64,000 nucleotides of DNA, taken from Gemmatimonadota bacterium (GTDB lineage Bacteria > Gemmatimonadota > Gemmatimonadetes > Palauibacterales > KS3-K002). A model generated the notes under the pieces. The model was given only the letters and a program-made list of their open reading frames with translations. It did no database searches and had not been told where the DNA came from. The stretch is taken from assembly GCA_039586495.1 (NCBI GenBank), contig JBDHKG010000033.1, positions 5,689 to 69,688 of the forward strand, read 5' to 3'. Shown one piece after another: positions 1-64,000 of the stretch (position 1 is its first letter; each line of letters starts with the position of its first letter). The translations under genes and the position numbers were made by a program.

Positions 1-454
1 GCTGTTCGCCTGGGTCTATGAGACCGCAGCTGCGGCCCCTTTCCACATGGGCACGGTCGAGGCGCCTCACTACCGACGCTACTGGTTCCAGCGCAAGCTG
101 AAGGAGGGTGCGTCGGCGGAAGAGCTGAGCAAGCTGGCGATGCGGATGGGATTCGGCGTGCGAGACGGGAACGGTGTGATCTTCGTCTCGCACAAGGGCG
201 AAGTCTTCCCTGCCGGTTTCTTGCCACACCCTCTGCTCGGGAACGTGCGCGAGCAACGGCTCTCCGTGATCTATCGGGAATCCCCTCACCTGGCGGAGCT
301 TCGCGACATGGACCGGCTGAAGGGCAAGTGCGGCCGCTGCGAGTTGCGCTGGCTGTGCGGCGGCTCCCGAGCCCGCGCCTACGGGATGACGGGCGACCCC
401 ATGGAATCCGACCCTTTCTGTGTCTACGAGCCGACGGCCGGCGACGGCGGCTGA
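1..454 (+). CDS. Radical SAM/SPASM-domain protein, C-terminal fragment (5' end upstream of window)
   Basis: Frame of listed ORF 47..454 is open from the window edge. The C-terminal Cys cluster GKCGRCELRWLCGGSRARAY...DPFCVYEP is typical of SPASM/twitch auxiliary Fe-S domains. Confidence 0.65.
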   Translation, partial: LFAWVYETAAAAPFHMGTVEAPHYRRYWFQRKLKEGASAEELSKLAMRMGFGVRDGNGVIFVSHKGEVFPAGFLPHPLLGNVREQRLSVIYRESPHLAELRDMDRLKGKCGRCELRWLCGGSRARAYGMTGDPMESDPFCVYEPTAGDGG

Positions 455-545
455 GCAGGACCGCCCGCTGTCCCTTCCGGGCTCCGGCGGCTGTATATTG
501 AGCCTGAAGCCGCAGCACGATCTTAACAGACAGGCGCGCAGTAGG

Positions 546-917
546 ATGGGAATCGGCAACATCGGCTGGACGGAGTTCTTGGTCATCCTGGCCATCGCGC
601 TCATCTTCTTCGGGCCGCGCCGCTTGCCCGGCATCGCCCAGGCCATCGGTAAGAGTCTGCGGGAGTTCCAGAAGGCACTCAACGAGGTCAAGTCGGAGAT
701 CGCCGAAGCCGGTCGCGAGATGGAGGAACGGCCCGGCCCGGTGATCAGGCCGCCCGCACTGGCGCCCCCGCCGGAAACGACCAGAGAAGCGGAGGCGACC
801 GTCACCCCACAGCCGCCCGAGGAACCAACCCCAAGCCAGTCGACCGGGGGCAACGCCGCGAGTTCAGACAAAACGGAAACGAGTAATGCAGACCCTTCAG
901 ATCCGCACCTCGCGTAG
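546..917 (+). CDS. tatA: Twin-arginine translocase subunit TatA/E
   Basis: Internal ATG at 546 of ORF 420..917 gives MGIGNIGWTEFLVILAIALIFFGPRRLPGIAQAIGKSLREFQKALNE. This is the canonical TatA TM helix, FGP hinge and amphipathic helix, followed by a long Pro/Glu-rich tail. Confidence 0.85.
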   Translation: MGIGNIGWTEFLVILAIALIFFGPRRLPGIAQAIGKSLREFQKALNEVKSEIAEAGREMEERPGPVIRPPALAPPPETTREAEATVTPQPPEEPTPSQSTGGNAASSDKTETSNADPSDPHLA

Positions 918-1287
918 AGCAGAGCTGGTCGATATCACGGCGCAGGTCCGCGATGCGGTGCACAAGACCGCTGTCAGCGAGGGCGTGGCCCACCTATGGT
1001 CCTTTCACACCACATGCGGTCTCACGGTCAATGAGGGCGCCGACCCTGACGTGGCACGCGACATCGCCTGGAAGCTCGGCGAACTGGTGCCGAGAGACGA
1101 CTCTTCCTACCAGCACGCGGAGGGGAACTCGGATTCCCACATCAAGACCAGCCTGATGAACCCGGGGGCGACTTTGCTCGTCACGAACGGTGATATCGCG
1201 CTGGGTACCTGGCAGGCCGTCTTCCTGGCGGAATTCGACGGCCCCAGGCTCAGAAAGGTGGGAGTGCAGGTCGTGCCCGCAGCCTAG
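886..1287 (+). CDS. YjbQ/UPF0047 family protein (secondary thiamine-phosphate synthase-like)
   Basis: 133 aa with family motifs DIT..V, HTTCGLTVNEGADPDV, EGNSDSHIKTSL and GTWQAVFLAEFDGPR. Overlaps the tatA tail by 32 nt. Confidence 0.8.
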   Translation: MQTLQIRTSRRAELVDITAQVRDAVHKTAVSEGVAHLWSFHTTCGLTVNEGADPDVARDIAWKLGELVPRDDSSYQHAEGNSDSHIKTSLMNPGATLLVTNGDIALGTWQAVFLAEFDGPRLRKVGVQVVPAA

Positions 1288-1928
1288 CGCGAGGACCTCT
1301 GCCCAACGTCGCTGCGGCCGCCTGCCTCGCCGACGGCCTCGCGAAGCTGCTCGTAGCCTTCTTTCCCCAGGATCTCCTTGAACTCGCAGGCGTACGCGTC
1401 GATCGCTCGTGTCGAGCCATCAAAGGCTAGCGTACAGCAGCGGCGGACGCCGTCGCACAGGTCATCGAACTCCACTCGCTCAAACGACGTGACCAGTGGA
1501 AATAGGCGGCAGTAGAACGGCTTGAGGCGCACGCCCTCCGCCAGAGCGAGATCCGGCTCGATCAGCTGAAGAGTGCACAGCCCGTCACGGTTCAGAAACG
1601 CGCACTTGCCGTTGTAAACCGCCGTGCCGATGCAGAGGCCGCCAGGGTAGTCCTCGTCTCTTTCGATTTCGTCCTCGAACCACAGGCTCGTATCCCAGGT
1701 CTGGCTGTCATCCAGGCCCGCCTGGATACGGCCCGCGCAAGCCAGGATACGGTCGCGCTCCTGCAACGAGACGTACACCCCATGACGGCAGCAGTGACCG
1801 CCGCACTCCTCAGGTGCGTTGGACGGTCCACCACCTTCGATACAGCCACGCGCGACCATGCCTTGCACGGTCCACCGGCCGATCCGGATATCGTCGCTCT
1901 GCGGCGTGCTACGTTGGCGTGCTCGCAT
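1284..1928 (-). CDS. Cysteine-rich putative Fe-S/zinc protein (DUF3109 / YkgJ-like)
   Basis: Cys clusters CGGHCCRHGVYV, GKCAFLNRDGLCTLQ and FYCRLFPL resemble CxxCxxCC-type cluster proteins. The start codon is uncertain. Confidence 0.45.
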   Translation of the reverse strand: MRARQRSTPQSDDIRIGRWTVQGMVARGCIEGGGPSNAPEECGGHCCRHGVYVSLQERDRILACAGRIQAGLDDSQTWDTSLWFEDEIERDEDYPGGLCIGTAVYNGKCAFLNRDGLCTLQLIEPDLALAEGVRLKPFYCRLFPLVTSFERVEFDDLCDGVRRCCTLAFDGSTRAIDAYACEFKEILGKEGYEQLREAVGEAGGRSDVGQRSSR

Positions 1929-2100
1929 CCGCTGCTAGCCCTTGAACCTCGCCCGGCCGCAGGTCACCCGAGCTCCTCAACAAGCCTGTCCACGATGCCG
2001 GCTCTGTGCTCAACGCGGCGCCGACGCCGACCTCGCTCCCTGCGCCTGCAGCTGACCGGCTCAATCATACCACCCGCCCGAGAACGCTGAAAGCCCGGCG

Positions 2101-2949
2101 CTAGCGGGCCACCAGCTCCACCCGGCGGTTCTTGCCCCTACCGTCCTCGCTGGCGTTGCTGGCCACCGGAGCCAGGGGCCCAATCCCATGCGGTTCGAGG
2201 CGGCTCCGGTCGATGCCGTAGCGGCTCACCAGCGCCTCCACCACCGCCGCGGCCCGATCCCGGGAAAGCTCCATGTTGTGGTCGAAGCTGCCGGTGGCGT
2301 CGGTATGTCCCACCACAAACAGCTCCAGATCCGTGTTCTCCTCAAGCAGCTGGGCGATCTCTTGCAGGGTCGGCTCCGACTCCGGCTTGATCAGTGCCTG
2401 ATCCGTGTCAAACAAGATGCCGTACACCGCTACCTTGCCGGTGCGCTGAATATCCGCAACCATGGTCGCGGCGCTCGCCATCACCTGCTGGGTCATCGCC
2501 TTCTCTTCGACCACGGTCAGATCATAGGACTCGCCGCCGCTGAAGCAGTGGACGTGTATCCACGCACGGGCGTCCCCGCGGACCAGCTCCAGGTACACGT
2601 TGTAGTCATCACGAGAGACGATCTGCCCACCGGTCGCCTCGATAGCGTTGCTGTAGTTCCGCAGGACCTCCAGCTCGCTGGGCGGCCGCGCTCCCTCCTG
2701 GATCTCGTATGAGATACCGGTTTTGCGTCCCTCAACTAGAAACTCGTACCCCTCCGCGTCATAGAACTCGTACTGGTCGAACTCCCTGAAGTCGCAGTCC
2801 TCGATGTAGAAGCCTGACATCCGGGTGAGCAGCGGGTGATCCTCACAGCCGGCCGCGTCCTGCTGCGCCATGGACCCGCCGGGCCCTGCGAGCAGCAGGG
2901 CCAAGACAAGCATCGAACCTCTCCAATAGTGACACATGATGCCCTCCAC
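2101..2949 (-). CDS. OmpA-family protein with signal peptide
   Basis: N-terminal hydrophobic signal (LVLALLLAGPGGSMA). C-terminal OmpA domain VGHTDATGSFDHNMELSRDRAAAVVEALV...GRGKNRRVELV. Confidence 0.85.
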   Translation of the reverse strand: MEGIMCHYWRGSMLVLALLLAGPGGSMAQQDAAGCEDHPLLTRMSGFYIEDCDFREFDQYEFYDAEGYEFLVEGRKTGISYEIQEGARPPSELEVLRNYSNAIEATGGQIVSRDDYNVYLELVRGDARAWIHVHCFSGGESYDLTVVEEKAMTQQVMASAATMVADIQRTGKVAVYGILFDTDQALIKPESEPTLQEIAQLLEENTDLELFVVGHTDATGSFDHNMELSRDRAAAVVEALVSRYGIDRSRLEPHGIGPLAPVASNASEDGRGKNRRVELVAR

Positions 2950-3224
2950 AGGGGTTGTCCGCCTCGCGAAGCGTCTCGCTCAGTCACAGCTCTACCATGA
3001 ATCGTGGTCCGATCGGCGACGAGAAATGGCCCGACGACGAGGACTCGCTCTCCCGAACGCGCACGTCCTCGATGCAACGGCAGATGGCGTCGCTCTGCAC
3101 GGGGGCGCGCTGTGACGTACGCGGCCTCAGGGTCGCGGGGCCAATACACACTGTCCAACCGATTGTCCTGTATACAATTACGCCACAGGGGTGCCCTGTG
3201 GCCGGCGCACACATAGGTCCTGGT

Positions 3225-3590
3225 TCAGGATGAGGTGGCCGGCGACTCGACGCCGGTCTTCCAGAGACCCAGCAGGTAGGGGTCGTACTCCTCAGGATTC
3301 CGTTTGTAGTCTTCAGCCCAGGACTCGAAGTCCGGCAGGGCCAGATAACCCATCAGCTGCTCGACGAGCAGCGTCACGAGTTGTCTGAGGTTCAAGGCGC
3401 CTTGCTCAGCGCCCGCCCTCTCTTCCGCCGCCCTGGCGAGCTCGAAGACCCGCTCCTCCTCGAGTTCCATGAAGACATCGCAAACTCGAGCGGAGCAGTA
3501 GTCCAGGTACTTCGCCCGCAGAACTTCTTCCGGCTCGGCCCCCGACCTGTGGGGCTTCGGCGGCTCGCCCTTTCCCAATCGCCGCGCCAT
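3225..3590 (-). CDS. Hypothetical protein
   Basis: Internal ATG (3588-3590) of ORF 3225..3641 is preceded by a strong GGAGGAGGGGAGC Shine-Dalgarno. Composition is acidic and helical. No family recognised. Confidence 0.45.
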   Translation of the reverse strand: MARRLGKGEPPKPHRSGAEPEEVLRAKYLDYCSARVCDVFMELEEERVFELARAAEERAGAEQGALNLRQLVTLLVEQLMGYLALPDFESWAEDYKRNPEEYDPYLLGLWKTGVESPATSS

Positions 3591-3744
3591 GCTCCCCTCC
3601 TCCGCAAAGGGCGACCACGTCGCAACCTCGCAACAGGTCACCTGCGCCCATGCTAAAACCCCTGAGGCGGCAGGTCAAGGAGCGCTGGCTTGTGGCGGGA
3701 ACAAGCGTTAGCGAAGGCCTTCGGCGGGGGGGAGGGCCGGCCGT

Positions 3745-3966
3745 CTACGTCAGCTCAAGAGACGACTCAAGGGACGACTCCCAAGGCGACGCAGACGGCC
3801 GGTGCAGGGCCGTCACGCCCTGCAGACGAGCGAACACCGCTCGCCGGACTAGCCCATAGGCCAAAACCCTCTCCAAGAACTCGGGATCAGTCTCTTGAAG
3901 GCGCTCCACCTCGTCAGCTAGATCGCACGGCAAGTTCACAACGAGGCTGACTGATCGTGACTCCAT
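3745..3966 (-). CDS. Hypothetical small protein (possible ribbon-helix-helix-like)
   Basis: 73-aa ORF with a beta-alpha-alpha-like pattern VSLVVNLP / DLADEVERLQ / EFLERVLAYGL. Weak evidence only. Confidence 0.3.
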   Translation of the reverse strand: MESRSVSLVVNLPCDLADEVERLQETDPEFLERVLAYGLVRRAVFARLQGVTALHRPSASPWESSLESSLELT

Positions 3967-4377
3967 CCAGTTGGGTCCTTCAGGTTTGAGGGCGCACTAC
4001 GGCCACGCCAAGATGGCCACAAGAATTACAAATTTATCGGAATGGGCTGCCCTGCAGAGAATCCCCGGACAAGATCCGTAGAGCAGCAACGCTACCTCGA
4101 AGCGCGCCCATTATACACGCGAGGGATCGGGCACGCAAGTCCCAGAGGCTTCGAACGTGCGTTCGATGCCCGGTCTTTAAAGCATTGCACTACAACGACT
4201 TGCAACGATGGCCGCACCCGCGGCCGCCAGCGAATTTTGCAGAAACTTCTGATACGAAGATTGCACGTTTTCCTAACGCAACCTCTTATCGCACGCGAGA
4301 TGCGCGTTCCGAATTTTCGAAACCTCTGTATGGCACCGGCCTGATTTTGAAAAAATTTGCGAGCCTAGGCAATCCAT

Positions 4378-6945
4378 TCACAAGAGTTCGAGCACCTCGC
4401 GAACAGCGTTCGCATCTGAACGACACGCAACCCAAAGATCACCCACAGCTTGCAGGCGCGAACCCATCGATCGCAGCGAGAAGTCTTCGGGCTCGAACTC
4501 ATCTTCGAGTTCCCGCCAGGCAAGGGGAGCGGAGACGGTCGCGCCCGGCTGAGGTCGGACCGAGTAGGCCGACGCCACTGTGGACCCCTGCCGATTCTGG
4601 AGGAAGTCGAGATAGACGCGCGCGCCCCGCTTGGAGACCACTCGTTGCACGGTGGTGAGCTCAGGGAACGACCTGGCGACCAGACTGGCAATGAGTTCCG
4701 CCAGCAGGCGGCCCGTCTCGTAGCTGGTGCCGGCCTGGAGCGGGATGACGATGTGGATTCCTCTGGCTCCGGACGTCTTGGGGTAACCTCTGAGCCCGAG
4801 CCGCTGGAGCTGTGCGCGGACGGCAACTGCCGCCTCGCGGACCCTGGAAAAGGCTGCGCCTTGGCCGGGATCCAGGTCGAGAATGCTGTAGTCGAGGTCA
4901 CCCAGACTACCGAGCCGAGACGGCCAGACGTGCTGAGAGATGGCGGCTAGCTGCGCAGCGTAGAGAAGCGTGTAGAGGTCGCCCCCGATAAGCCGGTCGA
5001 CCTGTTCCCCCTCGATTTCGATTCTAGCGGTGCGCACACCCTCGGGGATGGACTCGGGCGCCCGCTGCTGGTAGAAGGCCTCACCCGTGATCCCGTTGGG
5101 GTAGCGCTCCAGAGTGAGAGGCCGATCACGGAGTACAGGCAGGATAGCAGGTGCGACGGAGACGTAGTACCGCAACATCTCCCCCTTGGTCGCCCCCATC
5201 TCTGGCCAGAATACCTTCCGCAGATTAGTGACCCTGAGCCGTCGCCCCTCCAAGACGACCTCGCCGTCCTGCCCTGATCGCTCCAGAGCCTCGAGCGTCT
5301 GCAACAACGACTGCAACTCCGACGTGAGCTGAACCGCCGGTCCGCGCGCTTCCCGGAGGGGCAGGCTCTCGCGAACGACGCGCACGGGGTCCACATCAGC
5401 GCGCAAGCCGAGGAAGACCGGTTGACGGAGCCGACCGTCGCGTGTCCACTCCTGGAACTTGACCTCGGCGACCAGCTCCGGGCGAACCCAGTGGACGTCC
5501 CTGACGTCGTCGGGGGTCTCAGTGCAGGCGCAGGATTCCCGCTCCAGCCTGACGACTCTGTTTGAGATCTCACTGAGATCGGCCTCGCTGAAGCCTGTGC
5601 CGACCCGGCCCGCGTAGCGCAGCCGTGGACCGTCAGGGGCATCCTCGTGGTAGCCGAGCAGCAGGGCGCCGAAGCCGCGGCGGCCACTCTGGGGCTCCGT
5701 CCAGCCACAGATCACGAACTCCTGCCGCGCCAGCTCCTTGACCTTTACCCAGTCCTGAGTCCGCTCGCCGGACCGGTAGCGGCTCTTCAAGCGCTTGGCG
5801 ATGACGCCCTCCCACCCCTCACGGCGCGCGCGTTCCCGCATGGCACCGCCGCTGGCGACATCGTGGGAGACGTAGTGCAGGCGGTGGCCGGCCGTCTTGA
5901 GGAGCGACCGCAGCCTCTCCTTCCGATCGGACAGGGGTCGCGCCCGCAGATCCTCGCCGTCGAGCCAGAGGAGGTCGAAGAGGAAGAGCTCAGCAGGTTG
6001 CGCTCTCGCCCACTGGGCAATCTCCCTCGGCTCGCGGAGATTGAAGCGCGCCTGAAGATCCTCGAAGCGCGGCCCATGTTCGCTGATGGCCGCGACGATC
6101 TCTCCGTCCACCACGAACCCGTGGCCCGACCGGCAAGCCAGCAGCTCCAGAGCCTCCGAGATCTCAGGGAAAGCCAGCTCGAGGGGCTGCCCGCGTCGCG
6201 AGTAGATCCGCACCGCAAGGCCGGGCTGCGCCCAGCCCAGTGCACGCACGCCGTCCAGCTTCGGCTCGAAGCACCAGGCCTCCCCGTCAGGGAGCCCGTC
6301 GCTGGGTTGAGCCAGCATGGGCCGCGTGTCCACGGGAGCCACCCTCTGATCGGACGTATCGACGGCTGAATCTTCGGCGAGCATCGGGTCGCCCAGTCTG
6401 CGGCCCGATACCAGCGAATCGTGGAAGCGTTCGACCAGTCCCTCCGGCTGGCCGGGCTCGGCGTAGGCGTCGCGCTTCTTGATGAGCAGCCAGCTCTTGT
6501 CGCCCTCCCGACCCTTCATACGCACGAGCGTCCAGCGGCCGCGCATCCGCTCACCGAACAGCACGAAGTCAAGCTTGCCTTCCCGCAGCCCACGGTCCAG
6601 CGCCTCGTCGGACTTCTCGGTCTCCCCGACCGGTTCGTAGCTGCCGCGATCCCAGATGATCACCACCCCGGCACCGTACTCGCCTTCGGGGATCGCGCCC
6701 TCGAAGTCGCCGTACTCCAGAGGATGGTCTTCCACCTCCACCGCCAGCCGCTTAGTCCCCGGGTCAGCGCTGGGCCCCTTGGGCACCGCCCAGCTCTTCA
6801 GCGTCCCAGCGATCTCCAGGCGCAGGTCGAAATGGGTCCGGCGCGCCGCATGCTTCTGAACCACGAAGCGCCGCGCTGCACCACCCGGTGGCTCGGGCGT
6901 GCGAGAGAAGTCCCGTTTTTGCCGATAGCGCTCGATGTCACTCAC
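4378..6945 (-). CDS. ligD: ATP-dependent DNA ligase LigD, three-domain form (phosphoesterase-ligase-polymerase/primase)
   Basis: 855 aa. The N-terminal 3'-phosphoesterase signature is RFVVQKHAARRTHFDLRLE. The ligase adenylation motif is EPKLDGVR. The C-terminal primase-polymerase domain contains YPKTSGARGIHIVIPL. Lies adjacent to ku. Confidence 0.9.
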   Translation of the reverse strand: MSDIERYRQKRDFSRTPEPPGGAARRFVVQKHAARRTHFDLRLEIAGTLKSWAVPKGPSADPGTKRLAVEVEDHPLEYGDFEGAIPEGEYGAGVVIIWDRGSYEPVGETEKSDEALDRGLREGKLDFVLFGERMRGRWTLVRMKGREGDKSWLLIKKRDAYAEPGQPEGLVERFHDSLVSGRRLGDPMLAEDSAVDTSDQRVAPVDTRPMLAQPSDGLPDGEAWCFEPKLDGVRALGWAQPGLAVRIYSRRGQPLELAFPEISEALELLACRSGHGFVVDGEIVAAISEHGPRFEDLQARFNLREPREIAQWARAQPAELFLFDLLWLDGEDLRARPLSDRKERLRSLLKTAGHRLHYVSHDVASGGAMRERARREGWEGVIAKRLKSRYRSGERTQDWVKVKELARQEFVICGWTEPQSGRRGFGALLLGYHEDAPDGPRLRYAGRVGTGFSEADLSEISNRVVRLERESCACTETPDDVRDVHWVRPELVAEVKFQEWTRDGRLRQPVFLGLRADVDPVRVVRESLPLREARGPAVQLTSELQSLLQTLEALERSGQDGEVVLEGRRLRVTNLRKVFWPEMGATKGEMLRYYVSVAPAILPVLRDRPLTLERYPNGITGEAFYQQRAPESIPEGVRTARIEIEGEQVDRLIGGDLYTLLYAAQLAAISQHVWPSRLGSLGDLDYSILDLDPGQGAAFSRVREAAVAVRAQLQRLGLRGYPKTSGARGIHIVIPLQAGTSYETGRLLAELIASLVARSFPELTTVQRVVSKRGARVYLDFLQNRQGSTVASAYSVRPQPGATVSAPLAWRELEDEFEPEDFSLRSMGSRLQAVGDLWVACRSDANAVREVLELL

Positions 6946-6989
6946 TGGTCTTCGACCCTCACAGGTCGTCGCCTCTCGCGGAGCTGCCG

Positions 6990-7808
6990 TCAGCCTGAGC
7001 CCTCTGCCGCCCGCGCTTCACTTTCTGCCTGACGCTCGCGCTCCGCCTTCTCCAGGCTCTCCTTCAGCCGCGCCACCAGGTCCACCACCTCTGCCTCCAC
7101 TGCCTCCTCGACTTCGATCCTCGCGATCTCGCGCCCCTCGATCTTCGCCTGAATCCGCTCCATCAGCTTCTCGTTATACTCGTCCTTGTACCTCTCGGGC
7201 TCGAACTTTGTCGAGAGCTGACCGACGAGCTGAAGCGCTATGTCGATCTCTTTTGCCGTGAGGCCTTCCTCCACCGGCGTCTGGACCGCCTCCAAGGGGA
7301 TCAATTCATCGTCGAAGCGCATGAGATCCAGCACCAGCGCGTCGCCCACCACCTTGACCGCTGCCAGATGCTCCCGATTACGGAACACCACCTTGGCGAC
7401 CGCGACCTTGCCGGTCTCTCTCATCGCGCGGCGCAGCAACGCGTACGCCTTCTCGCCCCCCGGCTGCACCGCCAAATAGTACGGCTTCTCGAAGTAGCGC
7501 GAGTCGATCTCCGCTTCGTCCACGAACTCCACGATGTCTATGGTCCGCGTGACCTGGAGGGCGACCTGCTTGAAGTCCTCGTCGTCCAGGATGACGAAGT
7601 GCCCCGGCTCGTACTCGTAGCCCTTGACCAGCTCCTTGTGGTCCACACGCTCGTCCTCACCTTGCCGGACGCGGATCGTCCGCACGGGCGTATTGTCACG
7701 GCCGTGGAGCATCCGGAAGGTGGGCATCGTGTCGCGGGTCGCGCTTTCCACACGCACCGGGATGTTCACCAAGCCGAAGCTGATGGCGCCCTTCCAGATC
7801 GTGCCCAT
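6990..7808 (-). CDS. ku: Ku protein (non-homologous end joining)
   Basis: The N-terminus MGTIWKGAISFGLVNIPVRV... is the canonical bacterial Ku start. Basic/acidic C-terminal tail. Confidence 0.95.
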   Translation of the reverse strand: MGTIWKGAISFGLVNIPVRVESATRDTMPTFRMLHGRDNTPVRTIRVRQGEDERVDHKELVKGYEYEPGHFVILDDEDFKQVALQVTRTIDIVEFVDEAEIDSRYFEKPYYLAVQPGGEKAYALLRRAMRETGKVAVAKVVFRNREHLAAVKVVGDALVLDLMRFDDELIPLEAVQTPVEEGLTAKEIDIALQLVGQLSTKFEPERYKDEYNEKLMERIQAKIEGREIARIEVEEAVEAEVVDLVARLKESLEKAERERQAESEARAAEGSG

Positions 7809-8055
7809 AGGCTGAGGCCTCCAGGTATAAGCTGTTCAGAGATCGAGAGATACAAAGATGGGCCCAGCGGCGTTCCCAGGCCAGGTGGTAGAGGAGCCGC
7901 AGCCACACGGCTACTGGCTTTCCCACGCGGGCTGTGGAAAACCTGGGTCGACTGCGCCGGACCGCGATCTCCGGTCGCCGCTACGTACAACGATTCCACG
8001 CCGGCGAGCGTTTCCCAATGCGTAGCAGCCCGGATCCTACTCGCCGCAGCCGGGC

Positions 8056-8352
8056 TCAAGCGGGGTGACTGATGTCGGCGAAGGCCATCAACAGGGACAG
8101 CAGAAGGGCGAGCACGGAGAAGAGGGCCAGGAGAGCGATCAGCGGGAGCGTGAACCCGACAGCGGCACGGCCGTTAGTGGTGCGCTGTACCTCGCGCACG
8201 GCGATGAACAGCAGGACGGTGCCCCATACCGTGCCGAGCAGCGGGCCGAAGAAGGGGAAGATCGCGAACGCCGCTGGGCCCGACGCGTAGGCGACGGCCC
8301 GGAAGGTGGCCTCAAAGCCGCGGCGACCGGCACCGACGATGACGAAGGAGCC
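8056..8352 (-). pseudogene. Out-of-frame continuation of the YIP1-like membrane protein
   Basis: The third minus frame has no start codon, so it is not in the ORF track. It reads GSFVIVGAGRRGFEATFRAVAYASGPAAFAIFPFFGPLLGTVWGTVLLFIAVREVQRTTNGRAAVGFTLPLIALLALFSVLALLLSLLMAFADISHPA-stop (stop at 8056-8058). Confidence 0.6.
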
Positions 8353-8866
8353 CCACGTACAAAGCGATTATGAACACCAGCCACACGATCAGCATGACGA
8401 AGCTGCCCAGCCCGAAGGCGAGCGCTCCCTCCTCCTGACCGGTCGAGAGAGTTCCCTCGATGAGACCCCAGTAGAGGTTGAACACCAGCGCGACAAACGC
8501 GAGCAGAACCGCGTAGCCGAGCGCGGGCCCGAGGCCGCTGCGTGGAGAGAGCCTGCGGAAGAACTGTACCGGCCGAAAGACGCTATCGCGCCAAGTGAGC
8601 CAGAGGGCATTCCAGAACCCGTAGACCCTCCGGACTTCCCACGGCGGCGGTTCGGTCCCCACCACCGCCCCATCCTCCTCGGAGCGGGCGCCCACCGTCG
8701 CCGGTGCCGAGGCCGTAGGCAGCGGCTCCGGCGCGGACAGCTCGGGCCGGTGCGGTGTGCCGAGCGGCGCGGTCGCCGCTAGCACCTCACCACAGAACGG
8801 ACAGATCTCATCGCTTGCCAGAAGCGGTGCGCCGCAACCCGGGCAGTCGGAAGGCTTCACGCTCAC
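8312..8866 (-). CDS. Zinc-ribbon + YIP1-like membrane protein, upstream portion (reading frame breaks near 8351)
   Basis: CPGCGAPLLASDEICPFCG zinc ribbon, then TM segments. The ORF ends in a non-hydrophobic tail LLRHRRCRSPRL right after a G4 run. Its start overlaps the stop of the upstream acyl-CoA synthetase gene by 4 nt. Confidence 0.7.
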   Translation of the reverse strand: MSVKPSDCPGCGAPLLASDEICPFCGEVLAATAPLGTPHRPELSAPEPLPTASAPATVGARSEEDGAVVGTEPPPWEVRRVYGFWNALWLTWRDSVFRPVQFFRRLSPRSGLGPALGYAVLLAFVALVFNLYWGLIEGTLSTGQEEGALAFGLGSFVMLIVWLVFIIALYVGLLRHRRCRSPRL

Positions 8867-11013
8867 GAGGCGCTCGGGAGCTGGTCTTCGCTGGTCAGCA
8901 CGACCCTGGCGTCGAGCACCACGGGCCGCTTCACAGGCTCGAATACGACGAGCGGGTTGATGTCCAGCTCAGTGATCTGCGGGAAGTCGCCCACCAGCTG
9001 GCTGATCCGCTGGATCGCCTGCTCCAGCAAGTCGAGGTCAACGCCCTTTTCGCCCCGCATCCCCTCCAAGAGCTTGTAGCCTTTGACCTGACGTATCATC
9101 TCGGCCGCATCAATGTCGCTCACCGGGTGGACGCGGAAGACCACGTCGCCCAACACCTCGACGAAGACTCCGCCGAGGCCGAACATGATCAGCGGACCGA
9201 AGCTCAAGTCGAACACCGTTCCGATGATCACCTCGCGGCCGCCAGTCACCATCTGCTGAACCAGAACGCCCTCCACCTGCTCGGCGTCCACGCCGCTCTC
9301 GACCAGATGATCCATCATCTCGTAGTAGGCGCCCCTCACCTCCCGAGCGGACTGCAGCCCCACGATCACGCCACCGACATCCGACTTATGGGAGATCTCC
9401 GGCGCCATCACTTTGAGCACCACAGGAAATCCCAGAGCTTCGGCCGCCTCCACGGCTTCGTCGGCATCGGCCGCCGATCGGGAGGGCACGGCCGGAATGC
9501 CGTACGCCTCCAGCAATGACAGGGCGGCAAACTCGCTCAACCGCCAGCGGCCGGCACGCTCGGCTGCATCGACTAGCGCGCGCGCCCGGCCGCCGTCCAC
9601 ATCGTCGAAGCGACGTACCTTGCCCGCCGGCCGCTCCAGCCAGCGACGGTAGTGGTCCATCGCGACCAGCGCGCGCACCGCCGACTCCGGAAAGATGTAG
9701 GCGGGCACGCTGGCTGCGTGCAGCAAGGCACGGCTCTCCTGCAATCCCTTCCGCCCCATGAGCACGGCGAGAGTCGGTTGCTCGCGGCCCGCCGCCGTGT
9801 CCGTGATCGCCCGGGCCACATCCTCCGCGTGCACACCCAGCGGTGGCACGAAGGACGCGATGACCGCATCCACCCCTGGGTCATCGAGTACGGTCTCCAG
9901 CACCGCCCGGTAGCTGTCCGCATCGGCGCTGGCGATCATGTCCACCGGGTTATGGACCGACGCCTCCTCGGGCAGCGACCTGCGCAAGCGCTCCCGGGTC
10001 TCCTCCGAGAAGCCCGCCACCTTGAGGTTCTGCGACTCCAGAGCGTCGGCGATGATGATGCCCGGTCCGCCGGCGTTGGTGACAACGGCCACCCGATCGC
10101 CTTTAGGGAGCGGCGCGTTACCGAAACCCATGCCCATATCGAACAGCTCCTCCACAGTGTCCACTCTGATCACACCGCACTGCGCGAACAGCGCATCGGT
10201 GGCCACGTCGAGTCCCGCCATGGCTCCGGTGTGGCTGCTGGCCGCTCGCGCACCGGCCCGGCTGCGCGCCGCCTTCACCGCGATCACCGGCTTGAGCTGC
10301 GTCAATCCCCGGGCGATACGCGTGAAATGGCGCGGGTTGCCGAAGCTCTCAAGGTACATGAGGATCACCGACGTGCTCTCGTCGTCACGCAGGTACTCGA
10401 GCACGTCGTTGCCCGAGATGTCGGCCTTGTTCCCCATGCTGATGAACTTGCTCACACCGATGCCGTATTCGCGCGCGTAGTCGAGGATGGTAACACCCAT
10501 GGCGCCCGACTGGCTGAGGAACGCCACCGGTCCGCTCGGCGGTCTCGTGGGGGCAAACGTGGCATTCATCGAGACGCACGGATCGGTGTTGAGCACGCCC
10601 ATGCAGTTCGGCCCGACCATCCGCATGCCGTACTTGCGCACCAGGGCGAGCAGCTCTTGCTCCCGCTCGATCCCCTCACCGCCCACCTCGCGGAACCCCG
10701 CCGAGATGATGACTAGCGCCGACACCCCGGCCTCACCGCACTCTCGCGCCACCTGCAGCACGTACTCCTTCGGTACCACGATCACCGCCAGATCCACAGG
10801 GCCCGGCAGGTCCACAACCGAGGGATAAGCCCGCAGCGAGTGTACGACCTCGGCGTGCGGGTTCACCGCGTAGACGGCACCCGCGTAACCGTCGCGCAGC
10901 AGGCTGTCGAGGATCGAGTAGCCGATCGTCTCCCGGCGCCGACTGGCGCCGATCACCGCGATGGAGCGTGGCTCGAATACCGCCTTCAGGCCGCCAGGTC
11001 TCGTTTCTTCCAT
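8863..11013 (-). CDS. ADP-forming acetyl/acyl-CoA synthetase family protein (CoA-binding + ATP-grasp fusion)
   Basis: Start taken at MEETRPGGLKAVFEPRSIAVIGASRR (CoA-binding Rossmann). Succinyl-CoA-synthetase-like middle region and C-terminal ATP-grasp. The N-terminal 59 codons of ORF 8863..11190 look like Arg/Trp-rich junk. Confidence 0.85.
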   Translation of the reverse strand: MEETRPGGLKAVFEPRSIAVIGASRRRETIGYSILDSLLRDGYAGAVYAVNPHAEVVHSLRAYPSVVDLPGPVDLAVIVVPKEYVLQVARECGEAGVSALVIISAGFREVGGEGIEREQELLALVRKYGMRMVGPNCMGVLNTDPCVSMNATFAPTRPPSGPVAFLSQSGAMGVTILDYAREYGIGVSKFISMGNKADISGNDVLEYLRDDESTSVILMYLESFGNPRHFTRIARGLTQLKPVIAVKAARSRAGARAASSHTGAMAGLDVATDALFAQCGVIRVDTVEELFDMGMGFGNAPLPKGDRVAVVTNAGGPGIIIADALESQNLKVAGFSEETRERLRRSLPEEASVHNPVDMIASADADSYRAVLETVLDDPGVDAVIASFVPPLGVHAEDVARAITDTAAGREQPTLAVLMGRKGLQESRALLHAASVPAYIFPESAVRALVAMDHYRRWLERPAGKVRRFDDVDGGRARALVDAAERAGRWRLSEFAALSLLEAYGIPAVPSRSAADADEAVEAAEALGFPVVLKVMAPEISHKSDVGGVIVGLQSAREVRGAYYEMMDHLVESGVDAEQVEGVLVQQMVTGGREVIIGTVFDLSFGPLIMFGLGGVFVEVLGDVVFRVHPVSDIDAAEMIRQVKGYKLLEGMRGEKGVDLDLLEQAIQRISQLVGDFPQITELDINPLVVFEPVKRPVVLDARVVLTSEDQLPSAS

Positions 11014-11062
11014 GGCGTCAAAGATAGCCCTGGCACGTCCTACGTGGGAGCACGTTGGGAGT

Positions 11063-11977
11063 CTATTCCGCCGACACAGGCCGCCCCGCCAGTCGGCCTG
11101 CCCCCCGACGCAGCCGCAAGATGACCGCCGCGGCGTAGAGCGTCCCGCCCAGCGCCACGGTCCAAAGGAACAGCTCCAGCGCCAGCCCAAGCCGCCGATA
11201 GCCGGCCAGGGTGTACAGGTTCAAGATCAGGATCTGCAGCCCGGGGCCCAGGGCACTCACAGCGGTCAACAGGACACGGTCGTCGCGCAGCGTATCAGCT
11301 TCTTGCTCACGACCGCTCACCGTCAGCGGCCGCACCGCCCACGCATCGATTCGCTGAACCAGAACATCCTGCCAACCGTAGATCCGGTTGTACGCCCTGA
11401 TGAGCAAGCGAAGCAGCGTCAGGGCGAGCGGTCGATCCTCGTAGTAGATCTCGTCGTACGTGGTGAGCTGCTCTTTGACCCGACTGGTGGTGTCGCCGCC
11501 CAGGCGGCTGCGATAGCGCACGTAGTAGTAGTTGTATACGGATCCCTGCAGCAGGCCCAGCACCAAAGCGGCGGCCGCGAGGATGATCGCATAGAGGAGC
11601 GCGCGCTCCCGGGCGACGGCGGTGGCGAGCGCCGCCGCGAGCGCCGCAGCGATGACGGCGTCGCCAATGGAGTCGAGGAAGCGCCCTATCCGCGACGGCC
11701 GACTCTGGACGCGCGCCAGGGAGCCGTCCACGGCGTCGAGGACGTTCTTGACCTGCAGCGCCACGGTACCGACCAGGGCGTACTGGAAGCCGCCGACGCC
11801 GTAGCAGAACGCGGCGATCAACCCGATGACGCCCCAGACCGCCGTGACGTCAGGGGCGCTCACCGACGTATCCCGGAATCGGCGCGCGATCCAGACCGCC
11901 AGGGGGCGCGCGTAATCGCTCAGGTCCACGAATTGCGCACCCTTCGGGAGTTTTCGGGCCGTAGCTCCTTCGCGCAT
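11063..11977 (-). CDS. CDP-alcohol phosphatidyltransferase family protein
   Basis: Signature DAVDGSLARVQSRPSRIGRFLDSIGDAVIAAA matches D(x2)DG(x2)AR(x8)G(x3)D(x3)D. Multiple TM helices. Confidence 0.85.
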   Translation of the reverse strand: MREGATARKLPKGAQFVDLSDYARPLAVWIARRFRDTSVSAPDVTAVWGVIGLIAAFCYGVGGFQYALVGTVALQVKNVLDAVDGSLARVQSRPSRIGRFLDSIGDAVIAAALAAALATAVARERALLYAIILAAAALVLGLLQGSVYNYYYVRYRSRLGGDTTSRVKEQLTTYDEIYYEDRPLALTLLRLLIRAYNRIYGWQDVLVQRIDAWAVRPLTVSGREQEADTLRDDRVLLTAVSALGPGLQILILNLYTLAGYRRLGLALELFLWTVALGGTLYAAAVILRLRRGAGRLAGRPVSAE

Positions 11978-12028
11978 CGCCGTCTAACTTAGGGACACCA
12001 TGCGAAGTACACCAACTCCCTTGCGATC

Positions 12029-12463
12029 ATGCTCATAGGCTATCTGACCCGCGCGGTGCACTTCTCCGCGTCGCACCGCTACTACCGACCGGAGTGGAGC
12101 GAGGAAGAAAACCGGCGACGTTTCGGCCCAGCCGCCTCGCCGGAAGGACATGGGCATAACTACCGCTGTGAGGTAACCGTATGCGGTCCCATCGACGAGC
12201 ACGCCGGAGTGGTGATGGACCTTCCGGAGTTTGACCGGCTGCTGGCCGACGAAATCGTAGACCGCTTTCACAACCGCAACATCAACAGTGCCGTTCCCGA
12301 GTTCGGGCCGGGCCGCGACCTGCCCACCACCGAGAACCTGGCAGCCTACATACTCGAGAGGGTGCGCGCACGCTTGCCCTCGGGCGTCCGGGTCTACCGC
12401 GTACGCGTCCAAGAGGACCGCGACCTCTGGTCCGATGTGTACGGATCAGATCAGCCGGTCTAG
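12029..12463 (+). CDS. queD: 6-carboxy-5,6,7,8-tetrahydropterin synthase (6-pyruvoyl-tetrahydropterin synthase family)
   Basis: FSASHRYY...GHGHNYRCEVTVCGPIDEHAGVVMDLPEF shows the typical PTPS/QueD His/Cys motifs. Confidence 0.8.
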   Translation: MLIGYLTRAVHFSASHRYYRPEWSEEENRRRFGPAASPEGHGHNYRCEVTVCGPIDEHAGVVMDLPEFDRLLADEIVDRFHNRNINSAVPEFGPGRDLPTTENLAAYILERVRARLPSGVRVYRVRVQEDRDLWSDVYGSDQPV

Positions 12464-12498
12464 CTGCCCTCTCGACCGAGGCGCGGCCCACACCCAGC

Positions 12499-13332
12499 TC
12501 AGCCGACCGGGAACGCGCGCTGCAGCTCGGCCAGCGCCTCGGGGAACCGACGCACCGTGAGCCGATAGCCTGGGACCTCCACCGCGAGACGGCTGAGACA
12601 TTCGAAGTCCCGCGCTGGCTCCACGCCCGCGAAGCGTCCCAGCATGAGGCCCTCCAAGGTCCTCGAAGCCCGCAGGCGCTCCAGCCGGGTCCGACCGCCG
12701 TGCTCCAAGAAGACCAAGGCGCGAAGTCCGTGCGGCTGCGAGCGACGACGCGCCGCCACATCCGGGTGCACCCACAAATACGGTTCACAGAGCTGCGCGC
12801 CTTGCGGCAACTCGTCCCCCACGCCAAGGCGCAACAGCGCCTCACGGTGTACGCGGATGGATCGTGCGAACGGCTCGATCTGGCCGGCCGAGGGATCGAT
12901 CAGCACAACCTCATCGCTGAGCGGCTGCAGACCGTGCAGGAGCAGACCGAAGGTAAGGATGGACTTGCCGCTCCCCGAGTCCCCGATCACCACCAGGCAG
13001 GCGCCGCCGTCGGACACCGCGGCGGCGTGCAGGTAGACATAACGAGACGCGTGTGCAAGAAGGGCATCCGTGAGTTCGGCCTCGCAGAGGGCCGCCGCCT
13101 CGCCTGCCTGGTCGGCATACCAGTCGCCGCTGGGCCCGGTCAGCTTGTAGCTGCCGTTCTCCCGCTCCAGGCAGATCAGGACCGCACCGGCCTCCCGGGG
13201 CTCCGGACCGCGCTTTCGGTAGGCTGGATAGAAGCGCCCTACGATCGGCAGCAACTCGGGCACAGCCACGTGAAGCGCGACGCAGCCGCAGCCGATGTAG
13301 TCGCGATAGTGCAGGGTCTGAGGCACCGTCAC
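12499..13332 (-). CDS. HPr-kinase-like P-loop protein (HprK-related kinase)
   Basis: ACLVVIGDSGSGKSILTFGLLLHGLQPLSDEVVLID resembles the HPr kinase/phosphorylase C-terminal P-loop. GTG start. Last gene of the PqqD/methyltransferase cassette. Confidence 0.65.
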   Translation of the reverse strand: MTVPQTLHYRDYIGCGCVALHVAVPELLPIVGRFYPAYRKRGPEPREAGAVLICLERENGSYKLTGPSGDWYADQAGEAAALCEAELTDALLAHASRYVYLHAAAVSDGGACLVVIGDSGSGKSILTFGLLLHGLQPLSDEVVLIDPSAGQIEPFARSIRVHREALLRLGVGDELPQGAQLCEPYLWVHPDVAARRRSQPHGLRALVFLEHGGRTRLERLRASRTLEGLMLGRFAGVEPARDFECLSRLAVEVPGYRLTVRRFPEALAELQRAFPVG

Positions 13333-13344
13333 TGCCAGTGGCGA

Positions 13345-13587
13345 CTACGTCCCCGGCGGTCGCTGTGGCGGGCGGTACTTGTCAGACGGTCTCTCCGGTC
13401 CCGCGGGTCGTTCAGGACTCGGTGCCTGCTGCGGGGCAGGGTGGGGCTTGTGTATCGAGGACTTGCCCTGCAGGATCCCGAGCGCCGGTGCCACGGAAAA
13501 GGTCGCTACGGCGGGCGCCGTGTACGCCGCACCTCGCGCCAGCTTCAGTAGAAACTCTCGACGAGTCGGATCACGCTCTTCGCTCAC
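13345..13587 (-). CDS. Small (80-aa) Tat-signal-like, Pro/Arg/Lys-rich peptide; candidate precursor peptide
   Basis: This is the C-terminal part of listed ORF 13345..13917. Its GTG start overlaps the TGA stop of the methyltransferase (GTGA) and is preceded by GGAGGAGAGG. Sequence: VSEERDPTRREFLLKLARGAAYTAPAVATFSVAPALGILQGKSSIHKPHPAPQQAPSPERPAGPERPSDKYRPPQRPPGT. TRREFLLK matches the (S/T)RRxFLK Tat motif. Confidence 0.4.
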   Translation of the reverse strand: MSEERDPTRREFLLKLARGAAYTAPAVATFSVAPALGILQGKSSIHKPHPAPQQAPSPERPAGPERPSDKYRPPQRPPGT

Positions 13588-14765
13588 ACCTCTCCTCCCA
13601 ATTCGCTGAGGGCGGCCGCGGCCTCCGCCTGCCGCGGGGCAATCTCCGCCGCCTCGATCTCCTTCGCCACCACCCGGTAGGCCGCGCTCAGCGTGCGCAC
13701 AGACTCCGGAAATCGCTCCCTGAGCGCCGCTGCGATCTCGGCCACGCTGCGCTGTCCGTCCATCAGGTCCAGTACGGCACGCCGGGCCCGGCCCCTCGGC
13801 GTAAGCACAGGTCGGTAGTCGAGCCGCGCCCGCTGCAGTCGCTCCAGCGAGAGCGGGATTCCCCGGAACGTGTTCATCTCCTGCGTTTCCCCGCCTGCGC
13901 TTACCCGCCAGGTCCACCAGGTGTCGGTACGCGAGGCGGCACCTCCGACAGTCGCGACCCTGGCCACGACCCGCTCACCGGGCCGCAGCTCCACAGGCCC
14001 TGGGAGAGGCATGAAAACCTGCCCCCAGCTACTCGCGCGCTCCGCCGGCCCGTTGGAGTACGCAACGCCATCGGCGAGGTCGAGGTCCAACCACAGCCCC
14101 AGACCCTGCAGCTCGCCTGCCTGGCCGAGCTCCCAGCTGACCTCCGCGGAGACGCCGAGCGGGGCGTCCTCCAGCGGATTGACGCGGGCAACCTCAAGCG
14201 GGGCGGCCAGCAGCACGTTCTCGGCCCAGCACGCGGGGTGCAGGTTGTTGAGCACCCTGTGAGTCAACCGCTCGATGTCGAGGCCGTAGGGGATGTCTTC
14301 ACGCAACGGCACCAACGCGTCGTAGGTTTCGGGACACGTAACCGGTGCCAGCATCACGCTGATGGCCCGGGGTACCGCTCTGGCCTCGGGCTTGAGCCAG
14401 CGGCGTCGTATGTCCTCTAGAATCAACGCCGTCTCGGTCTGACATAGGTACGGCGCATAGTCCTCGAAGATCAGAAAGTCGGCGCGCTCCGGGGGCTGGA
14501 GGTTTCCCGCCCAGCCTTCCATGAAGGTGATGCGATCTGCGAGGCCGTTGTCCGTGGCTAACTGCCTGGCCACCTCGATGATCGGGTTCGCCTCCACCGC
14601 GTACACGCGTGCGCCCGCCCGGGCCGCGAACATGGCATAGGTCCCGATTCCGGTCCCCAGGTCGAGGACAACCTGGCCCGGAGATACGCTCCGCTCGATG
14701 GCACGGCGAAACGCCTCAACCCTTGGATTGTCCGCCAGAAGCCGGAGATACTCGACTGGGTTCAT
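13584..14765 (-). CDS. Class I SAM-dependent methyltransferase (PRMT-like) with C-terminal PqqD-like domain
   Basis: SAM motif VVLDLGTGIGTYAMFAARAGARVYAVEANP, with a PRMT-like beta-barrel region. The C-terminus RRAVLDLMDGQRSVAEIAAALRERFPE...AYRVVAKEIE resembles a PqqD/RRE winged helix. Confidence 0.7.
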   Translation of the reverse strand: MNPVEYLRLLADNPRVEAFRRAIERSVSPGQVVLDLGTGIGTYAMFAARAGARVYAVEANPIIEVARQLATDNGLADRITFMEGWAGNLQPPERADFLIFEDYAPYLCQTETALILEDIRRRWLKPEARAVPRAISVMLAPVTCPETYDALVPLREDIPYGLDIERLTHRVLNNLHPACWAENVLLAAPLEVARVNPLEDAPLGVSAEVSWELGQAGELQGLGLWLDLDLADGVAYSNGPAERASSWGQVFMPLPGPVELRPGERVVARVATVGGAASRTDTWWTWRVSAGGETQEMNTFRGIPLSLERLQRARLDYRPVLTPRGRARRAVLDLMDGQRSVAEIAAALRERFPESVRTLSAAYRVVAKEIEAAEIAPRQAEAAAALSELGGEV

Positions 14766-14818
14766 CTGATTGCTGCCGCGGCTGGAGTCACTTTCGCGGC
14801 CTACACTCGTCCAAGCTA

Positions 14819-15091
14819 TCAGGCCAGTAGCCCACCCTCGTCGAACCGTGCCAGCGCAGCGCGGACATCCGTCAGCGCACGTTCCGGCTCCAGGCCATAG
14901 GCTTCCTGCAGCTGCACGGCGATCTCTTCAGGCGTTCTATCGCCCGTGCAGTGGCTCCAGACGATGGCGGCGGAGAGGTTGAGAATGTGGAGTTCGTTCG
15001 CGGCGGGGTCGAACACAACCCACTCGTCGTCCACCTGCCGAAACAAAACGTCCTCTCGGGTCCGGGGCTGGCCTGTAGGCTGCGTCGCCAT
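14819..15091 (-). CDS. PqqD-family peptide-chaperone (RRE) protein
   Basis: Internal ATG (15089-15091), preceded by AAGGA, gives a 90-aa protein. VLFRQVDDEWVVFDPAANELHILNLSAAIVWSHCTGDRTPEEIAVQLQEAYGL...DVRAALARFDEGGLL is the classic PqqD pattern. Confidence 0.7.
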   Translation of the reverse strand: MATQPTGQPRTREDVLFRQVDDEWVVFDPAANELHILNLSAAIVWSHCTGDRTPEEIAVQLQEAYGLEPERALTDVRAALARFDEGGLLA

Positions 15092-15185
15092 ATCCTTCAA
15101 GCTAGAGGAATTCGCAAACGTTTCAAGCTGGAGCCTGGTTCGGGCCAACGCTCCGGCCTGATCAGGTGTTAGACTAACGAGGCCG

Positions 15186-15752
15186 ATGGCTGCCACAAGC
15201 GAAGGCGTCAAGCCGGTCCAGGACGAGCCGCAGCTCGTCGAGCGCGTGCGTCGGGGTGACCGCGATGCCTTCGCCGCCCTGGTCGATCGATACGCGGACC
15301 AGGCGTTCGCCGTGGCCTACGGGTTCCTCCGGCACGCTCAGGACGCAGAGGACCTCGTGCAGGACGCGCTCATTCGCGCGCTGGAGCGTATCGGTTCGCT
15401 CAGGCCGGGCAGCTCATTCGGGCCGTGGTTCTACCGACTGCTCGTCAACGCGGCCCTCAACCGGCGCGAGTACCTCGCCCGGCGCGGCACGGCGCAGCTG
15501 CCAGTCGGGGTGCCCGCCCGGGACGGCCCGGCCGTGGATGCGGAGCGAGCCGAGTTGCAGCAGCGACTCGCCCGGGCCCTCAGCGCGCTGCCGAGGGACT
15601 TGGAATCGGTGGTGATCCTCCACGACCTGGAGGGGTTCACCCATCCGGAGATCGCCGGGATACTCGGGATCCCGGAAGGGACATGCCGCTCGCACCTCTT
15701 CCGGGCGCGGCGCATGCTGCGGGATCTGCTGAAGGATTACCGCCACCAGTAG
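15186..15752 (+). CDS. ECF (sigma-70 family) RNA polymerase sigma factor
   Basis: Region 2 is RGDRDAFAALVDRYADQAFAVAYGFLRHAQDAEDLVQDALIRA. Region 4 is DLEGFTHPEIAGILGIPEGTCRSHLFRAR. Confidence 0.9.
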   Translation: MAATSEGVKPVQDEPQLVERVRRGDRDAFAALVDRYADQAFAVAYGFLRHAQDAEDLVQDALIRALERIGSLRPGSSFGPWFYRLLVNAALNRREYLARRGTAQLPVGVPARDGPAVDAERAELQQRLARALSALPRDLESVVILHDLEGFTHPEIAGILGIPEGTCRSHLFRARRMLRDLLKDYRHQ

Positions 15753-15768
15753 CAAGCGAGGCGGAACG

Positions 15769-16197
15769 ATGTCCGACCGATACGACGAGGCTCCGATCCC
15801 CGAACTGGAGGCGCTCAAGCCCCCACTCCGATCCGACATCGAGCGGCGGCGGGCGCGGCAGCGCGTCCTCGCCTGTGCCGAGCCCCTGCTGGCGCGACGA
15901 CGGCGCGCAGGCTCGTCCTGGGAGGTGCTCGCTGCCTGGGCCCGGCCAGGACTGGTCGCAGCCAGTGTCGTGCTTGCCATACTTGCCGCGGCCCTGAAGT
16001 TGGGCGGCGGCCCTGCGCGCCCGGTTCCCGAGCCCGTCTTGCTGGACGACGTGCTGGCGACAGGTGCGAACGGCTCGGTTCCGGCGCTGTTGGTGGCGAT
16101 GAGCGAGCCAGACATCGACGCGGTGGTGGCGGCGGCCCTGATTGAGACGAATGGTAGCAGCGGCGCCCTGCCGCAAGAACAGTTGCAGGGGCGGTGA
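15769..16197 (+). CDS. Putative anti-sigma factor (single-pass membrane protein)
   Basis: Immediately follows the ECF sigma gene. Has one TM segment (GLVAASVVLAILAAALKL). The call rests on position only. Confidence 0.4.
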   Translation: MSDRYDEAPIPELEALKPPLRSDIERRRARQRVLACAEPLLARRRRAGSSWEVLAAWARPGLVAASVVLAILAAALKLGGGPARPVPEPVLLDDVLATGANGSVPALLVAMSEPDIDAVVAAALIETNGSSGALPQEQLQGR

Positions 16198-16204
16198 TTC
16201 AACG

Positions 16205-16636
16205 ATGAACGGGAAGTCAAAGGCGTGGGCGCTGGCCCTGCTCGTCGGCGTGCTCATCCTCGGCAGCGTGGTGGGCGCCGCGCTTGACCGCTTTCTGGTC
16301 CGCCGGCCCGCCACAGCAGCCATGCACGAGCGATGGCGAAGCGAGCGGGAGCGCGAGGGCAACCGTCGGGAGGGCTATCTCGACTGGCTGGCCGCTGAGC
16401 TGCAGCTGACGGACGAGCAGCAAGCCCAGCTGGAAGCAACCGTGGAGCGGCATCGCCAGGAGATGTCGGCGATCTGGCGGGAGATGCGCCCGCGCTTCGA
16501 GCAGCTGAGGGACCAGGCGAGGGCCGAGGTACGGGCGCTGCTCACTGAGGAGCAGCTCGCTGCCTACGAGCGGCTCCTGGAAAGGGAATCCCAGAGAAGG
16601 CGTCCTGCACACAGAAGGGAAATAGACGAGCCCTGA
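16205..16636 (+). CDS. Periplasmic Spy/CpxP-family (LTXXQ motif) protein
   Basis: Internal ATG at 16205 gives signal-like MNGKSKAWALALLVGVLILGSVVGA. Two LTXXQ motifs (LTDEQQAQL, LTEEQLAAY). Confidence 0.6.
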   Translation: MNGKSKAWALALLVGVLILGSVVGAALDRFLVRRPATAAMHERWRSEREREGNRREGYLDWLAAELQLTDEQQAQLEATVERHRQEMSAIWREMRPRFEQLRDQARAEVRALLTEEQLAAYERLLERESQRRRPAHRREIDEP

Positions 16637-16710
16637 CCCTTCGCACCGATGCCCTGCCGGGTCGTTAGGCCCCGTCGGCGCTCAAGGTCGTTGGGGACGC
16701 TGTACGGTTG

Positions 16711-17817
16711 CTACTCCATCAAGCGCAGCGGCATCACCAGACACAGGTAGCTCTCGTCACCGCCCACTGGCTCGAACGTGGCAGGTCGTTCCGGAGCGCT
16801 CAAGGCAATCTGCACCTCTTCGGTGCTGATGTAGCGCAAGATCTCAAGCAGATAATTGGCGTTGAAACCGATGTCCAACGGTGCCGCTGAGTACTCTACC
16901 CCCAGCTCGTCCTCCGCTTCGCCCAGATCCGGCGTCTGCACAGCTAGCCGTAAGGTCCCAGGCCCGAAGCTCAGGCGGACTCTATGCGTCTGGTCCGAGG
17001 CCACTATCGCGACTCTACGCACCGCTGCGGTGAGCGCTCCCCGATCAGCAATGCAGATCTTGTCGTTGTCCTCAGGGAGCACCTGCTCGTAGTTTGGATA
17101 GGGGCCCTCGATGAGCCGGGTATAGACCTCGACGCGTGCTGTCCGGAACCCCAGATGGCTCTCTGAGCGGGCAATCTCAAGTCGATCCTCGGCGTCAAAC
17201 AGCCGTTCTACCTGCTGTAAGCCTTTCGGCGGCACGATCAGGTCCTCATCCTGCCCAGACGCGTCCCGCGTGACGTTCACGACCATCTTGGCCAGGCGGT
17301 GACCGTTCGTGGCAACCATCCGCATCTCAGCGCCGCGGATTTGCCACAGCACACCGTTCAGCACGGGGCGGGTTTCCTCGCTCGACACGGCGAAGCTCGT
17401 GTGTGCACTTAACTTCTGGAGTTCACCGCTCCGCAGGCTCCAGGCCTCGTCAAAGGGCACATCCGGAAAACTTGGATACTCATCAGCAGGCAGGCTGTGC
17501 AGCCGGAACTTTGAAGTGCCACAGACCAGGCTAACCCTACCCCCATCAGCCTGGAGCTGCACGGGCGCGTCAGGCAGCTCACGCGCGATGTCCGCCACTT
17601 TCTTCGCAGGCAAGGTGATCGCGCCTGCGCGCTCCACCTCCGCTGGCGTCTGCACGCTGACCGAGATGTCCAAGTCGGTACCTCGGACCCGCAGCCTATC
17701 CTCGAGCGTCTCCACCAAGATGTTCGAGAGCACAGGCAGCGTTGTGCGGGCGGGGATGGTCGCTGCTACCGCGGACAGTCCCCTCTGGAAGTTCTCGCGC
17801 GTGATCGTGACCTTCAT
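16711..17817 (-). CDS. dnaN: DNA polymerase III beta sliding clamp
   Basis: 368 aa. MKVTITRENFQRGLSAVAATIPARTTLPVLSNILVE... ends in MPLRL. Immediately downstream of dnaA. Confidence 0.95.
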   Translation of the reverse strand: MKVTITRENFQRGLSAVAATIPARTTLPVLSNILVETLEDRLRVRGTDLDISVSVQTPAEVERAGAITLPAKKVADIARELPDAPVQLQADGGRVSLVCGTSKFRLHSLPADEYPSFPDVPFDEAWSLRSGELQKLSAHTSFAVSSEETRPVLNGVLWQIRGAEMRMVATNGHRLAKMVVNVTRDASGQDEDLIVPPKGLQQVERLFDAEDRLEIARSESHLGFRTARVEVYTRLIEGPYPNYEQVLPEDNDKICIADRGALTAAVRRVAIVASDQTHRVRLSFGPGTLRLAVQTPDLGEAEDELGVEYSAAPLDIGFNANYLLEILRYISTEEVQIALSAPERPATFEPVGGDESYLCLVMPLRLME

Positions 17818-18102
17818 GTCTCTTCACCTGTCAGGCTTAGAGTGTGAATCCCCGGGTAAGGAGCTTTTGAACTCTGCTATATAATATCAAACAGTAGTAG
17901 TAGCAGGGGTGTGGATTGGTGGGCAAGTGGGGGGGCAGGGCAGCGCAAGCGGCGGCTGCACGCCTGATTGTCGGGGCTTCTGGTTTGTGGAAAAGGTGCT
18001 CGGTAGGGTCTGGCGGGGGTGGTTGTGGGGTGGGTAATTGCCCGGGTGTCCTCATCGATGGCAGGAGTCTACACAGGCTATCCACGATGGCTTGAACACC
18101 CC
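17818..18102. promoter_or_regulatory. Candidate oriC core (DnaA boxes, TAG trinucleotide trio, AT-rich element) in the dnaA-dnaN intergenic region
   Basis: TGTGGAAAA (17986-17994) reads TTTTCCACA on the other strand and fits TTWTNCACA. Degenerate boxes lie at 17843-17851, 17910-17918 and 18078-18086. (TAG)3 at 17895-17903 sits next to a G-rich spacer and a box. AT-rich CTATATAATATCAAACA spans 17877-17893. Confidence 0.55.
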
Positions 18103-19479
18103 CTAGGAGAATTGGCCGCGCAAGGCCTCGACCTTGCGGCGGAACTCCGGATCCCGCGCCAGCTGTTCCTCAACCTTCTGGATTGAGTGGATGACGGTCG
18201 AGTGATCCCGGCCCCCGAATCGCTCACCGATGCGGGTGTAGGGCAGGTCGAGCAGCGCCTTTTGCAGGTACATCGCGACCTGCCTCGGGTCTGTGACCCG
18301 CCGCTGGCGTTTCTTGGACTGCAGTTCCGTGACGGTGACGCCATAAGCGTGGGCCACCGCGCTCTCGATGTCGGCGGGGGATGCCTCGCGCAACGGGCCC
18401 AAGGCACCGCGCAGCACCTCTGTGGCGAGCTTGGCTGTAATATCCCGCCGGGTGAGCGAGCTGTACGCCAGCAGCTTGATGATCGCGCCCTCAAGCTCAC
18501 GCACTGACGAGCGGCAGTGCTCGGCGATGTAGCTCAGAACCGCATCGCTAATTTCGAGGCCGTCCTGCCCTGCCTTGGACTGGAGTATGGCCATGCGGGT
18601 CTCGAAGTCCGGTGGCCGGATATCCGTGACGAGGCCCCACTGAAACCGGGAGATCAGCCGCTCTTGCAGACCAGGGATTTCCTTCGGCGCCCGGTCGCTA
18701 GTCAAGACGATTTGCCGCTGCGCGTCATGTAGGGCATTGAACGTGTGGAAGAACTCCTCCTGGGTCCCCTCCTTGCCGGCCAGGAAGTGGGCGTCATCAA
18801 CGAGCAGTACGTCGATCCGCCGATAGCGACCGTGAAACTGCGTTGTCTGGCGCGCCTGGATTGCGGCGATCAGCTCGTTGGTGAACCGCTCCGTCGGTAC
18901 GTAGGCCACCCGGCTCCCGGGGAACCTCTTGAGCACGGCGTTGCCGATAGCGTGCATCAGGTGCGTTTTGCCGAGCCCCACGCCACCGTAGATGAACAGT
19001 GGATTGTACGCATGCGCCGGCGCGGAGGCGACAGCCTGGCAGGCTGCTGCGGCAAGCTCGTTGCTGCTGCCAACCACGAAGTTCTCCAGCGTGTAACGCG
19101 CGTTCAGCTGCCCGACCACGGGCGTCGGCGGCGGAGTCGGTGGCTCAGGGGCTCCGCCGCCCGCATCGACCTCCTCAAATCCCACAACTGGCATTGGCTG
19201 GAAGAGCGGTGCACTCTCTGGAAGGTCCGTGCCCGCCTCAAAGCTGAGCCGGAAGCCCGGACCCAGGAGCTGCTGTGTGAGCGACAGCAGAAGCTCGCCG
19301 TACTTGCCCTCGATCCATTCCACCGCGAAGTCGCTGGGCGCGGCGATCACCAGCTCATCGGCTGACAGGGCAACGGCCTGCGTCCGGGCGAGCCAGGTTC
19401 GAAAGCTCTGCTCTGGAAGCTTGACTCTGGCGCCTTCGAGGATTTTCGACCAGGCTTCCTGGGCCGTCAGCTCCATCAA
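18103..19479 (-). CDS. dnaA: Chromosomal replication initiator protein DnaA
   Basis: 458 aa. AAA+ Walker A is GGVGLGKTHL. The C-terminal DNA-binding domain contains RRVTDPRQVAMYL...IGERFGGRDHSTVIHS. Confidence 0.97.
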   Translation of the reverse strand: MMELTAQEAWSKILEGARVKLPEQSFRTWLARTQAVALSADELVIAAPSDFAVEWIEGKYGELLLSLTQQLLGPGFRLSFEAGTDLPESAPLFQPMPVVGFEEVDAGGGAPEPPTPPPTPVVGQLNARYTLENFVVGSSNELAAAACQAVASAPAHAYNPLFIYGGVGLGKTHLMHAIGNAVLKRFPGSRVAYVPTERFTNELIAAIQARQTTQFHGRYRRIDVLLVDDAHFLAGKEGTQEEFFHTFNALHDAQRQIVLTSDRAPKEIPGLQERLISRFQWGLVTDIRPPDFETRMAILQSKAGQDGLEISDAVLSYIAEHCRSSVRELEGAIIKLLAYSSLTRRDITAKLATEVLRGALGPLREASPADIESAVAHAYGVTVTELQSKKRQRRVTDPRQVAMYLQKALLDLPYTRIGERFGGRDHSTVIHSIQKVEEQLARDPEFRRKVEALRGQFS

Positions 19480-19652
19480 CTCCGGACGCAGGCGGGATTG
19501 GGACGTTCGTTACACTTGAGTGTATTGTCGCGGCTGGTCGGTAGGCCGCGCGCCATCTTAGACGAGCGGCGTAGACAAGTCAAGTTAGCCGAGCGCCCGG
19601 AGCGGGAGTAGGAGGATGAACAGGATGGCAGGGAATAACAGCAGGCACCGCG

Positions 19653-20873
19653 GTGGGAGTGGCGCCTATGCGACTGCGTGACCTGCGGCTAGGCCCCGGC
19701 GTCATCGTTGCCGCGGCCTTCATCGGGCCTGGCACCGTCACTACAGCGACCGTGGCGGGCGCCAACTACGGGTATGCCCTGATCTGGGCACTTGCGTTCT
19801 CCGTGGTGGCAGCCCTCGTGCTTCAGGAGATGTCAGCGCGTCTCGGTGTGATCGGCGGCATGGGACTCGGCGAAGCGATGCGGCGCCGGTTCCACGGCCG
19901 GCTCGCGCGCTTGGCGTCCGCCGGGCTGGTGATTGGCGCCATTCTGGTCGGCAACGCGGCATACGAGACGGGCAACCTGCTGGGGGGCGCCCTCGGGCTG
20001 GAGGAGCTGGTTGGCGGCAGCGGCCGGCTGTGGAGCGCTGGCCTGGGGCTGCTCGCCTTCGCCCTGCTCTGGTCAGGCCGCTACAGGTGGGTGGAACGGG
20101 TCTTGGTGGGGATGGTCGCGGTCATGGGGATCGTTTTCCTGACGACGGCGGTTGCGCTGCGGCCGGATCTGAGCGGCCTGCTGGGCGGGCTGCTGCCCAG
20201 CAAGCTCGACGATCAGGCGGCCATGCTCACGGCGTTGGGCTTGGTCGGGACGACCGTGGTTCCTTACAACCTCTTCCTGCACGCCTCAGCCGTACAGGAG
20301 CGCTGGCAGGGGGAGGCACATCTCGAGGCTGCGCGCGCCGACACGGGCATCTCCGTGACGCTGGGCGGCGTCATCTCCATCGCCGTGCTGGTCACAGCGG
20401 CAGCGCTCCCGGCGACGCTGAGCGTGTCAAGCGCAGCTGACATGGCACAGGCGCTCGAGCCGCTGCTGGGCCGCTGGGCAGGGGCGTTCTTCGCCTGTGG
20501 GCTGCTGGCTGCGGGTTTGTCCTCGGCCATTACCGCGCCGCTGGCGGCGGCGTATGCCATGTGCGGCGTGCTCGGTTGGCAGGGCGGGCTCCAGGCGCCG
20601 CGCGCTCGGCTCGTATGGATCGTGGTTCTGGGGGCCGGCGTGCTGTTCTCGGTGCTCGCGGTGCGGCCGGTGCCCGCGATCATGTTCGCGCAGGCGGCGA
20701 ACGGCCTGCTGTTGCCGATCGTCGCTGGGTTCCTGCTCTACCTGGCCAACGACCGGGGTCTGCTGGGGGTCCGGGCGAACGGTCGAGCCAGCAACGTCTT
20801 AGGCGTCGTGGCGGTGGTGGTGGCGGCGATTCTGGGTCTACGATCGTTGTTTGGGGCACTTTTTGGGTTGTGA
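19653..20873 (+). CDS. NRAMP-family membrane transporter (non-canonical, YcsG-like; lacks DPGN motif)
   Basis: About 11 TM helices. TM1 reads FIGPGTVTTATVAGANYGYALIW instead of the canonical DPGN. Start could be GTG 19653 or ATG 19668. Confidence 0.75.
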   Translation: MGVAPMRLRDLRLGPGVIVAAAFIGPGTVTTATVAGANYGYALIWALAFSVVAALVLQEMSARLGVIGGMGLGEAMRRRFHGRLARLASAGLVIGAILVGNAAYETGNLLGGALGLEELVGGSGRLWSAGLGLLAFALLWSGRYRWVERVLVGMVAVMGIVFLTTAVALRPDLSGLLGGLLPSKLDDQAAMLTALGLVGTTVVPYNLFLHASAVQERWQGEAHLEAARADTGISVTLGGVISIAVLVTAAALPATLSVSSAADMAQALEPLLGRWAGAFFACGLLAAGLSSAITAPLAAAYAMCGVLGWQGGLQAPRARLVWIVVLGAGVLFSVLAVRPVPAIMFAQAANGLLLPIVAGFLLYLANDRGLLGVRANGRASNVLGVVAVVVAAILGLRSLFGALFGL

Positions 20874-20890
20874 GCCGCAGTGCGTTCGGC

Positions 20891-20919
20891 TTGATTGGGT
20901 GGGCGGGGGCGCATATATT
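20891..20919 (+). promoter_or_regulatory. Sigma-70-like promoter for rpmH/rnpA (TTGATT-N17-TATATT)
   Basis: The -35 element TTGATT (20891-20896) and the -10 element TATATT (20914-20919) are separated by exactly 17 nt. This is an AT-rich match in a GC-rich intergenic region just upstream of the rnpA GTG and rpmH ATG. Confidence 0.45.
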
Positions 20920-20939
20920 CGGGCCGCTCTTTCTGAACC

Positions 20940-21503
20940 GTGAGAAGTCTTTGGCTGGCAACGTCATCGGGGGGCCGACCCCATGAAACCGACGTACCGT
21001 CCTCGGAATCGGAAGCGTCTGCGCAAGCACGGCTTCCGAGCGAGACGAAGAACCAAGACGGGCCGGCAGGTGCTGAGGCGGCGCCGCCGCAGGGGCCGGA
21101 AGCGGCTGGCGGTGACGGTCCCCAAGAAATAGGCCGCGCCCGGGGCCGCTATCGGTTCCCAAGAGGTGCGCGGATCCGACGAAGGTCGGAGATACGAGAG
21201 GCGGTGCGCCGGGGGAAGCGGAGGCGAACGAGTTGCCTCGAAGTGTTCGTCACCGATTCCCCCGCTTTGCGTCCACGCTTGGCGCTGGTAGTGCCGAGGC
21301 ACGGGCGCAAGATTGTGGAGCGGAATCGGCTCAAGCGGAGGTTGAAGGAGGGCGCGCGGCTGGAGCTGTTGCCCCGCTGCCGTGACCGCGGAGCGGCTCT
21401 CGACATCGTGATCAGGGCGCGACCCCAGGCCTATGAGGCCCAGTCGCGCCAACTGTTGAATGAGATTGCCGGACTTGCGGAACAGCTATGCTCAGAAGGC
21501 TGA
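20940..21503 (+). CDS. rnpA: Ribonuclease P protein component (start uncertain; the only canonical start lies upstream of rpmH)
   Basis: The conserved RnpA core is [32 protein letters not shown]...[19 protein letters not shown]. There is no ATG/GTG/TTG in frame between the rpmH stop and the conserved FPR motif. The frame is open back to GTG 20940. Confidence 0.7.
20983..21132 (+). CDS. rpmH: 50S ribosomal protein L34
   Basis: Not in the ORF track (49 aa). Hand translation: [49 protein letters not shown]-stop, the canonical L34 sequence pattern. Confidence 0.9.
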
Positions 21504-21700
21504 TGGTTATGCTGATCCGCGGCTATCAAGTCGCCATATCACCGCTGCTGCCGGCGTCGTGCCGCCACACGCCGAGCTGCTCGCAGTACGCAGTTGAGGC
21601 ATTGCAGCGGCACGGCGCCCTCAGGGGTAGCTGGCTGGCAGTGCGTCGTCTCTGCCGCTGTCATCCGTTCCGCCCAGGCGGCTACGACCCGGTGCCGTAG
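21488..21700 (+). CDS. yidD: Membrane protein insertion efficiency factor YidD
   Basis: [53 protein letters not shown] is the canonical YidD sequence. Confidence 0.9.
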
Positions 21701-21701
21701 T

Positions 21702-23420
21702 ATGGGTACGGAGAAGCGGCTCGTCCTGGCGGTCGTCTTGATGATGGCGGTCGTTTTCATCGTCAACATCCTCTTCCCACCGGCGCCACCGCCGGAACCC
21801 GCAGAGGAGGTGGAGACGGTTGCCGCGCCGGCTGAGGAGACCCCAACGCCCGGTGCCGAGGCGCTGGAGGCTCCTGCCCAGCAGCTACCGGCCGAGGAAG
21901 AGCTCGCCCTGCCGGCGTGGACGGGTCCTGCGGAACCGGAGACGGAGGATACCGTCTGGGTCACGAGCCCGCTCTACCGTCTGGGGTTCGCGCAGCGCGG
22001 CGCTCGTCTGGTCTCCGCCGAGATGCTGGAGTTCGAGTCGCTCGGCGCTGACACCAAGGGCGAGCCCGTACAACTGGTGCCGCCGCTGGCGGAGAACTTC
22101 TTCACCCACAAGTGGCTGGTCGGGGATGACACGCTGGATCTGCGGGGCGCAACCTTTGAGGCGCAGCCAGCGGAGCTGAGCCTCGGTACGACCAGCGCGC
22201 CGCAGGTCCTCACCTTCGTCTATCAGCATCCTCGAGTGCCATTCCGCCTGGAATTGCACTACACCTTCCATCCTGGCAGCTACGTGATCGAGCTGGAGGG
22301 CCAGCTGCTGGGCGTGCAGCCGATGGGATGGTGGACGCTGGGGCTGGGCCCAGGGCTGCTGAGCAACGAGTGGGATCCCGAGGGCGACTACAAGGCAAAC
22401 CTCGCGTTCACTGCGAAGGGCCTGAATGGTGTAAAGTCGCAGAAGATCGGCGGGCTGCAACCCGATCAGCGGGCGAGCCTCGACGGCCCCTTCGACTGGG
22501 TGGCGGTGCGCACCAAGTACTTCGTTACTGCGGTCGTGCTGCCGCTCGATGCAGCGAGTGATCGCCGTTTCGGCGGTGTGCTCATCACGGGTCTTTCGCA
22601 GCCGTACCGCGCTGAGGGGGACGCGAGCTTCGCGGTGGGTCGCGATGGCAGCTTCGCCTACACCATCTACATGGGGCCCCAGGACCACGGCCGGCTCTCC
22701 GCCGTAGGACACAACCTCGATCAGGTGACCCCCTACGGCTACAGGTGGCTACAGCCGATCCTCAGGCCACTGGCCGCCGCCATCACGACGCTGCTTGTCT
22801 GGATGCACAACACGCTGAAGCTCGGTTACGGGTGGATCCTCATCCTCTTCGGCATCGGCATCCGCGTCGTGCTTTTCCCGCTGTACCAGAAGAGCCTGCG
22901 CTCGCAGATGGCGACGATGCGCGTCCAGCCGCTGATGAAAGAGATCCAGGACAAGTACAAGAGTGATCCCCAGCGGTTGCAGCAGGAGATGGTCAAGCTT
23001 TATCGCGAGCACAAGATCAACCCGCTGGGCGGCTGTCTCCCCATGCTGCTTCCCTTCCCTATCCTGATCGCGCTCTTCTTCGTGTTTCGGGATACGATCG
23101 AGTTCCGAGGCGTTCCGTTCCTCTGGCTGCCCGACCTCTCGCGACCGGACCCGTTGTACATCGTGCCGCTGCTGATGGGCGCCTCCATCTTCGTGCTCCA
23201 GTGGATCAGCCAGCGCACGATGCCGCAGAGCAACCCACAGATGAAGATGATGATGTGGGTGATGCCGGTGATGCTGGTCATACTGTTCCTCAACTTCGCG
23301 TCAGGGTTGAACCTGTACTACGCGACGATGAACCTGGCGTCGCTGCCGCAGCAGCTCTATCTGGCCAAGGAGCGGCGCGCGGCGGCCTCGCAGCCGACGC
23401 CCGCGAAGGCGAAGAGCTGA
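21702..23420 (+). CDS. yidC: Membrane protein insertase YidC
   Basis: ATG at 21702 gives MGTEKRLVLAVVLMMAVVFIVNILF (TM1). Periplasmic domain, then the conserved C-terminal core with YGWILILFGIGIRVVLFPL, MQPLMKEIQDKYK and GGCLPMLL. Confidence 0.9.
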   Translation: MGTEKRLVLAVVLMMAVVFIVNILFPPAPPPEPAEEVETVAAPAEETPTPGAEALEAPAQQLPAEEELALPAWTGPAEPETEDTVWVTSPLYRLGFAQRGARLVSAEMLEFESLGADTKGEPVQLVPPLAENFFTHKWLVGDDTLDLRGATFEAQPAELSLGTTSAPQVLTFVYQHPRVPFRLELHYTFHPGSYVIELEGQLLGVQPMGWWTLGLGPGLLSNEWDPEGDYKANLAFTAKGLNGVKSQKIGGLQPDQRASLDGPFDWVAVRTKYFVTAVVLPLDAASDRRFGGVLITGLSQPYRAEGDASFAVGRDGSFAYTIYMGPQDHGRLSAVGHNLDQVTPYGYRWLQPILRPLAAAITTLLVWMHNTLKLGYGWILILFGIGIRVVLFPLYQKSLRSQMATMRVQPLMKEIQDKYKSDPQRLQQEMVKLYREHKINPLGGCLPMLLPFPILIALFFVFRDTIEFRGVPFLWLPDLSRPDPLYIVPLLMGASIFVLQWISQRTMPQSNPQMKMMMWVMPVMLVILFLNFASGLNLYYATMNLASLPQQLYLAKERRAAASQPTPAKAKS

Positions 23421-23457
23421 GGAACGCCGCCGCCCACCCGCAGGCGGCATTCAGGAA

Positions 23458-24816
23458 ATGCAACAGGACACGATAGCGGCCATCTCCACCGCGCCGGGTC
23501 GGGCGGCAATCGCTGTGGTCCGCGCCTCCGGGCCTGGGGCGGTCCAGCTCATTGCGCGTACGCTCGACGGCTCGCTGCCGGAGCGGCGGCCGGCGCTACG
23601 CTGGTTGCGACACCCGGAGACCGGCGAGCAGGTGGACCGGGTCCTCGCCACGTACTACCGCGGGCCCAACAGTTACACCGGCGAGGATATGCTGGAGTTG
23701 AGCTGTCATGGCGGCCCGTTGGGGCCCCAGCTCGTCCTCGACGCGGTCCTCGCAGCCGGCGCCCGCCTGGCCGAGCCCGGTGAGTTCACGCGCCGGGCTT
23801 ACTTGAACGGGAAGCTTGATCTGTTGCAGGCCGAGGCGATCCTCGACTTGGTGGACGGCCGTTCAGCAGCGCAGCACCGGGCTGCCCTGCACCATCTCGA
23901 CCGTGGGCTGTCACGGCGCATCGAGGAGCTGCGCGAGGCGATCATCCGCTGCGAGGCGCTGCTCGTCTACGAGATCGACTTCCCCGGGGAGGACGAAGGT
24001 CCGGTACCGCCCGAGCAGATCGACGTGGCGGCCCGGGACGTCGCCGCCCGCATCGATCGATTGCTGGAGACGGCCGCGGAAGGCGAACTGCTCCGGGAAG
24101 GGGCGTTGACGGTGATCGCGGGGCGGCCCAACGCAGGCAAGTCGAGTCTGTTCAACGCGCTTTGCGGAGTGGAGCGGGTGATCGTGACCGAGGAGCCTGG
24201 CACCACCCGAGACGCCGTAGAGGCGCTCGTTTCCTTGGGTGGATATCCCTTCCGCCTCGTCGATACCGCGGGACTGCACGACGCGACCGGGAAGGTCGAG
24301 CGCCTGGGGATCGAGGTGGCGCGCCGCTATCTGGCCAGCGCTGACATCGTGCTCTTTTGCGCTGAGGCCGGGCGTCCCCTGTCCGACGAGGAGCTCCGTT
24401 TCCTCGGCGAGGTCCAGGCGGGTTCAGTCTTGCTGGTGCGCACCAAGAGCGATCTCGCTGCCGCAGGAGCAGCTGACACGGCCGAGGCGTTGGAGCTAGC
24501 GCAGGTGTGGGTGTCGACGCTGAGCGGCGCGGGACTCGCCGCGCTGCGCGATCTCCTGGTGAGCGCCGCCTTCTCAGGCAGCCTGGCTCTGGAGGCGGGG
24601 GCGCCGCTCATCACCCGGGAGCGCCACGCACGCGAGCTGCAACGGGGCGGGTCCGAGATGACTGCGTTTCTGGAGGCGCGCGCCTCAGGGCTGGCTCCCG
24701 AGGTCGTCGCCACCCACCTGCGTGCGGCCGCGCAGGCCCTGGAGGAGCTGCTCGGCGTCATCGCGCCCGAGGACGTGCTCGAGCGAGTATTCGCGGAGTT
24801 CTGCATCGGCAAATGA
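23458..24816 (+). CDS. mnmE: tRNA modification GTPase MnmE
   Basis: DTIAAISTAPGRAAIAVVRASG, G domain GRPNAGKSSLFNAL, and C-terminal CIGK. Confidence 0.95.
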   Translation: MQQDTIAAISTAPGRAAIAVVRASGPGAVQLIARTLDGSLPERRPALRWLRHPETGEQVDRVLATYYRGPNSYTGEDMLELSCHGGPLGPQLVLDAVLAAGARLAEPGEFTRRAYLNGKLDLLQAEAILDLVDGRSAAQHRAALHHLDRGLSRRIEELREAIIRCEALLVYEIDFPGEDEGPVPPEQIDVAARDVAARIDRLLETAAEGELLREGALTVIAGRPNAGKSSLFNALCGVERVIVTEEPGTTRDAVEALVSLGGYPFRLVDTAGLHDATGKVERLGIEVARRYLASADIVLFCAEAGRPLSDEELRFLGEVQAGSVLLVRTKSDLAAAGAADTAEALELAQVWVSTLSGAGLAALRDLLVSAAFSGSLALEAGAPLITRERHARELQRGGSEMTAFLEARASGLAPEVVATHLRAAAQALEELLGVIAPEDVLERVFAEFCIGK

Positions 24817-24902
24817 GCGTGTCTCGCGATTGCGCCGCTGCCAAGCGCGCGCTATTGCTGTACCCAAAGTTCCGTTTGGATCGTGCTCTTCCGGGAGGAA
24901 CC

Positions 24903-26576
24903 ATGCTCCGTATCCGTGCTCTACCGGTCCTGGCGCTCATCGCCTGTGCCTGCCGCGCGCCGGCGGACTATGACGTCGTCATACGCGGCGGAACCATCTA
25001 CGACGGCAGTGGCAACGCACCCTTCTTTGCGGACCTCGCGATCGCGGGAGACACCATCGCGGCCATCGGCTCACTGGAGGGCGCTCGGGGCCGGATGGAG
25101 ATGGACGCCGGCGGGCTGGCCGTCGCCCCGGGCTTCATCAACATGCTGAGTTGGGCCACGGAGTCGCTGATCGAGGATCGGCGGTCCCAGAGCGACATTC
25201 GGCAGGGCGTCACCTTGGAGGTGTTCGGTGAGGGGTCGTCAATGGGGCCGCTGAACAACCGCATGAAGCAAGAGGCGCTCGAGCAGCAGGGCGACATCAA
25301 GTACGAGATCGAATGGACGACACTAGGGGAGTACCTCGACTACCTCGTTGAGCGGGGGGTCAGCTCCAACGTGGCCTCGTTCGTGGGGGCGACGACCGTG
25401 CGGATCCATGTTCTCGGCTACGAGGACCGACCACCCACGCCGGAGGAGCTGGAGGAGATGCGGGAGCTCGTGCGTCAGGGGATGGAGGAGGGGGCGGTGG
25501 GGCTCGGCTCCTCGCTCATCTACACTCCCGCCTTCTACGCCGACATCGACGAGCTGATCGAGCTCGCCAAAGTCGCGGCCGAGTACGGCGGGATGTACAT
25601 CTCGCACCTGCGCAGTGAGGGGAACCAGCTGCTGGAGGCGCTGGAGGAGTTCATCACGATCGCCCGTGAGGCAGCGATCCCCGCAGAGATCTACCATCTG
25701 AAGGCGGCAGGCCAGGCCAACTGGGCCAAGCTGGATGCCGTGATCAAACGGGTGGAGCGGGCGCGGGCCGAGGGGCTGCACATTACCGCGGACATGTACA
25801 CGTACACGGCCGGCGCCACCGGCCTCAACGCCGCCATGCCGCCCTGGGTGCAGGAAGGTGGACACCGCGAGTGGGTGGAGCGGCTTAAGGACCCTGTGAT
25901 CCGGGCGCGGGTCGTGGAAGAGATGAGGACCCCCACCGATCAGTGGGAGAATCTCTACCTGGCTGCGGGCACGCCGGAGAACGTGCTGCTCGTCGGCTTC
26001 AAGAGCGAGGCGCTGAAGCCGCTGACCGGAAAGACCCTCGCCGAGGTCGCGGCCATGCGGGGGACGTCGCCCGAGGAGACGGCGATCGATCTCGTCATTG
26101 AAGACGACAGCAGTGTGGGAACCGTGTATTTCATCATGTCGGAGGAGAACGTCAAGAAGAAGATCGCCCAGCCCTGGGTGAGCCTCTGTTCCGACGCGGA
26201 ATCGCTGGCGCCTGAGGGCGTCTTCCTCCAGTCGAACCCGCACCCGCGGGCCTACGGCAGCTTCGCGCGGCTGGCGGGTAAGTACGTGCGAGAGGAGAAG
26301 GTCATAGCGCTCGAGGAGGCGGTACGCCGCCTCACCTCGCTGCCGGCGTCCAACCTGGGGATCGCGCGGCGTGGCTCCCTGAGCCCGGGTTACTTCGCCG
26401 ACGTGGTCGTTTTCGATCCGTCGACGATCAGTGACCACGCTACCTTCAGCCAGCCGCACCAGTACGCCAGCGGCGTGCTGCACGTGTTCGTGAACGGCAC
26501 CCAGGTGCTGAAGGACGGCGAGCACACCGGAGCGACGCCAGGTCGGGTGGTGCGCCGCGCTCGCCAGAGCTACTAG
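24903..26576 (+). CDS. N-acyl-D-amino-acid deacylase (D-aminoacylase) family amidohydrolase
   Basis: Internal ATG at 24903 gives signal-like MLRIRALPVLALIACAC, followed by DVVIRGGTIYDGSGNAPFFADLAIAGDTIAAIG and the amidohydrolase fold (ISHLRSEG, DMYTY). Confidence 0.8.
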   Translation: MLRIRALPVLALIACACRAPADYDVVIRGGTIYDGSGNAPFFADLAIAGDTIAAIGSLEGARGRMEMDAGGLAVAPGFINMLSWATESLIEDRRSQSDIRQGVTLEVFGEGSSMGPLNNRMKQEALEQQGDIKYEIEWTTLGEYLDYLVERGVSSNVASFVGATTVRIHVLGYEDRPPTPEELEEMRELVRQGMEEGAVGLGSSLIYTPAFYADIDELIELAKVAAEYGGMYISHLRSEGNQLLEALEEFITIAREAAIPAEIYHLKAAGQANWAKLDAVIKRVERARAEGLHITADMYTYTAGATGLNAAMPPWVQEGGHREWVERLKDPVIRARVVEEMRTPTDQWENLYLAAGTPENVLLVGFKSEALKPLTGKTLAEVAAMRGTSPEETAIDLVIEDDSSVGTVYFIMSEENVKKKIAQPWVSLCSDAESLAPEGVFLQSNPHPRAYGSFARLAGKYVREEKVIALEEAVRRLTSLPASNLGIARRGSLSPGYFADVVVFDPSTISDHATFSQPHQYASGVLHVFVNGTQVLKDGEHTGATPGRVVRRARQSY

Positions 26577-26969
26577 AGACACCGGGTGCCGAGCGGGGTC
26601 GCCATCTCACCGCTCTGGCGCGACAGCTCCGAGGTGTAGAGCGGCAGGGCCGCACAGGCACCGTGGCTCCAAGTCTGTTGTCTGGACAGAAGATGACACC
26701 ACGGCCGACTACGGGATGCCATTCGCTCGCATTCGATCGATGGTGCCGTCACTGCTCCGGACAATGCTCGTAAGCCGTTGCCTGCCAGCAGGTTACGCGC
26801 GACGTCGATGTACGATACCGAGTCGGGTGATACGCCGACCCCGTGGCGCGTCGCCAGGAGTGTGAGGGCGAGCCCGGCCAGAAGAGGAAGTGTGAGGAGT
26901 GCGCCGGTTCTGTGTGGAGGGTCCTCGTTCCATGCCGAATCCGCGGGCCGGTTCGGCTTTGCCCCACAC

Positions 26970-27254
26970 TCAGAAGCCGATCTGAAAGTCGCCGGGAAGC
27001 TCGTCGGGCGGCGGCAACTCCTCCAGGCGAACCACGTGCGCGCCAGGAGGGCCGGTCTTCAGCCGCTCTGACATCGCCTGCACCGCGTCGGGGGAGCCGG
27101 CGAAGGCGATCTCCACCGTCCCGTCGTAGCAGTTGCGAACGATCCCGCGCAGAGCGAGGCGGCGGCCTTCGCGGTGAGCCCAGAAGCGAAAGCCGACGCC
27201 CTGCACCATGCCGTGAACCTTGAACGCTTTGAAGATCTCTTGATCGGCGCACAT
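26970..27254 (-). CDS. acyP: Acylphosphatase
   Basis: 94 aa. VHGMVQGVGFRFWAHREGRRLALRGIVRNCYDGTVEI is the acylphosphatase signature. Confidence 0.85.
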   Translation of the reverse strand: MCADQEIFKAFKVHGMVQGVGFRFWAHREGRRLALRGIVRNCYDGTVEIAFAGSPDAVQAMSERLKTGPPGAHVVRLEELPPPDELPGDFQIGF

Positions 27255-27296
27255 GAGGGCGTATCACGAGTCAGGTCTGGTTTGGAAAACGCGTTG

Positions 27297-27305
27297 TGCT
27301 AATAT
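27297..27305 (+). promoter_or_regulatory. Possible extended -10 element (TGCTAATAT) upstream of mnmG
   Basis: TGnTAATAT lies 86 nt upstream of the mnmG ATG in the acyP/mnmG divergent spacer. No good -35 element. Confidence 0.25.
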
Positions 27306-27390
27306 GAGCGATCATCGGATCGAGAGCCAACATGTTCTGCGGGCGAGTCTCACGCTCGCGAGCACGCTGCGCTGAGATCGCAGCGATCGG

Positions 27391-29259
27391 ATGGCCGGCA
27401 AGTACGACGTCATAGTGGTGGGTGGCGGCCACGCCGGGTGCGAGGCTGCGGCGGCCGCGGCGCACCTCGGTGCGCGAACGCTTCTCGTCAGCTCCTACCT
27501 GGCGCGGGTGGCGCAGCTGTCGTGTAACCCGGCGATCGGTGGCCTGGCGAAGGGGACGGTGGTGCGGGAGGTGGACGCGCTGGGCGGTCTGATGGGGCGG
27601 GCCACTGATCGAACGTCCATTCAGTTCCGTATGCTCAATCGCCGCAAGGGTCCCGCCGTCTGGGCGCCCCGAGCCCAGTGCGACCGCTGGCTCTACCCTC
27701 GGGCTCTGCGCAGCCTGCTGGAAGCAATCCCCGACCTGGATCTGTTCCAGACCACCGTGAAAAGCCTCCTCCTTGAGGGTGGTCGCGTCGCCGGCGTCGT
27801 TGGGGTGGACCGGTCGGTTTTCCATGGGCGCTACGTGGTGCTCACGGCTGGGACCTTCTTGCGCGGCGGTATTCACATCGGTGGCGGCATCCGCCAGGCG
27901 GCCGGCCGCGCCGGCGACCCTCCGACCATCGAACTCTCCGAGCAGCTCGAGGCGCTGGGTCTCGAGGTCACCCGCTTCAAGACCGGTACGCCACCTCGCG
28001 TGGACGGCCGTACGGTGGACTTCGCGAGGCTCGAGCGGCAGGACGGCGACGCGGACGATTTCCGCTTTTCGTTCTGGGAGCGGGTTGAGCGCCTGCCGCA
28101 GCTCCCCTGCTGGATCGCCTGTGCTGGCGAGGAGGTGAAAGAGATCATCCGCAGGAACCTGGAGCGCTCGGCGCTCTATGGCGGCGCGATCTCCGCCCGC
28201 GGGCCTCGCTACTGCCCGTCCATCGAGGACAAGGTCGTCAAGTTCCCGGACGTGCCGCGCCACCAGCTCTTTCTGGAACCGGAGGGGCTGGAGACAAGCG
28301 AGTTCTACGTCAACGGGTTCGCCACCTCGATGCCACCGGACGTACAGCGCGAGTTCCTGGCGGCGGTACCGGGCCTAGAGCGGGCGAGGATGACGCAGCC
28401 CGGTTATGCTATCGAGTACGACTACTTCCCTCCCCACCAGCTCCACCCGACGCTGGAGGTGAAGGCGCTGCCGGGCCTCTATTTCGCCGGCCAGGTCAAC
28501 GGGACCACGGGCTATGAAGAGGCTGCGGCCCAGGGGATCGCCGCTGGAATCAATGCTGGGCTTGCCGCGCTTGATCGCGAGCCGTGGGTGCTCGACCGCG
28601 ACGAAGCCTACATCGGCGTGCTCATCGATGACCTCGTCACCAAGGGCGTCGACGAGCCCTACCGCCTGTTCACGTCACGGGCGGAGTTCCGGCTGCTGCT
28701 CCGGCAGGACAATGCCTTGCGGCGGCTCGGGCCCCGGGCAGCGCAGCTGGGGCTCCTGAGCGATGCGCAACGGCGGATCCTGGAGACAAAGCTGAAGCGT
28801 GCGGAGGAGGCGGCCGCTTGGGCCTCGCGGACGTTAGTGCGGCCCGAGCTGGTCAACGGCTATCTGGAGGCCCAGGGTACCACGCCGATCGCTGAGCCGA
28901 CGGGCCTGGCCAAGTTGGCGCGCCGGCCAGAGGTCAGCCTCTTGGATCTCCTGGGCCCGGGTGGCCCCTTTGCAAGCAACGGCGCTCCTGACCCGGATGA
29001 GCTCGCAGCGCTGGAGATGGAGATCAAGTATGCCGGCTACGTGGCAAAAGAACGGGCGCGGGCCGAGCGACTCCAGCGGCAGGCAGAGTTCAAGCTGCCG
29101 GCGGACCTTCCCTATCTGGAGTTGGCCAGCCTTTCCACCGAGGCGCGTCAGAAGCTGGAGCGTATCCGCCCTCGGACGCTAGCGCAGGCGGCACGGATTC
29201 CGGGGGTCTCTCCCAGCGACCTCCAGAACCTGATGATGGAGGTGCGCAAGCGTCATTAA
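27391..29259 (+). CDS. mnmG: tRNA uridine 5-carboxymethylaminomethyl modification enzyme MnmG (GidA)
   Basis: 622 aa. FAD motif YDVIVVGGGHAGCEAA, and MnmG-wide similarity (GPRYCPSIEDK, FFAGQVNGTTGYEEAAAQG). Confidence 0.97.
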   Translation: MAGKYDVIVVGGGHAGCEAAAAAAHLGARTLLVSSYLARVAQLSCNPAIGGLAKGTVVREVDALGGLMGRATDRTSIQFRMLNRRKGPAVWAPRAQCDRWLYPRALRSLLEAIPDLDLFQTTVKSLLLEGGRVAGVVGVDRSVFHGRYVVLTAGTFLRGGIHIGGGIRQAAGRAGDPPTIELSEQLEALGLEVTRFKTGTPPRVDGRTVDFARLERQDGDADDFRFSFWERVERLPQLPCWIACAGEEVKEIIRRNLERSALYGGAISARGPRYCPSIEDKVVKFPDVPRHQLFLEPEGLETSEFYVNGFATSMPPDVQREFLAAVPGLERARMTQPGYAIEYDYFPPHQLHPTLEVKALPGLYFAGQVNGTTGYEEAAAQGIAAGINAGLAALDREPWVLDRDEAYIGVLIDDLVTKGVDEPYRLFTSRAEFRLLLRQDNALRRLGPRAAQLGLLSDAQRRILETKLKRAEEAAAWASRTLVRPELVNGYLEAQGTTPIAEPTGLAKLARRPEVSLLDLLGPGGPFASNGAPDPDELAALEMEIKYAGYVAKERARAERLQRQAEFKLPADLPYLELASLSTEARQKLERIRPRTLAQAARIPGVSPSDLQNLMMEVRKRH

Positions 29260-29384
29260 GCGGATTGCCCAAGCTGAAGGGCGGCCCACTCGCGCTTGAC
29301 CGGCTCGCCTTGTTCAGCCCCGCTGCGCAGGGTTGCGGAGGCAGGCCGCCGGACCTTGGCCGTCTGCGGCAGGTTCCCTGCGCA

Positions 29385-29400
29385 CGTTTCACGTGAAACA
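29385..29400. promoter_or_regulatory. parS: parS centromere-like site (15/16 match)
   Basis: CGTTTCACGTGAAACA compared with the consensus palindrome TGTTTCACGTGAAACA. Confidence 0.8.
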
Positions 29401-29452
29401 AGATTCTCGCCCAGAACCCCAAGATGTTGGGGCCCGACAATCGACCGGTCAT

Positions 29453-29478
29453 ATATATAGTACACATATATAGTACAC
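29453..29478. repeat. Tandem direct repeat 2 x 13 bp (ATATATAGTACAC), AT-rich
   Basis: Two perfect adjacent copies read directly from the sequence. They are strongly AT-rich relative to the surroundings. Confidence 0.9.
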
Positions 29479-29643
29479 ACCGCTCTTCTGCGCCTGCCGT
29501 GTGGGTGCCGACGCAAACGCCGGAGCGGGCGAGCTGAGCCTAGGTGCGTGGGGCTGAAGGGCTGTGCCCAGGCGACGGCCTGGCCCTCGCCGTTCTCCCC
29601 TGCGCTTGCCGGACTGTCGTGCTCGGCCGACCTCGCCTCGGGA

Positions 29644-29659
29644 TGTTTCACGTGAAACA
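29644..29659. promoter_or_regulatory. parS: parS centromere-like site (perfect 16-bp palindrome)
   Basis: TGTTTCACGTGAAACA is identical to the ParB-binding consensus. It lies 92 nt upstream of parA. Confidence 0.9.
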
Positions 29660-29689
29660 TAGGCCCTTTCATCAGTTGTGTCGCCTGGG

Positions 29690-29695
29690 TATAAT
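29690..29695 (+). promoter_or_regulatory. Possible parA -10 box (TATAAT)
   Basis: Perfect TATAAT 56 nt upstream of the parA ATG. parS-2 occupies the -35 region, where only a weak -35 (TTTCAT) is present. Confidence 0.3.
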
Positions 29696-29750
29696 GGTTT
29701 TGCGAACCTGAGCCCACCCCGCCCCGCTCCCGTTCGGGCCCGGTGTTCTA

Positions 29751-30548
29751 ATGTCGAGAGTCATCACCATCGCCAATCAGAAGGGCGGCGTCGGGAAGAC
29801 CACCACCGCTATCAACCTCGGTGCCTGCCTCGCGGTCGCCGAACGTTCGACGTTGGTCGTCGATGCCGATCCGCAGGCTAACGCCACCAGCGGCTTCGGC
29901 GTGGATCGCGACCAGCTCGCGCGATCGATCTACGACGTGCTGCTGGAAGGGACGCCGGCGGAAGAGGTTGTGCTGCATGGCGTGCACTTCCCACTGCTCG
30001 ACCTCCTACCCTCGCACCGCGACCTGCTGGGCGCGGAGGTGGCCATGGCTGGGCGCCGGGGTCGGGAGACGCTGCTCCGTGACGCCTTGGCGCCGCTCCG
30101 GGGGCGCTACGAGTACATGATCGTCGACTCGCCGCCCTCGCTTGGCCTGCTGACGATCAACACGCTGGCGGCGGCCGATACGGTGCTGATCCCAATTCAG
30201 TGCGAGTACTACGCCCTCGAGGGGCTCACGCAGCTGCTGAACACGGTGCGGCTGGTACAGCGCAGCCTGAATCCGAGGTTGCAGATTGAGGGCGTTCTTT
30301 TGACAATGTATAGCGACCGGCTCAACCTTTCCCGGCAGGTGGCGGAAGAGGCTCGCGAGTATTTTGGGCCGAAGGTGTTCCGGACCTCTATCCCGCGCAA
30401 CATCCGGCTGGCGGAAGCGCCGAGCTTCGGCAAGCCCATCGTTCTCTACGACGTTCTCTCGTCCGGCGCAGCGAGCTATCTTGCGCTGGCACAGGAACTT
30501 ATGAGCAGGAACGGCAGTGGCCAGAAAGCAACAGAAGCGACTCGGTAA
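29751..30548 (+). CDS. parA: Chromosome partitioning ATPase ParA/Soj
   Basis: Deviant Walker A is IANQKGGVGKTTTAINLGA. Full-length ParA similarity. Confidence 0.95.
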   Translation: MSRVITIANQKGGVGKTTTAINLGACLAVAERSTLVVDADPQANATSGFGVDRDQLARSIYDVLLEGTPAEEVVLHGVHFPLLDLLPSHRDLLGAEVAMAGRRGRETLLRDALAPLRGRYEYMIVDSPPSLGLLTINTLAAADTVLIPIQCEYYALEGLTQLLNTVRLVQRSLNPRLQIEGVLLTMYSDRLNLSRQVAEEAREYFGPKVFRTSIPRNIRLAEAPSFGKPIVLYDVLSSGAASYLALAQELMSRNGSGQKATEATR

Positions 30549-31392
30549 GGGGCTGGGCGCACTCCTTGGAGACTACGTGCAGGAGGAGGGCGCAGAGGCC
30601 CGCGAGTTCGAGCAGCTCCCGGTAGCCGAGCTGCGCCCGAATCCGTTTCAGCCAAGGCAGGGCCTTCCCGACCAGTCCTTTGACGATCTCGTCGCGTCGA
30701 TTCGCGAGAACGGGCTCCTGCAGCCGTTAGTGGCAAGGCCGGCGGCTCACGGGGGCTGGGAGATCGTGGTGGGGGAACGGCGCTGGCGAGCGGTCCAGGT
30801 TCTGAACTGGTCCCACGTTCCGGCGTTAGTGCGGGACGTGGACGATCGGACCACGCTCGTGATGGCCCTCATCGAGAACCTGCAGCGCGAGGATCTCAGC
30901 CCGCTTGATGAGGCCCATGCCTATCGGCGGCTGATCGACGAGTTCGACCTCACCCAAGGTCAGGTGGCTGAGCGAGTGGGCCGCGACCGCTCGACCGTGG
31001 CCAATACCATCCGTTTGCTCGGGCTGCCCGGGCGCGTTCGCGAATTACTGGCCGCGGGCAAGATCTCGGCGGGGCACGCTCGCGCACTGCTCGGCCTGGA
31101 GGATGAGACGCGGGTGATCCAGCTGGCGCAGGCAGCGGCAGAGCAGGGGCTTTCCGTTCGCGAGGTCGAGCGCCGGGTGCGGCAGGGCCGGACCGACGGG
31201 ACGGACGCTCCGCTGCCTACGCCGAGCGTGCCGAGCAGGCGTTGGCTCGCGCACTGGGCACGGCGGTGCATGTCAAGCTGGATGGGGCGAACCGCGGTCG
31301 GATCGAAATCCCATTTCGGGACGCCGAGGACTTCGAGCGCATCGTGGAGATCATCGTCGGTGTTGGCGGTATCGTCTGAGGCACGAAGATGA
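30517..31392 (+). CDS. parB: Chromosome partitioning protein ParB/Spo0J (last ~60 codons of the listed ORF are out of frame; canonical C-terminus ends at 31379 in another frame)
   Basis: RLGKGLGALL, the ParB box GERRWRA, and the HTH QGQVAERVGRDRSTVANTIRLL. After ...VERRVRQGRTDG the listed frame becomes Trp/Ser/Arg junk. The frame offset by 2 nt reads AYAERAEQALARALGTAVHVKLDGANRGRIEIPFRDAEDFERIVEIIVGVGGIV-stop. Confidence 0.85.
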   Translation: MARKQQKRLGKGLGALLGDYVQEEGAEAREFEQLPVAELRPNPFQPRQGLPDQSFDDLVASIRENGLLQPLVARPAAHGGWEIVVGERRWRAVQVLNWSHVPALVRDVDDRTTLVMALIENLQREDLSPLDEAHAYRRLIDEFDLTQGQVAERVGRDRSTVANTIRLLGLPGRVRELLAAGKISAGHARALLGLEDETRVIQLAQAAAEQGLSVREVERRVRQGRTDGTDAPLPTPSVPSRRWLAHWARRCMSSWMGRTAVGSKSHFGTPRTSSASWRSSSVLAVSSEARR

Positions 31393-32177
31393 AAGACAGC
31401 GAAGGCGGCTACACCATAGTCCTCGTTCCCAGCGATACGCAGCGTACCCGCAGCCTGCGGCTGTCCCCGAGGGGGCTGCGGATCGCGGCTGCGCTGGCCA
31501 CGGGCGGCGGTCTGGCGCTTACAGTGCTGCTGGGCAGCTGGTGGTACTTCGCCGCACAGACCGTGCGCATCCCCGAGCTCAAGCGGCAGATCGCGCAACT
31601 GGAGGCCGACAACGCCAAGGTCGAGCAGCTAGCCGAGAACATGGGCCGCCTGCAGGCAGAGTACGCGAAGATCCGGAGCATGTTGGGGGCCGACGTCCTC
31701 GCGTCCGGCGTGACTCCGGAGATCCTGCCTGCGGACGAGCCGGCGATGTTTGATGAGGGCTCGGCGCGGACGGGGCTCTCCCCGGAGATCCCCACCAGCT
31801 GGCCGTTGGCGACCGCCGGCTTCGTGACCCAGGTGCTGGAGCAGGCGCAGGTGGGAACTCATCCGGGCATCGACATCGCGGTAGCCCAGCACTCGTATGT
31901 CCGCGCCGCCGGCGCCGGCGTCGTCAGCGAGGCCGGCTTTGACTCGATCTACGGCTTCTACGTACTGCTTGAGCACGGCAACACCGGTTACAGCACCATG
32001 TACGGGCACGCCTCGCGCCTCTTCGTTGCCCCGGGCGACGCGATTCGTCAGAATCAGGTCATCGCCCTGTCGGGCAACACCGGACGCTCGACCGCCCCGC
32101 ACCTGCACTTCGAGATCCTGCAGGACGGCGTGCCCATCGACCCGTTCACCCTGGTTCAGCAGAGGACCGGTACCTGA
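31389..32177 (+). CDS. M23-family metallopeptidase (LytM/peptidoglycan endopeptidase-like)
   Basis: TM segment and coiled coil at the N-terminus. M23 motifs are HPGIDIA, YGHASRLFVAPGD, GNTGRSTAPHLHFEI. Confidence 0.85.
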   Translation: MKDSEGGYTIVLVPSDTQRTRSLRLSPRGLRIAAALATGGGLALTVLLGSWWYFAAQTVRIPELKRQIAQLEADNAKVEQLAENMGRLQAEYAKIRSMLGADVLASGVTPEILPADEPAMFDEGSARTGLSPEIPTSWPLATAGFVTQVLEQAQVGTHPGIDIAVAQHSYVRAAGAGVVSEAGFDSIYGFYVLLEHGNTGYSTMYGHASRLFVAPGDAIRQNQVIALSGNTGRSTAPHLHFEILQDGVPIDPFTLVQQRTGT

Positions 32178-32188
32178 CATTCGAGAAC

Positions 32189-32668
32189 ATGCTTGGACGC
32201 GGCAAGAAAACGCCTGAGGAGAAGCGAACACCTATGACGAAACCCGAGCGTGACACCGCAGAGGGCGCCATCTCGCTCATCGCACCCGGTATGAAGATCG
32301 TCGGTGACTGTGAGACCGACGGAACGATTCGCATCGAGGGCCGTATCGAGGGAACGATCCGCGCGGGCAAGTCGGTGGTCGTCGGACGCAGTGGGGAAGT
32401 GATCGGCGACATCTTCACCCAGGACGCGGTCATCAGCGGCCGCGTGTCCGGTAATATCGCCGCCGAGAGCCGGCTGGAGTTGCAGTCCACCTGTGACATC
32501 CAGGGAGAGCTGCGGAGCCGCCGCGTTCAGTTGGACGAGGGCGCCCGCTTCAACGGACAGGTTCATATGGAGGAGGCCGGCGGCTCGCGGGTCATCAAGC
32601 CAGTGTTGAAACCCACTGAGGCAAGCGCGGCAGCGAGCAAGTCGGAGAGCCCACCGGCAGTTGGCTAG
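32189..32668 (+). CDS. Bactofilin (polymer-forming cytoskeletal protein, DUF583)
   Basis: Repetitive beta-helix pattern: IVGDCETDGTIRIEGRIEGTIRAGKSVVVGRSGEVIGDIFTQDAVISGRVSGNIAAESRLELQSTCDIQGEL. Confidence 0.85.
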   Translation: MLGRGKKTPEEKRTPMTKPERDTAEGAISLIAPGMKIVGDCETDGTIRIEGRIEGTIRAGKSVVVGRSGEVIGDIFTQDAVISGRVSGNIAAESRLELQSTCDIQGELRSRRVQLDEGARFNGQVHMEEAGGSRVIKPVLKPTEASAAASKSESPPAVG

Positions 32669-32757
32669 ACTGCGGGCGGAGCGTTGCCGCGCCTCTTGCA
32701 ATTCACGGGCGGCTGGCGGGTTGTGGCCGCCCGAGCCATTTCTAGGCCACCCGTGAG

Positions 32758-32800
32758 TTTTCCACGGCGTTTTCCGGTTTCCACACACCGCTGTGGAAAG
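32758..32800. promoter_or_regulatory. Cluster of DnaA-box-like / TTTCC motifs, including an inverted repeat with 8-bp arms
   Basis: TTTTCCACG (32758-32766), GTTTCCACA (32777-32785) and TGTGGAAAG (32792-32800). The arms TTTCCACA and TGTGGAAA are separated by 6 nt. Confidence 0.35.
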
Positions 32801-32899
32801 AGGAAACTTTCCGCTGCGTCCGGACTATCAACTAGTCCGCTTGTCCGATTCGCCGGACGCGGAAGGGCACGGCAGCCGAGGGAAGGGAGCTAGCGGGCG

Positions 32900-33757
32900 A
32901 TGCAGAAACGGAGAAAGGGCGTCCACAGCAGACGCAAGCGGAGTTCGGGCCGGGGCCAGGTGAAACGGCTGCCGCGCGGCCGCTTCACGGAAGACGAGCG
33001 CCTGTTCAGCCGACAGATCACGGCGCCCGAGCTGGCCGAGGTTCACGAGCCACCGGTAGGAGAGAGACTCGCCGAACCGCTTCCAGAGACGCTCCAGGAC
33101 CCCTGGCGGGTCTTCCGGATCATGGGCGAGTTCGTGGACGGGTTTGACGCGCTGGCGCGCGTTGACAAGGCGGTGGCGATCTTTGGCTCGGCCCGAACGC
33201 AGACCACCGATCCCGACTATCGTGCGGCCACCGAGACTTGCCGATTACTGGCCGAGGCAGGCTTCGCCATCATGACCGGTGCCGGGCCCGGCATTATGGA
33301 AGCGGCCAACAAGGGTGCCCGGCTGGGCGGTGGACTCTCCATCGGACTGAACATCGAGCTCCCGCTCGAGCAGGCCGTCAACCGGAACGTGGAGCTGAGC
33401 CTCACCTTCCGCTACTTCTTCGTGCGCAAGACGATGTTCGTTAGGTACTCTGAAGGGTTCGTCATCTTTCCCGGCGGTTACGGCACGATGGACGAGCTGT
33501 TCGAGGCACTCACTCTCATCCAGACCGGCAAGGTCCACAACTTCCCGCTGGTGATCTACAACACTCGCTACTATGCGCCGCTGATCCGTTGGCTGCGCAG
33601 CAGGGGGCTTGGGGAAGGGAAGCTTTCCGCCAGTGACCTTGATATCATCAGTATGGCCAACAGTCCCGATGAAGCCGCTCGGATCATCGTGGACGCGTAT
33701 GAGGCGCGCAACGGGCGGCCGGGAGTAGCAGAGGTGGCATCGGCGCGGGGGCGCTAA
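32900..33757 (+). CDS. LOG-family (TIGR00730-type) Rossmann-fold nucleotide hydrolase
   Basis: VAIFGSAR, TGAGPGIMEAANKGA, and PGGYGTMDELFEALTLIQTGK. The start codon is uncertain. Confidence 0.8.
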   Translation: MQKRRKGVHSRRKRSSGRGQVKRLPRGRFTEDERLFSRQITAPELAEVHEPPVGERLAEPLPETLQDPWRVFRIMGEFVDGFDALARVDKAVAIFGSARTQTTDPDYRAATETCRLLAEAGFAIMTGAGPGIMEAANKGARLGGGLSIGLNIELPLEQAVNRNVELSLTFRYFFVRKTMFVRYSEGFVIFPGGYGTMDELFEALTLIQTGKVHNFPLVIYNTRYYAPLIRWLRSRGLGEGKLSASDLDIISMANSPDEAARIIVDAYEARNGRPGVAEVASARGR

Positions 33758-33875
33758 ACGTAACCCATCATACACTCTTTAGCAGAAGGCTCCGCCCGTG
33801 CGCCTCCGCTTGCCCGACTGAGGACCAGGTTGGTAGCTTGCCTCCGCGGTTCATTCACTCACAACCTCGACTGCC

Positions 33876-34985
33876 ATGGGCAATCAGCCGGAGCGCGGCG
33901 GCAGCTCGTACCTGAGCGGACCGCCGATCGATCCCCCGTCCATCGACGGGTCGGAACGTGTTGCCGATCTCATCGACCGGGCGTTCCTCGCCTACAACGC
34001 AGGCAGGCTGCGGGAGGCGTGTCGCCTATTCGTGGAGAAGGTGTTGGAGGCGGACGTCACCGTCGGACTCAGCCTGAGCGGTGCGCTCACTCCTGCCGGG
34101 CTCGGTATGTCGGCGCTGATACCGCTGGTTGAGGCGGGGTTTGTCGACTGGATCGTCTCGACCGGGGCGATCCTCTACCACGACACGCACTTCGGCCTCG
34201 GCCTGGAGCTGCGGCGTGGCCGCCCCAACGTGAGCGATGTGGAGCTTCGCGAGGAAGGCGTGGTGCGCATCTACGACATCTTCTTCGACTACGAGGTGCT
34301 GCTGTCTACGGACGCGTTCTTCCGCGGGATCATGGAGGGCCAAGAGTTTCAGCGGACGATGGGGACCGCGGAGCTCCACCATCTCTGCGGTCGCTACGTG
34401 CGCGAGCGGGAGCAGGCGCTAGGGCTCGCCCGCAAGTCGTTGCTCGCGGCTTGCTACGAGGCGGGCGTGCCGGTCTATACGCCATCGCCGGGCGATTCGA
34501 GTATCGGCATGAACGTAGCAGAGCGGGCGCTCGCAGGCGGGCGACTCCACATCGATTCATCGATCGATGTGAACGAGACGGCGGCTATCGTGCTGGGCGC
34601 GAAGCGTGCGGGCGGAAAGAGCGCCGTGGTGATCATGGGCGGCGGTAGCCCCAAGAACTTCGTACTGCAGACGGAACCACAGATACAGGAAGTGCTGCGG
34701 TTGGAAGAGGCAGGGCACGATTACTTCATCCAGATCACGGATGCGCGTCCCGATACGGGTGGGCTCTCTGGCGCCACCCCAGCGGAGGCGGTGAGCTGGG
34801 GTAAGGTGGACCCGGACGCGCTGCCGGATACGGTGGCCTGCTACCTCGACGTGAGCGTCGGGCTGCCGCTGTTCACGGCGTACGCGCTGGCGCGATGCAA
34901 GCCGCGAACCCCTAAACGGCTCTATGACCGTCGTAGTGAGTTGTTGGAGCTCCTCGAGCGCGAGTACCGGGAGGCCCGTGACTGA
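33876..34985 (+). CDS. Deoxyhypusine synthase-like protein
   Basis: 369 aa. [33 protein letters not shown], and [23 protein letters not shown] resemble DHS-family motifs. Confidence 0.75.
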
Positions 34986-34998
34986 CAGATCGGTGTGC

Positions 34999-36105
34999 TT
35001 AGCCGCCGATGCCGGGCCAGCGGTCGACCGGGTCGCTTGAGCGGACGATGTGCATGCCGGTGTCAGCGAAACGCTGGAAGGCCTCGTCCGCCTGCACAGT
35101 GAAATCGACGACGCCGGGCACGACTACGGGCGAAGTGCAGTCCTCGAGCAGGTACACCTTCCTGACCAGCTCCGGATCCTGAGCGCGCAGCTCGGTGAGC
35201 AAGTCGTGGATGGTCCAGGCCACGCAATGGCTCTTGGCCTGGCCGGCGATGATCACCGCGTCGAACCCGAGGAGCTTTTCGATCAGCGGCGCGTTCCTCT
35301 CGGTGATCGCCTCCCCGTTTGGCCCGTCCATCACCTCGGGATGCAGGACCGAGTAGTGCTCGGTCAGTGGGTTGTTTCCCTTGATCTCGAAGCGGGGCTG
35401 ACTGCTGCGCGCCAGGCAATGGAAGAACAGAGCTTCCTCGACGGCGGAGACCAGGGCATGGCCGATGCCGCCCAGCATCGCATGATAGGACCAGATAAGA
35501 AGGGGGTACTTTCCGCCCTCTGTTAGCGTTCGCACATAGTGCAGCGCGTGGCGCTTTAGGTAGTCGTAGTCCCCGCCGGCCACACTCATCGCGACCGCCG
35601 GGTTCACTTTCCAGACGCCCTTCTCTACATCCTCCGCTGAGATGATGGTCTGGCCGCCTATCGGGTGCTGGCCGTCAGCGTTCACCCAGAACACGGGGTG
35701 GAAGATCTGTATGGCGGCGTGCGTGTCCAGGGTAGGAGCGATTTGGGTGATCACGCCCAGATTGCGGTAGATGAACTCGCACAGCCGAACGTTATCCTCG
35801 ACAGCACCACGGCCGGAGCCACCGGCCACGAAGAGCTCGAACCCCGGGATGCAGAAGGTGTTCTGGCAGTCCACCAGCACCAGGCACACGGTGAACTCGT
35901 CTTCCGCAGCCGGGCGAAGGCAGTGCTCCTGAGCCCAGGCGGCCGCTTCTGCGGCGCGTTGTGCGTACGGTACCTGCCACACCTCACCAACACGCGCCGG
36001 ATCGAAGTGCGGCGGGATGGGCAGCTGCTTAGCCCTCACGGTGGCCCTCCTTCTTGAGGCCAGGTTGCCAAAGCCGGGATGCAACCAAGGGCTGTCACGG
36101 TGCAT
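34999..36105 (-). CDS. Isochorismatase-family cysteine hydrolase (nicotinamidase-like)
   Basis: [10 protein letters not shown] (catalytic Asp region) and [14 protein letters not shown] (catalytic Cys region). Start uncertain. Confidence 0.6.
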
Positions 36106-36500
36106 CCAAACTAGTGGGACGATAGGGAAAGTGAAAACCTGAAGCGTCCCCGGCGAAGCGGCGAGCAGACAGCGATGCGCTTCGCTAGCCTCGTGGAGCA
36201 GCTGTGGAGGTATAGATCGACAAGGGCACGCTAGACTATCACTTCACGTCGTGAGACACGGAACAGGGCGCCCAGGCGGTTGCCCTTTCTCGTCAATCGT
36301 GCCTTGTAGTCGGTCGGCTGCCAGCGCCTGCCGCAATCTTGCTGCCCCCACCACCGGCTCTGAGACCGCTGCAATTGCGCCATCTTGGGATAACCCTCAC
36401 GGCTGGATGATTCGCGCCCTTCGAGCCCTTGCCCGGGTGGGCTTAGCTCGTATCGTGGTGATCGGTTCGCATCGCAGCATGTTCGGCCGACCGAGGTAGG

Positions 36501-38087
36501 GTGATGCTCAGTCTACGTGCGTCGCGATTCGCCGGGACCAAGGAACGTTCTGTAGCGGTCGTTACGATAGTGTCGTTCTCCCTGGCGGCGGCGATCCTAC
36601 TGCGTTTCGAGGCGATGTCGGCCAAGTACATGATCACCCGCGACGAGGCCATCTCGTATCTCTCAGCAACCTGTCATCAGAGGGCCTATCAGCAGAAGGC
36701 AGGGGAGTTCACGGCACAACCCGTCCCGGCCGCCGAATGGAAAGCCCTGTTTCAGCGTGTCGAGTACCCCTTCTGCTTTCGACGCATCAGTGCCGACCTT
36801 CGTCAGACTGACATTCACCCGCCCCTGTACTTTTGGATGCTGCATGTCTGGTCGCTCCTCTATGGTGTAGAGCTGTGGACAGGCCCCTACCTCAACATGT
36901 TGATCGCGGTGCTGGCAACGCTCTCCCTCTTCGGCCTGGCGGCCTACAGCCTGCGCAGCGAATGGGAGGCCGCGTTAGTCACGTTCACCTACGCCCTGAG
37001 CCCGGCCGTGGTCTTCGTCTCCATGGAGGCACGGCAGTACGACCTTCTGGGTTTCTGGAGCGTCTTGGTCGTGTGGCAGCTCCTGCGGCACACCGATCCG
37101 GCGAGGCGGCCGCGAGTGGGGGAAAGCGTCCTGCTGGCCGCGCTGACGCTGGCCGGCGCGCTGACGCATTATCATTTCGCGCTACTCTTGGCGGCCTGCA
37201 TTGTATACGCCGTGTTCAGGCTGTACGCCCGTGACAGACGCCGACTGGCGGCCACGCTCGTCGCCCTGACGAGCGGTTATCTGTTGTCTTGGGCGATCCA
37301 CCCGGCATTCGGTGCTTTTGGGCGTGCCGCCGAGCAGAACCAGGGCTTCGACCTCGGAGTTCTGCCAGCTCGATGGGGCGCCGTCGTATGGAGCTTTCGT
37401 TCCTTCACGTACGTCGGGATCCTGGTGCTAGTCCTGCTGATTCTGGCCCTGGCCCTGTATCTGACACGGCGCGACGTGTTGGTCAGGCGGTTGCGCGCGG
37501 TGGATCGCTCTGGCACGTACGCTCTCTTCTTTTTCGTCTGGACGGCGGGCGCGATTGTATTCCTCTACCTTGCGTTTCTGAGCCCGGCTCATGCCATGTC
37601 ACCGAAGTATCTCGCCGTGGCGTGGCCTTTCCTGGCGTTCGTTCCCGTTTTCATCGCTCGCCTCATCCCACCGCGCGCGCTGATAACGTTGTGCCTGTAC
37701 GTGGCTCCGCTGGTACTCGCCAGCGGCTTCAGAGCGCACACCCGCCAGGTCAGACAGGACGCTCCACCTACTGCTGTTCCGAGCGTGGACGCCCTCGTGC
37801 TGGACAACACAGCGCGAGCCGTACTTCCGCGGCTGCTCTGGCACGTGCCGAATGAACAGCCGGTGATCGCAGGGATGCAGGACTGGCTGCTGGACCACTC
37901 CGACGAGTGGGTCACCCACCTGGGCGATAACAGCCTCTTCGTCAGTGTGCGGAGTTCTGGGAACACGGAGGCGAAGCGCACGGAGCTGCTCACAACGATC
38001 TCTCGAGCAGGATACCGCATCTACAGGGTCAACGGAGGCGTATTGGCCTTGGGGCCGGTGTTCAGATTGGAGCGACCGCAGGAGTGA
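36501..38087 (+). CDS. GT-C fold membrane glycosyltransferase (GT39/GT83, ArnT/PMT-like)
   Basis: About 10 or more TM helices. The N-terminal loop motif is DEAISYL...DIHPPLYFWMLHVW, typical of polyprenyl-phosphate-sugar-dependent transferases. Confidence 0.7.
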   Translation: MMLSLRASRFAGTKERSVAVVTIVSFSLAAAILLRFEAMSAKYMITRDEAISYLSATCHQRAYQQKAGEFTAQPVPAAEWKALFQRVEYPFCFRRISADLRQTDIHPPLYFWMLHVWSLLYGVELWTGPYLNMLIAVLATLSLFGLAAYSLRSEWEAALVTFTYALSPAVVFVSMEARQYDLLGFWSVLVVWQLLRHTDPARRPRVGESVLLAALTLAGALTHYHFALLLAACIVYAVFRLYARDRRRLAATLVALTSGYLLSWAIHPAFGAFGRAAEQNQGFDLGVLPARWGAVVWSFRSFTYVGILVLVLLILALALYLTRRDVLVRRLRAVDRSGTYALFFFVWTAGAIVFLYLAFLSPAHAMSPKYLAVAWPFLAFVPVFIARLIPPRALITLCLYVAPLVLASGFRAHTRQVRQDAPPTAVPSVDALVLDNTARAVLPRLLWHVPNEQPVIAGMQDWLLDHSDEWVTHLGDNSLFVSVRSSGNTEAKRTELLTTISRAGYRIYRVNGGVLALGPVFRLERPQE

Positions 38088-38143
38088 CAACCGGTTGGTG
38101 CGGGGAGGGCAGGGGCCGGGCGATTCCTCCCGACGGCACTCCG

Positions 38144-38944
38144 TCAGAGGTTCGTGCGCTTGAAGACGAATTCAGGGAGGAGCCTGATCACCCACATGAT
38201 GTAGCGCCAGAACCAGGGCACGTAGATCACATCCTTCTGCTTCTTCACAGCCTTCACGATCGCCTTGCCGACCACCTCGGGATCGGCAGCCAGCCGCGCT
38301 GGCACCTCACCGAAGGTCATTCGCGTGTCGATGAACCCTGGCTTGACGGTCAGGACCTGGACGCCGCGACTATGCAGCCTGTTGCGCAGGCCCTGAAGGA
38401 AGAGGGAAAGGCCGCCCTTCGCCGATCCGTAGATGTAGTTGCTCGCCCGGCCTCGATCGCCTGCCACGGAGGAGACTCCGACGATGAACCCACGTCCCGC
38501 CTGCTCAAAGTGGTTGGCCAGGTGAGTGAGGACACTCGACGCTCCCACGTAGTTGATGCGGATGATCTCCTCGGCATGAGAGAAGTCGCTGCGCGCGCGC
38601 TCCGAGTCGCCTAGGAGGCCGAACACGACGATGACGCCTGCGAGCGCGTGACCGCAGTTGGCCAGAACGCGTGCAACGAAATCCTGATGGGATTCGGTGT
38701 CAGATGCGTCGAACGTCTCGGTTCTCACATCCGCAGCCCGACGGATGCGAATGTCGGCGGCCACGCGCTCTAACTCGTCCGGGGCGCGACCGGCCAGAAG
38801 GAGGTCGTAGCCCGCGTTTGCGAATGACAGCGCGATCGCGCGGGCGATCTGCGAAGTGGCGCCGAGTATGAGCACGGTGCCCGCCGACGGCGGTCTCTGC
38901 GTCCCTCTGTCCGAGCTGGAGCGGAGCTTCGCTTGGCCGCTCAT
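38144..38944 (-). CDS. Short-chain dehydrogenase/reductase, DprE2-like
   Basis: The ATG overlaps the stop of the DprE1-like gene (ATGA). Rossmann motif VLILGATSQIARAIALSF and catalytic YGSAK. Position downstream of a DprE1-like oxidase. Confidence 0.75.
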   Translation of the reverse strand: MSGQAKLRSSSDRGTQRPPSAGTVLILGATSQIARAIALSFANAGYDLLLAGRAPDELERVAADIRIRRAADVRTETFDASDTESHQDFVARVLANCGHALAGVIVVFGLLGDSERARSDFSHAEEIIRINYVGASSVLTHLANHFEQAGRGFIVGVSSVAGDRGRASNYIYGSAKGGLSLFLQGLRNRLHSRGVQVLTVKPGFIDTRMTFGEVPARLAADPEVVGKAIVKAVKKQKDVIYVPWFWRYIMWVIRLLPEFVFKRTNL

Positions 38945-40278
38945 GGCAGGAGCTCCAGACGTCGTGCCAGATCGGAGCTGAGCCGATTTGCCGGGTCGAA
39001 TCGGCTCTTGATCTCCAGCCACTTCTCGAGATGCGGATACATCGCGCGGACCGCTTCCGGCGAGGTTCGCGCATCCTTCGCCAGATAGACCCGACCGCCG
39101 AGGTCGATGACGATGTCGTCGAGTCGGCTCAGCAAGTCCAACACACCGGACCCACGGCGCGGAACATCGGCGGCTAGCGTGTAACCTGGCATCGGAAACG
39201 ACAGAGGCAGCTCGGGGTTCCCAGATCCAAACCTCTTCAGGACAGCCAGGAACACCCCGGGACCCGACTTCCGCAACAGCTCCAGCATCTTGACGAGACC
39301 GTCACGGCCATCGTCGTAGGGTAGTACGGCCTGGTACTGGAAGAATCCGTTCCGGCCGTAGAGTCTGTTCCAGTCTCGGATGCCATCTAGAGGGAAGAAG
39401 AACGACTCGTAACCGCTCAGCACGCCCCGCGCTTGGCGAGGGTGCTTTCTGTAGTACAAGCCGTTAAATGCCCGGATCGAGCCTCTGTTCAAAAGAAACG
39501 ACGGCGCTGTGCTCGGGACAGAGATCCCCCTGCGCTTCTCTGGCCTCAGCACGGCGGCTTCGGATCCCGTCGCCGGGTTCCCGCGCATGAGCACAGAGCG
39601 GCCCAGCCCGCGCGTGCCGCCTCCGACGCAATCGATCCAAGCCACGGAGTACTTGTACCGTTCGTCAGACTCGTGGAACAACTCCAGCGCTCGATCCAGA
39701 TCCTTGGCACGATCGTAGTCCGCTACTACGCGCGGGTCCTCGATCGGAATCAGGCGCAGTCGCAGCTGAGTGATGATGCCGGTTAGTCCCATGCCGCCCA
39801 CGGTGGCTTGGAACAACTCGACGTTCTCGTCACGACTGCAGTGCACCAGCCCGCCGTCGGCCGTCAGAAGCGAGAAGTCTATCACATGCCGCCCGAACGA
39901 CCCGTCCTTGTGATGGTTCTTTCCGTGTATGTCACACGCCAGCGCGCCCCCGAGCGTCACGAACTTTGTGCCCGGGATGACGGGTGGAAGGAAGCCGCGC
40001 GGGATGAAATGCTCGAGTATCTCTCCGATCGTCACTCCCGCCTCGCACTCCAAAGCCCCCGTTGACGGGTCGAAATCAAGAAAGCGGTTCAGCCGTTCTG
40101 TCAGTACGGTGCAGCCTGAGCTGTTGAAGGAGGCGTCCCCGTAACTGCGCCCCAGTCCGCGGGCGATGGCCGATCCGGAGCTGTGAAGCGGCACCTTGAG
40201 CTCGCCCAATCGTTCCGGGCGATGCACTTCGCTGATGCCGACGGGATAGCGACCCCAGCCCGAGAGTGGAGTACGCAC
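38941..40278 (-). CDS. FAD-binding oxidase, DprE1-like (decaprenylphosphoryl-beta-D-ribose oxidase family)
   Basis: LSGWGRYP..., GLGRSYGDAS, TLGGALACDIHGKNHH. Length of 445 aa and the cluster context fit. Confidence 0.75.
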   Translation of the reverse strand: MRTPLSGWGRYPVGISEVHRPERLGELKVPLHSSGSAIARGLGRSYGDASFNSSGCTVLTERLNRFLDFDPSTGALECEAGVTIGEILEHFIPRGFLPPVIPGTKFVTLGGALACDIHGKNHHKDGSFGRHVIDFSLLTADGGLVHCSRDENVELFQATVGGMGLTGIITQLRLRLIPIEDPRVVADYDRAKDLDRALELFHESDERYKYSVAWIDCVGGGTRGLGRSVLMRGNPATGSEAAVLRPEKRRGISVPSTAPSFLLNRGSIRAFNGLYYRKHPRQARGVLSGYESFFFPLDGIRDWNRLYGRNGFFQYQAVLPYDDGRDGLVKMLELLRKSGPGVFLAVLKRFGSGNPELPLSFPMPGYTLAADVPRRGSGVLDLLSRLDDIVIDLGGRVYLAKDARTSPEAVRAMYPHLEKWLEIKSRFDPANRLSSDLARRLELLP

Positions 40279-40288
40279 CGAGCGCCTC

Positions 40289-41851
40289 TTAGGTGGCGAG
40301 CCAGATGGTGAAGAGGAACACGGACATGACGAGGTAGGTGATGCGATCCCGCAGCGCGAACGCTACCGGGTCCTCGCGGAGCATTCCGCGTCCTGCAAGG
40401 ATCCAGACACGACCGATCCAATAGAGGAACAGTGGTAGCCCCAACCAGAGCCAGTCCGGGCTACTGTAGAGCCTGCGCACGTCGTCACCGCTGACGTACA
40501 GGCAGTACACGAGCGCGCTCGCGGCGGCAGCGGCGGCCCCGAGGGCGGTCAGCACGGGGACGTCTTCGACCCGGTAGTCGCGGCCGGTGGCTCTCTCGCG
40601 GTTCCTGGCTCTCACCGCATCCAGCTCGACGACTCTCTTCACCAGAGCCAGCGAGAAGAAGAAGAAGATGGAGAAGACGAGGAACCAGCGAGACAGCGGG
40701 ACGTCGACCAGGGTCGCCCCTGCGATGATGCGCATCGTGTAGAGCGTCGCCAGTGTGATGACGTCGAGAACGAGCTGCGGCTTCAGAAGCCAAGAGTATG
40801 CGATGGCAAGGGCGAAGTAGAGACCGAGGAGACCAGTGAACGTCGGTGAAAGAGTCCAGGCCAGTGCCGCGCTCGAGAGCAACAGCGCGAACGTCATAAG
40901 CAGTGCCGAGGGGATCGACAGGTCGCCAGCTGCGAGCGGCCTGTTGCGCTTCACCGGGTGCGCGCGATCTCCACGCAGATCGGCGATGTCGTTCAGCAGA
41001 TATCCGGCCGAGGCCAGCGCCGAGAAGGCGGCGAAGCCTGCGACGAGCCGAAGCCCGAGCGGCAGGGTGGGTTGGAGGTGCGCCGCCACAGCGGGCAAGA
41101 ACATCAGGGTGTTCTTTGCCCATTGATGCGGTCGCAGCGCCCGGACGGCCGACTGCCAGCGGCGACGGTCCTGAGCCATCACGACTAAGTCCGACCGGGC
41201 CCGCCTGGCGCGCCACAGCGTTGCGTACCCCGGGTTGAGGGATATCGCGCACCTGGCTGCTCGCCAGAGGGGGAGATCGGCCCTGCTGTTGCCAACATAG
41301 TCGAACTCCGGGAACTCCTCCTGAATCTTGGCCAATTTTGCCCGTCCGGAAAGATTCCTGCCACCATGGCTTCCCCACACCAAATCGGCACCCAGGGACG
41401 TTCCGAGTTCACTGAGCTGATCCTCATTCGCTCCGGATGCGAGGACGATCGTGCGCCCCTCGGCGCGCGCCTGTTCGATGAGTTCGACGACCCGAGGATT
41501 CAGCGGCACATCCACTGCGCGGACACCGCTCGCGCGCGCCACAAACGCTTTCACGGCCGCTCGGCCCCGAAGCAGGTTCCCGACGACCCCCAAGAGAGCC
41601 GTCGGTCCACGTGTGAGCAGGCAAGCCAAGCCTTCCCAGAGCAGATCGGACTTCAGAAGAGTTCCGTCGAGGTCAACGACCAGGGGGACCGCATCGTCGT
41701 TGGTTGCCTCCCGTCGATGTGCGAGATCTCGATCCGGCACCGTAGTCACTGAGTCCTCTATCTCGAGTAGGACCCGCCACCAGGGGCAGCGGGCGGCGGG
41801 GTGTGGGGAGGGCAGGTAGTCGAACTGCCGGTTAAACCACGCTCGCACCAC
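40289..41851 (-). CDS. HAD-like phosphatase fused to UbiA-family prenyl-phosphate phosphoribosyltransferase (Rv3806c-like)
   Basis: N-terminal HAD motif I is LVVDLDGTLLKSD. The C-terminal UbiA motif is YLLNDIADLRGDRAHPVKRNRPLAAG, with 7-8 TM helices. Confidence 0.75.
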   Translation of the reverse strand: MVRAWFNRQFDYLPSPHPAARCPWWRVLLEIEDSVTTVPDRDLAHRREATNDDAVPLVVDLDGTLLKSDLLWEGLACLLTRGPTALLGVVGNLLRGRAAVKAFVARASGVRAVDVPLNPRVVELIEQARAEGRTIVLASGANEDQLSELGTSLGADLVWGSHGGRNLSGRAKLAKIQEEFPEFDYVGNSRADLPLWRAARCAISLNPGYATLWRARRARSDLVVMAQDRRRWQSAVRALRPHQWAKNTLMFLPAVAAHLQPTLPLGLRLVAGFAAFSALASAGYLLNDIADLRGDRAHPVKRNRPLAAGDLSIPSALLMTFALLLSSAALAWTLSPTFTGLLGLYFALAIAYSWLLKPQLVLDVITLATLYTMRIIAGATLVDVPLSRWFLVFSIFFFFSLALVKRVVELDAVRARNRERATGRDYRVEDVPVLTALGAAAAAASALVYCLYVSGDDVRRLYSSPDWLWLGLPLFLYWIGRVWILAGRGMLREDPVAFALRDRITYLVMSVFLFTIWLAT

Positions 41852-41936
41852 AAGATGGAAGGTAAGCCAGAGCCGGTCAACGCCATCGGCCTTATGGCGC
41901 AGCCCAACTCGTCCGCATGACGCTGTGACCCGACGA

Positions 41937-43550
41937 CTAATCGGGCCTACGCAGGAACAGGAGTATCGATGTGCCTGCGCGGTCGAAGGGCTGCTGGGTG
42001 TGGATCCACAAGGGTCCGCTTCTCCTCAACCAGATGAAGTTCTGCAAGCTCACGGCGTAGACCCCAGCGACAGGTTCCCTCAGCAGTCGTAGTGGTAGTC
42101 TGGTGTAGCGGATCCCATAGTAGTCGGGGTCGGCCGTGCCGAAGTACGAGAGGTAGACATGGTTGATACCGTGCCGTGCAAGCGTGGCGGGGAGTGCCTT
42201 CAGGTCCTGGCCCCAGTCGATGTTCGAGTCGTCCAGCAGCGGCTGCCCCTTCGAGGCAATGCGGGCGATCTCGTTGAAGTAGGGGATGTAGTGTGGCCAG
42301 GTTGCAAGCGTGGTGGCCGCCTGGAACGCGATCAGTAATGCGGCCAAGGTGAGCCTCCGTGTCGCACCTGCCCCCTCCCAGATGACCCACCGCGACCCGA
42401 GTATCGCCATGACTGGCAGCAGAGGCAGAACCCGGCGGATGCCGGAAGCCACTTCGTCGATGCTCGCCGCGACGAGCAGCGCGACGGCCGGCAGCAGCAA
42501 ACACAGCTCGCCCAAGAGATCTGTCTGATACCTGCGGATGAGAGCGAGGCCGGCCAGCGTAGCCCCCAGCAGGGGCAGACTGGCCTTGACGGCTAGCGCC
42601 GCAGGGTAGTAGTAAGGCACGCCTTCCGAGTAGAACGACCCGAACAAATAACCCCACGGCAGCCCCGGTCGGATGTTGCGATAGATGGAGAACACGCCGT
42701 GCACGTAGCGGCCGGGTTCAGGGGGCCAACCGTAGATACACAGAAGAACGACTGCCGCCGGCAGGAAGACGAGCGCGAAGTACTGGTAGACTGGCAAGCG
42801 TTTTCGGCGTGGGATTCGTGTCGCATAGACCGCGAGGATGATGACAAAACACGGCACGAGAACCAGCGCCGTGTACTTCGTGACGAGCGCGAGTCCCAGC
42901 GCGAAACCGGAGGCCAAGGCGGCACGTGCTGAACCGCGCTGGGTGAACCGCCAGAGCATGAAGCTTGCGAAGAGCATCGTGGCAGTCACCGGAAAGTCTG
43001 CGGCCACGAGTCGGCCATGGGCGATGAGATTCGGGCTGAGGGCGGTGAGGAAGAGGGCGAACACGCCAGCGACCCGGCCGAACAGCAGGGTCGCCCAGAC
43101 GCACACGGTGGCCAGCAACAGCAGCCCAAACGGAACCAGTACCCCGACGCGGCTCCATGTGAGGATGCGGTCCGCATCGAAGCCGGACCTGTAGAGCAGG
43201 TCCCGGGAGAAGCCGTACTCGCGGTAAAGACTGTCCTGGAAGTACAGGCTATCCCCGGGAGCTCTCAGTCCGTGCAGCCAGGGTGATAGGCCGGCGAGGT
43301 ATCCGACGAGCGGTGGAGCATCCTCTTTCAGAGTGTAATCGTGCAGCGTCAGGTAGGTCAGTCCGGCGACAACGTATGCGGGTTCATCGAAGGTGGCTGA
43401 TTTCCGCTGCAGGCTCGTCATCGTCAGCGACAGGAACAACAGCGTTGCCGGTAGAAGCCAGAGCAGGAACCGAGCCGACAGCGGCTTGCGCGGCGGATAC
43501 TTGGCCAGCCAGCGGCGCAGGGTTCCGCGCCAACGATCGTCAGAGGTCAT
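41937..43550 (-). CDS. GT-C fold membrane glycosyltransferase (ArnT/PMT-like)
   Basis: 537 aa, multi-TM. First-loop motif is ATFDEPAYVVAGLTYL. First gene of the minus-strand DprE cluster. Confidence 0.7.
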   Translation of the reverse strand: MTSDDRWRGTLRRWLAKYPPRKPLSARFLLWLLPATLLFLSLTMTSLQRKSATFDEPAYVVAGLTYLTLHDYTLKEDAPPLVGYLAGLSPWLHGLRAPGDSLYFQDSLYREYGFSRDLLYRSGFDADRILTWSRVGVLVPFGLLLLATVCVWATLLFGRVAGVFALFLTALSPNLIAHGRLVAADFPVTATMLFASFMLWRFTQRGSARAALASGFALGLALVTKYTALVLVPCFVIILAVYATRIPRRKRLPVYQYFALVFLPAAVVLLCIYGWPPEPGRYVHGVFSIYRNIRPGLPWGYLFGSFYSEGVPYYYPAALAVKASLPLLGATLAGLALIRRYQTDLLGELCLLLPAVALLVAASIDEVASGIRRVLPLLPVMAILGSRWVIWEGAGATRRLTLAALLIAFQAATTLATWPHYIPYFNEIARIASKGQPLLDDSNIDWGQDLKALPATLARHGINHVYLSYFGTADPDYYGIRYTRLPLRLLREPVAGVYAVSLQNFIWLRRSGPLWIHTQQPFDRAGTSILLFLRRPD

Positions 43551-43686
43551 GGTCTGCTCAGATGCTTGTTGCTCATAGGTCAGGCTGCCTGAGCCATCAT
43601 GTCGGCCTTGCGGATCGTGAGTCGAACCCGAGTTGACGCTGCAGTCTTAGTGGGTGAGTTCGCAAGTCGGCTCCCATATAGGTAGA

Positions 43687-43709
43687 GGGGGCACCGTGTC
43701 GGTGCCCCC
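43687..43709 (-). terminator. Possible intrinsic terminator hairpin downstream of the BNR/sortilin-like gene
   Basis: 9-bp perfect stem GGGGGCACC / GGTGCCCCC with a 5-nt loop, 36 nt past the stop at 43745. The U-tract is weak (TCTACCTATAT). Confidence 0.4.
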
Positions 43710-43744
43710 GATCTCGGCTCGCCTCTTGGGCGCGTCTATCGCCG

Positions 43745-46700
43745 CTACCAGCGCGGTAGATGTCGTCCGGACGTCCAGGGCGCGCCGGCCGCCTCCAGCT
43801 TGTCTTCGAGCGCCGGCAAGTCCGTCTCTATCAATGTGCGGAACTCATCGTAGATCTCGCTGAACTGCTGGGCGGCGATCTCGTAGTTCCTCCTGTGCGT
43901 CTCCGTTGGTGCGGAGGTCGACGACCAGTGGCCGCGGACGATTTGCTGGATCCGGTCCATGATCCCTGGCATCTCCGGCTCGTTCCGCCGTGGCCTGGTC
44001 GGGTCCCCGGTCAGGCGCTCACGCAGGTCCATCAAGCTGAGCTCCAGCGCACGTGCCTCCTCGCGCAGGCTCGGGTCGGCTCCTGGCCAGACCTCGATCA
44101 CGTTCTTGATCTCGGTGATGCGGTCGGCGGCCTCACCAGCGGCTCTACTGGCACCCATGGCAGCGCGCTGCAGCCCTCCCGTCTGGCGCTGGAAGGCGAG
44201 GACCGCCTCGCGGTCTGCCGGCGGGAGGCTCGGCATGCCGAGTGGCTCGACCTCGAACGGCGTCGGCGGCACGAGTTCGGTGGTGACGCCACCGACGCGC
44301 CTTTCGATGCTCACGCTGTAGGTACCGGGCACCGCCATGGGGCCGTAGCCCTCCCGGTCGATGCCGCTGGCGGTGTAGCCAGGATAGCGAAGGTCCCAGG
44401 TAGCACGATGGATGCCTGCGGAATCGGAGCCCTCGAGGCGGCGGACCGCGTTCCCGTTGAGGTCTCGCACCGTGAGGAGAATGGCAGGCTCCTCCTCGCG
44501 ATCCTCGGCCTTCAGCTGCTCCCAGCTCGGATAGAAGACGTCGCCGCCCTGCCTGGCTGTCCGTCGCTCCTGCTCGCGGCGCTGGTCCCTGCGGGTCTTC
44601 AGAGACTCCCTCAGGTAGTAGGTGAATGTAGCCCCGAAGGGCGGATTGGGCGCCGTATAGAGGCTGGCACCCTGGGAGGCCTTCTCGCTGCCGCCCAGCG
44701 GTCCGGCTTGGATATAGGACCAGGCCTGCCTGATCGGGAAGATGTAGGCCTCCCGCTGAAGCAGCTGGCTGCTCAGTTCGCGCAGGGGCGTGTAGTCGTC
44801 GAGGATGAAAAACCCGCGGCCGAAGGAGGCGGCTACGAGATCGTTCTCGCGGCGCTGGATCTCCAGCTCGCGTACGGCGATCGTCGGAATGCCGCCTTTC
44901 AGCCGCAACCACTCCGCCCCGCCACCCAAGCTGACGTAGACGCCGAACTCCGTGCCCACAAATAGCAGATCCGGGTTCACGTGGTCCTGCACGATCGTGT
45001 AGACGGAACCGCGTTCCGGCAAATCACCGGTGATCGATGTCCAGGAGCGACCCCGGTTGGTGCTCTTGTAAACGTAAGGCTTGAAGTCACCGCGCTTGTG
45101 GTTGTTAAAGACGGCGTAGACGGCGTTCGCGTCGTGCAGCGATGCCTCGATGTCGTTGACGTAGGTCATCTCGGGAACGTTCCCCACCTTGTCGATGCGC
45201 CGCCAGTTCGCGCCGCCGTCCTCGCTCACCTGGATCAACCCATCGTCGGTCCCGACGTAGAGCAGGTCTTCCACGAGAGGTGACTCGGAGAGCGCCACGA
45301 TGTTCCCGTAGAAGGAGGTCGAGCGGTTCTTGGATGGGGCGTCCACGCTCCACAAGCGGCCCATCACCGGAAGTCGGTTCCGGTCCATGTCGCGTGTAAG
45401 GTCGGGACTCATGGCCCTCCAGGAATCGCCGCGATCCTCGCTACGGAAGAGGATCTGGGCGGCGAAATAGAGCCGCGTATTTGAATGCGGACTGATCAAC
45501 AAGGGTGAGTCCCAGTTCCAGCGCAACGGCGGCCTGTCCATCTCCTCCTGTGGCTTGATGTCGATCCGCTCGCCGGTACGGCGGTCGTAGCGGATGAGGT
45601 TGCCGTACTGCCACTGCGAATAGACAATGTTCGGATCCTCCGGATCGACAGCGGGATCGAAGCCGTCGCCGCCGACGGTGACGATCCAATCACTGTTGCG
45701 TATCCCATGGACGTTGTCGGTCCGTGAGGGTCCGCCCTGCGTGGCGTTGTCCTGGGTCCCGCCGTAGACGTTGTAGAACGGAGTGTCGTTGTCCACGGCG
45801 ACCTTGTAGAACTGCGTGATGGGCAGATTCGCCTTGAAATTGTAGTTCCTGCCGCGATCCCAGGTCTCGTAGAGCCCGCCGTCCGTCCCGATCAGCAGAT
45901 GGTCGGCATCGTGCGGGTCGATCCAGAGAGCGTGGTTGTCCACGTGCTTCCACTGCACTCCCACCCGCTCGAAGTTCCTTCCGCCGTCCTCTGATACCAT
46001 GAAGCGGACATCCATGGAGTAGACACGGTCGAACTTGTGCGGGTCCGCGAAGATCTCCTGGTAGTACTGCGGGCTGCCGCTGACGTAGTCGCTCCGCCGG
46101 GACCAGTGCTCGCCGCCGTCCTCGGAGCGGAAGAAACCGCCTTTGCCGTCTGCGGCCTCGACGATCGCATAGATGACGTCGGGATTGATCGGTGAGATGG
46201 TGAGGCCGATGCGGCCCATGTCCACTCGGGGGAGCCGCCTGTTGATCTCCTTCCAGGTGGCACCCGCATCCGTGGACTTGTAGATGCCGGAGCCCAGCCC
46301 ACCGTTGATGAGCGTCCAGACGTGGCGCCGCCGCTGGTAGGCCACCGCGTAGAGCACATCCGGGTTACGGGGGTCAAAATGGACCTCTGAGACCCCGGTG
46401 TGCTCATTGATCTCCAGCACCTTGGTCCAGGTCTCACCGCCGTCGCTGGTCTTGTAGAGGCCGCGATCGCCGCCCGGTGCCCAGAGCGGCCCCTGGGCCG
46501 CCACGTACACGACGTCCGAGTCGCGCGGATCGATGCGGATCATGCCGACGTGTTCGGAGTTCTTGAGCCCCACATTTCTAAAGCTCTGCCCGCCGTCTAC
46601 GGACTTGTAGACGCCATCCCCGTAGCCCACGCTGCGCTGGCTGTTGTTCTCGCCGGTTCCCACCCAGACGATCATCGGGTCGTTGGGGTCCACGGCGACA

Positions 46701-47005
46701 CAGCCGGTGGAGTAGGAGCCGTACCTGTCAAAGATCGGTCTCCAGGTCGTACCTGCGTTCTCGGTCTTCCACACACCCCCTGACGCGACCGCGACGTACC
46801 AGGTGCTGTGGTCCGTGGGATCGACGGCGATATCGATCACGCGCCCGGACATAAAGGCAGGGCCGATGCCGCGGAATCTCAGCCTCGAGACGAGCGCGGA
46901 GTCCAGCTCAGGCCGTCTTTCCTCCTCGTCGTCCTGAGCGATCGCCGGCGGTGCGAAAGGGAGCCAGAAGATGAGACTCAACAGAAAAGCTAACCGTCTG
47001 GTCAT
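43745..47005 (-). CDS. Secreted BNR/Asp-box repeat protein (sortilin/VPS10-like beta-propeller)
   Basis: ATG at 47003-47005, preceded by GGGAGGAAAAG, gives the signal peptide MTRRLAFLLSLIFWLPFAPPAIAQ. Many Asp-boxes are present (SVDGGQSF, TSDGGETW, STDAGATW, SEDGGEHW, SEDGGANW). Confidence 0.8.
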   Translation of the reverse strand: MTRRLAFLLSLIFWLPFAPPAIAQDDEEERRPELDSALVSRLRFRGIGPAFMSGRVIDIAVDPTDHSTWYVAVASGGVWKTENAGTTWRPIFDRYGSYSTGCVAVDPNDPMIVWVGTGENNSQRSVGYGDGVYKSVDGGQSFRNVGLKNSEHVGMIRIDPRDSDVVYVAAQGPLWAPGGDRGLYKTSDGGETWTKVLEINEHTGVSEVHFDPRNPDVLYAVAYQRRRHVWTLINGGLGSGIYKSTDAGATWKEINRRLPRVDMGRIGLTISPINPDVIYAIVEAADGKGGFFRSEDGGEHWSRRSDYVSGSPQYYQEIFADPHKFDRVYSMDVRFMVSEDGGRNFERVGVQWKHVDNHALWIDPHDADHLLIGTDGGLYETWDRGRNYNFKANLPITQFYKVAVDNDTPFYNVYGGTQDNATQGGPSRTDNVHGIRNSDWIVTVGGDGFDPAVDPEDPNIVYSQWQYGNLIRYDRRTGERIDIKPQEEMDRPPLRWNWDSPLLISPHSNTRLYFAAQILFRSEDRGDSWRAMSPDLTRDMDRNRLPVMGRLWSVDAPSKNRSTSFYGNIVALSESPLVEDLLYVGTDDGLIQVSEDGGANWRRIDKVGNVPEMTYVNDIEASLHDANAVYAVFNNHKRGDFKPYVYKSTNRGRSWTSITGDLPERGSVYTIVQDHVNPDLLFVGTEFGVYVSLGGGAEWLRLKGGIPTIAVRELEIQRRENDLVAASFGRGFFILDDYTPLRELSSQLLQREAYIFPIRQAWSYIQAGPLGGSEKASQGASLYTAPNPPFGATFTYYLRESLKTRRDQRREQERRTARQGGDVFYPSWEQLKAEDREEEPAILLTVRDLNGNAVRRLEGSDSAGIHRATWDLRYPGYTASGIDREGYGPMAVPGTYSVSIERRVGGVTTELVPPTPFEVEPLGMPSLPPADREAVLAFQRQTGGLQRAAMGASRAAGEAADRITEIKNVIEVWPGADPSLREEARALELSLMDLRERLTGDPTRPRRNEPEMPGIMDRIQQIVRGHWSSTSAPTETHRRNYEIAAQQFSEIYDEFRTLIETDLPALEDKLEAAGAPWTSGRHLPRW

Positions 47006-47274
47006 CTTTTCCTCCCGGTAGCGGCTCTTGGATTGGATGCGAGGTGCAGGCAAGGTAGGATGGGGAGTACGACCTGGAAACAGGGGGGCCTGAGGGGACG
47101 GGGCCGCAGCTCGCCCGGCAGGCACGGGCTGGCAACCCGAGCAGGCGTATTGGCCAGGTTGGCTGAACGAGCCCATATTCCCGCAGGTCGTGGGGCAGGG
47201 GGCTGCCCTTGCAAGCATGCGCTTCTGCCCCATAACGCAAGACGGCACGAGCGGACGTAACCTTGGAGGCGGTC

Positions 47275-47694
47275 ATGCGAAAGGTGGCGGTCACCTTGGC
47301 GGCACTGGGGCTCGCCGGTTGCGCGATCTTCGGAGGCTTGAGAGGTGCCGATCCTCTCGCCGGCTGGGGTGGCGTGTGGACTGGCGAGTACCAGGGGGGC
47401 AGCGGCGCCGGCCCTCTAGAACTTGAGTTCAGCACCGACACGGCAGGTATGCCGGTTGGCGTGGCCCGCTTCGACACGGGGATGGGACTGGAGCAGACCT
47501 CACTGGAATCGCCCGTCATGACGCGAGATTCCGTGCGTTGCGAGCTCAGCTTCGACGGGATGGCGGTCGAGATCCGCGGCGCCCGCAGCGAGGAGGACTC
47601 CGCTGAGGGTGTTTTCGTGGTCCGCTATCCGGGCGAGGAGCAGCCCATCGATTCCGGGATTTGGACGGCCAGGCGGAGGCCGACCGGGCAGTAA
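47275..47694 (+). CDS. Putative lipoprotein
   Basis: ATG at 47275 follows GGAGG. MRKVAVTLAALGLAGC carries a lipobox LAGC. No family recognised. Confidence 0.5.
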   Translation: MRKVAVTLAALGLAGCAIFGGLRGADPLAGWGGVWTGEYQGGSGAGPLELEFSTDTAGMPVGVARFDTGMGLEQTSLESPVMTRDSVRCELSFDGMAVEIRGARSEEDSAEGVFVVRYPGEEQPIDSGIWTARRRPTGQ

Positions 47695-47725
47695 GGCGCC
47701 GAGGCCTCGAGCGGGCGTCGCGGCC

Positions 47726-48712
47726 CTACAGTTCGACCGGGCCGCCCTGCGCCGCTTCGTCCAGGAAGCGGCTCAGCTTGCGGATCGCCTTCTTCACCGT
47801 GCCGCCGTAGTACGAGACAGCCTCGCGCGCGTCCTCCCGGTAGGCGCGCGGCTCGTCGCTGCGTCGCAGATATTCGCCCCGGAGGACGCGGTCGTAGTGC
47901 CCCTCGCGTATCCAGCGGCGTAACTCGCCGACGCGCAGCACGTGGAACGGGTGAGTGGAACCCAGCAGGTTCATCACCTTGAAGACGGCGTCGGCTAGCG
48001 TCTCGTCCTCCTCGTAGTCTTCGGCCTGCAGCAGGAACTCGTTCAGGTTGAGGCTCTCGGCGTAGTGATGGCTTCCCCCGGCCAGCTTCATCAGGGCGCT
48101 CATACAAGCTTCGGGGTCCTGAGTCGCCAGCAGAGCTGCCCGGTCGGAGGACAGCTCGCTCTTCCGGTTCCATTCTGCCAGGGCGAGGATGATCGCTTGG
48201 ATGGCGATGCCGGCGATGGGAAGCTGCCGTTGCCCCAACAGGATAAGCAGCGCGAGCACCGTGCGGTGGAGGACGTGGTCGCTGACGATGTGGCCCACCT
48301 CGTGCCCGAGCACCGTCTCCATCTCGTCGCGATTTAGCACATCGACGGCGCCGCTGTTGATGAGGATGAACGGCTTGTCCACCCCCAGCGCGCCTGCGTT
48401 GGCGAAGGGCGTCTGAGAGATGTAGAGCTCAGGTTCCCAGCCCAGGTCGAGGACGTCGAGTACCCGCTGATGGAGATCGTAGACCCAGCCGTACTGCTTG
48501 GGGGTCACCCGGACGGCGTTGGCCTGGAAGAAGAGCCGAAGACCTCGCTCGCCAAAGAGGCCCACGATCTTTCGGACGAGTTCGGAGAAACCCGGTACGG
48601 AATTGAGGCTGCGCAGGGCCGCCCGGTCCGCCGGGTGCTCCCAGGTGCGGGAGGAGATGTCGGTCAGTTTGACTCGCGCGGTTGGCGCCAGAGTGCTCGA
48701 TTTCTCGTTCAT
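47726..48712 (-). CDS. M48-family zinc metallopeptidase
   Basis: HExxH in LGHEVGHIVSDH. Start taken at MNEKSST (internal ATG of ORF 47726..48799). Confidence 0.8.
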   Translation of the reverse strand: MNEKSSTLAPTARVKLTDISSRTWEHPADRAALRSLNSVPGFSELVRKIVGLFGERGLRLFFQANAVRVTPKQYGWVYDLHQRVLDVLDLGWEPELYISQTPFANAGALGVDKPFILINSGAVDVLNRDEMETVLGHEVGHIVSDHVLHRTVLALLILLGQRQLPIAGIAIQAIILALAEWNRKSELSSDRAALLATQDPEACMSALMKLAGGSHHYAESLNLNEFLLQAEDYEEDETLADAVFKVMNLLGSTHPFHVLRVGELRRWIREGHYDRVLRGEYLRRSDEPRAYREDAREAVSYYGGTVKKAIRKLSRFLDEAAQGGPVEL

Positions 48713-49024
48713 GCCGGCAATCTCGCCTGGTGAGGGCTCCCCGTCAAATGGCGAATTGCCGTGCGGCGCTGCCCGTTGCCAACCTGGGGCGCGGGCCACA
48801 TATTGTTAAACCCCAGGCCCTAGCCCGTTAATTTAGGCTGTTCCAGCGTACTCGTCCCTGCCGGCGACGGGCGTTTGTGTCGGGCTCAGGCCTCGGGTGG
48901 CACAGTTCGCGTGGACAGGTGGAGGGGTATTCGAGGGGCTGGTGTCGGCTGGCTGAGCCCAGTGTCCCGATGCTAGGTTAGGCAGCAAGGGCTCCGTCAT
49001 ACGTAATAGCCAGAAGGAGGAGCG

Positions 49025-49669
49025 ATGGTGAGACGGCACGTGCGGTTGGCGACCACCGCAGTGATCGGTGTCTTCGGGCTGGCGCTCGGGTTGGCGAGTT
49101 GCGCCCCAGGCGTCAAGCCGGAGGAGCTGGACGCCCAGCTGGCACAGGTCCGCGAGGAGTTCCGGGCCGGTGACGATCAGCTCGCGGGCCGCGTCGATGA
49201 GCTGGAGCGGCGCGTCAGTAGCCTCGAGTCCGAGATGCAGGCTCTGCGGAACGACTTCAACGTCTCCATGGAGCGGATGGAGGGGGCAATCAAGTTCAAC
49301 GTCCCCGTGCACTTCGACTTCGACGAGGCCGACATCCGTGAGCTTGACAGGCCGGTGCTCGACCGTTTCGCGGAGATCGTGAGGACGTACTACGGCGACG
49401 CGCTGGTCACGGTCGAGGGCTTCGCCGACCCGGCGGGCAGCGAGGCTTACAACCTGCGGCTTGGCAGGCGTCGCGCGCAGTCCGTCAAGCAGTACCTGAC
49501 CACGGCCGGCGGCTTGCCTGCCGATCAGGTGAAGACGGTGAGCTACGGCGAAGCTGCTGACCGTCAGGTTGTCCCCGGCGCTCGTGGCCCGGGTGTCACG
49601 GGGATCGAGAACCGCCGTGTCGCGCTGGTTATCGACTACGGCGGCGCAGTCCGTGGCGCGGGCATGTAG
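49025..49669 (+). CDS. OmpA-family lipoprotein with coiled-coil linker (Pal-like)
   Basis: Lipobox LGLASC. OmpA domain VTVEGFADPAGSEAYNLRLGRRRAQSVKQYL...NRRVALVI. Confidence 0.85.
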   Translation: MVRRHVRLATTAVIGVFGLALGLASCAPGVKPEELDAQLAQVREEFRAGDDQLAGRVDELERRVSSLESEMQALRNDFNVSMERMEGAIKFNVPVHFDFDEADIRELDRPVLDRFAEIVRTYYGDALVTVEGFADPAGSEAYNLRLGRRRAQSVKQYLTTAGGLPADQVKTVSYGEAADRQVVPGARGPGVTGIENRRVALVIDYGGAVRGAGM

Positions 49670-49694
49670 AACGCCCCGCAGTCCAGAACGAACG

Positions 49695-49735
49695 GCGCCC
49701 TACGGCCTTCGGGCCGGGGGCGCTGTTTTGTCTTT
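49695..49735 (+). terminator. Rho-independent terminator after the OmpA lipoprotein gene
   Basis: GC-rich hairpin GCGCCC-TAC-GGCC-TTCG-GGCC-GG-GGGCGC followed by TGTTTTGTCTTT. Confidence 0.6.
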
Positions 49736-49852
49736 ACGGCAGTTGACTCCAGGCCGAGCTGGCGAAGCTGCCTTTCCGGCCGTCTTCCGTTTGAAGTCGC
49801 GAGCGGCCCGCGCTACTTTTCTCCGCTGCTAACCAGCCAGAGAGGCCAGGCG

Positions 49853-51199
49853 ATGGCGAGAGTCGATGTCATGATGCCGCAGATGGGCGAGTCGATCGCC
49901 GAGGGCACGATCACCAAGTGGCTCAAGCACGTCGGCGACGAGATCAAGCAGGATGAGCCGATTCTGGAAATCTCCACCGACAAGGTGGACGCGGACATCC
50001 CCTCTCCTGCGTCGGGCATCCTAGTCGAGATCATCGCGGCCGAAAGCGAGACCGTGGAAGTCGGTACCGTGATCGCGCGGATCGAAACTGATGTCGCGGC
50101 GGCTGCTGTCGCGGGTGAGGGAGCGGGGGCCGCTGAGTTGGAGGCGGCGCCCGCGCCGGTTGCCGAGCCGGAGCCCGGAGCTGCCCGATTTACGCTCGCA
50201 GAGGCAGCGGCGGCCCGACCGCTCGAGGGAGACGACGGCTCGGGGCTCGAGACACGTGTAGCGCGGCTGCGCGCTCGCTCCACCCCGCTGGTGCGGCGGA
50301 TGGCTGCCGAGCACGGCATCGACCTCGCCAGCGTGAGCGGCAGCGGCATCAGCGGTCGTGTCACCAAGAAAGACCTCCTCGCCTTTACTGAGCGGCGCCG
50401 AGAAACACCTGTTCCGGCCCCCGCGCGCACGGGCGCGCCCGGCGTCCTCTACATGCCCATCCACGGCGAAACCCTCCAGATCAAGGTCCCGGAGGTCATC
50501 ATCAAGGAGACGGATCGGGTCGAGGGGATGAGCGTGATGCGTCAGCGGATCATGGAGCACATGCTCATGAGCCGGCGCATCAGCGCGCACGTGAGTTCCG
50601 TCTTTGAGATCGATTTCGAGCGAGTCAGGCAGGTGCGCGAGCAGCTGAGGCCGCGCTTCGAGGGGGAAGACGTCAAGCTCACCTATCTGGCGTTCGTCGT
50701 GAGAGCCGTGATCGAGGGGCTGAAGGCCTATCCGGTGCTCAACGCGTCGGTCGTCGGTCGCAAGATCGTCTATCACGGAGTCTACAACATCGGCATCGCT
50801 GTTGCCATGGATGAGGGTGCAGGGCTTATCGTTCCGGTGCTGAAGAACGCTGACGAGCTGAGCTTGCTCGGCATCGCCCGGCGCTCTATTGAGTTAGCCG
50901 AGCGTGCTCGTTCACGTGAGCTCGATCCCGAGGATGTCCAGGGTGGCACGTTCACGATCACCAATCCCGGGGTGTTCGGCTCGTTGTTCGGCACGCCGAT
51001 CATCAACCAGCCGCAAGTGGCGATTCTCGGCGTGGGGAGGATTGAAAAACGGCCGGTCGTGATTGATGACATGATTGCCATACGGCACCGCGCCTACTTC
51101 GGGCTCTCCTTCGATCACCGGGTCGTCGACGGCGCGATGGCCGATTTCTTCATGGCAAAGCTGAAAGAGGTACTGGAGAACTTCCCTGAGGAAGCTTGA
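49853..51199 (+). CDS. 2-oxoacid dehydrogenase E2 component (dihydrolipoamide acyltransferase)
   Basis: Lipoyl domain PQMGESIAEGTITKWL...EISTDKVDADIPSP. Peripheral subunit-binding domain STPLVRRMAAEHGIDL. Catalytic SFDHRVVDGA. Confidence 0.9.
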   Translation: MARVDVMMPQMGESIAEGTITKWLKHVGDEIKQDEPILEISTDKVDADIPSPASGILVEIIAAESETVEVGTVIARIETDVAAAAVAGEGAGAAELEAAPAPVAEPEPGAARFTLAEAAAARPLEGDDGSGLETRVARLRARSTPLVRRMAAEHGIDLASVSGSGISGRVTKKDLLAFTERRRETPVPAPARTGAPGVLYMPIHGETLQIKVPEVIIKETDRVEGMSVMRQRIMEHMLMSRRISAHVSSVFEIDFERVRQVREQLRPRFEGEDVKLTYLAFVVRAVIEGLKAYPVLNASVVGRKIVYHGVYNIGIAVAMDEGAGLIVPVLKNADELSLLGIARRSIELAERARSRELDPEDVQGGTFTITNPGVFGSLFGTPIINQPQVAILGVGRIEKRPVVIDDMIAIRHRAYFGLSFDHRVVDGAMADFFMAKLKEVLENFPEEA

Positions 51200-51251
51200 C
51201 GAGGACGGGCCGGCGACCTGAGCCGGCTCCAGGGCATCAGCGAGTGCAACG

Positions 51252-53246
51252 ATGCCGTTCTTGCGCCTCCGCGATCTGCGAACGGCCTCCCTGAGCGACT
51301 TCGAATCCGCTGAGGTCAGAATCGGTCGCGATCCCGAGCTGGAGCTCACCGTCAGCGGCGAGGGGAGCCACGTGGTCTCGGGTAGCCACGTCCGGTTCTT
51401 TTATCGAGTCGGGCGATGGTGGATCGAGGACACCGGGAGCCGGAACGGAACCTACATCGGGGACCGGCGGCTCGTGCCCCGTGAGAGTGAGGTAATCGCG
51501 CCAGGGACGGTGATCCGACTCGGGAAGACGGGCCCCCGGTTGAGAGTTGAGACCGCCGCCAGTCGCGCTCTCGACGCGACCTTCGCTGAGCGAGCACCTG
51601 AGGCGACTCCAGCGGAAGCGCCGTCCGCGCGGGAACTCGCCGGCGCGCACGCTCCCCCGACGTCCCCCTTTGTTGTCAAGGTCGTCTTGGAGGAGGCCCG
51701 AAGCGGCGAGCGGTTTGAAGCCGCGGGCGCGCGCATCCGCATCGGGCGCGGGGCGGATTGTGAGGTGAGGCCGCTCGGGATGGACGATGAGCTGATCTCC
51801 CGAGTCCACGCCGAGATTCTCCTCAAAGATGAGGGGAACGTCTTCGTTCGTGATGCGCGCAGCGTGAACGGCACGTTCCTTAACGGCGAGTACCTGGAGG
51901 TCGAAGAGAAGCTGAACGAAGGCGATCAGATCGCCCTGGGTGAGGAGGGGCCGGTGCTGGTCGTCGAGAAGCTCTCGGTATCGCTGGCGGCAAAGGCCTC
52001 CGGCGGCCTCAGCACGCTTCTCGTACGCCGCCTAGTGGAGGAAGTATCCCATGGCAGTGCCGCCCGCGTGCGTCAGCTCGTCTGGACGATACTGGGCGTG
52101 TTGGTCACGGCTGTGGCGGGCTTGTATCTGCTGAGCGAGAGGCGGGACCGAGATACGGCAGCTGCCCTTGAGGAGCAACGGCGCGCGCTGGAGGAACACC
52201 GACAGGCGCTGGACGACTACCGCCGCGCGCTCGCCCGTCAGCGGGCGACCACGGACTCAGTGCTGTGGGCTGCCGCCATGGAGTACGAGCGCCTGAGGAG
52301 CGAGCTGGAGGTAGCTCGAGAAGGCGCAGCGCCAGCAGCTGTGGTGGACAGTCTGCGCCAAGCGCTGATTGACGCCGACAGGCGAACGCAGGCGCTCGAG
52401 GCGTCGCTGGCTCGCTCCCAAGCCGCCTTGACGCGCCAGCTCGCCGCCGGTGACTCGGCGCGGCGCCGAGCATCGGCTGAGGTGGCTCGCTTGCAGACGG
52501 AGCTCGAGCGGGCAGGGCAGGCGCAGGTTTCCCCTGGCCTGGTGGACAGCCTGCGGCAGGCAATCCGCGATGCGGAAGATCAGGCGGCGAATATCACCGC
52601 CCAGCTGCGCGCTGTGAGCGGGGTCAACCTGGCGGCAGTGGCCGAGGCGAATCAGGGGGCTGTGGGTCTCGTGACTGTGTTCATGGGCTTGCGGCTCTTC
52701 GATGGATCGGGTTTCGTGATCACGCCGTCGGGCTACTTCGTGACCAACCGGCACGTGGCCCAGCTGGATGGTGAGCAGGCGGATTCTGTCTTTGTGACGA
52801 TGGCCGATGAGCGCTTCCGGGTGGGGGCTGAGGTCAGCGCTGTCGCGCCGCCGGGTGGACCCGACCTCGCCGTCCTCAGAATCCTCGACTACAGCGGAGC
52901 CCATGTCGAGAGAGTGGACTGGTCGGGCACCCGGGCGACGCAGGGTGAACCGGCCGCGCTCATCGGTTTTCCGGCAGGGCTCGGCGCAGCGCTGGACCAG
53001 ACCCGCAGGGTGCGGACGTCGATGAGCGCGGGGATCTTCAGCAAGGTCACGCCGGAGTTGATCCAGTTCGACGGGTTCACGGTGGAGGGTTCGAGCGGAA
53101 GTCCGGTATTCAACTCCAGCGGTGAGGTAGTGGCCGTGCACCGGGGCAGTCTGCGCGGGGCCACAGGGCTCGGTTTCGCCGTACCCATCAAGCTGTTAGT
53201 GCCCCTCCTGCCACCTGAGGTCAAAGCGGAGTTCGGAATCGAGTAG
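51252..53246 (+). CDS. Tandem FHA domains + TM/coiled-coil + trypsin-like serine protease domain protein
   Basis: FHA1 is EVRIGRDPE...SGSHVRFFYRVGRWWIEDTGSRNGTYI. FHA2 is IRIGRGADCEV...SRVHAEILLKDEGNVFVRDARSVNGTFLNG. The long helical region is rich in Ala, Arg, Glu and Leu. The protease domain has FVTNRHV ... GSSGSPVFNSSGEVVAVH. Confidence 0.8.
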   Translation: MPFLRLRDLRTASLSDFESAEVRIGRDPELELTVSGEGSHVVSGSHVRFFYRVGRWWIEDTGSRNGTYIGDRRLVPRESEVIAPGTVIRLGKTGPRLRVETAASRALDATFAERAPEATPAEAPSARELAGAHAPPTSPFVVKVVLEEARSGERFEAAGARIRIGRGADCEVRPLGMDDELISRVHAEILLKDEGNVFVRDARSVNGTFLNGEYLEVEEKLNEGDQIALGEEGPVLVVEKLSVSLAAKASGGLSTLLVRRLVEEVSHGSAARVRQLVWTILGVLVTAVAGLYLLSERRDRDTAAALEEQRRALEEHRQALDDYRRALARQRATTDSVLWAAAMEYERLRSELEVAREGAAPAAVVDSLRQALIDADRRTQALEASLARSQAALTRQLAAGDSARRRASAEVARLQTELERAGQAQVSPGLVDSLRQAIRDAEDQAANITAQLRAVSGVNLAAVAEANQGAVGLVTVFMGLRLFDGSGFVITPSGYFVTNRHVAQLDGEQADSVFVTMADERFRVGAEVSAVAPPGGPDLAVLRILDYSGAHVERVDWSGTRATQGEPAALIGFPAGLGAALDQTRRVRTSMSAGIFSKVTPELIQFDGFTVEGSSGSPVFNSSGEVVAVHRGSLRGATGLGFAVPIKLLVPLLPPEVKAEFGIE

Positions 53247-53337
53247 CGACCATCCGGCAAACCCGGTGTTGAGGAGCTGGGCGCGTCGCAAACCAGCCAA
53301 GAAGCCACTGTCGATTGTATCGCATCGAGGAGGCGAG

Positions 53338-55674
53338 ATGGCACCAGCACGCGTATCGAAACAGTGCGCCGTTGTGCTGTCGGCCGTAGCGCTGAGCGCG
53401 ACGGCAGCTCTGGCTCAGCCACCGCAGCCGGCTCCACCCCCGGCGGAGTCCGGGCTCAGCGTCGTTAACATCATGCGGGGACCGGAGTTGGTGGGGACGT
53501 CACCCTCACAGCTCCGCTGGGCACCCGATGGGCGCACGCTCTACTTCGTCTGGAAGGCGCCGGACGCGGAACGCGAGGGTCTCTACCGAGTGAACCGGGG
53601 CGGTGGGGAACCGGAGCGCCTCCCCGACGAGGAGGCTCTGGAGATCGAGCCGCTGCTGCAGGCCGTCTACTCCGATGACCGGGACTGGGCCGCCTACGCC
53701 GACGACGGCGATCTGTACCTACTCGATGTCGGCTCGGGGCGAGAGAGGCTTCTCGTATCGGTGCCCCGCCACTTGTCACGGGTACAGATCGCGCCCGATG
53801 GCACGGCCGTGTACTTCGTCCTCGACGACAATCTCTTCCGAGTGGATGTCCGGGACGCTGCGCTGATACAGCTCACTGACATTCGTCATGGCAGCCCGCC
53901 GCGGGAGCCGGAGCCGTCCGGGGGACAGAGGCTCTTCCTGCAGGACGAGCAACGGGCGCTACTGCCGGTCTTCGAGCTGGATTCGCTGCGCCGGATCCGT
54001 GCCTGGCCGCCGCCACGCGACCCTGAACAGGTTGAGGTGCTGCGGGCCTTCTATGTGCAGGAAGGCCAGCGGATCGGCGGCTACTGGGTGGCATCGGACG
54101 GCTCCCGGATGGCGTTCACTCTGAGCGAGGAAGCGAGGGACGCGCGTCTGGAGTGGGTGCCTGACTACGTCACAGCGGACGGCTACACGCGCCAGGCGCC
54201 GAGTAAACGCACATTGGTCGGCGACGCGCAGAGTAGCGAGAGGTTGGGTGTCATGGACCTGGCTACCGGCGAAGTCACGTGGGTGGACCACGGGCAAGCC
54301 GATCGTCAGATCAGGCTGCACTTCCGCGGCTGGTCGGAGAAGGCCGATCGCCTGCTCGCCGTCGGCCTCTCCGAAGATGTTCACGATCGCTGGATCTTCG
54401 TTGTGGACGCGGGGTCGGGCGAGTCGAGGCTGATCGATCATCTCCATGATCATGCCTGGATCGGCGGGCCTGGGTGGTCCTCGGCGGGCTGGATGCCCGA
54501 TGGCGACCACCTCTGGTTCTTCTCCGAGGCGACGGGGTTCTCCCACCTCTACACGATCGCGGCGGGTGGCGGCGAGCCGACTCCTCTCACGACCGGTCCC
54601 TGGGAGGTGTTGAGCGCCGAGCTCTCTCCCGACAAGAAGGAGTGGTTCCTCGTGACCAGCGAGGCGAGCCCGCACGAGCGTGCCTTCCATCGCATGAACC
54701 TCGACGGGAGTGATCGACGTCGGATCACCGGCTTCGGCAGCCTGCAGCCCCGGGACGCCGTGGCCGTCGCGCCCGACGGCCGTCGGCTGGCCGTGCTCTA
54801 CGGTTGGCCGAACCATCCGCCGGAGCTGTTTCTCCAGGACAACCGCGAGGGCGCCCGGGTGACGCAGATCACCGAGTCGACGACCGCCGAATTCCGGGCG
54901 CATGACTGGATGGTGCCGGAGATCATCTACTTTCCGGCGAGTGACGGCGTTGATGTGCCGGCGCGGCTCTTTCGGCCGCCGCAGCCTAACGGCGCCGGCG
55001 TGATCTTCGTGCACGGGGCGGGCTATATGCAGAACGTGCACCGTTGGTGGAGCAGCTACTACCGGGAGTACATGTTCCACAACCTGCTGGCCGAGCGGGG
55101 CTACACAGTGCTCGACATCGACTATCGCGGCTCCGCTGGCTACGGCCGCGATTGGCGCGCGGCGGTCCACAAGCAGATGGGCGGGGCAGATCTGTCCGAT
55201 TTGGTCGACGGCGCCCGCTACTTGGTGCAGCGGCGCCGCGTCGATCCTGATCGCATTGGGATCTACGGTGGTAGCTACGGCGGCTTCCTCACCCTGATGG
55301 CGATGTTCACCAAGCCCGGGACGTTCGCCGCCGGCGCCGCCCTGCGGCCGGTGACGGACTGGGCGTATTACAGCCATGGCTACACTTCGGAGATCCTCGG
55401 CCTGCCGCAGGATGATGCGGAGGCGTACCGACGCAGCTCGCCTATGTATCACGCGGAGGGGCTCGAAGGCGCGTTGCTGATTGCCCACGGGATGATCGAC
55501 CAGAACGTCCACTTCCAGGACACCGTGCGGCTAGTCGAGCGGCTGATCGAGTTGGGCAAGGACAACTGGCAGGTCGCCATCTATCCGAAGGAGGACCACG
55601 AATTCACGCACGCGTGGTCCTGGACAGACGAGTACAACCGTATCCTCAAGTTGTTTGAGGAGAATCTCGACTAG
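53338..55674 (+). CDS. S9-family prolyl oligopeptidase / dipeptidyl aminopeptidase with N-terminal beta-propeller
   Basis: ATG at 53338 follows GAGGAGG, with signal peptide AVVLSAVALSATAALAQ. Catalytic GGSYGG, plus HGMIDQNV and EDHEF. Confidence 0.85.
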   Translation: MAPARVSKQCAVVLSAVALSATAALAQPPQPAPPPAESGLSVVNIMRGPELVGTSPSQLRWAPDGRTLYFVWKAPDAEREGLYRVNRGGGEPERLPDEEALEIEPLLQAVYSDDRDWAAYADDGDLYLLDVGSGRERLLVSVPRHLSRVQIAPDGTAVYFVLDDNLFRVDVRDAALIQLTDIRHGSPPREPEPSGGQRLFLQDEQRALLPVFELDSLRRIRAWPPPRDPEQVEVLRAFYVQEGQRIGGYWVASDGSRMAFTLSEEARDARLEWVPDYVTADGYTRQAPSKRTLVGDAQSSERLGVMDLATGEVTWVDHGQADRQIRLHFRGWSEKADRLLAVGLSEDVHDRWIFVVDAGSGESRLIDHLHDHAWIGGPGWSSAGWMPDGDHLWFFSEATGFSHLYTIAAGGGEPTPLTTGPWEVLSAELSPDKKEWFLVTSEASPHERAFHRMNLDGSDRRRITGFGSLQPRDAVAVAPDGRRLAVLYGWPNHPPELFLQDNREGARVTQITESTTAEFRAHDWMVPEIIYFPASDGVDVPARLFRPPQPNGAGVIFVHGAGYMQNVHRWWSSYYREYMFHNLLAERGYTVLDIDYRGSAGYGRDWRAAVHKQMGGADLSDLVDGARYLVQRRRVDPDRIGIYGGSYGGFLTLMAMFTKPGTFAAGAALRPVTDWAYYSHGYTSEILGLPQDDAEAYRRSSPMYHAEGLEGALLIAHGMIDQNVHFQDTVRLVERLIELGKDNWQVAIYPKEDHEFTHAWSWTDEYNRILKLFEENLD

Positions 55675-55805
55675 GCTGGTTACGACTGCCCTGGCGAAGG
55701 GGCACGCCGTCGCACCGCTGGATGCGCACCGTTCGGCCTGACGGTTCTCCTGAGCGCTTCGAAGACCACCGGCCTGAGGACCCGTGCCTGATGTCCTGGT
55801 GACCC

Positions 55806-56675
55806 CTACTGTTCAGGCATCACGCCACCGACTACTCGCTTGAGCCGCTCGCCGGCCGGGATTGCAGCGCCCTGGTCCCAGCCGTTGATCAGGGCCAGAG
55901 TGGTGGTTGGGACGGTTGATGGGTGTCGCTCTGCGAACTCCTCCAGCGTCATCGCGCGATCGAGCCTGAGTACCTCGATGCGGCGCGGCTGGACATTGAG
56001 CGCCGCCGGGTCAGTCAGCCGGTCGAAGCTGGCGAGCGAGCGTTGGAAAACGGCGTCGTACGTTCCCATACGGTCTGCGATCGTGTAGCCGAGTATCTGG
56101 TAGACGCGCCCGTCGTGGCCTAGGAACACGATCAGGCCACGTAGCTCGCCGCCGCTCTGAGTGGTTGCCCCGAAGTAGGCCCAGCGGGCGGGTAAGCCGT
56201 TGACGCTTTGGTCGAAAGTGGATCCTGCGCGGATGCCCGACTGGGACAGGAAGCTTCGCGCGGCAGCGTCGACTGAGGAGCCTTCGGCGAGGGTGAGCTG
56301 GATGATCGCGTCCTCCTGTGGGCTGAGCCCGGCCACCGCCTGAGGCATGTTCTGTATCTGCCAATCCGTCGGGAACTGGAATTGGAATTCCAGGTCGGGG
56401 TGCAGGAAGGTCGCGCCGCGGAAGAACCCCTGTCTCGGGTTCTCACCGAAGACGATGCCATCGATCCGCTGCAGATAGCGATCCCGTCCCACCGTGCCCT
56501 CGGAAGGGCCGCCGGCCCCGGCGATCGCTCGCTCCATGCGCTCGCGTCGCTCACCCGGGTCCGGATGTGTGGACAGCCAGCTGGGGAGGCCACTTCCCCC
56601 AGCCGCCTCGCTGACTTGGCCGAGCATGGTGAAGACGTCCACCATCTCGCGAAGGTCGTAGCTTCCACGCGACAT
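55806..56675 (-). pseudogene. M48-family peptidase (BepA/LoiP-like), C-terminal part of a disrupted gene
   Basis: The frame is open upstream of the listed Met to about 56745 and reads LLKFSRDDERQADDLGLRYMSRGSYDLREMVDVF. This is the third-zinc-ligand Glu region and following domain. It is in a different frame from the N-terminal part. Confidence 0.65.
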
Positions 56676-56706
56676 GTAACGCAGGCCGAGATCGTCGGCC
56701 TGACGC

Positions 56707-57153
56707 TCATCGTCGCGGCTGAACTTGAGGAGCTGAGTGACGGGCTGTGACGTGCCCGATCTCGTGCCCGACCACGGCAGCCAACTCCGCCTCGGAGTTG
56801 AAATGCCCGAGGATGCCCCGGGTCACATAGATGAAGCCGCCGGGCAAGGCGAAGGCATTGACGACAGGGTCGTCCACGACCTTGAAGCTCCATGGTAGAC
56901 CGGGCCGCTCCGACTTGGCGGCCAACTCCTGACCGATCTGGTCAACATAGGCCTGCAGGTCAGGATCGTCGTAGAGGCCGATGAGAGCCTCGACCTGCTT
57001 GGCGCCCTCACGCCCCATCTCGATCTCTTGGCGCTCGCTGACCAGGATCAGCTGCCGCTCTCCGGTGGCCGGGTTCACCGGACAACTGACGACGCTCAAG
57101 GCGAGCAGGGCGACGGCCGGTAACGGTCGGAGTGTTCTCATCGAGCGTCTCAT
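56707..57153 (-). pseudogene. M48-family peptidase, N-terminal part of a disrupted gene
   Basis: Signal/lipoprotein-like N-terminus (ALLALSVVSC). NAFALPGGFIYVTRG and HEIGHVTARHS are followed after 8 codons by a stop. Confidence 0.65.
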
Positions 57154-57544
57154 AGGTCCGAGCCTCTTGCTGTCTGTAGTCGATACGTCCTACTTGGATA
57201 ACGTCGGCCGATCCGTGTGCGCCCGCTTCGCCCCCCGACTTCTAGGACGATCGTGGCCCGGGTTGAATCGGTGCTGTGCTGCTCGCCCATGGCGGTCTCG
57301 ATCAACAGGTCTCCACGGTCTCTAAACATGTAGCGAAGCGGCGAGTCGGTGCGCCGCCTCCGCAGCCGAGCAGTAGAACCGAGACTATTGCAATGAATGA
57401 CTGACGGTGCACTATAGTCCCCCTCTCAAAGGCGGTACGCCGAGACCTTGAGGCACTCATAGGTCTGCCTTAGGTTGCATGGCGGCGCCGGTTGGGCCGC
57501 GGCGCCCTGCCATCGCTGAAACCTCGGAATGGCAAGCCCGCGTC

Positions 57545-57550
57545 TATAAT
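57545..57550 (+). promoter_or_regulatory. Possible -10 box (TATAAT) upstream of the TM2-domain gene
   Basis: Perfect TATAAT about 70 nt upstream of ATG 57620. No convincing -35. Confidence 0.25.
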
Positions 57551-57619
57551 ACTGGAAGGCAGGCGGTCACGGGAGTCGCGGGCAGGCCGGACCGGCTGCT
57601 GCGAGGTCTGCGAGCCAGC

Positions 57620-58102
57620 ATGCAAGAAGGCGAGAAGAAGTACAAGGAAGGCATAGCGTACGGGCTCTGGGCAGGCTGGCTGTTCGGGTTCGGCGGCCTG
57701 CATCGCCTCTATCTGGGGAAGTACGGGACTGGCTTCCTCTGGCTGTTCAGCTGGGGTTTCTTCGGGATCGGCCAACTCTACGACCTGATCACGATGCGCC
57801 GGCAGGTTGAGGAAGCGAACCTCCTGGAAGAGGCGCGGGCGTTGCGTGCGTTGCGGAAGACTCAGCCGCAGCGAAGCCAACAGCAGATCCTGCTCGATGC
57901 CGCCATGCGTGAGGGCGGCAAGCTCACCGTCACCCAGGCGGCCATGATCACGGGCTTCTCGTTCCAGGAAGCGGAGCAGCTCCTGCGCGAGATGGTGATG
58001 AGCGGCTACGTGGACGTTGGTAACGAGCCCGAGAGCGGCGTGGTGGTCTACTACTTCCCTGAGCTGCAAGGGCGCCCGCGACTGAAGCCTGACGGGACCT
58101 AG
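57620..58102 (+). CDS. TM2-domain membrane protein with C-terminal helical (winged-helix-like) region
   Basis: AYGLWAGWLFGFGGLHRLYLGKYGTGFLWLFSWGFFGIGQLYDLI is the TM2 domain pattern. Start at internal ATG 57620, or at the ORF start 57479. Confidence 0.7.
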   Translation: MQEGEKKYKEGIAYGLWAGWLFGFGGLHRLYLGKYGTGFLWLFSWGFFGIGQLYDLITMRRQVEEANLLEEARALRALRKTQPQRSQQQILLDAAMREGGKLTVTQAAMITGFSFQEAEQLLREMVMSGYVDVGNEPESGVVVYYFPELQGRPRLKPDGT

Positions 58103-58110
58103 CGACAGAA

Positions 58111-58133
58111 AGGCCGGAGCGCTGCCCCGGCCT
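58111..58133 (+). terminator. Possible terminator hairpin between the convergent TM2 and M28 genes
   Basis: AGGCCGG-N9-CCGGCCT stem just after the TM2 gene stop. Weak T-tract. Confidence 0.3.
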
Positions 58134-58266
58134 CTCTCCGATTCTAGCCTCTGCAGTCTTACTACCCGTTAACGACCGAGCAAGTTCTCCATCTCGATGA
58201 CCGCGTCCTGCTCGTCCTTCAGTACGTGGCTGAGCCCGTGCCAGAACGGGTAGTAGTCATTGTGAT

Positions 58267-60024
58267 TCACTCGCGGCGCCCCAGCACCGCGGTGAGTTTG
58301 AGCACCTCTCCGTCACGTCGGACCTTGATCACGACGGTGTCACCGGGGGCATGCTCGCGTAGCGCATAGGTGTAGTCGTAGATGTTCAGGACTTGCTTCC
58401 CGGCGAACTCGACGACTATGTCGCCGGCCTGTATCCCGGCACGCTCGGCCGGACTGCCCGCTCGCACGCCTGACAGCCTCAGGCCACCGCCCTCGACCTC
58501 GCCGAAGTCGGGGATCGTGCCGAGATAGGGACCGTAACCGCCGCCGCCACGGACCTGCGGCCGCTCCTGCTCGATCAGCTGAAGCCGGCCAGGCCGATTC
58601 CCCAGCGTCTCGACGAGCGCGATCGCGAAGTCGACGACCTGCGCCAGACCGTCAGCGTTGATCAGCTGCCAGTCGTCTTCCGGCCGGTGATACTCGGAAT
58701 GGGTACCGGTGAACAGGTGCAGGACCGGGATCTTGCGTACGTAGAACGAAGTCTGGTCGCTTGGCCCGTACCCGTCTCCGATGTAGCTGAGCGCCAGCGG
58801 GCTGCGGGCATCCAGGGAATCGAGTAAGGCTGAAAACTCCTCAGCCGTCTCGGTTCCGAAGACTTGAAGCTTGCCGTCCCGCAGGCGGCCGACCATGTCG
58901 AAGTTCATCATGGCCACGATCTTCTCCGGCGGGAAAGGCGGGTCGCTGACGAAGTGGTCGGAGCCGAGCAGGCCCATCTCTTCGGCGGAGAACGCCACGA
59001 AGACCAGCGTGCGCGCCGGCCGCCGGCTCATGTCGGCCGCGAAGTACTTCGCCAGCCCGAGCAGTGCCGAAGTCCCTGAGGCGTTGTCGTCAGCGCCGTT
59101 GTGCACGGCCTCGCTGTCAGGTGCCAGGGAACCCGGCCCACCCAGGCCGAGATGATCGTAGTGGGCACCGACCACGATCACCTCATCGGCCCGCTCCGGA
59201 TCGCGGCCGGCAAGCTGCCCGACGACGTTGTAGGCCTTGACACGGAGCGGCTCGACCTTCGCATCGAGCCCAATGCTGAGTTCGTCATCGCTGAGCCAGC
59301 TGAGAATATCCTCGCTCTCGAGGATCTGGATCGCTGGGATTCCCACGGCATGAGGCGGATCCCCGCGCTGCGGGACGCGGATTCGCGGAACGGTGATGAG
59401 TACCGCCTCGGCCCCTTGCTCGCGCGCGATCGTCACCTTGCGGCGTGGTGAGGGATCGACATCCGACCGGTGGGGGTCGAAGTCCTCCGGGGTACCTCCC
59501 CGCAACACACCGATTCGGACCGCTTCACGGTGCGAGGCGAACTTGTCGTAGTCCTGAGCGCTCAGTCCATAGCCCGCTTGGATAGCATCGCCCGTGATAG
59601 AACCGCCGCTCGAGAAGTTGAAGGGGAGCCACTCCTCGTAGAGCTTTAGCTCTCTGGTGCCGCGCGCCGACTGGAGCACCAGGCGGCTGTCGGGCGCGAT
59701 GGAGATCGTGGTTGTGATCTCGAAGGATTGCAGGTACCCCCCCGTGCCCAACGGCTCGAGGCCGTATGCCTGCAGGTGCCGGGCGATGTAGGCCGCAGCG
59801 CTGTCGGCGCCGGGCTCGCCCGCCTCTCGCCCCGCGAGCTCGTCACTCGCCAGGTAGCGGACATGGGCCAGTAGCGTGTCGGGGGCCACGGACTGGGCGA
59901 ACGCCAGGGTGGGTGCCATAAAGACACACATCGCCGCCAGGGAGCACGGAAACGCCACCGGGCAGCGGAAAGCTCCCTTCTGGTTGCGCGTCGGGCGCGC
60001 AAACGCTTCGTTTGAAGTTCGCAT
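58267..60024 (-). CDS. M28-family aminopeptidase with PA-like insert and C-terminal PDZ domain
   Basis: VGAHYDHLGLGG, NGADDNASGTSALLGLA, SAEEMGLLGS. PDZ domain is GLRLSGVRAGSPAERAGIQAGDIVVEFAGKQV. Start ambiguous (60063, 60024 or 59931). Confidence 0.8.
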   Translation of the reverse strand: MRTSNEAFARPTRNQKGAFRCPVAFPCSLAAMCVFMAPTLAFAQSVAPDTLLAHVRYLASDELAGREAGEPGADSAAAYIARHLQAYGLEPLGTGGYLQSFEITTTISIAPDSRLVLQSARGTRELKLYEEWLPFNFSSGGSITGDAIQAGYGLSAQDYDKFASHREAVRIGVLRGGTPEDFDPHRSDVDPSPRRKVTIAREQGAEAVLITVPRIRVPQRGDPPHAVGIPAIQILESEDILSWLSDDELSIGLDAKVEPLRVKAYNVVGQLAGRDPERADEVIVVGAHYDHLGLGGPGSLAPDSEAVHNGADDNASGTSALLGLAKYFAADMSRRPARTLVFVAFSAEEMGLLGSDHFVSDPPFPPEKIVAMMNFDMVGRLRDGKLQVFGTETAEEFSALLDSLDARSPLALSYIGDGYGPSDQTSFYVRKIPVLHLFTGTHSEYHRPEDDWQLINADGLAQVVDFAIALVETLGNRPGRLQLIEQERPQVRGGGGYGPYLGTIPDFGEVEGGGLRLSGVRAGSPAERAGIQAGDIVVEFAGKQVLNIYDYTYALREHAPGDTVVIKVRRDGEVLKLTAVLGRRE

Positions 60025-60025
60025 A

Positions 60026-60949
60026 ATGCGCACGAACATAGAGGGGGAGGCCCTGGAATTCAACGATTCAAATGGCGGAGCGAAGCAGGAACGGCCGCCG
60101 ACACGTCAGTACACCGTCGCTGGCCCCGCGGGACCCCTGTTCGTGGTCGAGGTGGGGGACGGCCGGCCGCTTGTCGTGCTCCACGGCGGCCCCGGCGCCC
60201 ACCACGACTACTTGCTCCCGGCGTTCTCCAGCCTTGCGGACGAGTACGGGCTTCGCTTCTACGATCAGCGTGGTGGTGGCCGTTCGCGCATCCCACGGCC
60301 GTACGAGATCACGTGGCGTGATCATGTGGCTGATTTGGAGCTGTTGCGGCGCATCTGGGAGCTGGAGCGCCTGGTGTTGATCGGCTACTCCTGGGGCGGT
60401 CTGCTGGCGCTGCTCTACGCCACAGAGCACCCCGAGAGGGCCGAGGCGCTGGTTCTCCTGGCCTCTGCAGCCGGCTGGGGCCACTATCAGCGCCGCTTCA
60501 AGGACGAGCTGGAGCGGCGGTCGCGGTCCGAAGCGGTCGTGCGGCTGCGGGCGGAGCTGGAGGCCCCGGGGCTCCAAGAGCGGGACGCGGCCGCGTACCG
60601 CCGGCGCCGGTTCGACCTGAGCGTGGCCGGCTATTACCGGGATACCCGCGCCGCGCTGGACTCGGCTCCCTTCGTGGTGCAGACGCAAGCGCAGCAGGCG
60701 ACGTGGGCGAGTCTGAGGGGACACGGTCGGGATTTGCGACGCAGGCTCAGGGCGTTGACGGCGTCGACGCTCATCCTGCACGGGCGCTACGATCCCATGC
60801 CGCTGGAGTGGGCGGAGGAGTTGGCTCGGGTCATGCCGACGGCGCGCCTCGTGGTACTTGAGAACAGCGGGCACGTCCCCTATGTGGAGGAGGCCGAGCG
60901 GACCTTCGTCGAGGTCCGCCGATTCCTACGGGAGCATTTTGCGGGGTGA
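60026..60949 (+). CDS. Alpha/beta hydrolase (proline iminopeptidase-like)
   Basis: HGGPGAHHDY, nucleophile elbow GYSWGG, C-terminal NSGHVPYVEE. Start taken at ATG 60026 within ORF 59876..60949. Confidence 0.75.
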   Translation: MRTNIEGEALEFNDSNGGAKQERPPTRQYTVAGPAGPLFVVEVGDGRPLVVLHGGPGAHHDYLLPAFSSLADEYGLRFYDQRGGGRSRIPRPYEITWRDHVADLELLRRIWELERLVLIGYSWGGLLALLYATEHPERAEALVLLASAAGWGHYQRRFKDELERRSRSEAVVRLRAELEAPGLQERDAAAYRRRRFDLSVAGYYRDTRAALDSAPFVVQTQAQQATWASLRGHGRDLRRRLRALTASTLILHGRYDPMPLEWAEELARVMPTARLVVLENSGHVPYVEEAERTFVEVRRFLREHFAG

Positions 60950-60982
60950 GCCGTTCATAGCGCAGGGGCGGCGAAGCGCGAT

Positions 60983-61816
60983 GTGGATTTCGAGGAACGA
61001 GATGGGGTAGCTGTCCAGGCTGGAGGGTGCTGGCTGAAGACGGTCGTCGCGGGAAATCCGGGACCGCTGACCCTGGATGGCACGCGGACGTACCTCCTGG
61101 GGGGTGACCCGTGCGTTGTAGTCGACCCCGGGCCGGACCTGGCGGACCATCTGGACGCCCTTGAGGTCGCGCTGGGTGCTGCCGAGTTAGGCGCCATTTG
61201 CATCACCCACCACCACGCCGACCATGCCGCGGGTGCCGCTGAGCTCGCTCTGCGGTTGGGGGCGCCGTTGGCCGCTCTGCCGGAGTCGGCGGAGCTGGCG
61301 GGGCTGGAACCGCCCGAGATCCCGTTGTCGCCGGGAGCGAGTGTGGTCTTTGGTGGAGGCCACTTGGACGTCATTCCGGCGCCGGGCCATTGTCCCGATC
61401 ACGTGTGCTTCCATTGGCCGGAAGCAGGAGCCCTGTTCACAGGCGACACGATCCTGGGCGAGGGTTCGTCGCTGATCGCGCCACCAGATGGCGACGTGGC
61501 TGCCTACCTGTCCACGCTGGAGCGACTGGCCCAGCTCGAGCTGACCGTCATCTACCCCGGCCACGGCCCGCTGATCGACGAGCCCGCCGAGAAGATCGAC
61601 GAGTACATGAAGCAGCGCTTGCTGCGCGAGATGCAGGTGCTCGAAGCGCTCACCGCTGGCGCCGATACACCGGCCGAGATCCGGGCACGCGTCTATCCTG
61701 ACCTCGACCCGCGACTCTTCGGCGCTGCGGAGGGATCGGTACTGGCCCACCTGGCCAAGCTGATGAGCGAGGGACGGGTCAGAACGGCGGGCGATCGTTA
61801 CTTGCCCGTGGGTTGA
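60983..61816 (+). CDS. MBL-fold metallo-hydrolase
   Basis: Motif ICITHHHADHAAGA (HxHxDH) with later PGHCPDH and YPGHG. Coordinates are taken from the ORF track. Confidence 0.85.
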   Translation: MDFEERDGVAVQAGGCWLKTVVAGNPGPLTLDGTRTYLLGGDPCVVVDPGPDLADHLDALEVALGAAELGAICITHHHADHAAGAAELALRLGAPLAALPESAELAGLEPPEIPLSPGASVVFGGGHLDVIPAPGHCPDHVCFHWPEAGALFTGDTILGEGSSLIAPPDGDVAAYLSTLERLAQLELTVIYPGHGPLIDEPAEKIDEYMKQRLLREMQVLEALTAGADTPAEIRARVYPDLDPRLFGAAEGSVLAHLAKLMSEGRVRTAGDRYLPVG

Positions 61817-62002
61817 TGGTGAGCCGGGCCGGACTCCCCCAACCCTGTAATCTTCACCAGAAGCGCTGAAGATCTTCCCCGCGACGCAGCTGACGGTCGC
61901 GTCACGTGCCGCTCGCGCCTCGACACGGTCGCTCGGGGCTGTTAGACTTGGCGGCCATGCTCCACGACTGTTCAGGTTCGAGGTGGAAGGCGTAGGCGGC
62001 GG

Positions 62003-62661
62003 GTGTCCCGACTCACGATCATCTTCGTCACCATCTTCATCGATCTCATCGGGTTCTGTATCGTCCTACCCCTGTTGCCGTTCTACGCCCAGAACTTCGG
62101 CGCGACACCGCAGATCATCGGCTTGCTTGTGGCGATTCACCCGGCGATGCCGTTCCTATTCGGGCCTATCTGGGGCCGACTGTCAGATCAGGTGGGACGG
62201 CGGCCCATCCTGCTGTTGGGCTTGGTGGGCTCCGGCGTGTCGTATCCGATCTTCGGACTCGCGACGAGCGTCGGCTGCTGGTCACCGGGACGACCATCTT
62301 GGTGGCCAGTTACGTGCTGTTGCCGCTCGTCGGCGGCCTCTGGTGGCTCTGTGGCATCCTGGTACCGATCGCGTTCGGCACGGGCCTCAACTGGCCAACG
62401 CTCAGCAGCCTCGCTTCACAGTATGCGGAGGCCGATACTCAGGGCGCGATCCTGGGCGTCATGCAGTCGCTCTCCGCACTTGCTCGTATGCTGGGGGCTG
62501 CTTGGGCCGGTTGGGTGTTCGGAAACTGGAGCCCGGGTGCGCCTTTTGTTCTGAACGCCGCGCTCATGAGTCTCGCGGCAGCCTTCGCTGTCCTGCTTGT
62601 GATTAGGGCTCCATCGCCTCGGGAGGCTCGAACGGAACGGGCAGTGGGTGTGTCGGTGTAG
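62003..62661 (+). pseudogene. MFS transporter (TetA-like) remnant with internal deletion and frame change
   Basis: ORF 62003..62554 encodes TM1-3 (LPLLPFYAQNFGA...GPIWGRLSDQVGRRPILLLGL...) for about 90 aa and then junk. The second frame (open from at least 62221; listed ORF 62299..62661) encodes DERRLLVTGTTILVASYVLLPLVGGLWWL...QGAILGVMQSLSALARMLGAAWAGWVFG, typical of the last helices. About 190 central residues are missing. Confidence 0.6.
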
Positions 62662-62759
62662 AGAATGGCCTATGTGAGTGTGCCTCGAAAGATTGGTGGG
62701 GTGCGCCTGCGGCCAGCCAGTGTGATGGGCTAGGGACTCTGGAGGTTGAACGGAATCTG

Positions 62760-64000
62760 ATGTCTCGGAATCGAGCTAAGACGCTGGCAGAGCTGAGGAA
62801 TTCGGGCTATCGCCCCCGCTCCGTTAAGGACGAGTTGCGCGCAAACCTCATCCGCAAGCTCGAAGTCGGCGAGCCGCTGTTCCCGGGCATTCTGGGCTAC
62901 GAGGATACGGTGGTCCCTCAATTGGTGAACGCGATCCTGGCACGGCACAACTTCGTCTTGCTGGGGCTGCGTGGCCAGGCGAAGAGCAGGATCCTGCGCC
63001 AGCTCGTCGATTTTCTCGACGACGAGATCCCCATCATCGCGGGTTCCGAGGTGAACGACGATCTTTTCAACCCCATCAGCAAGTACGGGCGCCTCAGCGT
63101 CGAGCAGCTGGGTGAAGAGACACCCATCGATTGGATACCGCGTGAGCAGCGGTTTGTGGAGAAGCTGGCGACCCCGGATGTGACGATCGCCGACATCATC
63201 GGCGATGTGGATCCAATCCGCGCGGCCCGGGGCGGGCATGTGCTTTCGGATGAGCTGACCATCCACTACGGGCTCTTGCCCCGCGCCAACCGTGGGGTTT
63301 TCGCTGTGAACGAGCTGCCTGATCTGGCGGGAAAGATCCAGGTCGGTCTTTTCAACATTATGCAGGAAGGCGACGTCCAGATTAAGGGCTATCCAATTCG
63401 GCTTGCCCTGGATGTGCAGCTCGTGTTCACGGCCAACCCGGAGGACTACACTGCGCGCGGCAAGATCATCACGCCGCTCAAGGATCGGATCGGCGCCGAG
63501 ATCATGACTCATTATCCACGCGCGCTCGAGCACGGGGTCGCTATCACGGAGCAGGAAGCATGGACGGATCGCGGCGACAGTCGCGTGCAGATCCCGCGTA
63601 TGATCAAAGAGATTGTTGAGCGCATCGCGTTCGAGGCGCGGGAGGACCAACGAGTCGATCGACGCTCCGGCGTGTCACAGCGCTTGCCGATCACCGTGCT
63701 GGAGAGCGTCGTGTCGAACGCGGAACGCCGTGCGATCGCCAACAAAGCGGGTATCGTTGTCCCTTGGGTGGCCGACATCTATGCCGCGCTGCCTGCCATA
63801 ACTGGGAAGCTGGAGCTCGAGTACGAGGGCGAGTTGCAAGGCGGGGAGAGGATTGCGCGCGACCTGATCTCGCGGGCGGCAGGTGCGACCTTTGACGAGT
63901 ACTTCCTCGAGCAGGATGCCGCACCTATCATCGAGTATTTCGACAACGGTGGTGTGCTACAGATCGCGGAGATGTCCAGCGCCGAGGCTTGCCTCAAGGG
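62760..64000 (+). CDS. AAA+ ATPase, Mg-chelatase ChlI/MoxR-like (3' end beyond window)
   Basis: Absent from the ORF track because it has no stop in the window. Hand translation from ATG 62760 is open to 64000. It reads [19 protein letters not shown]...[19 protein letters not shown] (Walker A-like) ...[12 protein letters not shown] (Walker B-like) ...[24 protein letters not shown]. Confidence 0.65.

Follow-up and report, generated by a model that had tools for sequence, protein, structure and literature searches.

A conserved four-gene cassette of Gemmatimonadota as a candidate RRE-dependent peptide-maturation operon

The HPr-rel-A system, catalogued in NCBIfam but uncharacterised, joins the HprK-related kinase A of TIGR04352 to the PqqD family chaperone of TIGR04353; its models name no substrate, methyltransferase or Tat-like peptide. 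SynChlorMet, also uncharacterised, combines the HprK-like ScmC and the PqqD-like ScmD with radical SAM enzymes. Tat signals consist of the consensus S/T-R-R-x-F-L-K, a hydrophobic stretch free of charges and a cleavage site of the small-x-small type, and small cytoplasmic chaperones of the TorD/DmsD/NapD type bind such twin-arginine leaders before export. PqqD-family RREs are peptide-binding modules, and the HprK-like kinase BsfK, with the motif H148-G163-G166-G168-K169-S170-D186-D187, phosphorylates Ser3, 19 residues past leader Tyr(-17), a reaction that requires the RRE BsfB1 to be efficient (PMC10368454). Other lasso-precursor kinases are PadeK, ThcoK, SyanK and PsmK; pairs of a kinase and an NTP_transf_5 protein are known lasso tailoring enzymes, and the tailoring of the lasso peptide pseudomycoidin involves the nucleotidyltransferase PsmN (PMC8498205).

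Here we describe a related cassette in a window of 64,000 nt, the whole stretch of Gemmatimonadota DNA that was analysed. Its four open reading frames, read from the sequence, are co-directional on the minus strand, and the coordinates and tight spacing given in an initial annotation are confirmed: 53 nt separate the PqqD stop from the methyltransferase (MT) start, the MT stop overlaps the peptide start by 4 nt in GTGA, and the kinase starts 12 nt past the peptide stop. The features are as follows.

15092..15185, no strand: 94-bp region between the divergently transcribed genes for PqqD and ECF sigma, presumed promoter region
14819..15091, minus: stand-alone PqqD-family RRE (peptide chaperone), 90 aa
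13584..14765, minus: PRMT-fold SAM methyltransferase with PqqD-like helical domain, 393 aa (profile, AlphaFold2, Foldseek)
13872..14765, minus: MT residues 1-298, Rossmann SAM-binding domain and PRMT beta-barrel (profile, AlphaFold2, Foldseek, motifs)
13641..13808, minus: MT residues 320-375, three-helix PqqD-like module, a partial RRE (Pfam, hhalign, AlphaFold2)
13589..13599, minus: Shine-Dalgarno-like GGGAGGAGAGG ahead of the peptide start (read from the sequence)
13345..13587, minus: putative gene of the precursor peptide, 80 codons from a GTG that overlaps the MT stop (orthologues, codon pattern, family search)
13465..13587, minus: putative leader, residues 1-41 (family alignment)
13558-13563, minus: R9 and R10 of the twin-arginine motif T8-R9-R10-E-F-L-L-K15 (family counts)
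13513-13524, minus: Y22-T-A-P25 motif of the leader (family counts)
13456..13461, minus: Ser43-Ser44, candidate phospho-acceptor, 21 and 22 residues past Tyr22 (Ser hot spot, BsfK precedent)
13348..13464, minus: residues 42-80, variable Pro-, Arg- and Lys-rich tail, the putative core (alignments, composition)
12499..13332, minus: HprK-related P-loop kinase, 277 aa (TIGR04352, profile, AlphaFold2, Foldseek)
12961..12984, minus: Walker A GDSGSGKS, G117-S124 (alignment)

Neither a sigma-70-type promoter nor a terminator was found anywhere in 12300-15400. Within ~3.5 kb there is no gene for a lasso cyclase, B2 protease, radical SAM enzyme, YcaO protein or ABC exporter, as had been noted at the outset, and all neighbours were assigned to other families. 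The ECF sigma module of the initial annotation is indeed the divergent neighbour of the PqqD gene; beyond the clade that shares synteny over this entire stretch of chromosome, a link to the cassette finds no support. The window also holds a TatA/B/E gene at 546-917 (PF02416, 3.6e-17), and a Metal_resist/LTXXQ-like gene lies near the cassette. Cassettes of this family occupy core chromosomal sites, near oriC or next to dnaN, or between rpoC and rpsL, a setting unlike that of typical natural-product clusters.

The stand-alone PqqD/RRE protein matches Pfam PqqD at 2.9e-13 across the full model (67/67 positions). Its mechanical reading frame extends to a TTG at 15211, and the ATG at 15091 is where the alignment of all orthologues begins. 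TIGR04353, with a cut-off of 35, gives it 35.0 bits, right on the threshold, and gives the PqqDs of relatives 22-30 bits; lasso B1 models are also among the best matches, with lasso_PqqD_Strm at 8e-9, under the model cut-off. The best model for all kinases of the family is TIGR04352, at 29-77 bits among relatives and 57.1 bits (1.5e-15) for the window kinase, against a cut-off of 200 that HPr-rel-A membership requires. The ScmD and ScmC models match weakly, far under their cut-offs. The HPr-rel-A system is the nearest relative of the cassette to have been catalogued.

That the kinase is an HPr-kinase-like P-loop protein is borne out by its profile, which matches HPr kinase/phosphatase 1ko7 at 3.3e-9, and by its AlphaFold2 model (pLDDT 85), for which Foldseek returns PEPCK and HprK/P folds; Pfam Hpr_kinase_C reaches only 0.052. 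Residues H102, G117, G120, G122, K123 and D140 are invariant in the alignment, and Walker A, H102 and D140-E141 have the spacing of the H...GxxGxGKS...DD motif of lasso-precursor kinases, every catalytic residue of which the enzyme retains. The initial annotation had pointed to HprK-like phosphorylation of lasso precursors, of which BsfK acting on Ser3 is an example (PMC10368454).

The methyltransferase scores above the cut-offs of class I methyltransferase models, its family profile matches PRMT6 at 8e-39 over residues 7-283, and Foldseek matches its AlphaFold2 model (pLDDT 81.9) to CARM1/PRMT6 at 1e-23, with a TM of ~0.7 on the target; PRMT_C itself matches weakly (7e-4). The predicted fold is thus that of a PRMT, in keeping with the initial call. 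With the eukaryotic type I PRMTs (PRMT6, CARM1, PRMT1) it shares the Rossmann and beta-barrel architecture, the N-terminal L-x-D-x-x-R helix, the first Glu of the double-E loop (E101, present in all cassette-linked MTs) and the Trp of the THW loop (W247). It differs from them in being bacterial, operon-linked to a small peptide and extended by a C-terminal PqqD-like domain, in a THW loop that reads S/G/P-x-W with the His replaced, and in a second acidic residue that is shifted or variable (in most main-clade members E111, in others G, D or A, and in distant ones an Asp at position 109). With the canonical THW His gone and no second Glu that is strictly conserved, arginine is uncertain as the substrate. 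Among the ~33 homologues found, all those with a named organism come from Gemmatimonadota. One stand-alone relative retains THW (L026), and there are stand-alone PRMT-like relatives without kinase or PqqD (P0034).

Pfam PqqD weakly matches MT residues 330-364 (1.8e-3), hhalign aligns the C-terminal domain with stand-alone PqqDs at 73% probability (E 3e-5, 35 columns), and AlphaFold2 predicts helices at 323-334, 341-351 and 359-373 and no strands. The fused PqqD-like domain that had been proposed therefore stands as a three-helix module and falls short of a full RRE, whose beta-sheet wing it lacks; it appears to be the helical half of one. The sheet is the part by which canonical RREs bind leaders, and its absence speaks against the maturation reading given below.

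The peptide frame is nested in a longer mechanical frame (13345-13917) that overlaps the MT gene. Its GTG start at 13587 is where orthologues begin, and 19 close homologues are called genes in other genomes. In the leader block of 21 peptide genes, synonymous codon differences number 2409 in frame but 461 and 265 in the two shifted frames, so that the small ORF, which the initial annotation had picked out, is both conserved and coding. At E <= 1e-3 the family comprises 65 clusters among 1.84 billion representatives. Its N-terminal segment is almost invariant, RR-x-F-L-x-K-L-A-x-G-x-x-Y-x-A-P-x-V-x-T/S: among 96 anchored members the two arginines are present in 96 and 95, the F in 95, the Pro in all 96 and the Tyr in 84 (F in 10), and an S/T at +7 from the Tyr (T29 in the window peptide), inside the hydrophobic region, in 95. 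Y-x-A-P-x-[VI] is a YxxP motif of the lasso type, at a constant distance from RR. Further on, Ser occurs at +19 to +22 past the Tyr in 83 of 94 members, control windows giving 7-31 of 94; outgroup peptides carry S, T or Y at +18 to +22, and short Bosea-type peptides, which have almost no tail, end right at +18/+19, S or Y occupying +18.

In the window peptide, T-R-R-E-F-L-L-K is followed by 20 uncharged residues and by A-L-G (small-x-small), sister clades having AQA or GQG at the predicted cleavage position. The peptide fits the Tat consensus, and with its Pro/Arg/Lys-rich tail it answers to its first description as twin-arginine-signal-like; no short Tat signal model matched at E <= 0.1, the sole hit being TIGR02811 (1.2e-3). 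A PqqD that bound such a leader ahead of export would be a functional analogue of the TorD/DmsD/NapD chaperones, whose fold is unrelated. Tails across the family are hypervariable and rich in Pro, Gly, His and Met, the same leader being paired elsewhere with His-, Met- or Gly/Lys-rich tails. Runs of His (23/94) or Met (15/94) and CxxC are seen, 24/94 tails lack Arg, 3/94 lack both Arg and Lys, and a C-terminal Ser is found in only 5/94. In the window tail, P67-S-D-K-Y-R-P-P is the clade's version of the family C-terminal motif APWxxPPPG.

The gene set recurs in >40 loci, mostly in Gemmatimonadota. All four genes are syntenic at 14 Gemmatimonadota genome loci, and at least 15 further loci have them rearranged and with different neighbours. 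Reshuffled versions (Kin-PqqD-MT-Pep or NTP-Kin-PqqD-MT-Pep) lie between unrelated flanks, and a planctomycete MAG (Blastopirellula) and one from Pseudomonadota also carry the set reshuffled and in unrelated surroundings. In peptide-centred scans of genomes and metagenomes, a PqqD, kinase or MT gene adjoins the peptide at every locus with enough flank, as far as the contig reaches, and peptide and kinase co-occur at each of these loci in three phyla and different gene orders. Gene fusions of PqqD with kinase (Bosea), of MT with peptide (P0109) and, in the window cassette, of MT with a PqqD-like domain link the parts. Across phyla, each of the four genes is intact and shows purifying selection. 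They form a conserved unit, its synteny and recurrence beyond chance, which settles the question of synteny that the initial annotation had raised.

The window cassette represents a single branch of a broader family, in which an NTP_transf_5 nucleotidyltransferase is a frequent further member. At one locus (L032) the same type of leader precedes a Cys/Met-rich core beside a radical SAM enzyme, PqqD, HprK-like kinase and MT. The likeness to SynChlorMet lies in the PqqD and HprK-like pair, joined at L032 by a radical SAM enzyme and a Cys-rich peptide; in the window cassette the radical SAM enzyme is absent. Among 65 neighbour proteins from 13 related loci, no exporter, protease or cyclase recurred. 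A PADLOC search for defence systems returned generic SAM-domain matches for the MT and nothing for PqqD, peptide or kinase. No characterised system in NCBIfam, Pfam, PADLOC or the full-text literature searched matches the cassette, in agreement with the early judgement that it is not a described RiPP class.

With lasso-precursor kinase systems the cassette shares, besides the kinase motif, a PqqD-type RRE alongside, a Y-x-x-P leader, a hydroxyl residue at a position similar to that of the acceptor ~19 residues past the Tyr and, in relatives, an NTP_transf_5 protein as in the systems with PsmN. It departs from them in having no cyclase, B2 peptidase or ABC exporter, in a twin-arginine-type leader of ~40 residues, in a long, low-complexity, Pro-rich tail without a conserved C-terminal Ser, and in a PRMT-fold methyltransferase that is integral to it. 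Considered as a lasso cluster, the cassette has the B1-type PqqD and the YxxP leader and lacks the Asn-synthetase-like cyclase and transglutaminase-like B2 (~3.5 kb; 13 loci).

We favour, as the probable reading, an RRE-dependent RiPP-like peptide-maturation operon whose substrate is the 80-residue peptide. The initial annotation's proposal of a RiPP-like modification cassette is supported: the genes keep company elsewhere, the small ORF is coding, the fused domain retains RRE-like helices and no characterised match emerged. That the peptide is the substrate of the cassette enzymes is highly likely. The stand-alone PqqD would bind the Y-x-A-P segment, as lasso B1 proteins bind YxxPxL, and would present the peptide to the kinase, which may phosphorylate a Ser ~18-22 residues past the Tyr, here Ser43/Ser44; we put forward this modification near the leader/tail junction with some hesitation. 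Methylation of the peptide seems reasonably probable: the PRMT-like enzyme, perhaps docked via its own helical domain, would N-methylate Arg/Lys of the tail or the twin arginines. As no exporter or leader peptidase is linked to the cassette and the leader matches the Tat consensus, small-x-small site included, the product could be a substrate of the general Tat pathway, with trimming by signal peptidase; we propose this step, which the TatA gene in the window would suit, more tentatively still. All of this chemistry is inferred from the genes, and the modified product is a prediction. In favour of the reading are the gene linkage and fusions, the same leader ahead of different cores (L032 among them), the BsfK-like kinase motif, the Ser hot spot and the PRMT homology; counting against it are the low TIGR04352 score of the kinase, the altered MT active site, the tails that lack Arg, the missing RRE sheet and the core chromosomal setting. 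The conserved segment itself could be the modification target, because it is the most conserved part of the peptide and the Bosea peptides are almost tailless.

An alternative, which we regard as unlikely, is that the small protein is a Tat-exported, low-complexity periplasmic, possibly metal-binding peptide and the enzymes gate its export, with PqqD, kinase and MT holding back and marking the signal (RR methylation or +7 Thr/Ser phosphorylation) in a TorD/DmsD-like manner. The RR pair provides the only invariant arginines for a PRMT-fold enzyme, many tails having none; the +7 S/T is nearly universal, the signal-like segment is far better conserved than the tail, and Bosea peptides contain little else. 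His runs, Met runs or CxxC in tails, TatA in the window, the Metal_resist/LTXXQ-like gene and the core-genome positions would also fit. Against this, L032 has the same leader ahead of a Cys-rich core, with a radical SAM enzyme next to it, in a classical RiPP arrangement; the Ser hot spot falls beyond the signal-like segment, and the MT active site departs from that of canonical arginine-specific PRMTs. To our knowledge, neither methylation nor phosphorylation of a Tat signal has a precedent, and no paper on either was found in the literature searched.

Housekeeping surroundings (dnaN, or rpoC/rpsL) and the stand-alone PRMT-like proteins (P0034) would suit enzymes acting on other substrates, such as ribosomal or envelope proteins, beside a merely co-transcribed secreted peptide. 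We consider this improbable, given that PqqD-family RREs bind peptides (PMC10368454), that peptide and kinase co-occur wherever the flank is long enough, that a natural MT-peptide fusion exists and that the leader carries YxxP at a fixed distance from RR. A decayed lasso cluster, reduced to B1, a tailoring kinase and a methyltransferase with genes being lost, would account for the lasso B1 matches, the shared kinase and YxxP motifs and the kinase and NTP_transf_5 pairs known from lasso tailoring (PMC8498205). It is very improbable, however, as a cyclase or B2 protease is absent from all >40 loci, the four genes are intact under purifying selection, and the tails are unlike lasso cores.

Judged by its genes, the cassette has the general anatomy of a RiPP locus, namely a conserved recognition segment, a variable core and an adjacent RRE-containing enzyme set, and it is related to the lasso-precursor kinases and to HPr-rel-A while belonging to neither. 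We found no published study of this cassette, which is related to natural-product peptide pathways.

The four-gene cassette is real and conserved. In the window, four co-directional open reading frames (ORFs) occupy the minus strand just as the initial annotation had described, with a first spacing of 53 nt, then an overlap of 4 nt (GTGA) and a last spacing of 12 nt.

14819-15091, minus strand: PqqD gene, starting at the ATG at 15091, as in all aligned orthologues
13584-14765, minus strand: methyltransferase gene (MT), an ORF in the window
13345-13587, minus strand: small ORF encoding the peptide, with a GTG start and the ribosome-binding sequence GGGAGGAGAGG ahead of it
12499-13332, minus strand: kinase gene, an ORF in the window

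The mechanical ORF of the PqqD gene reaches a TTG at 15211, and the alignment of every orthologue begins at the ATG at 15091. The genes dnaN (16711-17817, minus strand) and dnaA (18103-19479, minus strand) lie approximately 1.6-3 kb from the cassette, and the cumulative GC skew has its minimum at approximately 14-16 kb in the window, placing the cassette beside the replication origin. The G+C content of the window is 62-68%, and its nearest genome is the Gemmatimonadota MAG CP070823, with 89% identity in the methyltransferase. Scans of positions 12300-15400 found no sigma-70 promoters or intrinsic terminators, and a scan for Rfam families gave no match. Elsewhere in the window, a TatA/B/E-family gene (546-917, plus strand; PF02416, 3.6e-17) directly follows a radical-SAM gene (47-454, plus strand) that the window start truncates to its C-terminal SPASM fragment, and a DUF3109 gene lies nearby (1284-1928, minus strand).

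A genome scan with the methyltransferase family returned 25 loci. The gene order PqqD-MT-peptide-kinase is identical in 14 Gemmatimonadota loci; since the entire region from dnaN to the acetyl-CoA synthetase gene is likewise conserved in them, identical order alone says little, and the informative cases are the distant loci, which have other flanks and another gene order. There the four families are found again as kinase-PqqD-MT-peptide (loci L015, L018, L019, L021-L024, L041, L043-L045, L064 and L067), with the kinase and peptide on the opposite strand in L021 and L022. An extra nucleotidyltransferase gene of the NTP_transf_5 family (PF14907) is frequent in these loci; the window's clade does without it, and tblastn found no match to it elsewhere in the window better than E 0.08. 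Two MAGs, one of a Blastopirellula (L016) and one of a low-GC Pseudomonadota (L017), carry the order PqqD-kinase-MT with divergent twin-arginine peptides alongside. Scans started from the peptide in genome contigs and in metagenome contigs, the latter with alignment A2 as query, agree with the enzyme-started scans: in all loci with enough flank, a PqqD, kinase or methyltransferase gene adjoins the peptide, up to the contig end. This recurrence in reshuffled order, amid differing flanks, bears out the proposal that the four genes form a syntenic set.

Housekeeping genes, including his genes and SRP54, flank 13 distant loci, several of which lie between rpoC and rpsL-rpsG-fusA-tuf; among the Gemmatimonadales loci (L019, L064, L041/L043 and L024), rpoC is upstream in approximately four and rpsL-rpsG-fusA-tuf downstream in approximately three. 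No recurrent cyclase, protease or transporter was found among the neighbours of these 13 loci, so the cassette is self-contained. Three gene fusions further tie its parts together: PqqD is joined to the kinase in Bosea; a PRMT-like methyltransferase is in frame with a family peptide in P0109 (446 aa, from the representative library), where the two genes are truly fused or a stop codon has been lost; and the window's own methyltransferase bears a PqqD-like C-terminal portion. Among individual loci, a group II intron reverse transcriptase/maturase is inserted directly upstream of the kinase gene in L019 (5291-6733), and the PqqD gene of a Longimicrobiales locus (L023, 7859-7993) appears frameshifted, which could be an assembly error or a pseudogene.

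The initial annotation had also pointed to a divergent ECF sigma module immediately upstream. This module spans 15186-16636.

15186-15752, plus strand: ECF sigma factor
15769-16197, plus strand: anti-sigma-like ORF, without a Pfam match
16202-16636, plus strand: Metal_resist/LTXXQ-like periplasmic protein, below cut-off

A functional tie of this module to the cassette was rejected, as no distant locus shows the pairing; the two occur together only where the whole dnaN-to-acetyl-CoA-synthetase region is syntenic.

The small ORF is conserved and coding, as had been proposed. Among 21 orthologous genes, differences in the leader block fall on the three codon positions in counts of 1726, 993 and 3356, the reading frame yields 2409 synonymous codon changes against 461 and 265 for the shifted frames, and other genomes carry the ORF as hypothetical-protein gene calls. 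A profile search of 1.84 billion representatives gathered 65 clusters at E <= 1e-3, nearly all of whose members have 53-115 residues. In the 96 anchored sequences on which the leader counts rest, the twin arginines of the N-terminal segment are kept in 96/96 and 95/96, a Phe in 95/96, a Tyr (Tyr22 of the window peptide) in 84/96 with Phe instead in 10/96, a Pro three residues after this Tyr (+3) in 96/96, and Ser or Thr at +7 in 95/96. The tails, counted in 94 peptides, are of low complexity (Pro 20%, Gly 14%, Ser 11%) and vary by lineage, with His runs in 23/94, Met runs in 15/94, and Gly/Lys repeats or CxxC in others. They also carry a loosely conserved C-terminal motif, which reads APWxxPPPG for most lineages and PS[DE]K[HY][PR]PP for the clade of the window.

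The Tat consensus provides a yardstick for the front end of the peptide, which fits it with T-R-R-E-F-L-L-K, approximately 20 uncharged residues and a small-x-small site. Two features argue for a role of the conserved leader segment beyond export: its conservation far exceeds that of the tail, and the Bosea and Kaistia peptides consist of little else. In both genera three tandem peptides, mostly leader, end 18-19 residues after the Tyr. These short peptides (L046, 5726-8744, Bosea sp.; L050, Kaistia sp.) share the leader motif, have Ser or Tyr at +18, and lie ahead of a PqqD-kinase fusion and an NTP_transf_5 gene, without a methyltransferase; a genome scan with the Bosea fusion returned only itself and one Kaistia contig. 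A leader/core reading is supported by locus L032 (448-4131), where radical-SAM, PqqD, 76-residue peptide and HprK-like kinase genes follow one another with a convergent PRMT-like methyltransferase, and the peptide joins the same RR...YxAP leader to a Cys/Met/Pro-rich core (LSCNPACSPQPCMPTLIPCMPTNCMPMVCMPVTG). Sister peptides with His runs (up to eight), Met runs, GMGM repeats or HHGHGCxxCPPPH are found in L044, L045, L048 and L015 and in proteins P0073, P0085, P0097, P0112 and others, a composition that suggests metal binding; the tail of the window peptide is instead rich in Pro, Arg and Lys.

The enzymes belong to recognizable families. In the window PqqD, the Pfam PqqD match spans the whole model (2.9e-13). 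The kinase scores weakly on Pfam Hpr_kinase_C (0.052), matches NCBIfam TIGR04352 'HprK-related kinase A' at 1.5e-15 and, as a profile, HPr kinase/phosphatase structures at 3.3e-9, and is modelled with a PEPCK/HprK fold (pLDDT 85), confirming its assignment as an HPr-kinase-like P-loop protein. Its homologues P0048 and P0049 carry the Pfam accession PF27840. The methyltransferase passes class I methyltransferase models, with weak matches to PRMT_C (7e-4) and, at residues 330-364, to PqqD (1.8e-3). Over residues 7-284 its family profile matches PRMT6, CARM1 and PRMT1 at 1e-30 to 8e-39, and its AlphaFold2 model (pLDDT 82) superposes on these structures with a TM of approximately 0.7. It shares the PRMT fold and retains the first double-E Glu and the THW Trp, but it lacks the THW His, and its second acidic residue has shifted or varies, which makes arginine a plausible rather than an established substrate. 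The C-terminal PqqD-like domain ascribed to this enzyme holds in part: residues 320-375 form three helices, which hhalign matches to the helical half of stand-alone PqqDs (probability 73%, E 3e-5), but no beta-sheet wing is predicted. Derivation of this domain from the NTP_transf_5 C-terminus, prompted by a weak tblastn match, was rejected at an hhalign probability of 1%. The closest short PRMT-like homologue, P0034 (L026-L031), has 329 residues, an intact THW loop and sulfatase-rich contigs; it was rejected as part of the system because it stands alone in another context, without kinase or PqqD.

The lasso-precursor kinase BsfK phosphorylates Ser3 of its core peptide, efficiently only with the RRE protein BsfB1, and mutagenesis showed that its H...G...D-type motif is needed (PMC10368454). 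In the window kinase, H102, G117, G120, G122, K123, S124 and D140-E141 reproduce the BsfK motif spacing residue for residue. The YxxPxL of the BsfK-substrate leader occupies positions -17 to -12 (PMC10368454), so that, with the leader Tyr at -17, the BsfK acceptor lies 19 residues after the Tyr. In our family, Ser is found at +19 to +22 in 83/94 peptides versus 7-31/94 in equal-size control windows, each outgroup peptide (L016, L017, L032 and the Bosea/Kaistia/P0127 group) carries a Ser, Thr or Tyr somewhere from +18 to +22, and the short Bosea-type peptides terminate exactly in this zone. The BsfK precedent, the serine position and the outgroup acceptors together lead us to propose that PqqD would bind the Y-x-A-P segment of the leader, after which the kinase would phosphorylate Ser43/Ser44. 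Where NTP_transf_5 is present the phosphate might be elaborated further, as the nucleotidyltransferase PsmN does with the kinase-installed phosphate of the lasso peptide pseudomycoidin (PMC8498205). The PRMT-like enzyme probably methylates the same peptide. Candidate sites include tail Arg/Lys, which suits the Arg/Lys-rich tail of the window peptide; 24/94 tails have no Arg, and the only invariant arginines of the family are the RR pair. Export by Tat and trimming by signal peptidase may follow, an economical hypothesis given that exporter and peptidase genes never accompany the cassette. Phosphorylation of a C-terminal Ser, as in paeninodin, was rejected because only 5/94 peptides end in Ser, and Tyr22 as a universal acceptor because Phe, Ile or Leu replaces it in 12/96. 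The RiPP-like interpretation of the initial annotation is supported; the chemistry, the methylation site and the role of the Tat-like leader are inferred.

The leader could be a genuine Tat signal in a new RiPP class, with PqqD presenting the peptide to the kinase and a PRMT-type N-methyltransferase while withholding it from the Tat translocase, and with Tat and signal peptidase replacing a dedicated exporter and protease. The mature product would then be a phosphorylated, methylated, Pro-rich periplasmic peptide with a housekeeping role in Gemmatimonadota, and the products of sister lineages, being His-, Met- or Cys-rich, would possibly bind metal; we advance this full scenario only tentatively. 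The enzymes might otherwise act on the signal-like segment itself, gating export of a periplasmic, possibly metal-binding peptide. Such gating is favoured by the Bosea peptides, by tails that look metal-binding, by the position of the cassette in the core genome, and by two invariant features of the leader, the Ser/Thr at +7 and an RR that is paired with a PRMT fold; we nonetheless consider it rather unlikely.

That the cassette enzymes have other substrates seems improbable to us, and that the cassette is a decayed lasso cluster more so by far, since its genes are intact across phyla and the cyclase is absent from every locus. A role in anti-phage defence is unsupported, PADLOC having given generic methyltransferase matches only. 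In its proposed mode of action the cassette resembles the RRE-dependent tailoring branch of lasso pathways, yet it is set apart from lasso clusters in having neither cyclase nor B2 protease. Its nearest relative is HPr-rel-A, the catalogued, uncharacterized TIGR04352/TIGR04353 pair, although the window kinase falls under the TIGR04352 cut-off (57 versus 200 bits) and the window PqqD sits exactly on that of TIGR04353 (35.0 versus 35 bits). A full-text literature search covering few subscription journals turned up neither this gene set nor any RiPP pathway with a PRMT-type enzyme, nor a natural RiPP with a Tat leader; in these papers and in NCBIfam, Pfam and PADLOC the cassette matches no characterized system, as first suspected.

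Pairs of an RRE and an HprK-like kinase have been catalogued as 'systems' of unknown substrate, understood so far only as accessories of lasso pathways. One branch of them is now linked to a defined peptide family, whose leader reads RR...YxAP, whose Ser hot spot keeps a fixed distance to the Tyr and whose tail is variable. This anatomy shows which residues to mutate and which mass shifts to seek. We read the cassette as a new form of RRE-guided peptide modification whose substrate family is defined and can be tested. If the proposed chemistry is true, a bacterial PRMT-fold enzyme would enter peptide natural-product biochemistry, and the product would be, as far as our literature search showed, the first natural modified peptide with a leader that also serves as a twin-arginine signal for export. 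Such chemistry would further suggest that the poorly studied Gemmatimonadota have a conserved function anchored in the chromosome, which may belong to metal or envelope physiology.

Follow-up and report, generated by a model that had tools for sequence, protein, structure and literature searches.

An rnpA gene that may enclose rpmH in Gemmatimonadota: comparative support for a Thermus-like gene within a gene

Where does translation of rnpA begin at a locus that offers no start codon after rpmH? In the classical rpmH-rnpA operon, known from E. coli, B. subtilis and most bacteria, translation of rnpA begins at a separate codon after the rpmH stop or a few nucleotides before it, about 3–8 residues ahead of the FPR/RL motif. 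In the DNA analysed here, a stretch of 64,000 nucleotides (the window, 65% GC) from contig JBDHKG010000033.1 of a Gemmatimonadota bacterium, such a start is absent and a 17-nt gap separates the rpmH stop from the RnpA motif. The original prediction held that rnpA starts instead at a GTG upstream of rpmH and spans the whole of that gene in another frame, which would give RnpA a 64-residue N-terminal extension. The features on which the argument turns are listed here in window coordinates, with the positions -43 and -28 counted from the rpmH ATG.

20891..20919, + strand: predicted sigma-70-like promoter TTGATT-N17-TATATT (TTGATT 20891-20896, TATATT 20914-20919)
20920..20939, + strand: variable pyrimidine-rich stretch from the -10 box to the GTG, with no Shine-Dalgarno motif
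20940..20942, + strand: candidate rnpA start GTG, 43 nt 5' of the rpmH ATG
20940..20982, + strand: conserved 43-nt block, at once the rpmH 5' leader and the first 14 rnpA-frame codons, with conservation at the nucleotide level
20940..21149, + strand: putative RnpA N-terminal extension of ~70 residues (64 to the rpmH stop), rich in Ala, Gly, Ser, Pro and Glu and net acidic
20955..20957, + strand: near-cognate CTG at -28, with TTG at the equivalent position in 29/38 relatives
20983..21132, + strand: rpmH (L34, 49 aa), from ATG 20983 to TAG 21130-21132, wholly within the rnpA open reading frame and in another frame
21133..21149, + strand: 17-nt junction from the rpmH stop to the RnpA motif, without a canonical start codon
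21150..21503, + strand: RnpA core, from YRFPRGARI to the TGA at 21501-21503 (Pfam PF00825; RNR motif at 21321-21329)
21204..21206, + strand: next in-frame GTG, rejected as the rnpA start
21488..21700, + strand: yidD (Pfam YidD, 3.3e-32), with a second candidate ATG at 21503 that overlaps the rnpA stop as TGATG

The layout of the two reading frames is as first described. The rpmH product, taken at the outset for a canonical L34, matches Pfam Ribosomal_L34 (PF00468) over the full length of the model (positions 1–44 of 44; 1.7e-16, 60.3 bits against a cut-off of 25). The rnpA codons begin one nucleotide before those of rpmH, i.e. rnpA is read in the -1 frame of rpmH. This frame carries a TGA at 20934-20936 and is open from 20937, and GTG 20940, whose distance of 43 nt from the rpmH ATG holds, is the sole in-frame ATG, GTG or TTG between that stop and GTG 21204; the claim that no canonical start lies between GTG 20940 and the RnpA motif is therefore correct. 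The open reading frame 20940-21503 encodes 187 aa and contains rpmH entirely. Near-cognate codons in the same frame are CTG 20955, ATA 21129 (overlapping the rpmH stop), ATC 21174 and ATA 21192. The genes follow the order rpmH/rnpA-yidD-yidC-mnmE downstream of an Nramp gene. Within the window alone the nesting is a weak observation, and it becomes significant only through comparative data.

For this comparison we used 38 non-identical rpmH-rnpA junctions in which the RnpA core is at least 59% identical to that of the window (clade A); the extension was not a criterion of membership. All members are uncultured MAGs or metagenome contigs, part of them from a metagenome scan, and YidC- and RnpA-based searches put the window in Gemmatimonadota, with the MAG CP070823.1 as the closest record.

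The rnpA product is assigned to the bacterial RNase P proteins by family match, RNR motif, predicted fold and gene position. Pfam Ribonuclease_P (PF00825) matches with an E-value of 4.9e-17 (62.4 bits, cut-off 22.3), model positions 1–107 of 109 aligning to residues 73–182, from nt 21156. The segment VERNRLKRR is encoded at nt 21315-21341, with R128, N129 and R133 invariant. AlphaFold2, run with database homologues as the input alignment, predicts the core with pLDDT >90 as an alpha-beta fold with helices at residues 82–91, 125–149 and 169–185 and four strands. A search of solved structures with the single sequence gave no match and a profile was needed; the clade profile matches 11 solved RnpA chains, with residue 4 of E. 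coli RnpA aligned to the F of FPR. The gene lies directly 3' of rpmH and upstream of yidD/yidC. The N-terminal motif had been expected just past the rpmH stop, and YRFPRGARI is indeed encoded from 21150, 17 nt after it.

When the clade is aligned on RFPR, the codons of R-[YF]-R-F-P-R-x-A-R-I vary almost solely at third positions, including AGA/CGN switches at Arg, and the protein-coding signature begins two codons ahead of the R in the YRFPR motif. Purifying selection on the protein is thus seen upstream of every candidate downstream start. The 5–6 codons that separate the rpmH stop from the conserved block vary across the clade alignment, and none of them is ever start-like. Variation confined to third positions indicates that the RFPR block is translated from a start upstream of it and, since no codon of the junction is start-like, that initiation would take place upstream of the rpmH stop.

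These data bear directly on the possibility that rnpA starts at GTG 21204 or its equivalent and encodes a protein of ~99–111 aa that excludes the upstream motif. Among canonical starts this GTG is the first to lie clear of rpmH, and database proteins of 102–111 aa are annotated in this way in relatives (P0036, P0037, P0039, P0061), but the annotated rnpA starts of relatives are mutually inconsistent and GTG 21204 lies inside the predicted helix 82–91. As the original prediction had warned, such a start would remove a conserved motif: ~18 conserved residues under purifying selection would be lost, which correspond in alignment to the N-terminal end and helix 1 of RnpA chains of solved structure, include the invariant R72, P74, A77 and R78, and have codons that vary only at third positions. 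We regard a start at this position as hardly credible.

The arrangement seen in the window recurs throughout clade A. In 38/38 members an rpmH of 49 codons with a TAG stop is combined with an rnpA in its -1 frame, and the rnpA frame is open through rpmH. The junction measures 14–23 nt and lacks a canonical start in all 38, save for a TTG that forms the F/L codon of the motif in two of them (L087, L155). At -43 the codon is GTG in 34, TTG in 2 and CTG in 1, and in the remaining member it is displaced by an indel. The nine members without TTG at -28 all carry GTG at -43, and the three without a usable start at -43 all carry TTG at -28. These two are the only consistently start-like columns of the rnpA frame, and every genome has at least one of them with the frame open behind it. 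One relative (L161) has a stop between -43 and -28, so that the TTG at -28 would need to serve as the start there. A secondary start at -28 is thus possible in the relatives; the copy in the window is a near-cognate CTG.

To place clade A within its phylum we considered 147 unique Gemmatimonadota junctions. Sixty-seven are nested, all with rnpA in the -1 frame, 60 are classical, and the remaining 20 offer a canonical start only within rpmH or none at all; this last group consists mostly of a clade of Gemmatimonadales (clade D). Among the nested junctions the nearest starts are -28/-43 in clade A, a second clade has an ATG at -19, and in some others the start lies at -16. The two nested clades comprise 38 and 22 sequences, and internal control clades stand beside them.

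An open frame could be incidental, and we therefore looked at the sites where it can close. A stop arises in the -1 frame only if T occupies the third position of an rpmH codon ahead of one starting with AA, AG or GA (a risk site). In clade A, T is found at 0/313 risk sites, compared with 242/1096 (22%) of the other third positions that permit it. Two sets of junctions from the same phylum served as controls, one in which rnpA has its own start in frame 0/+1 (n = 35) and clade D (n = 30), and in these T occurs at 22/333 (6.6%) and 16/210 (7.6%) of risk sites, respectively (Fisher p ~3–4e-7 for clade A versus controls). The extension frame, which the original prediction had proposed to follow in relatives, is open in 38/38 members of clade A, compared with 57% of the frame 0/+1 controls and 60% of clade D. 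The first 25 rpmH codons alone give the same picture, with T at 0/161 risk sites in clade A and at 14/147 in a smaller, earlier frame 0/+1 control set (n = 28; p = 2e-5). In that set 14 of 19 control stops fall within the first 41 nt of rpmH, where clade A has none. Arg codons follow the same rule, as CGT predominates at non-risk positions (23/38 and 28/38 at two columns) and is absent at risk positions.

Taken by column, T is absent from all six always-risk columns, which do vary among C, G and A, whereas it occurs in 22 of 28 non-risk columns (p = 7e-4); this test and the use of two control clades lessen, but do not remove, the effect of shared ancestry on statistics that count sequences as independent. 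Under synonymous codon permutation the -1 frame is open with P = 0.19 for the window; set beside the 38/38 of clade A, permutation gives 0.24. These data indicate that the overlapping frame is kept stop-free by selection in clade A. The absence of T at risk sites from the very start of rpmH means that the frame is protected as expected for upstream initiation. The further expectation of suppressed synonymous variation in rpmH was not borne out: general suppression is absent, rpmH third positions (the first positions of the rnpA frame) having an entropy of ~1.0 bit in the clade, and only the stop-creating changes are missing. Together, the 38/38 layout, the open frame and the avoidance of stops support an rnpA that would run from GTG 20940 across all of rpmH with a 64-residue extension.

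Re-initiation offers a different account, in which ribosomes that terminate on rpmH start again on rnpA, at a non-canonical codon overlapping or following the rpmH stop (for example ATA 21129 or ATC 21174), and the open frame is incidental. Both codons are present in frame, and the cell needs RnpA at only ~1% of the level of L34 (PMC9945441), so that a very weak start would suffice. NCBI-sourced annotations of two relatives (P0039, P0042) begin rnpA at the Ile codon that corresponds to ATC 21174. Clade D lends this account further weight. Its members resemble the clade of the window in belonging to the same phylum, in having rnpA in the -1 frame and in lacking a canonical start after rpmH. In 28/31 of them a C stands before the TGA of rpmH, and in the conserved CTGA that results a CTG overlaps the stop; the junction is 5–8 nt, and 11/29 have stops in the -1 frame within rpmH, so the extension is often not open. 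In clade D rnpA is thus likely to be translated by re-initiation at the CUG, a near-cognate codon, with no extension required, and the probability of re-initiation in the window is accordingly not zero. Since clade D and one other locus (L119) manage without an open extension or a canonical start, some non-canonical rnpA start exists in the phylum.

The clade of the window nevertheless differs from clade D in its TAG stop, in the lack of a junction CTG and in its strictly open frame. A non-canonical start just 3' of rpmH had been named in advance as the finding that would overturn the nested arrangement, and no start-like junction codon is found clade-wide. The position of ATA 21129 is ATA in only 9 members of clade A and GTA in 29, and it tracks the choice of AAA or AAG for the last Lys codon of rpmH; ATC 21174 sits 3' of nine residues with a clear coding signature, and the remaining junction codons are not start-like. 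Both near-cognate candidates were therefore rejected for clade A, the ATA as not conserved and the ATC as lying beyond conserved residues that are translated. Re-initiation also leaves unexplained why none of the 313 risk sites along rpmH, those of its 5' half included, holds a stop-creating T, when clade D and the classical clades do carry such stops. We consider re-initiation unlikely in the window. A start at the F/L codon of RFPR was rejected as well: this codon is sometimes TTG or ATG in clade D, but it is also CTC, TTC or CTT among the 31 loci, and it is TTC in the clade of the window.

It is also conceivable that L34 and RnpA are made as a fusion, with initiation at the rpmH ATG and a shift to the -1 frame, or other recoding, before the rpmH stop. 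The junction is very short and rnpA is in the -1 frame in 67/67 nested cases, and in a distant relative (L020) rnpA follows in frame 0 after a single TAA. The choice of frame has a simpler explanation, however, because the +1 frame of rpmH always carries 2–3 stops, so that every nested case uses the -1 frame and frameshifting is not needed. By eye, no X XXY YYZ slippery heptamer was seen in the rpmH 3' ends (for example ccc aag aaa TAG, ccg aag aag TAG, ccc cac aag TAG). The stop avoidance seen in the first 25 rpmH codons would be superfluous for a shift late in the gene, and a conserved start is available at -43/-28. Frameshifting was rejected on the lack of a slippery site visible by eye and on stop avoidance that spans the 5' half of rpmH, and such a fusion seems to us very improbable.

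With translation from upstream of rpmH as the preferred reading, the 5' region of the transcript deserves closer attention. The promoter proposed upstream of the GTG, TTGATT-N17-TATATT, is the only promoter-like match in 20600-21800, where shuffled sequences lead one to expect 0.1. Its TTGAT and ATATAT boxes are present in 19/20 displayed clade members, while the sequence of the spacer varies; in the exception (L086) TTGCTC replaces TTGAT. Nucleotide conservation in the clade alignment sets in exactly at the GTG, the entropy per column falling from 1.3–1.6 bits upstream of -43 to 0.3–0.5 bits downstream. Codon periodicity is absent between -43 and -1 (entropy at positions 1/2/3 of 0.33/0.54/0.38), and the first 14 codons are therefore unusable as evidence of translation. 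The alignment does not tell whether the GTG is conserved as a start codon or as part of an rpmH leader that is maintained as RNA. As to what such an RNA might be, the clade alignment holds only a 5-pair GGG/CCC hairpin with no covariation, an Rfam search of the leader gave no match, and mRNA folding in the 5' region is not above that of shuffled sequence (z = +0.8).

No Shine-Dalgarno motif was found before GTG 20940. In a crude test on the genes of the window such motifs are no commoner at candidate starts than at interior codons, and with no enrichment at gene starts the missing motif would not be a strong objection. We infer that GTG 20940 rather than, for example, CTG 20955 is the initiation codon, and the transcription start site and relative expression levels are placed in the same way.

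The extension itself has few features of a folded domain. AlphaFold2 gives pLDDT <50 for residues 1–67, and the net charge is -6 over the 64 extension residues versus +18 for the RnpA core. The entropy of ~1.0 bit at rpmH third positions means that the amino acid sequence of the extension is unconstrained. It is predicted to be disordered and behaves as an unconstrained spacer in which selection would act only on the absence of stops. One could speculate that this tail, being acidic and disordered, shields the strongly basic RnpA core until RNase P RNA is bound.

From the comparisons of sequence we think it probable that rnpA is a nested gene of the Thermus kind, independently arisen, with its start 43 nt upstream of rpmH. 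Translation of rnpA would start at GTG 20940, a short way from the predicted 5' end of the rpmH mRNA, cross all of rpmH in the -1 frame and pass into the RNase P domain without new initiation. The same 150 nt would then give two proteins, L34 from a strong ATG and the much rarer RnpA from a weak GTG that lacks a Shine-Dalgarno motif. The extension would be an unstructured acidic by-product of the Arg/Lys-rich L34 codons read one base off, selected for nothing beyond freedom from stops. As to origin, an ancestral start after rpmH was likely lost and the upstream start would have taken over. Such a migration of the start would be easy, because more than half of the genomes of this GC-rich phylum happen to have an open -1 frame in rpmH, while the +1 frame is open in none.

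The original prediction had cited a total overlap of rpmH and rnpA in Thermus, and this precedent is real, although its start geometry differs. According to the account in PMC9841429 of Feltens et al. (2003, PNAS 100:5724), the rnpA of Thermus encloses rpmH completely and expression of both was demonstrated; the same account places the two AUGs in AUGGAUG, where they are thought to share one GGAGG Shine-Dalgarno sequence as an ambiguous initiation site. As of 2022 this pair was the only described case of such nesting (PMC9841429). We re-read three Thermus loci, and all have ATGgATG with the rnpA ATG at -4 in the -1 frame and an open reading frame that extends to +485 and includes the RNR motif. 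The Thermus loci and the window therefore have in common an rpmH that lies entirely inside the 5' part of an extended rnpA, in the same -1 frame, and an acidic extension of ~60–70 residues, rich in Ala, Pro, Glu and Gly (charge -3 in Thermus), ahead of a normal core. They differ in that the Thermus ATGs are 4 nt apart and served by one Shine-Dalgarno sequence, whereas the GTG here lies 43 nt upstream without one, so that the two initiations would be spatially separate. Expression of both genes was shown by experiment in Thermus; the nesting in the window is predicted from sequence.

In the loci of Meiothermus and Deinococcales the -1 frame is interrupted by stops, and among 83 rpmH-rnpA junctions from other phyla only Thermus is clearly nested. 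The difference in phylum, together with classical relatives within each lineage, suggests that the nesting in Thermus and that in the clade of the window are of separate origin. Two other systems help to place the arrangement. It shares with the classical operon the order rpmH-rnpA-yidD-yidC-mnmE, the core fold and the RNR motif, as well as co-transcription, which the single upstream promoter implies, and a weak non-ATG rnpA start (PMC9945441). The ambiguous AUGUG/GUGUG starts of E. coli (pqiA, tamA, narQ; PMC9841429) resemble it in that two overlapping frames are initiated on one mRNA, but there the starts overlap directly and the alternative frames are short or of unknown function, whereas here the starts are 43 nt apart and the products are known essential proteins.

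Across the phylum, the comparisons support a conserved, selectively maintained gene within a gene that resembles that of Thermus, occurs in a new phylum and has a distinct start geometry. It is somewhat more probable than its opposite that the Gemmatimonadota have replaced the rnpA start in at least three independent ways, by a GTG at -43, an ATG at -19 and a CUG in CTGA, the first two of which would be true genes within genes. The phylum would then form a natural series for the birth of overlapping genes by start-codon migration, with its clades usable as comparative material on that process, and would provide a second and much broader instance of the Thermus phenomenon. Recurrence in another phylum argues for an inherent tendency of the L34 gene towards overprinting of its -1 frame in GC-rich genomes. 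To our knowledge, bacteria very rarely have one essential gene of known function lying wholly inside another in a different frame, and a literature search found no paper linking rnpA or rpmH with Gemmatimonadota. The arrangement also has a practical side. Automatic gene calls retain the long rnpA at the expense of rpmH, or else they retain rpmH and cut rnpA short at arbitrary codons, Ile codons among them, so that in much of the phylum the annotation of one gene or the other is probably wrong.

The 43 nucleotides that precede the rpmH ATG in the window (20940-20982) show nucleotide-level conservation throughout the window's clade of relatives, with the consensus GTGAGAAGTCTTTGGyTGGCAACGxxATCxGGGGGxCGACCCC, and this block holds both candidate start sites of the extended rnpA (-43 and -28). 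Across the same clade the block shows no codon periodicity, no covariation was found within it, and it has no match in Rfam. The public records treat rnpA inconsistently in this clade, as seen by comparing the database relatives of 20940-21503 (RnpA proteins P0036, P0037, P0039, P0042 and P0061): where rpmH has been dropped, a long rnpA of 180-284 aa is annotated, and where rpmH has been kept, rnpA is truncated to 102-111 aa, beginning at an Ile codon in some entries and at an internal GTG in others.

Complete nesting of rpmH in rnpA is also present in a second clade, separate from that of the window (loci L009, L022, L103-L116 and L171-L212). Here a conserved ATG lies 19 nt upstream of rpmH, in the context ATGGAcTGGGC, and the junction between the rpmH stop and the conserved RnpA motif is 23 nt. 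There are two exceptions, L119, which carries an in-frame TAA at +83, and L188, from which the -19 ATG is missing. Three Trueperaceae-like loci (L232, L233 and L287), in which rnpA likewise occupies the -1 frame of rpmH, are borderline between the classical and the nested layout; in L232 and L287 the -1 frame is open far upstream, but a TTG lies directly 3' of the rpmH stop and might act as an rnpA start of the classical kind.

We also compared the rpmH/rnpA junction in clade D, the Gemmatimonadales control group (L010-L021 and L346-L382), where the -1 frame within rpmH is interrupted by stops in 11 of 29 loci. None of these junctions contains a canonical rnpA start. The codon before the rpmH TGA ends in C (TCC, CGC, GCC, GTC or GGC) in 28 of 31 loci, and the resulting conserved CTGA places a -1-frame CTG over the rpmH stop, an arrangement that looks like translational coupling via a CUG start. 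One distant relative, L020, has a different layout:

QHUE01000069.1, 3262-3480: rnpA and rpmH in the same frame, separated by a single TAA.

No start codon precedes the conserved ERYPRRVRI motif of this rnpA. The layout may reflect readthrough or a fusion protein, or it may stem from an assembly error.

In the window, the end of rnpA meets yidD as follows:

21501-21503, forward strand: rnpA stop TGA, overlapping a yidD ATG at 21503 (TGATG).

An alternative, earlier in-frame yidD ATG at 21488 would give a 16-nt overlap with rnpA, and farther downstream a single nucleotide separates the yidD stop from the yidC ATG at 21702. The closest public record, CP070823.1 (L007, positions 1-4774; L008, 2608731-2617594), has a split yidC: the record opens with residues 314-571, and residues 1-288 are encoded ~2.6 Mb away on the opposite strand. 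In the window, by contrast, yidC is intact, which suggests that this MAG 'chromosome' contains a misjoin or an arbitrary cut.
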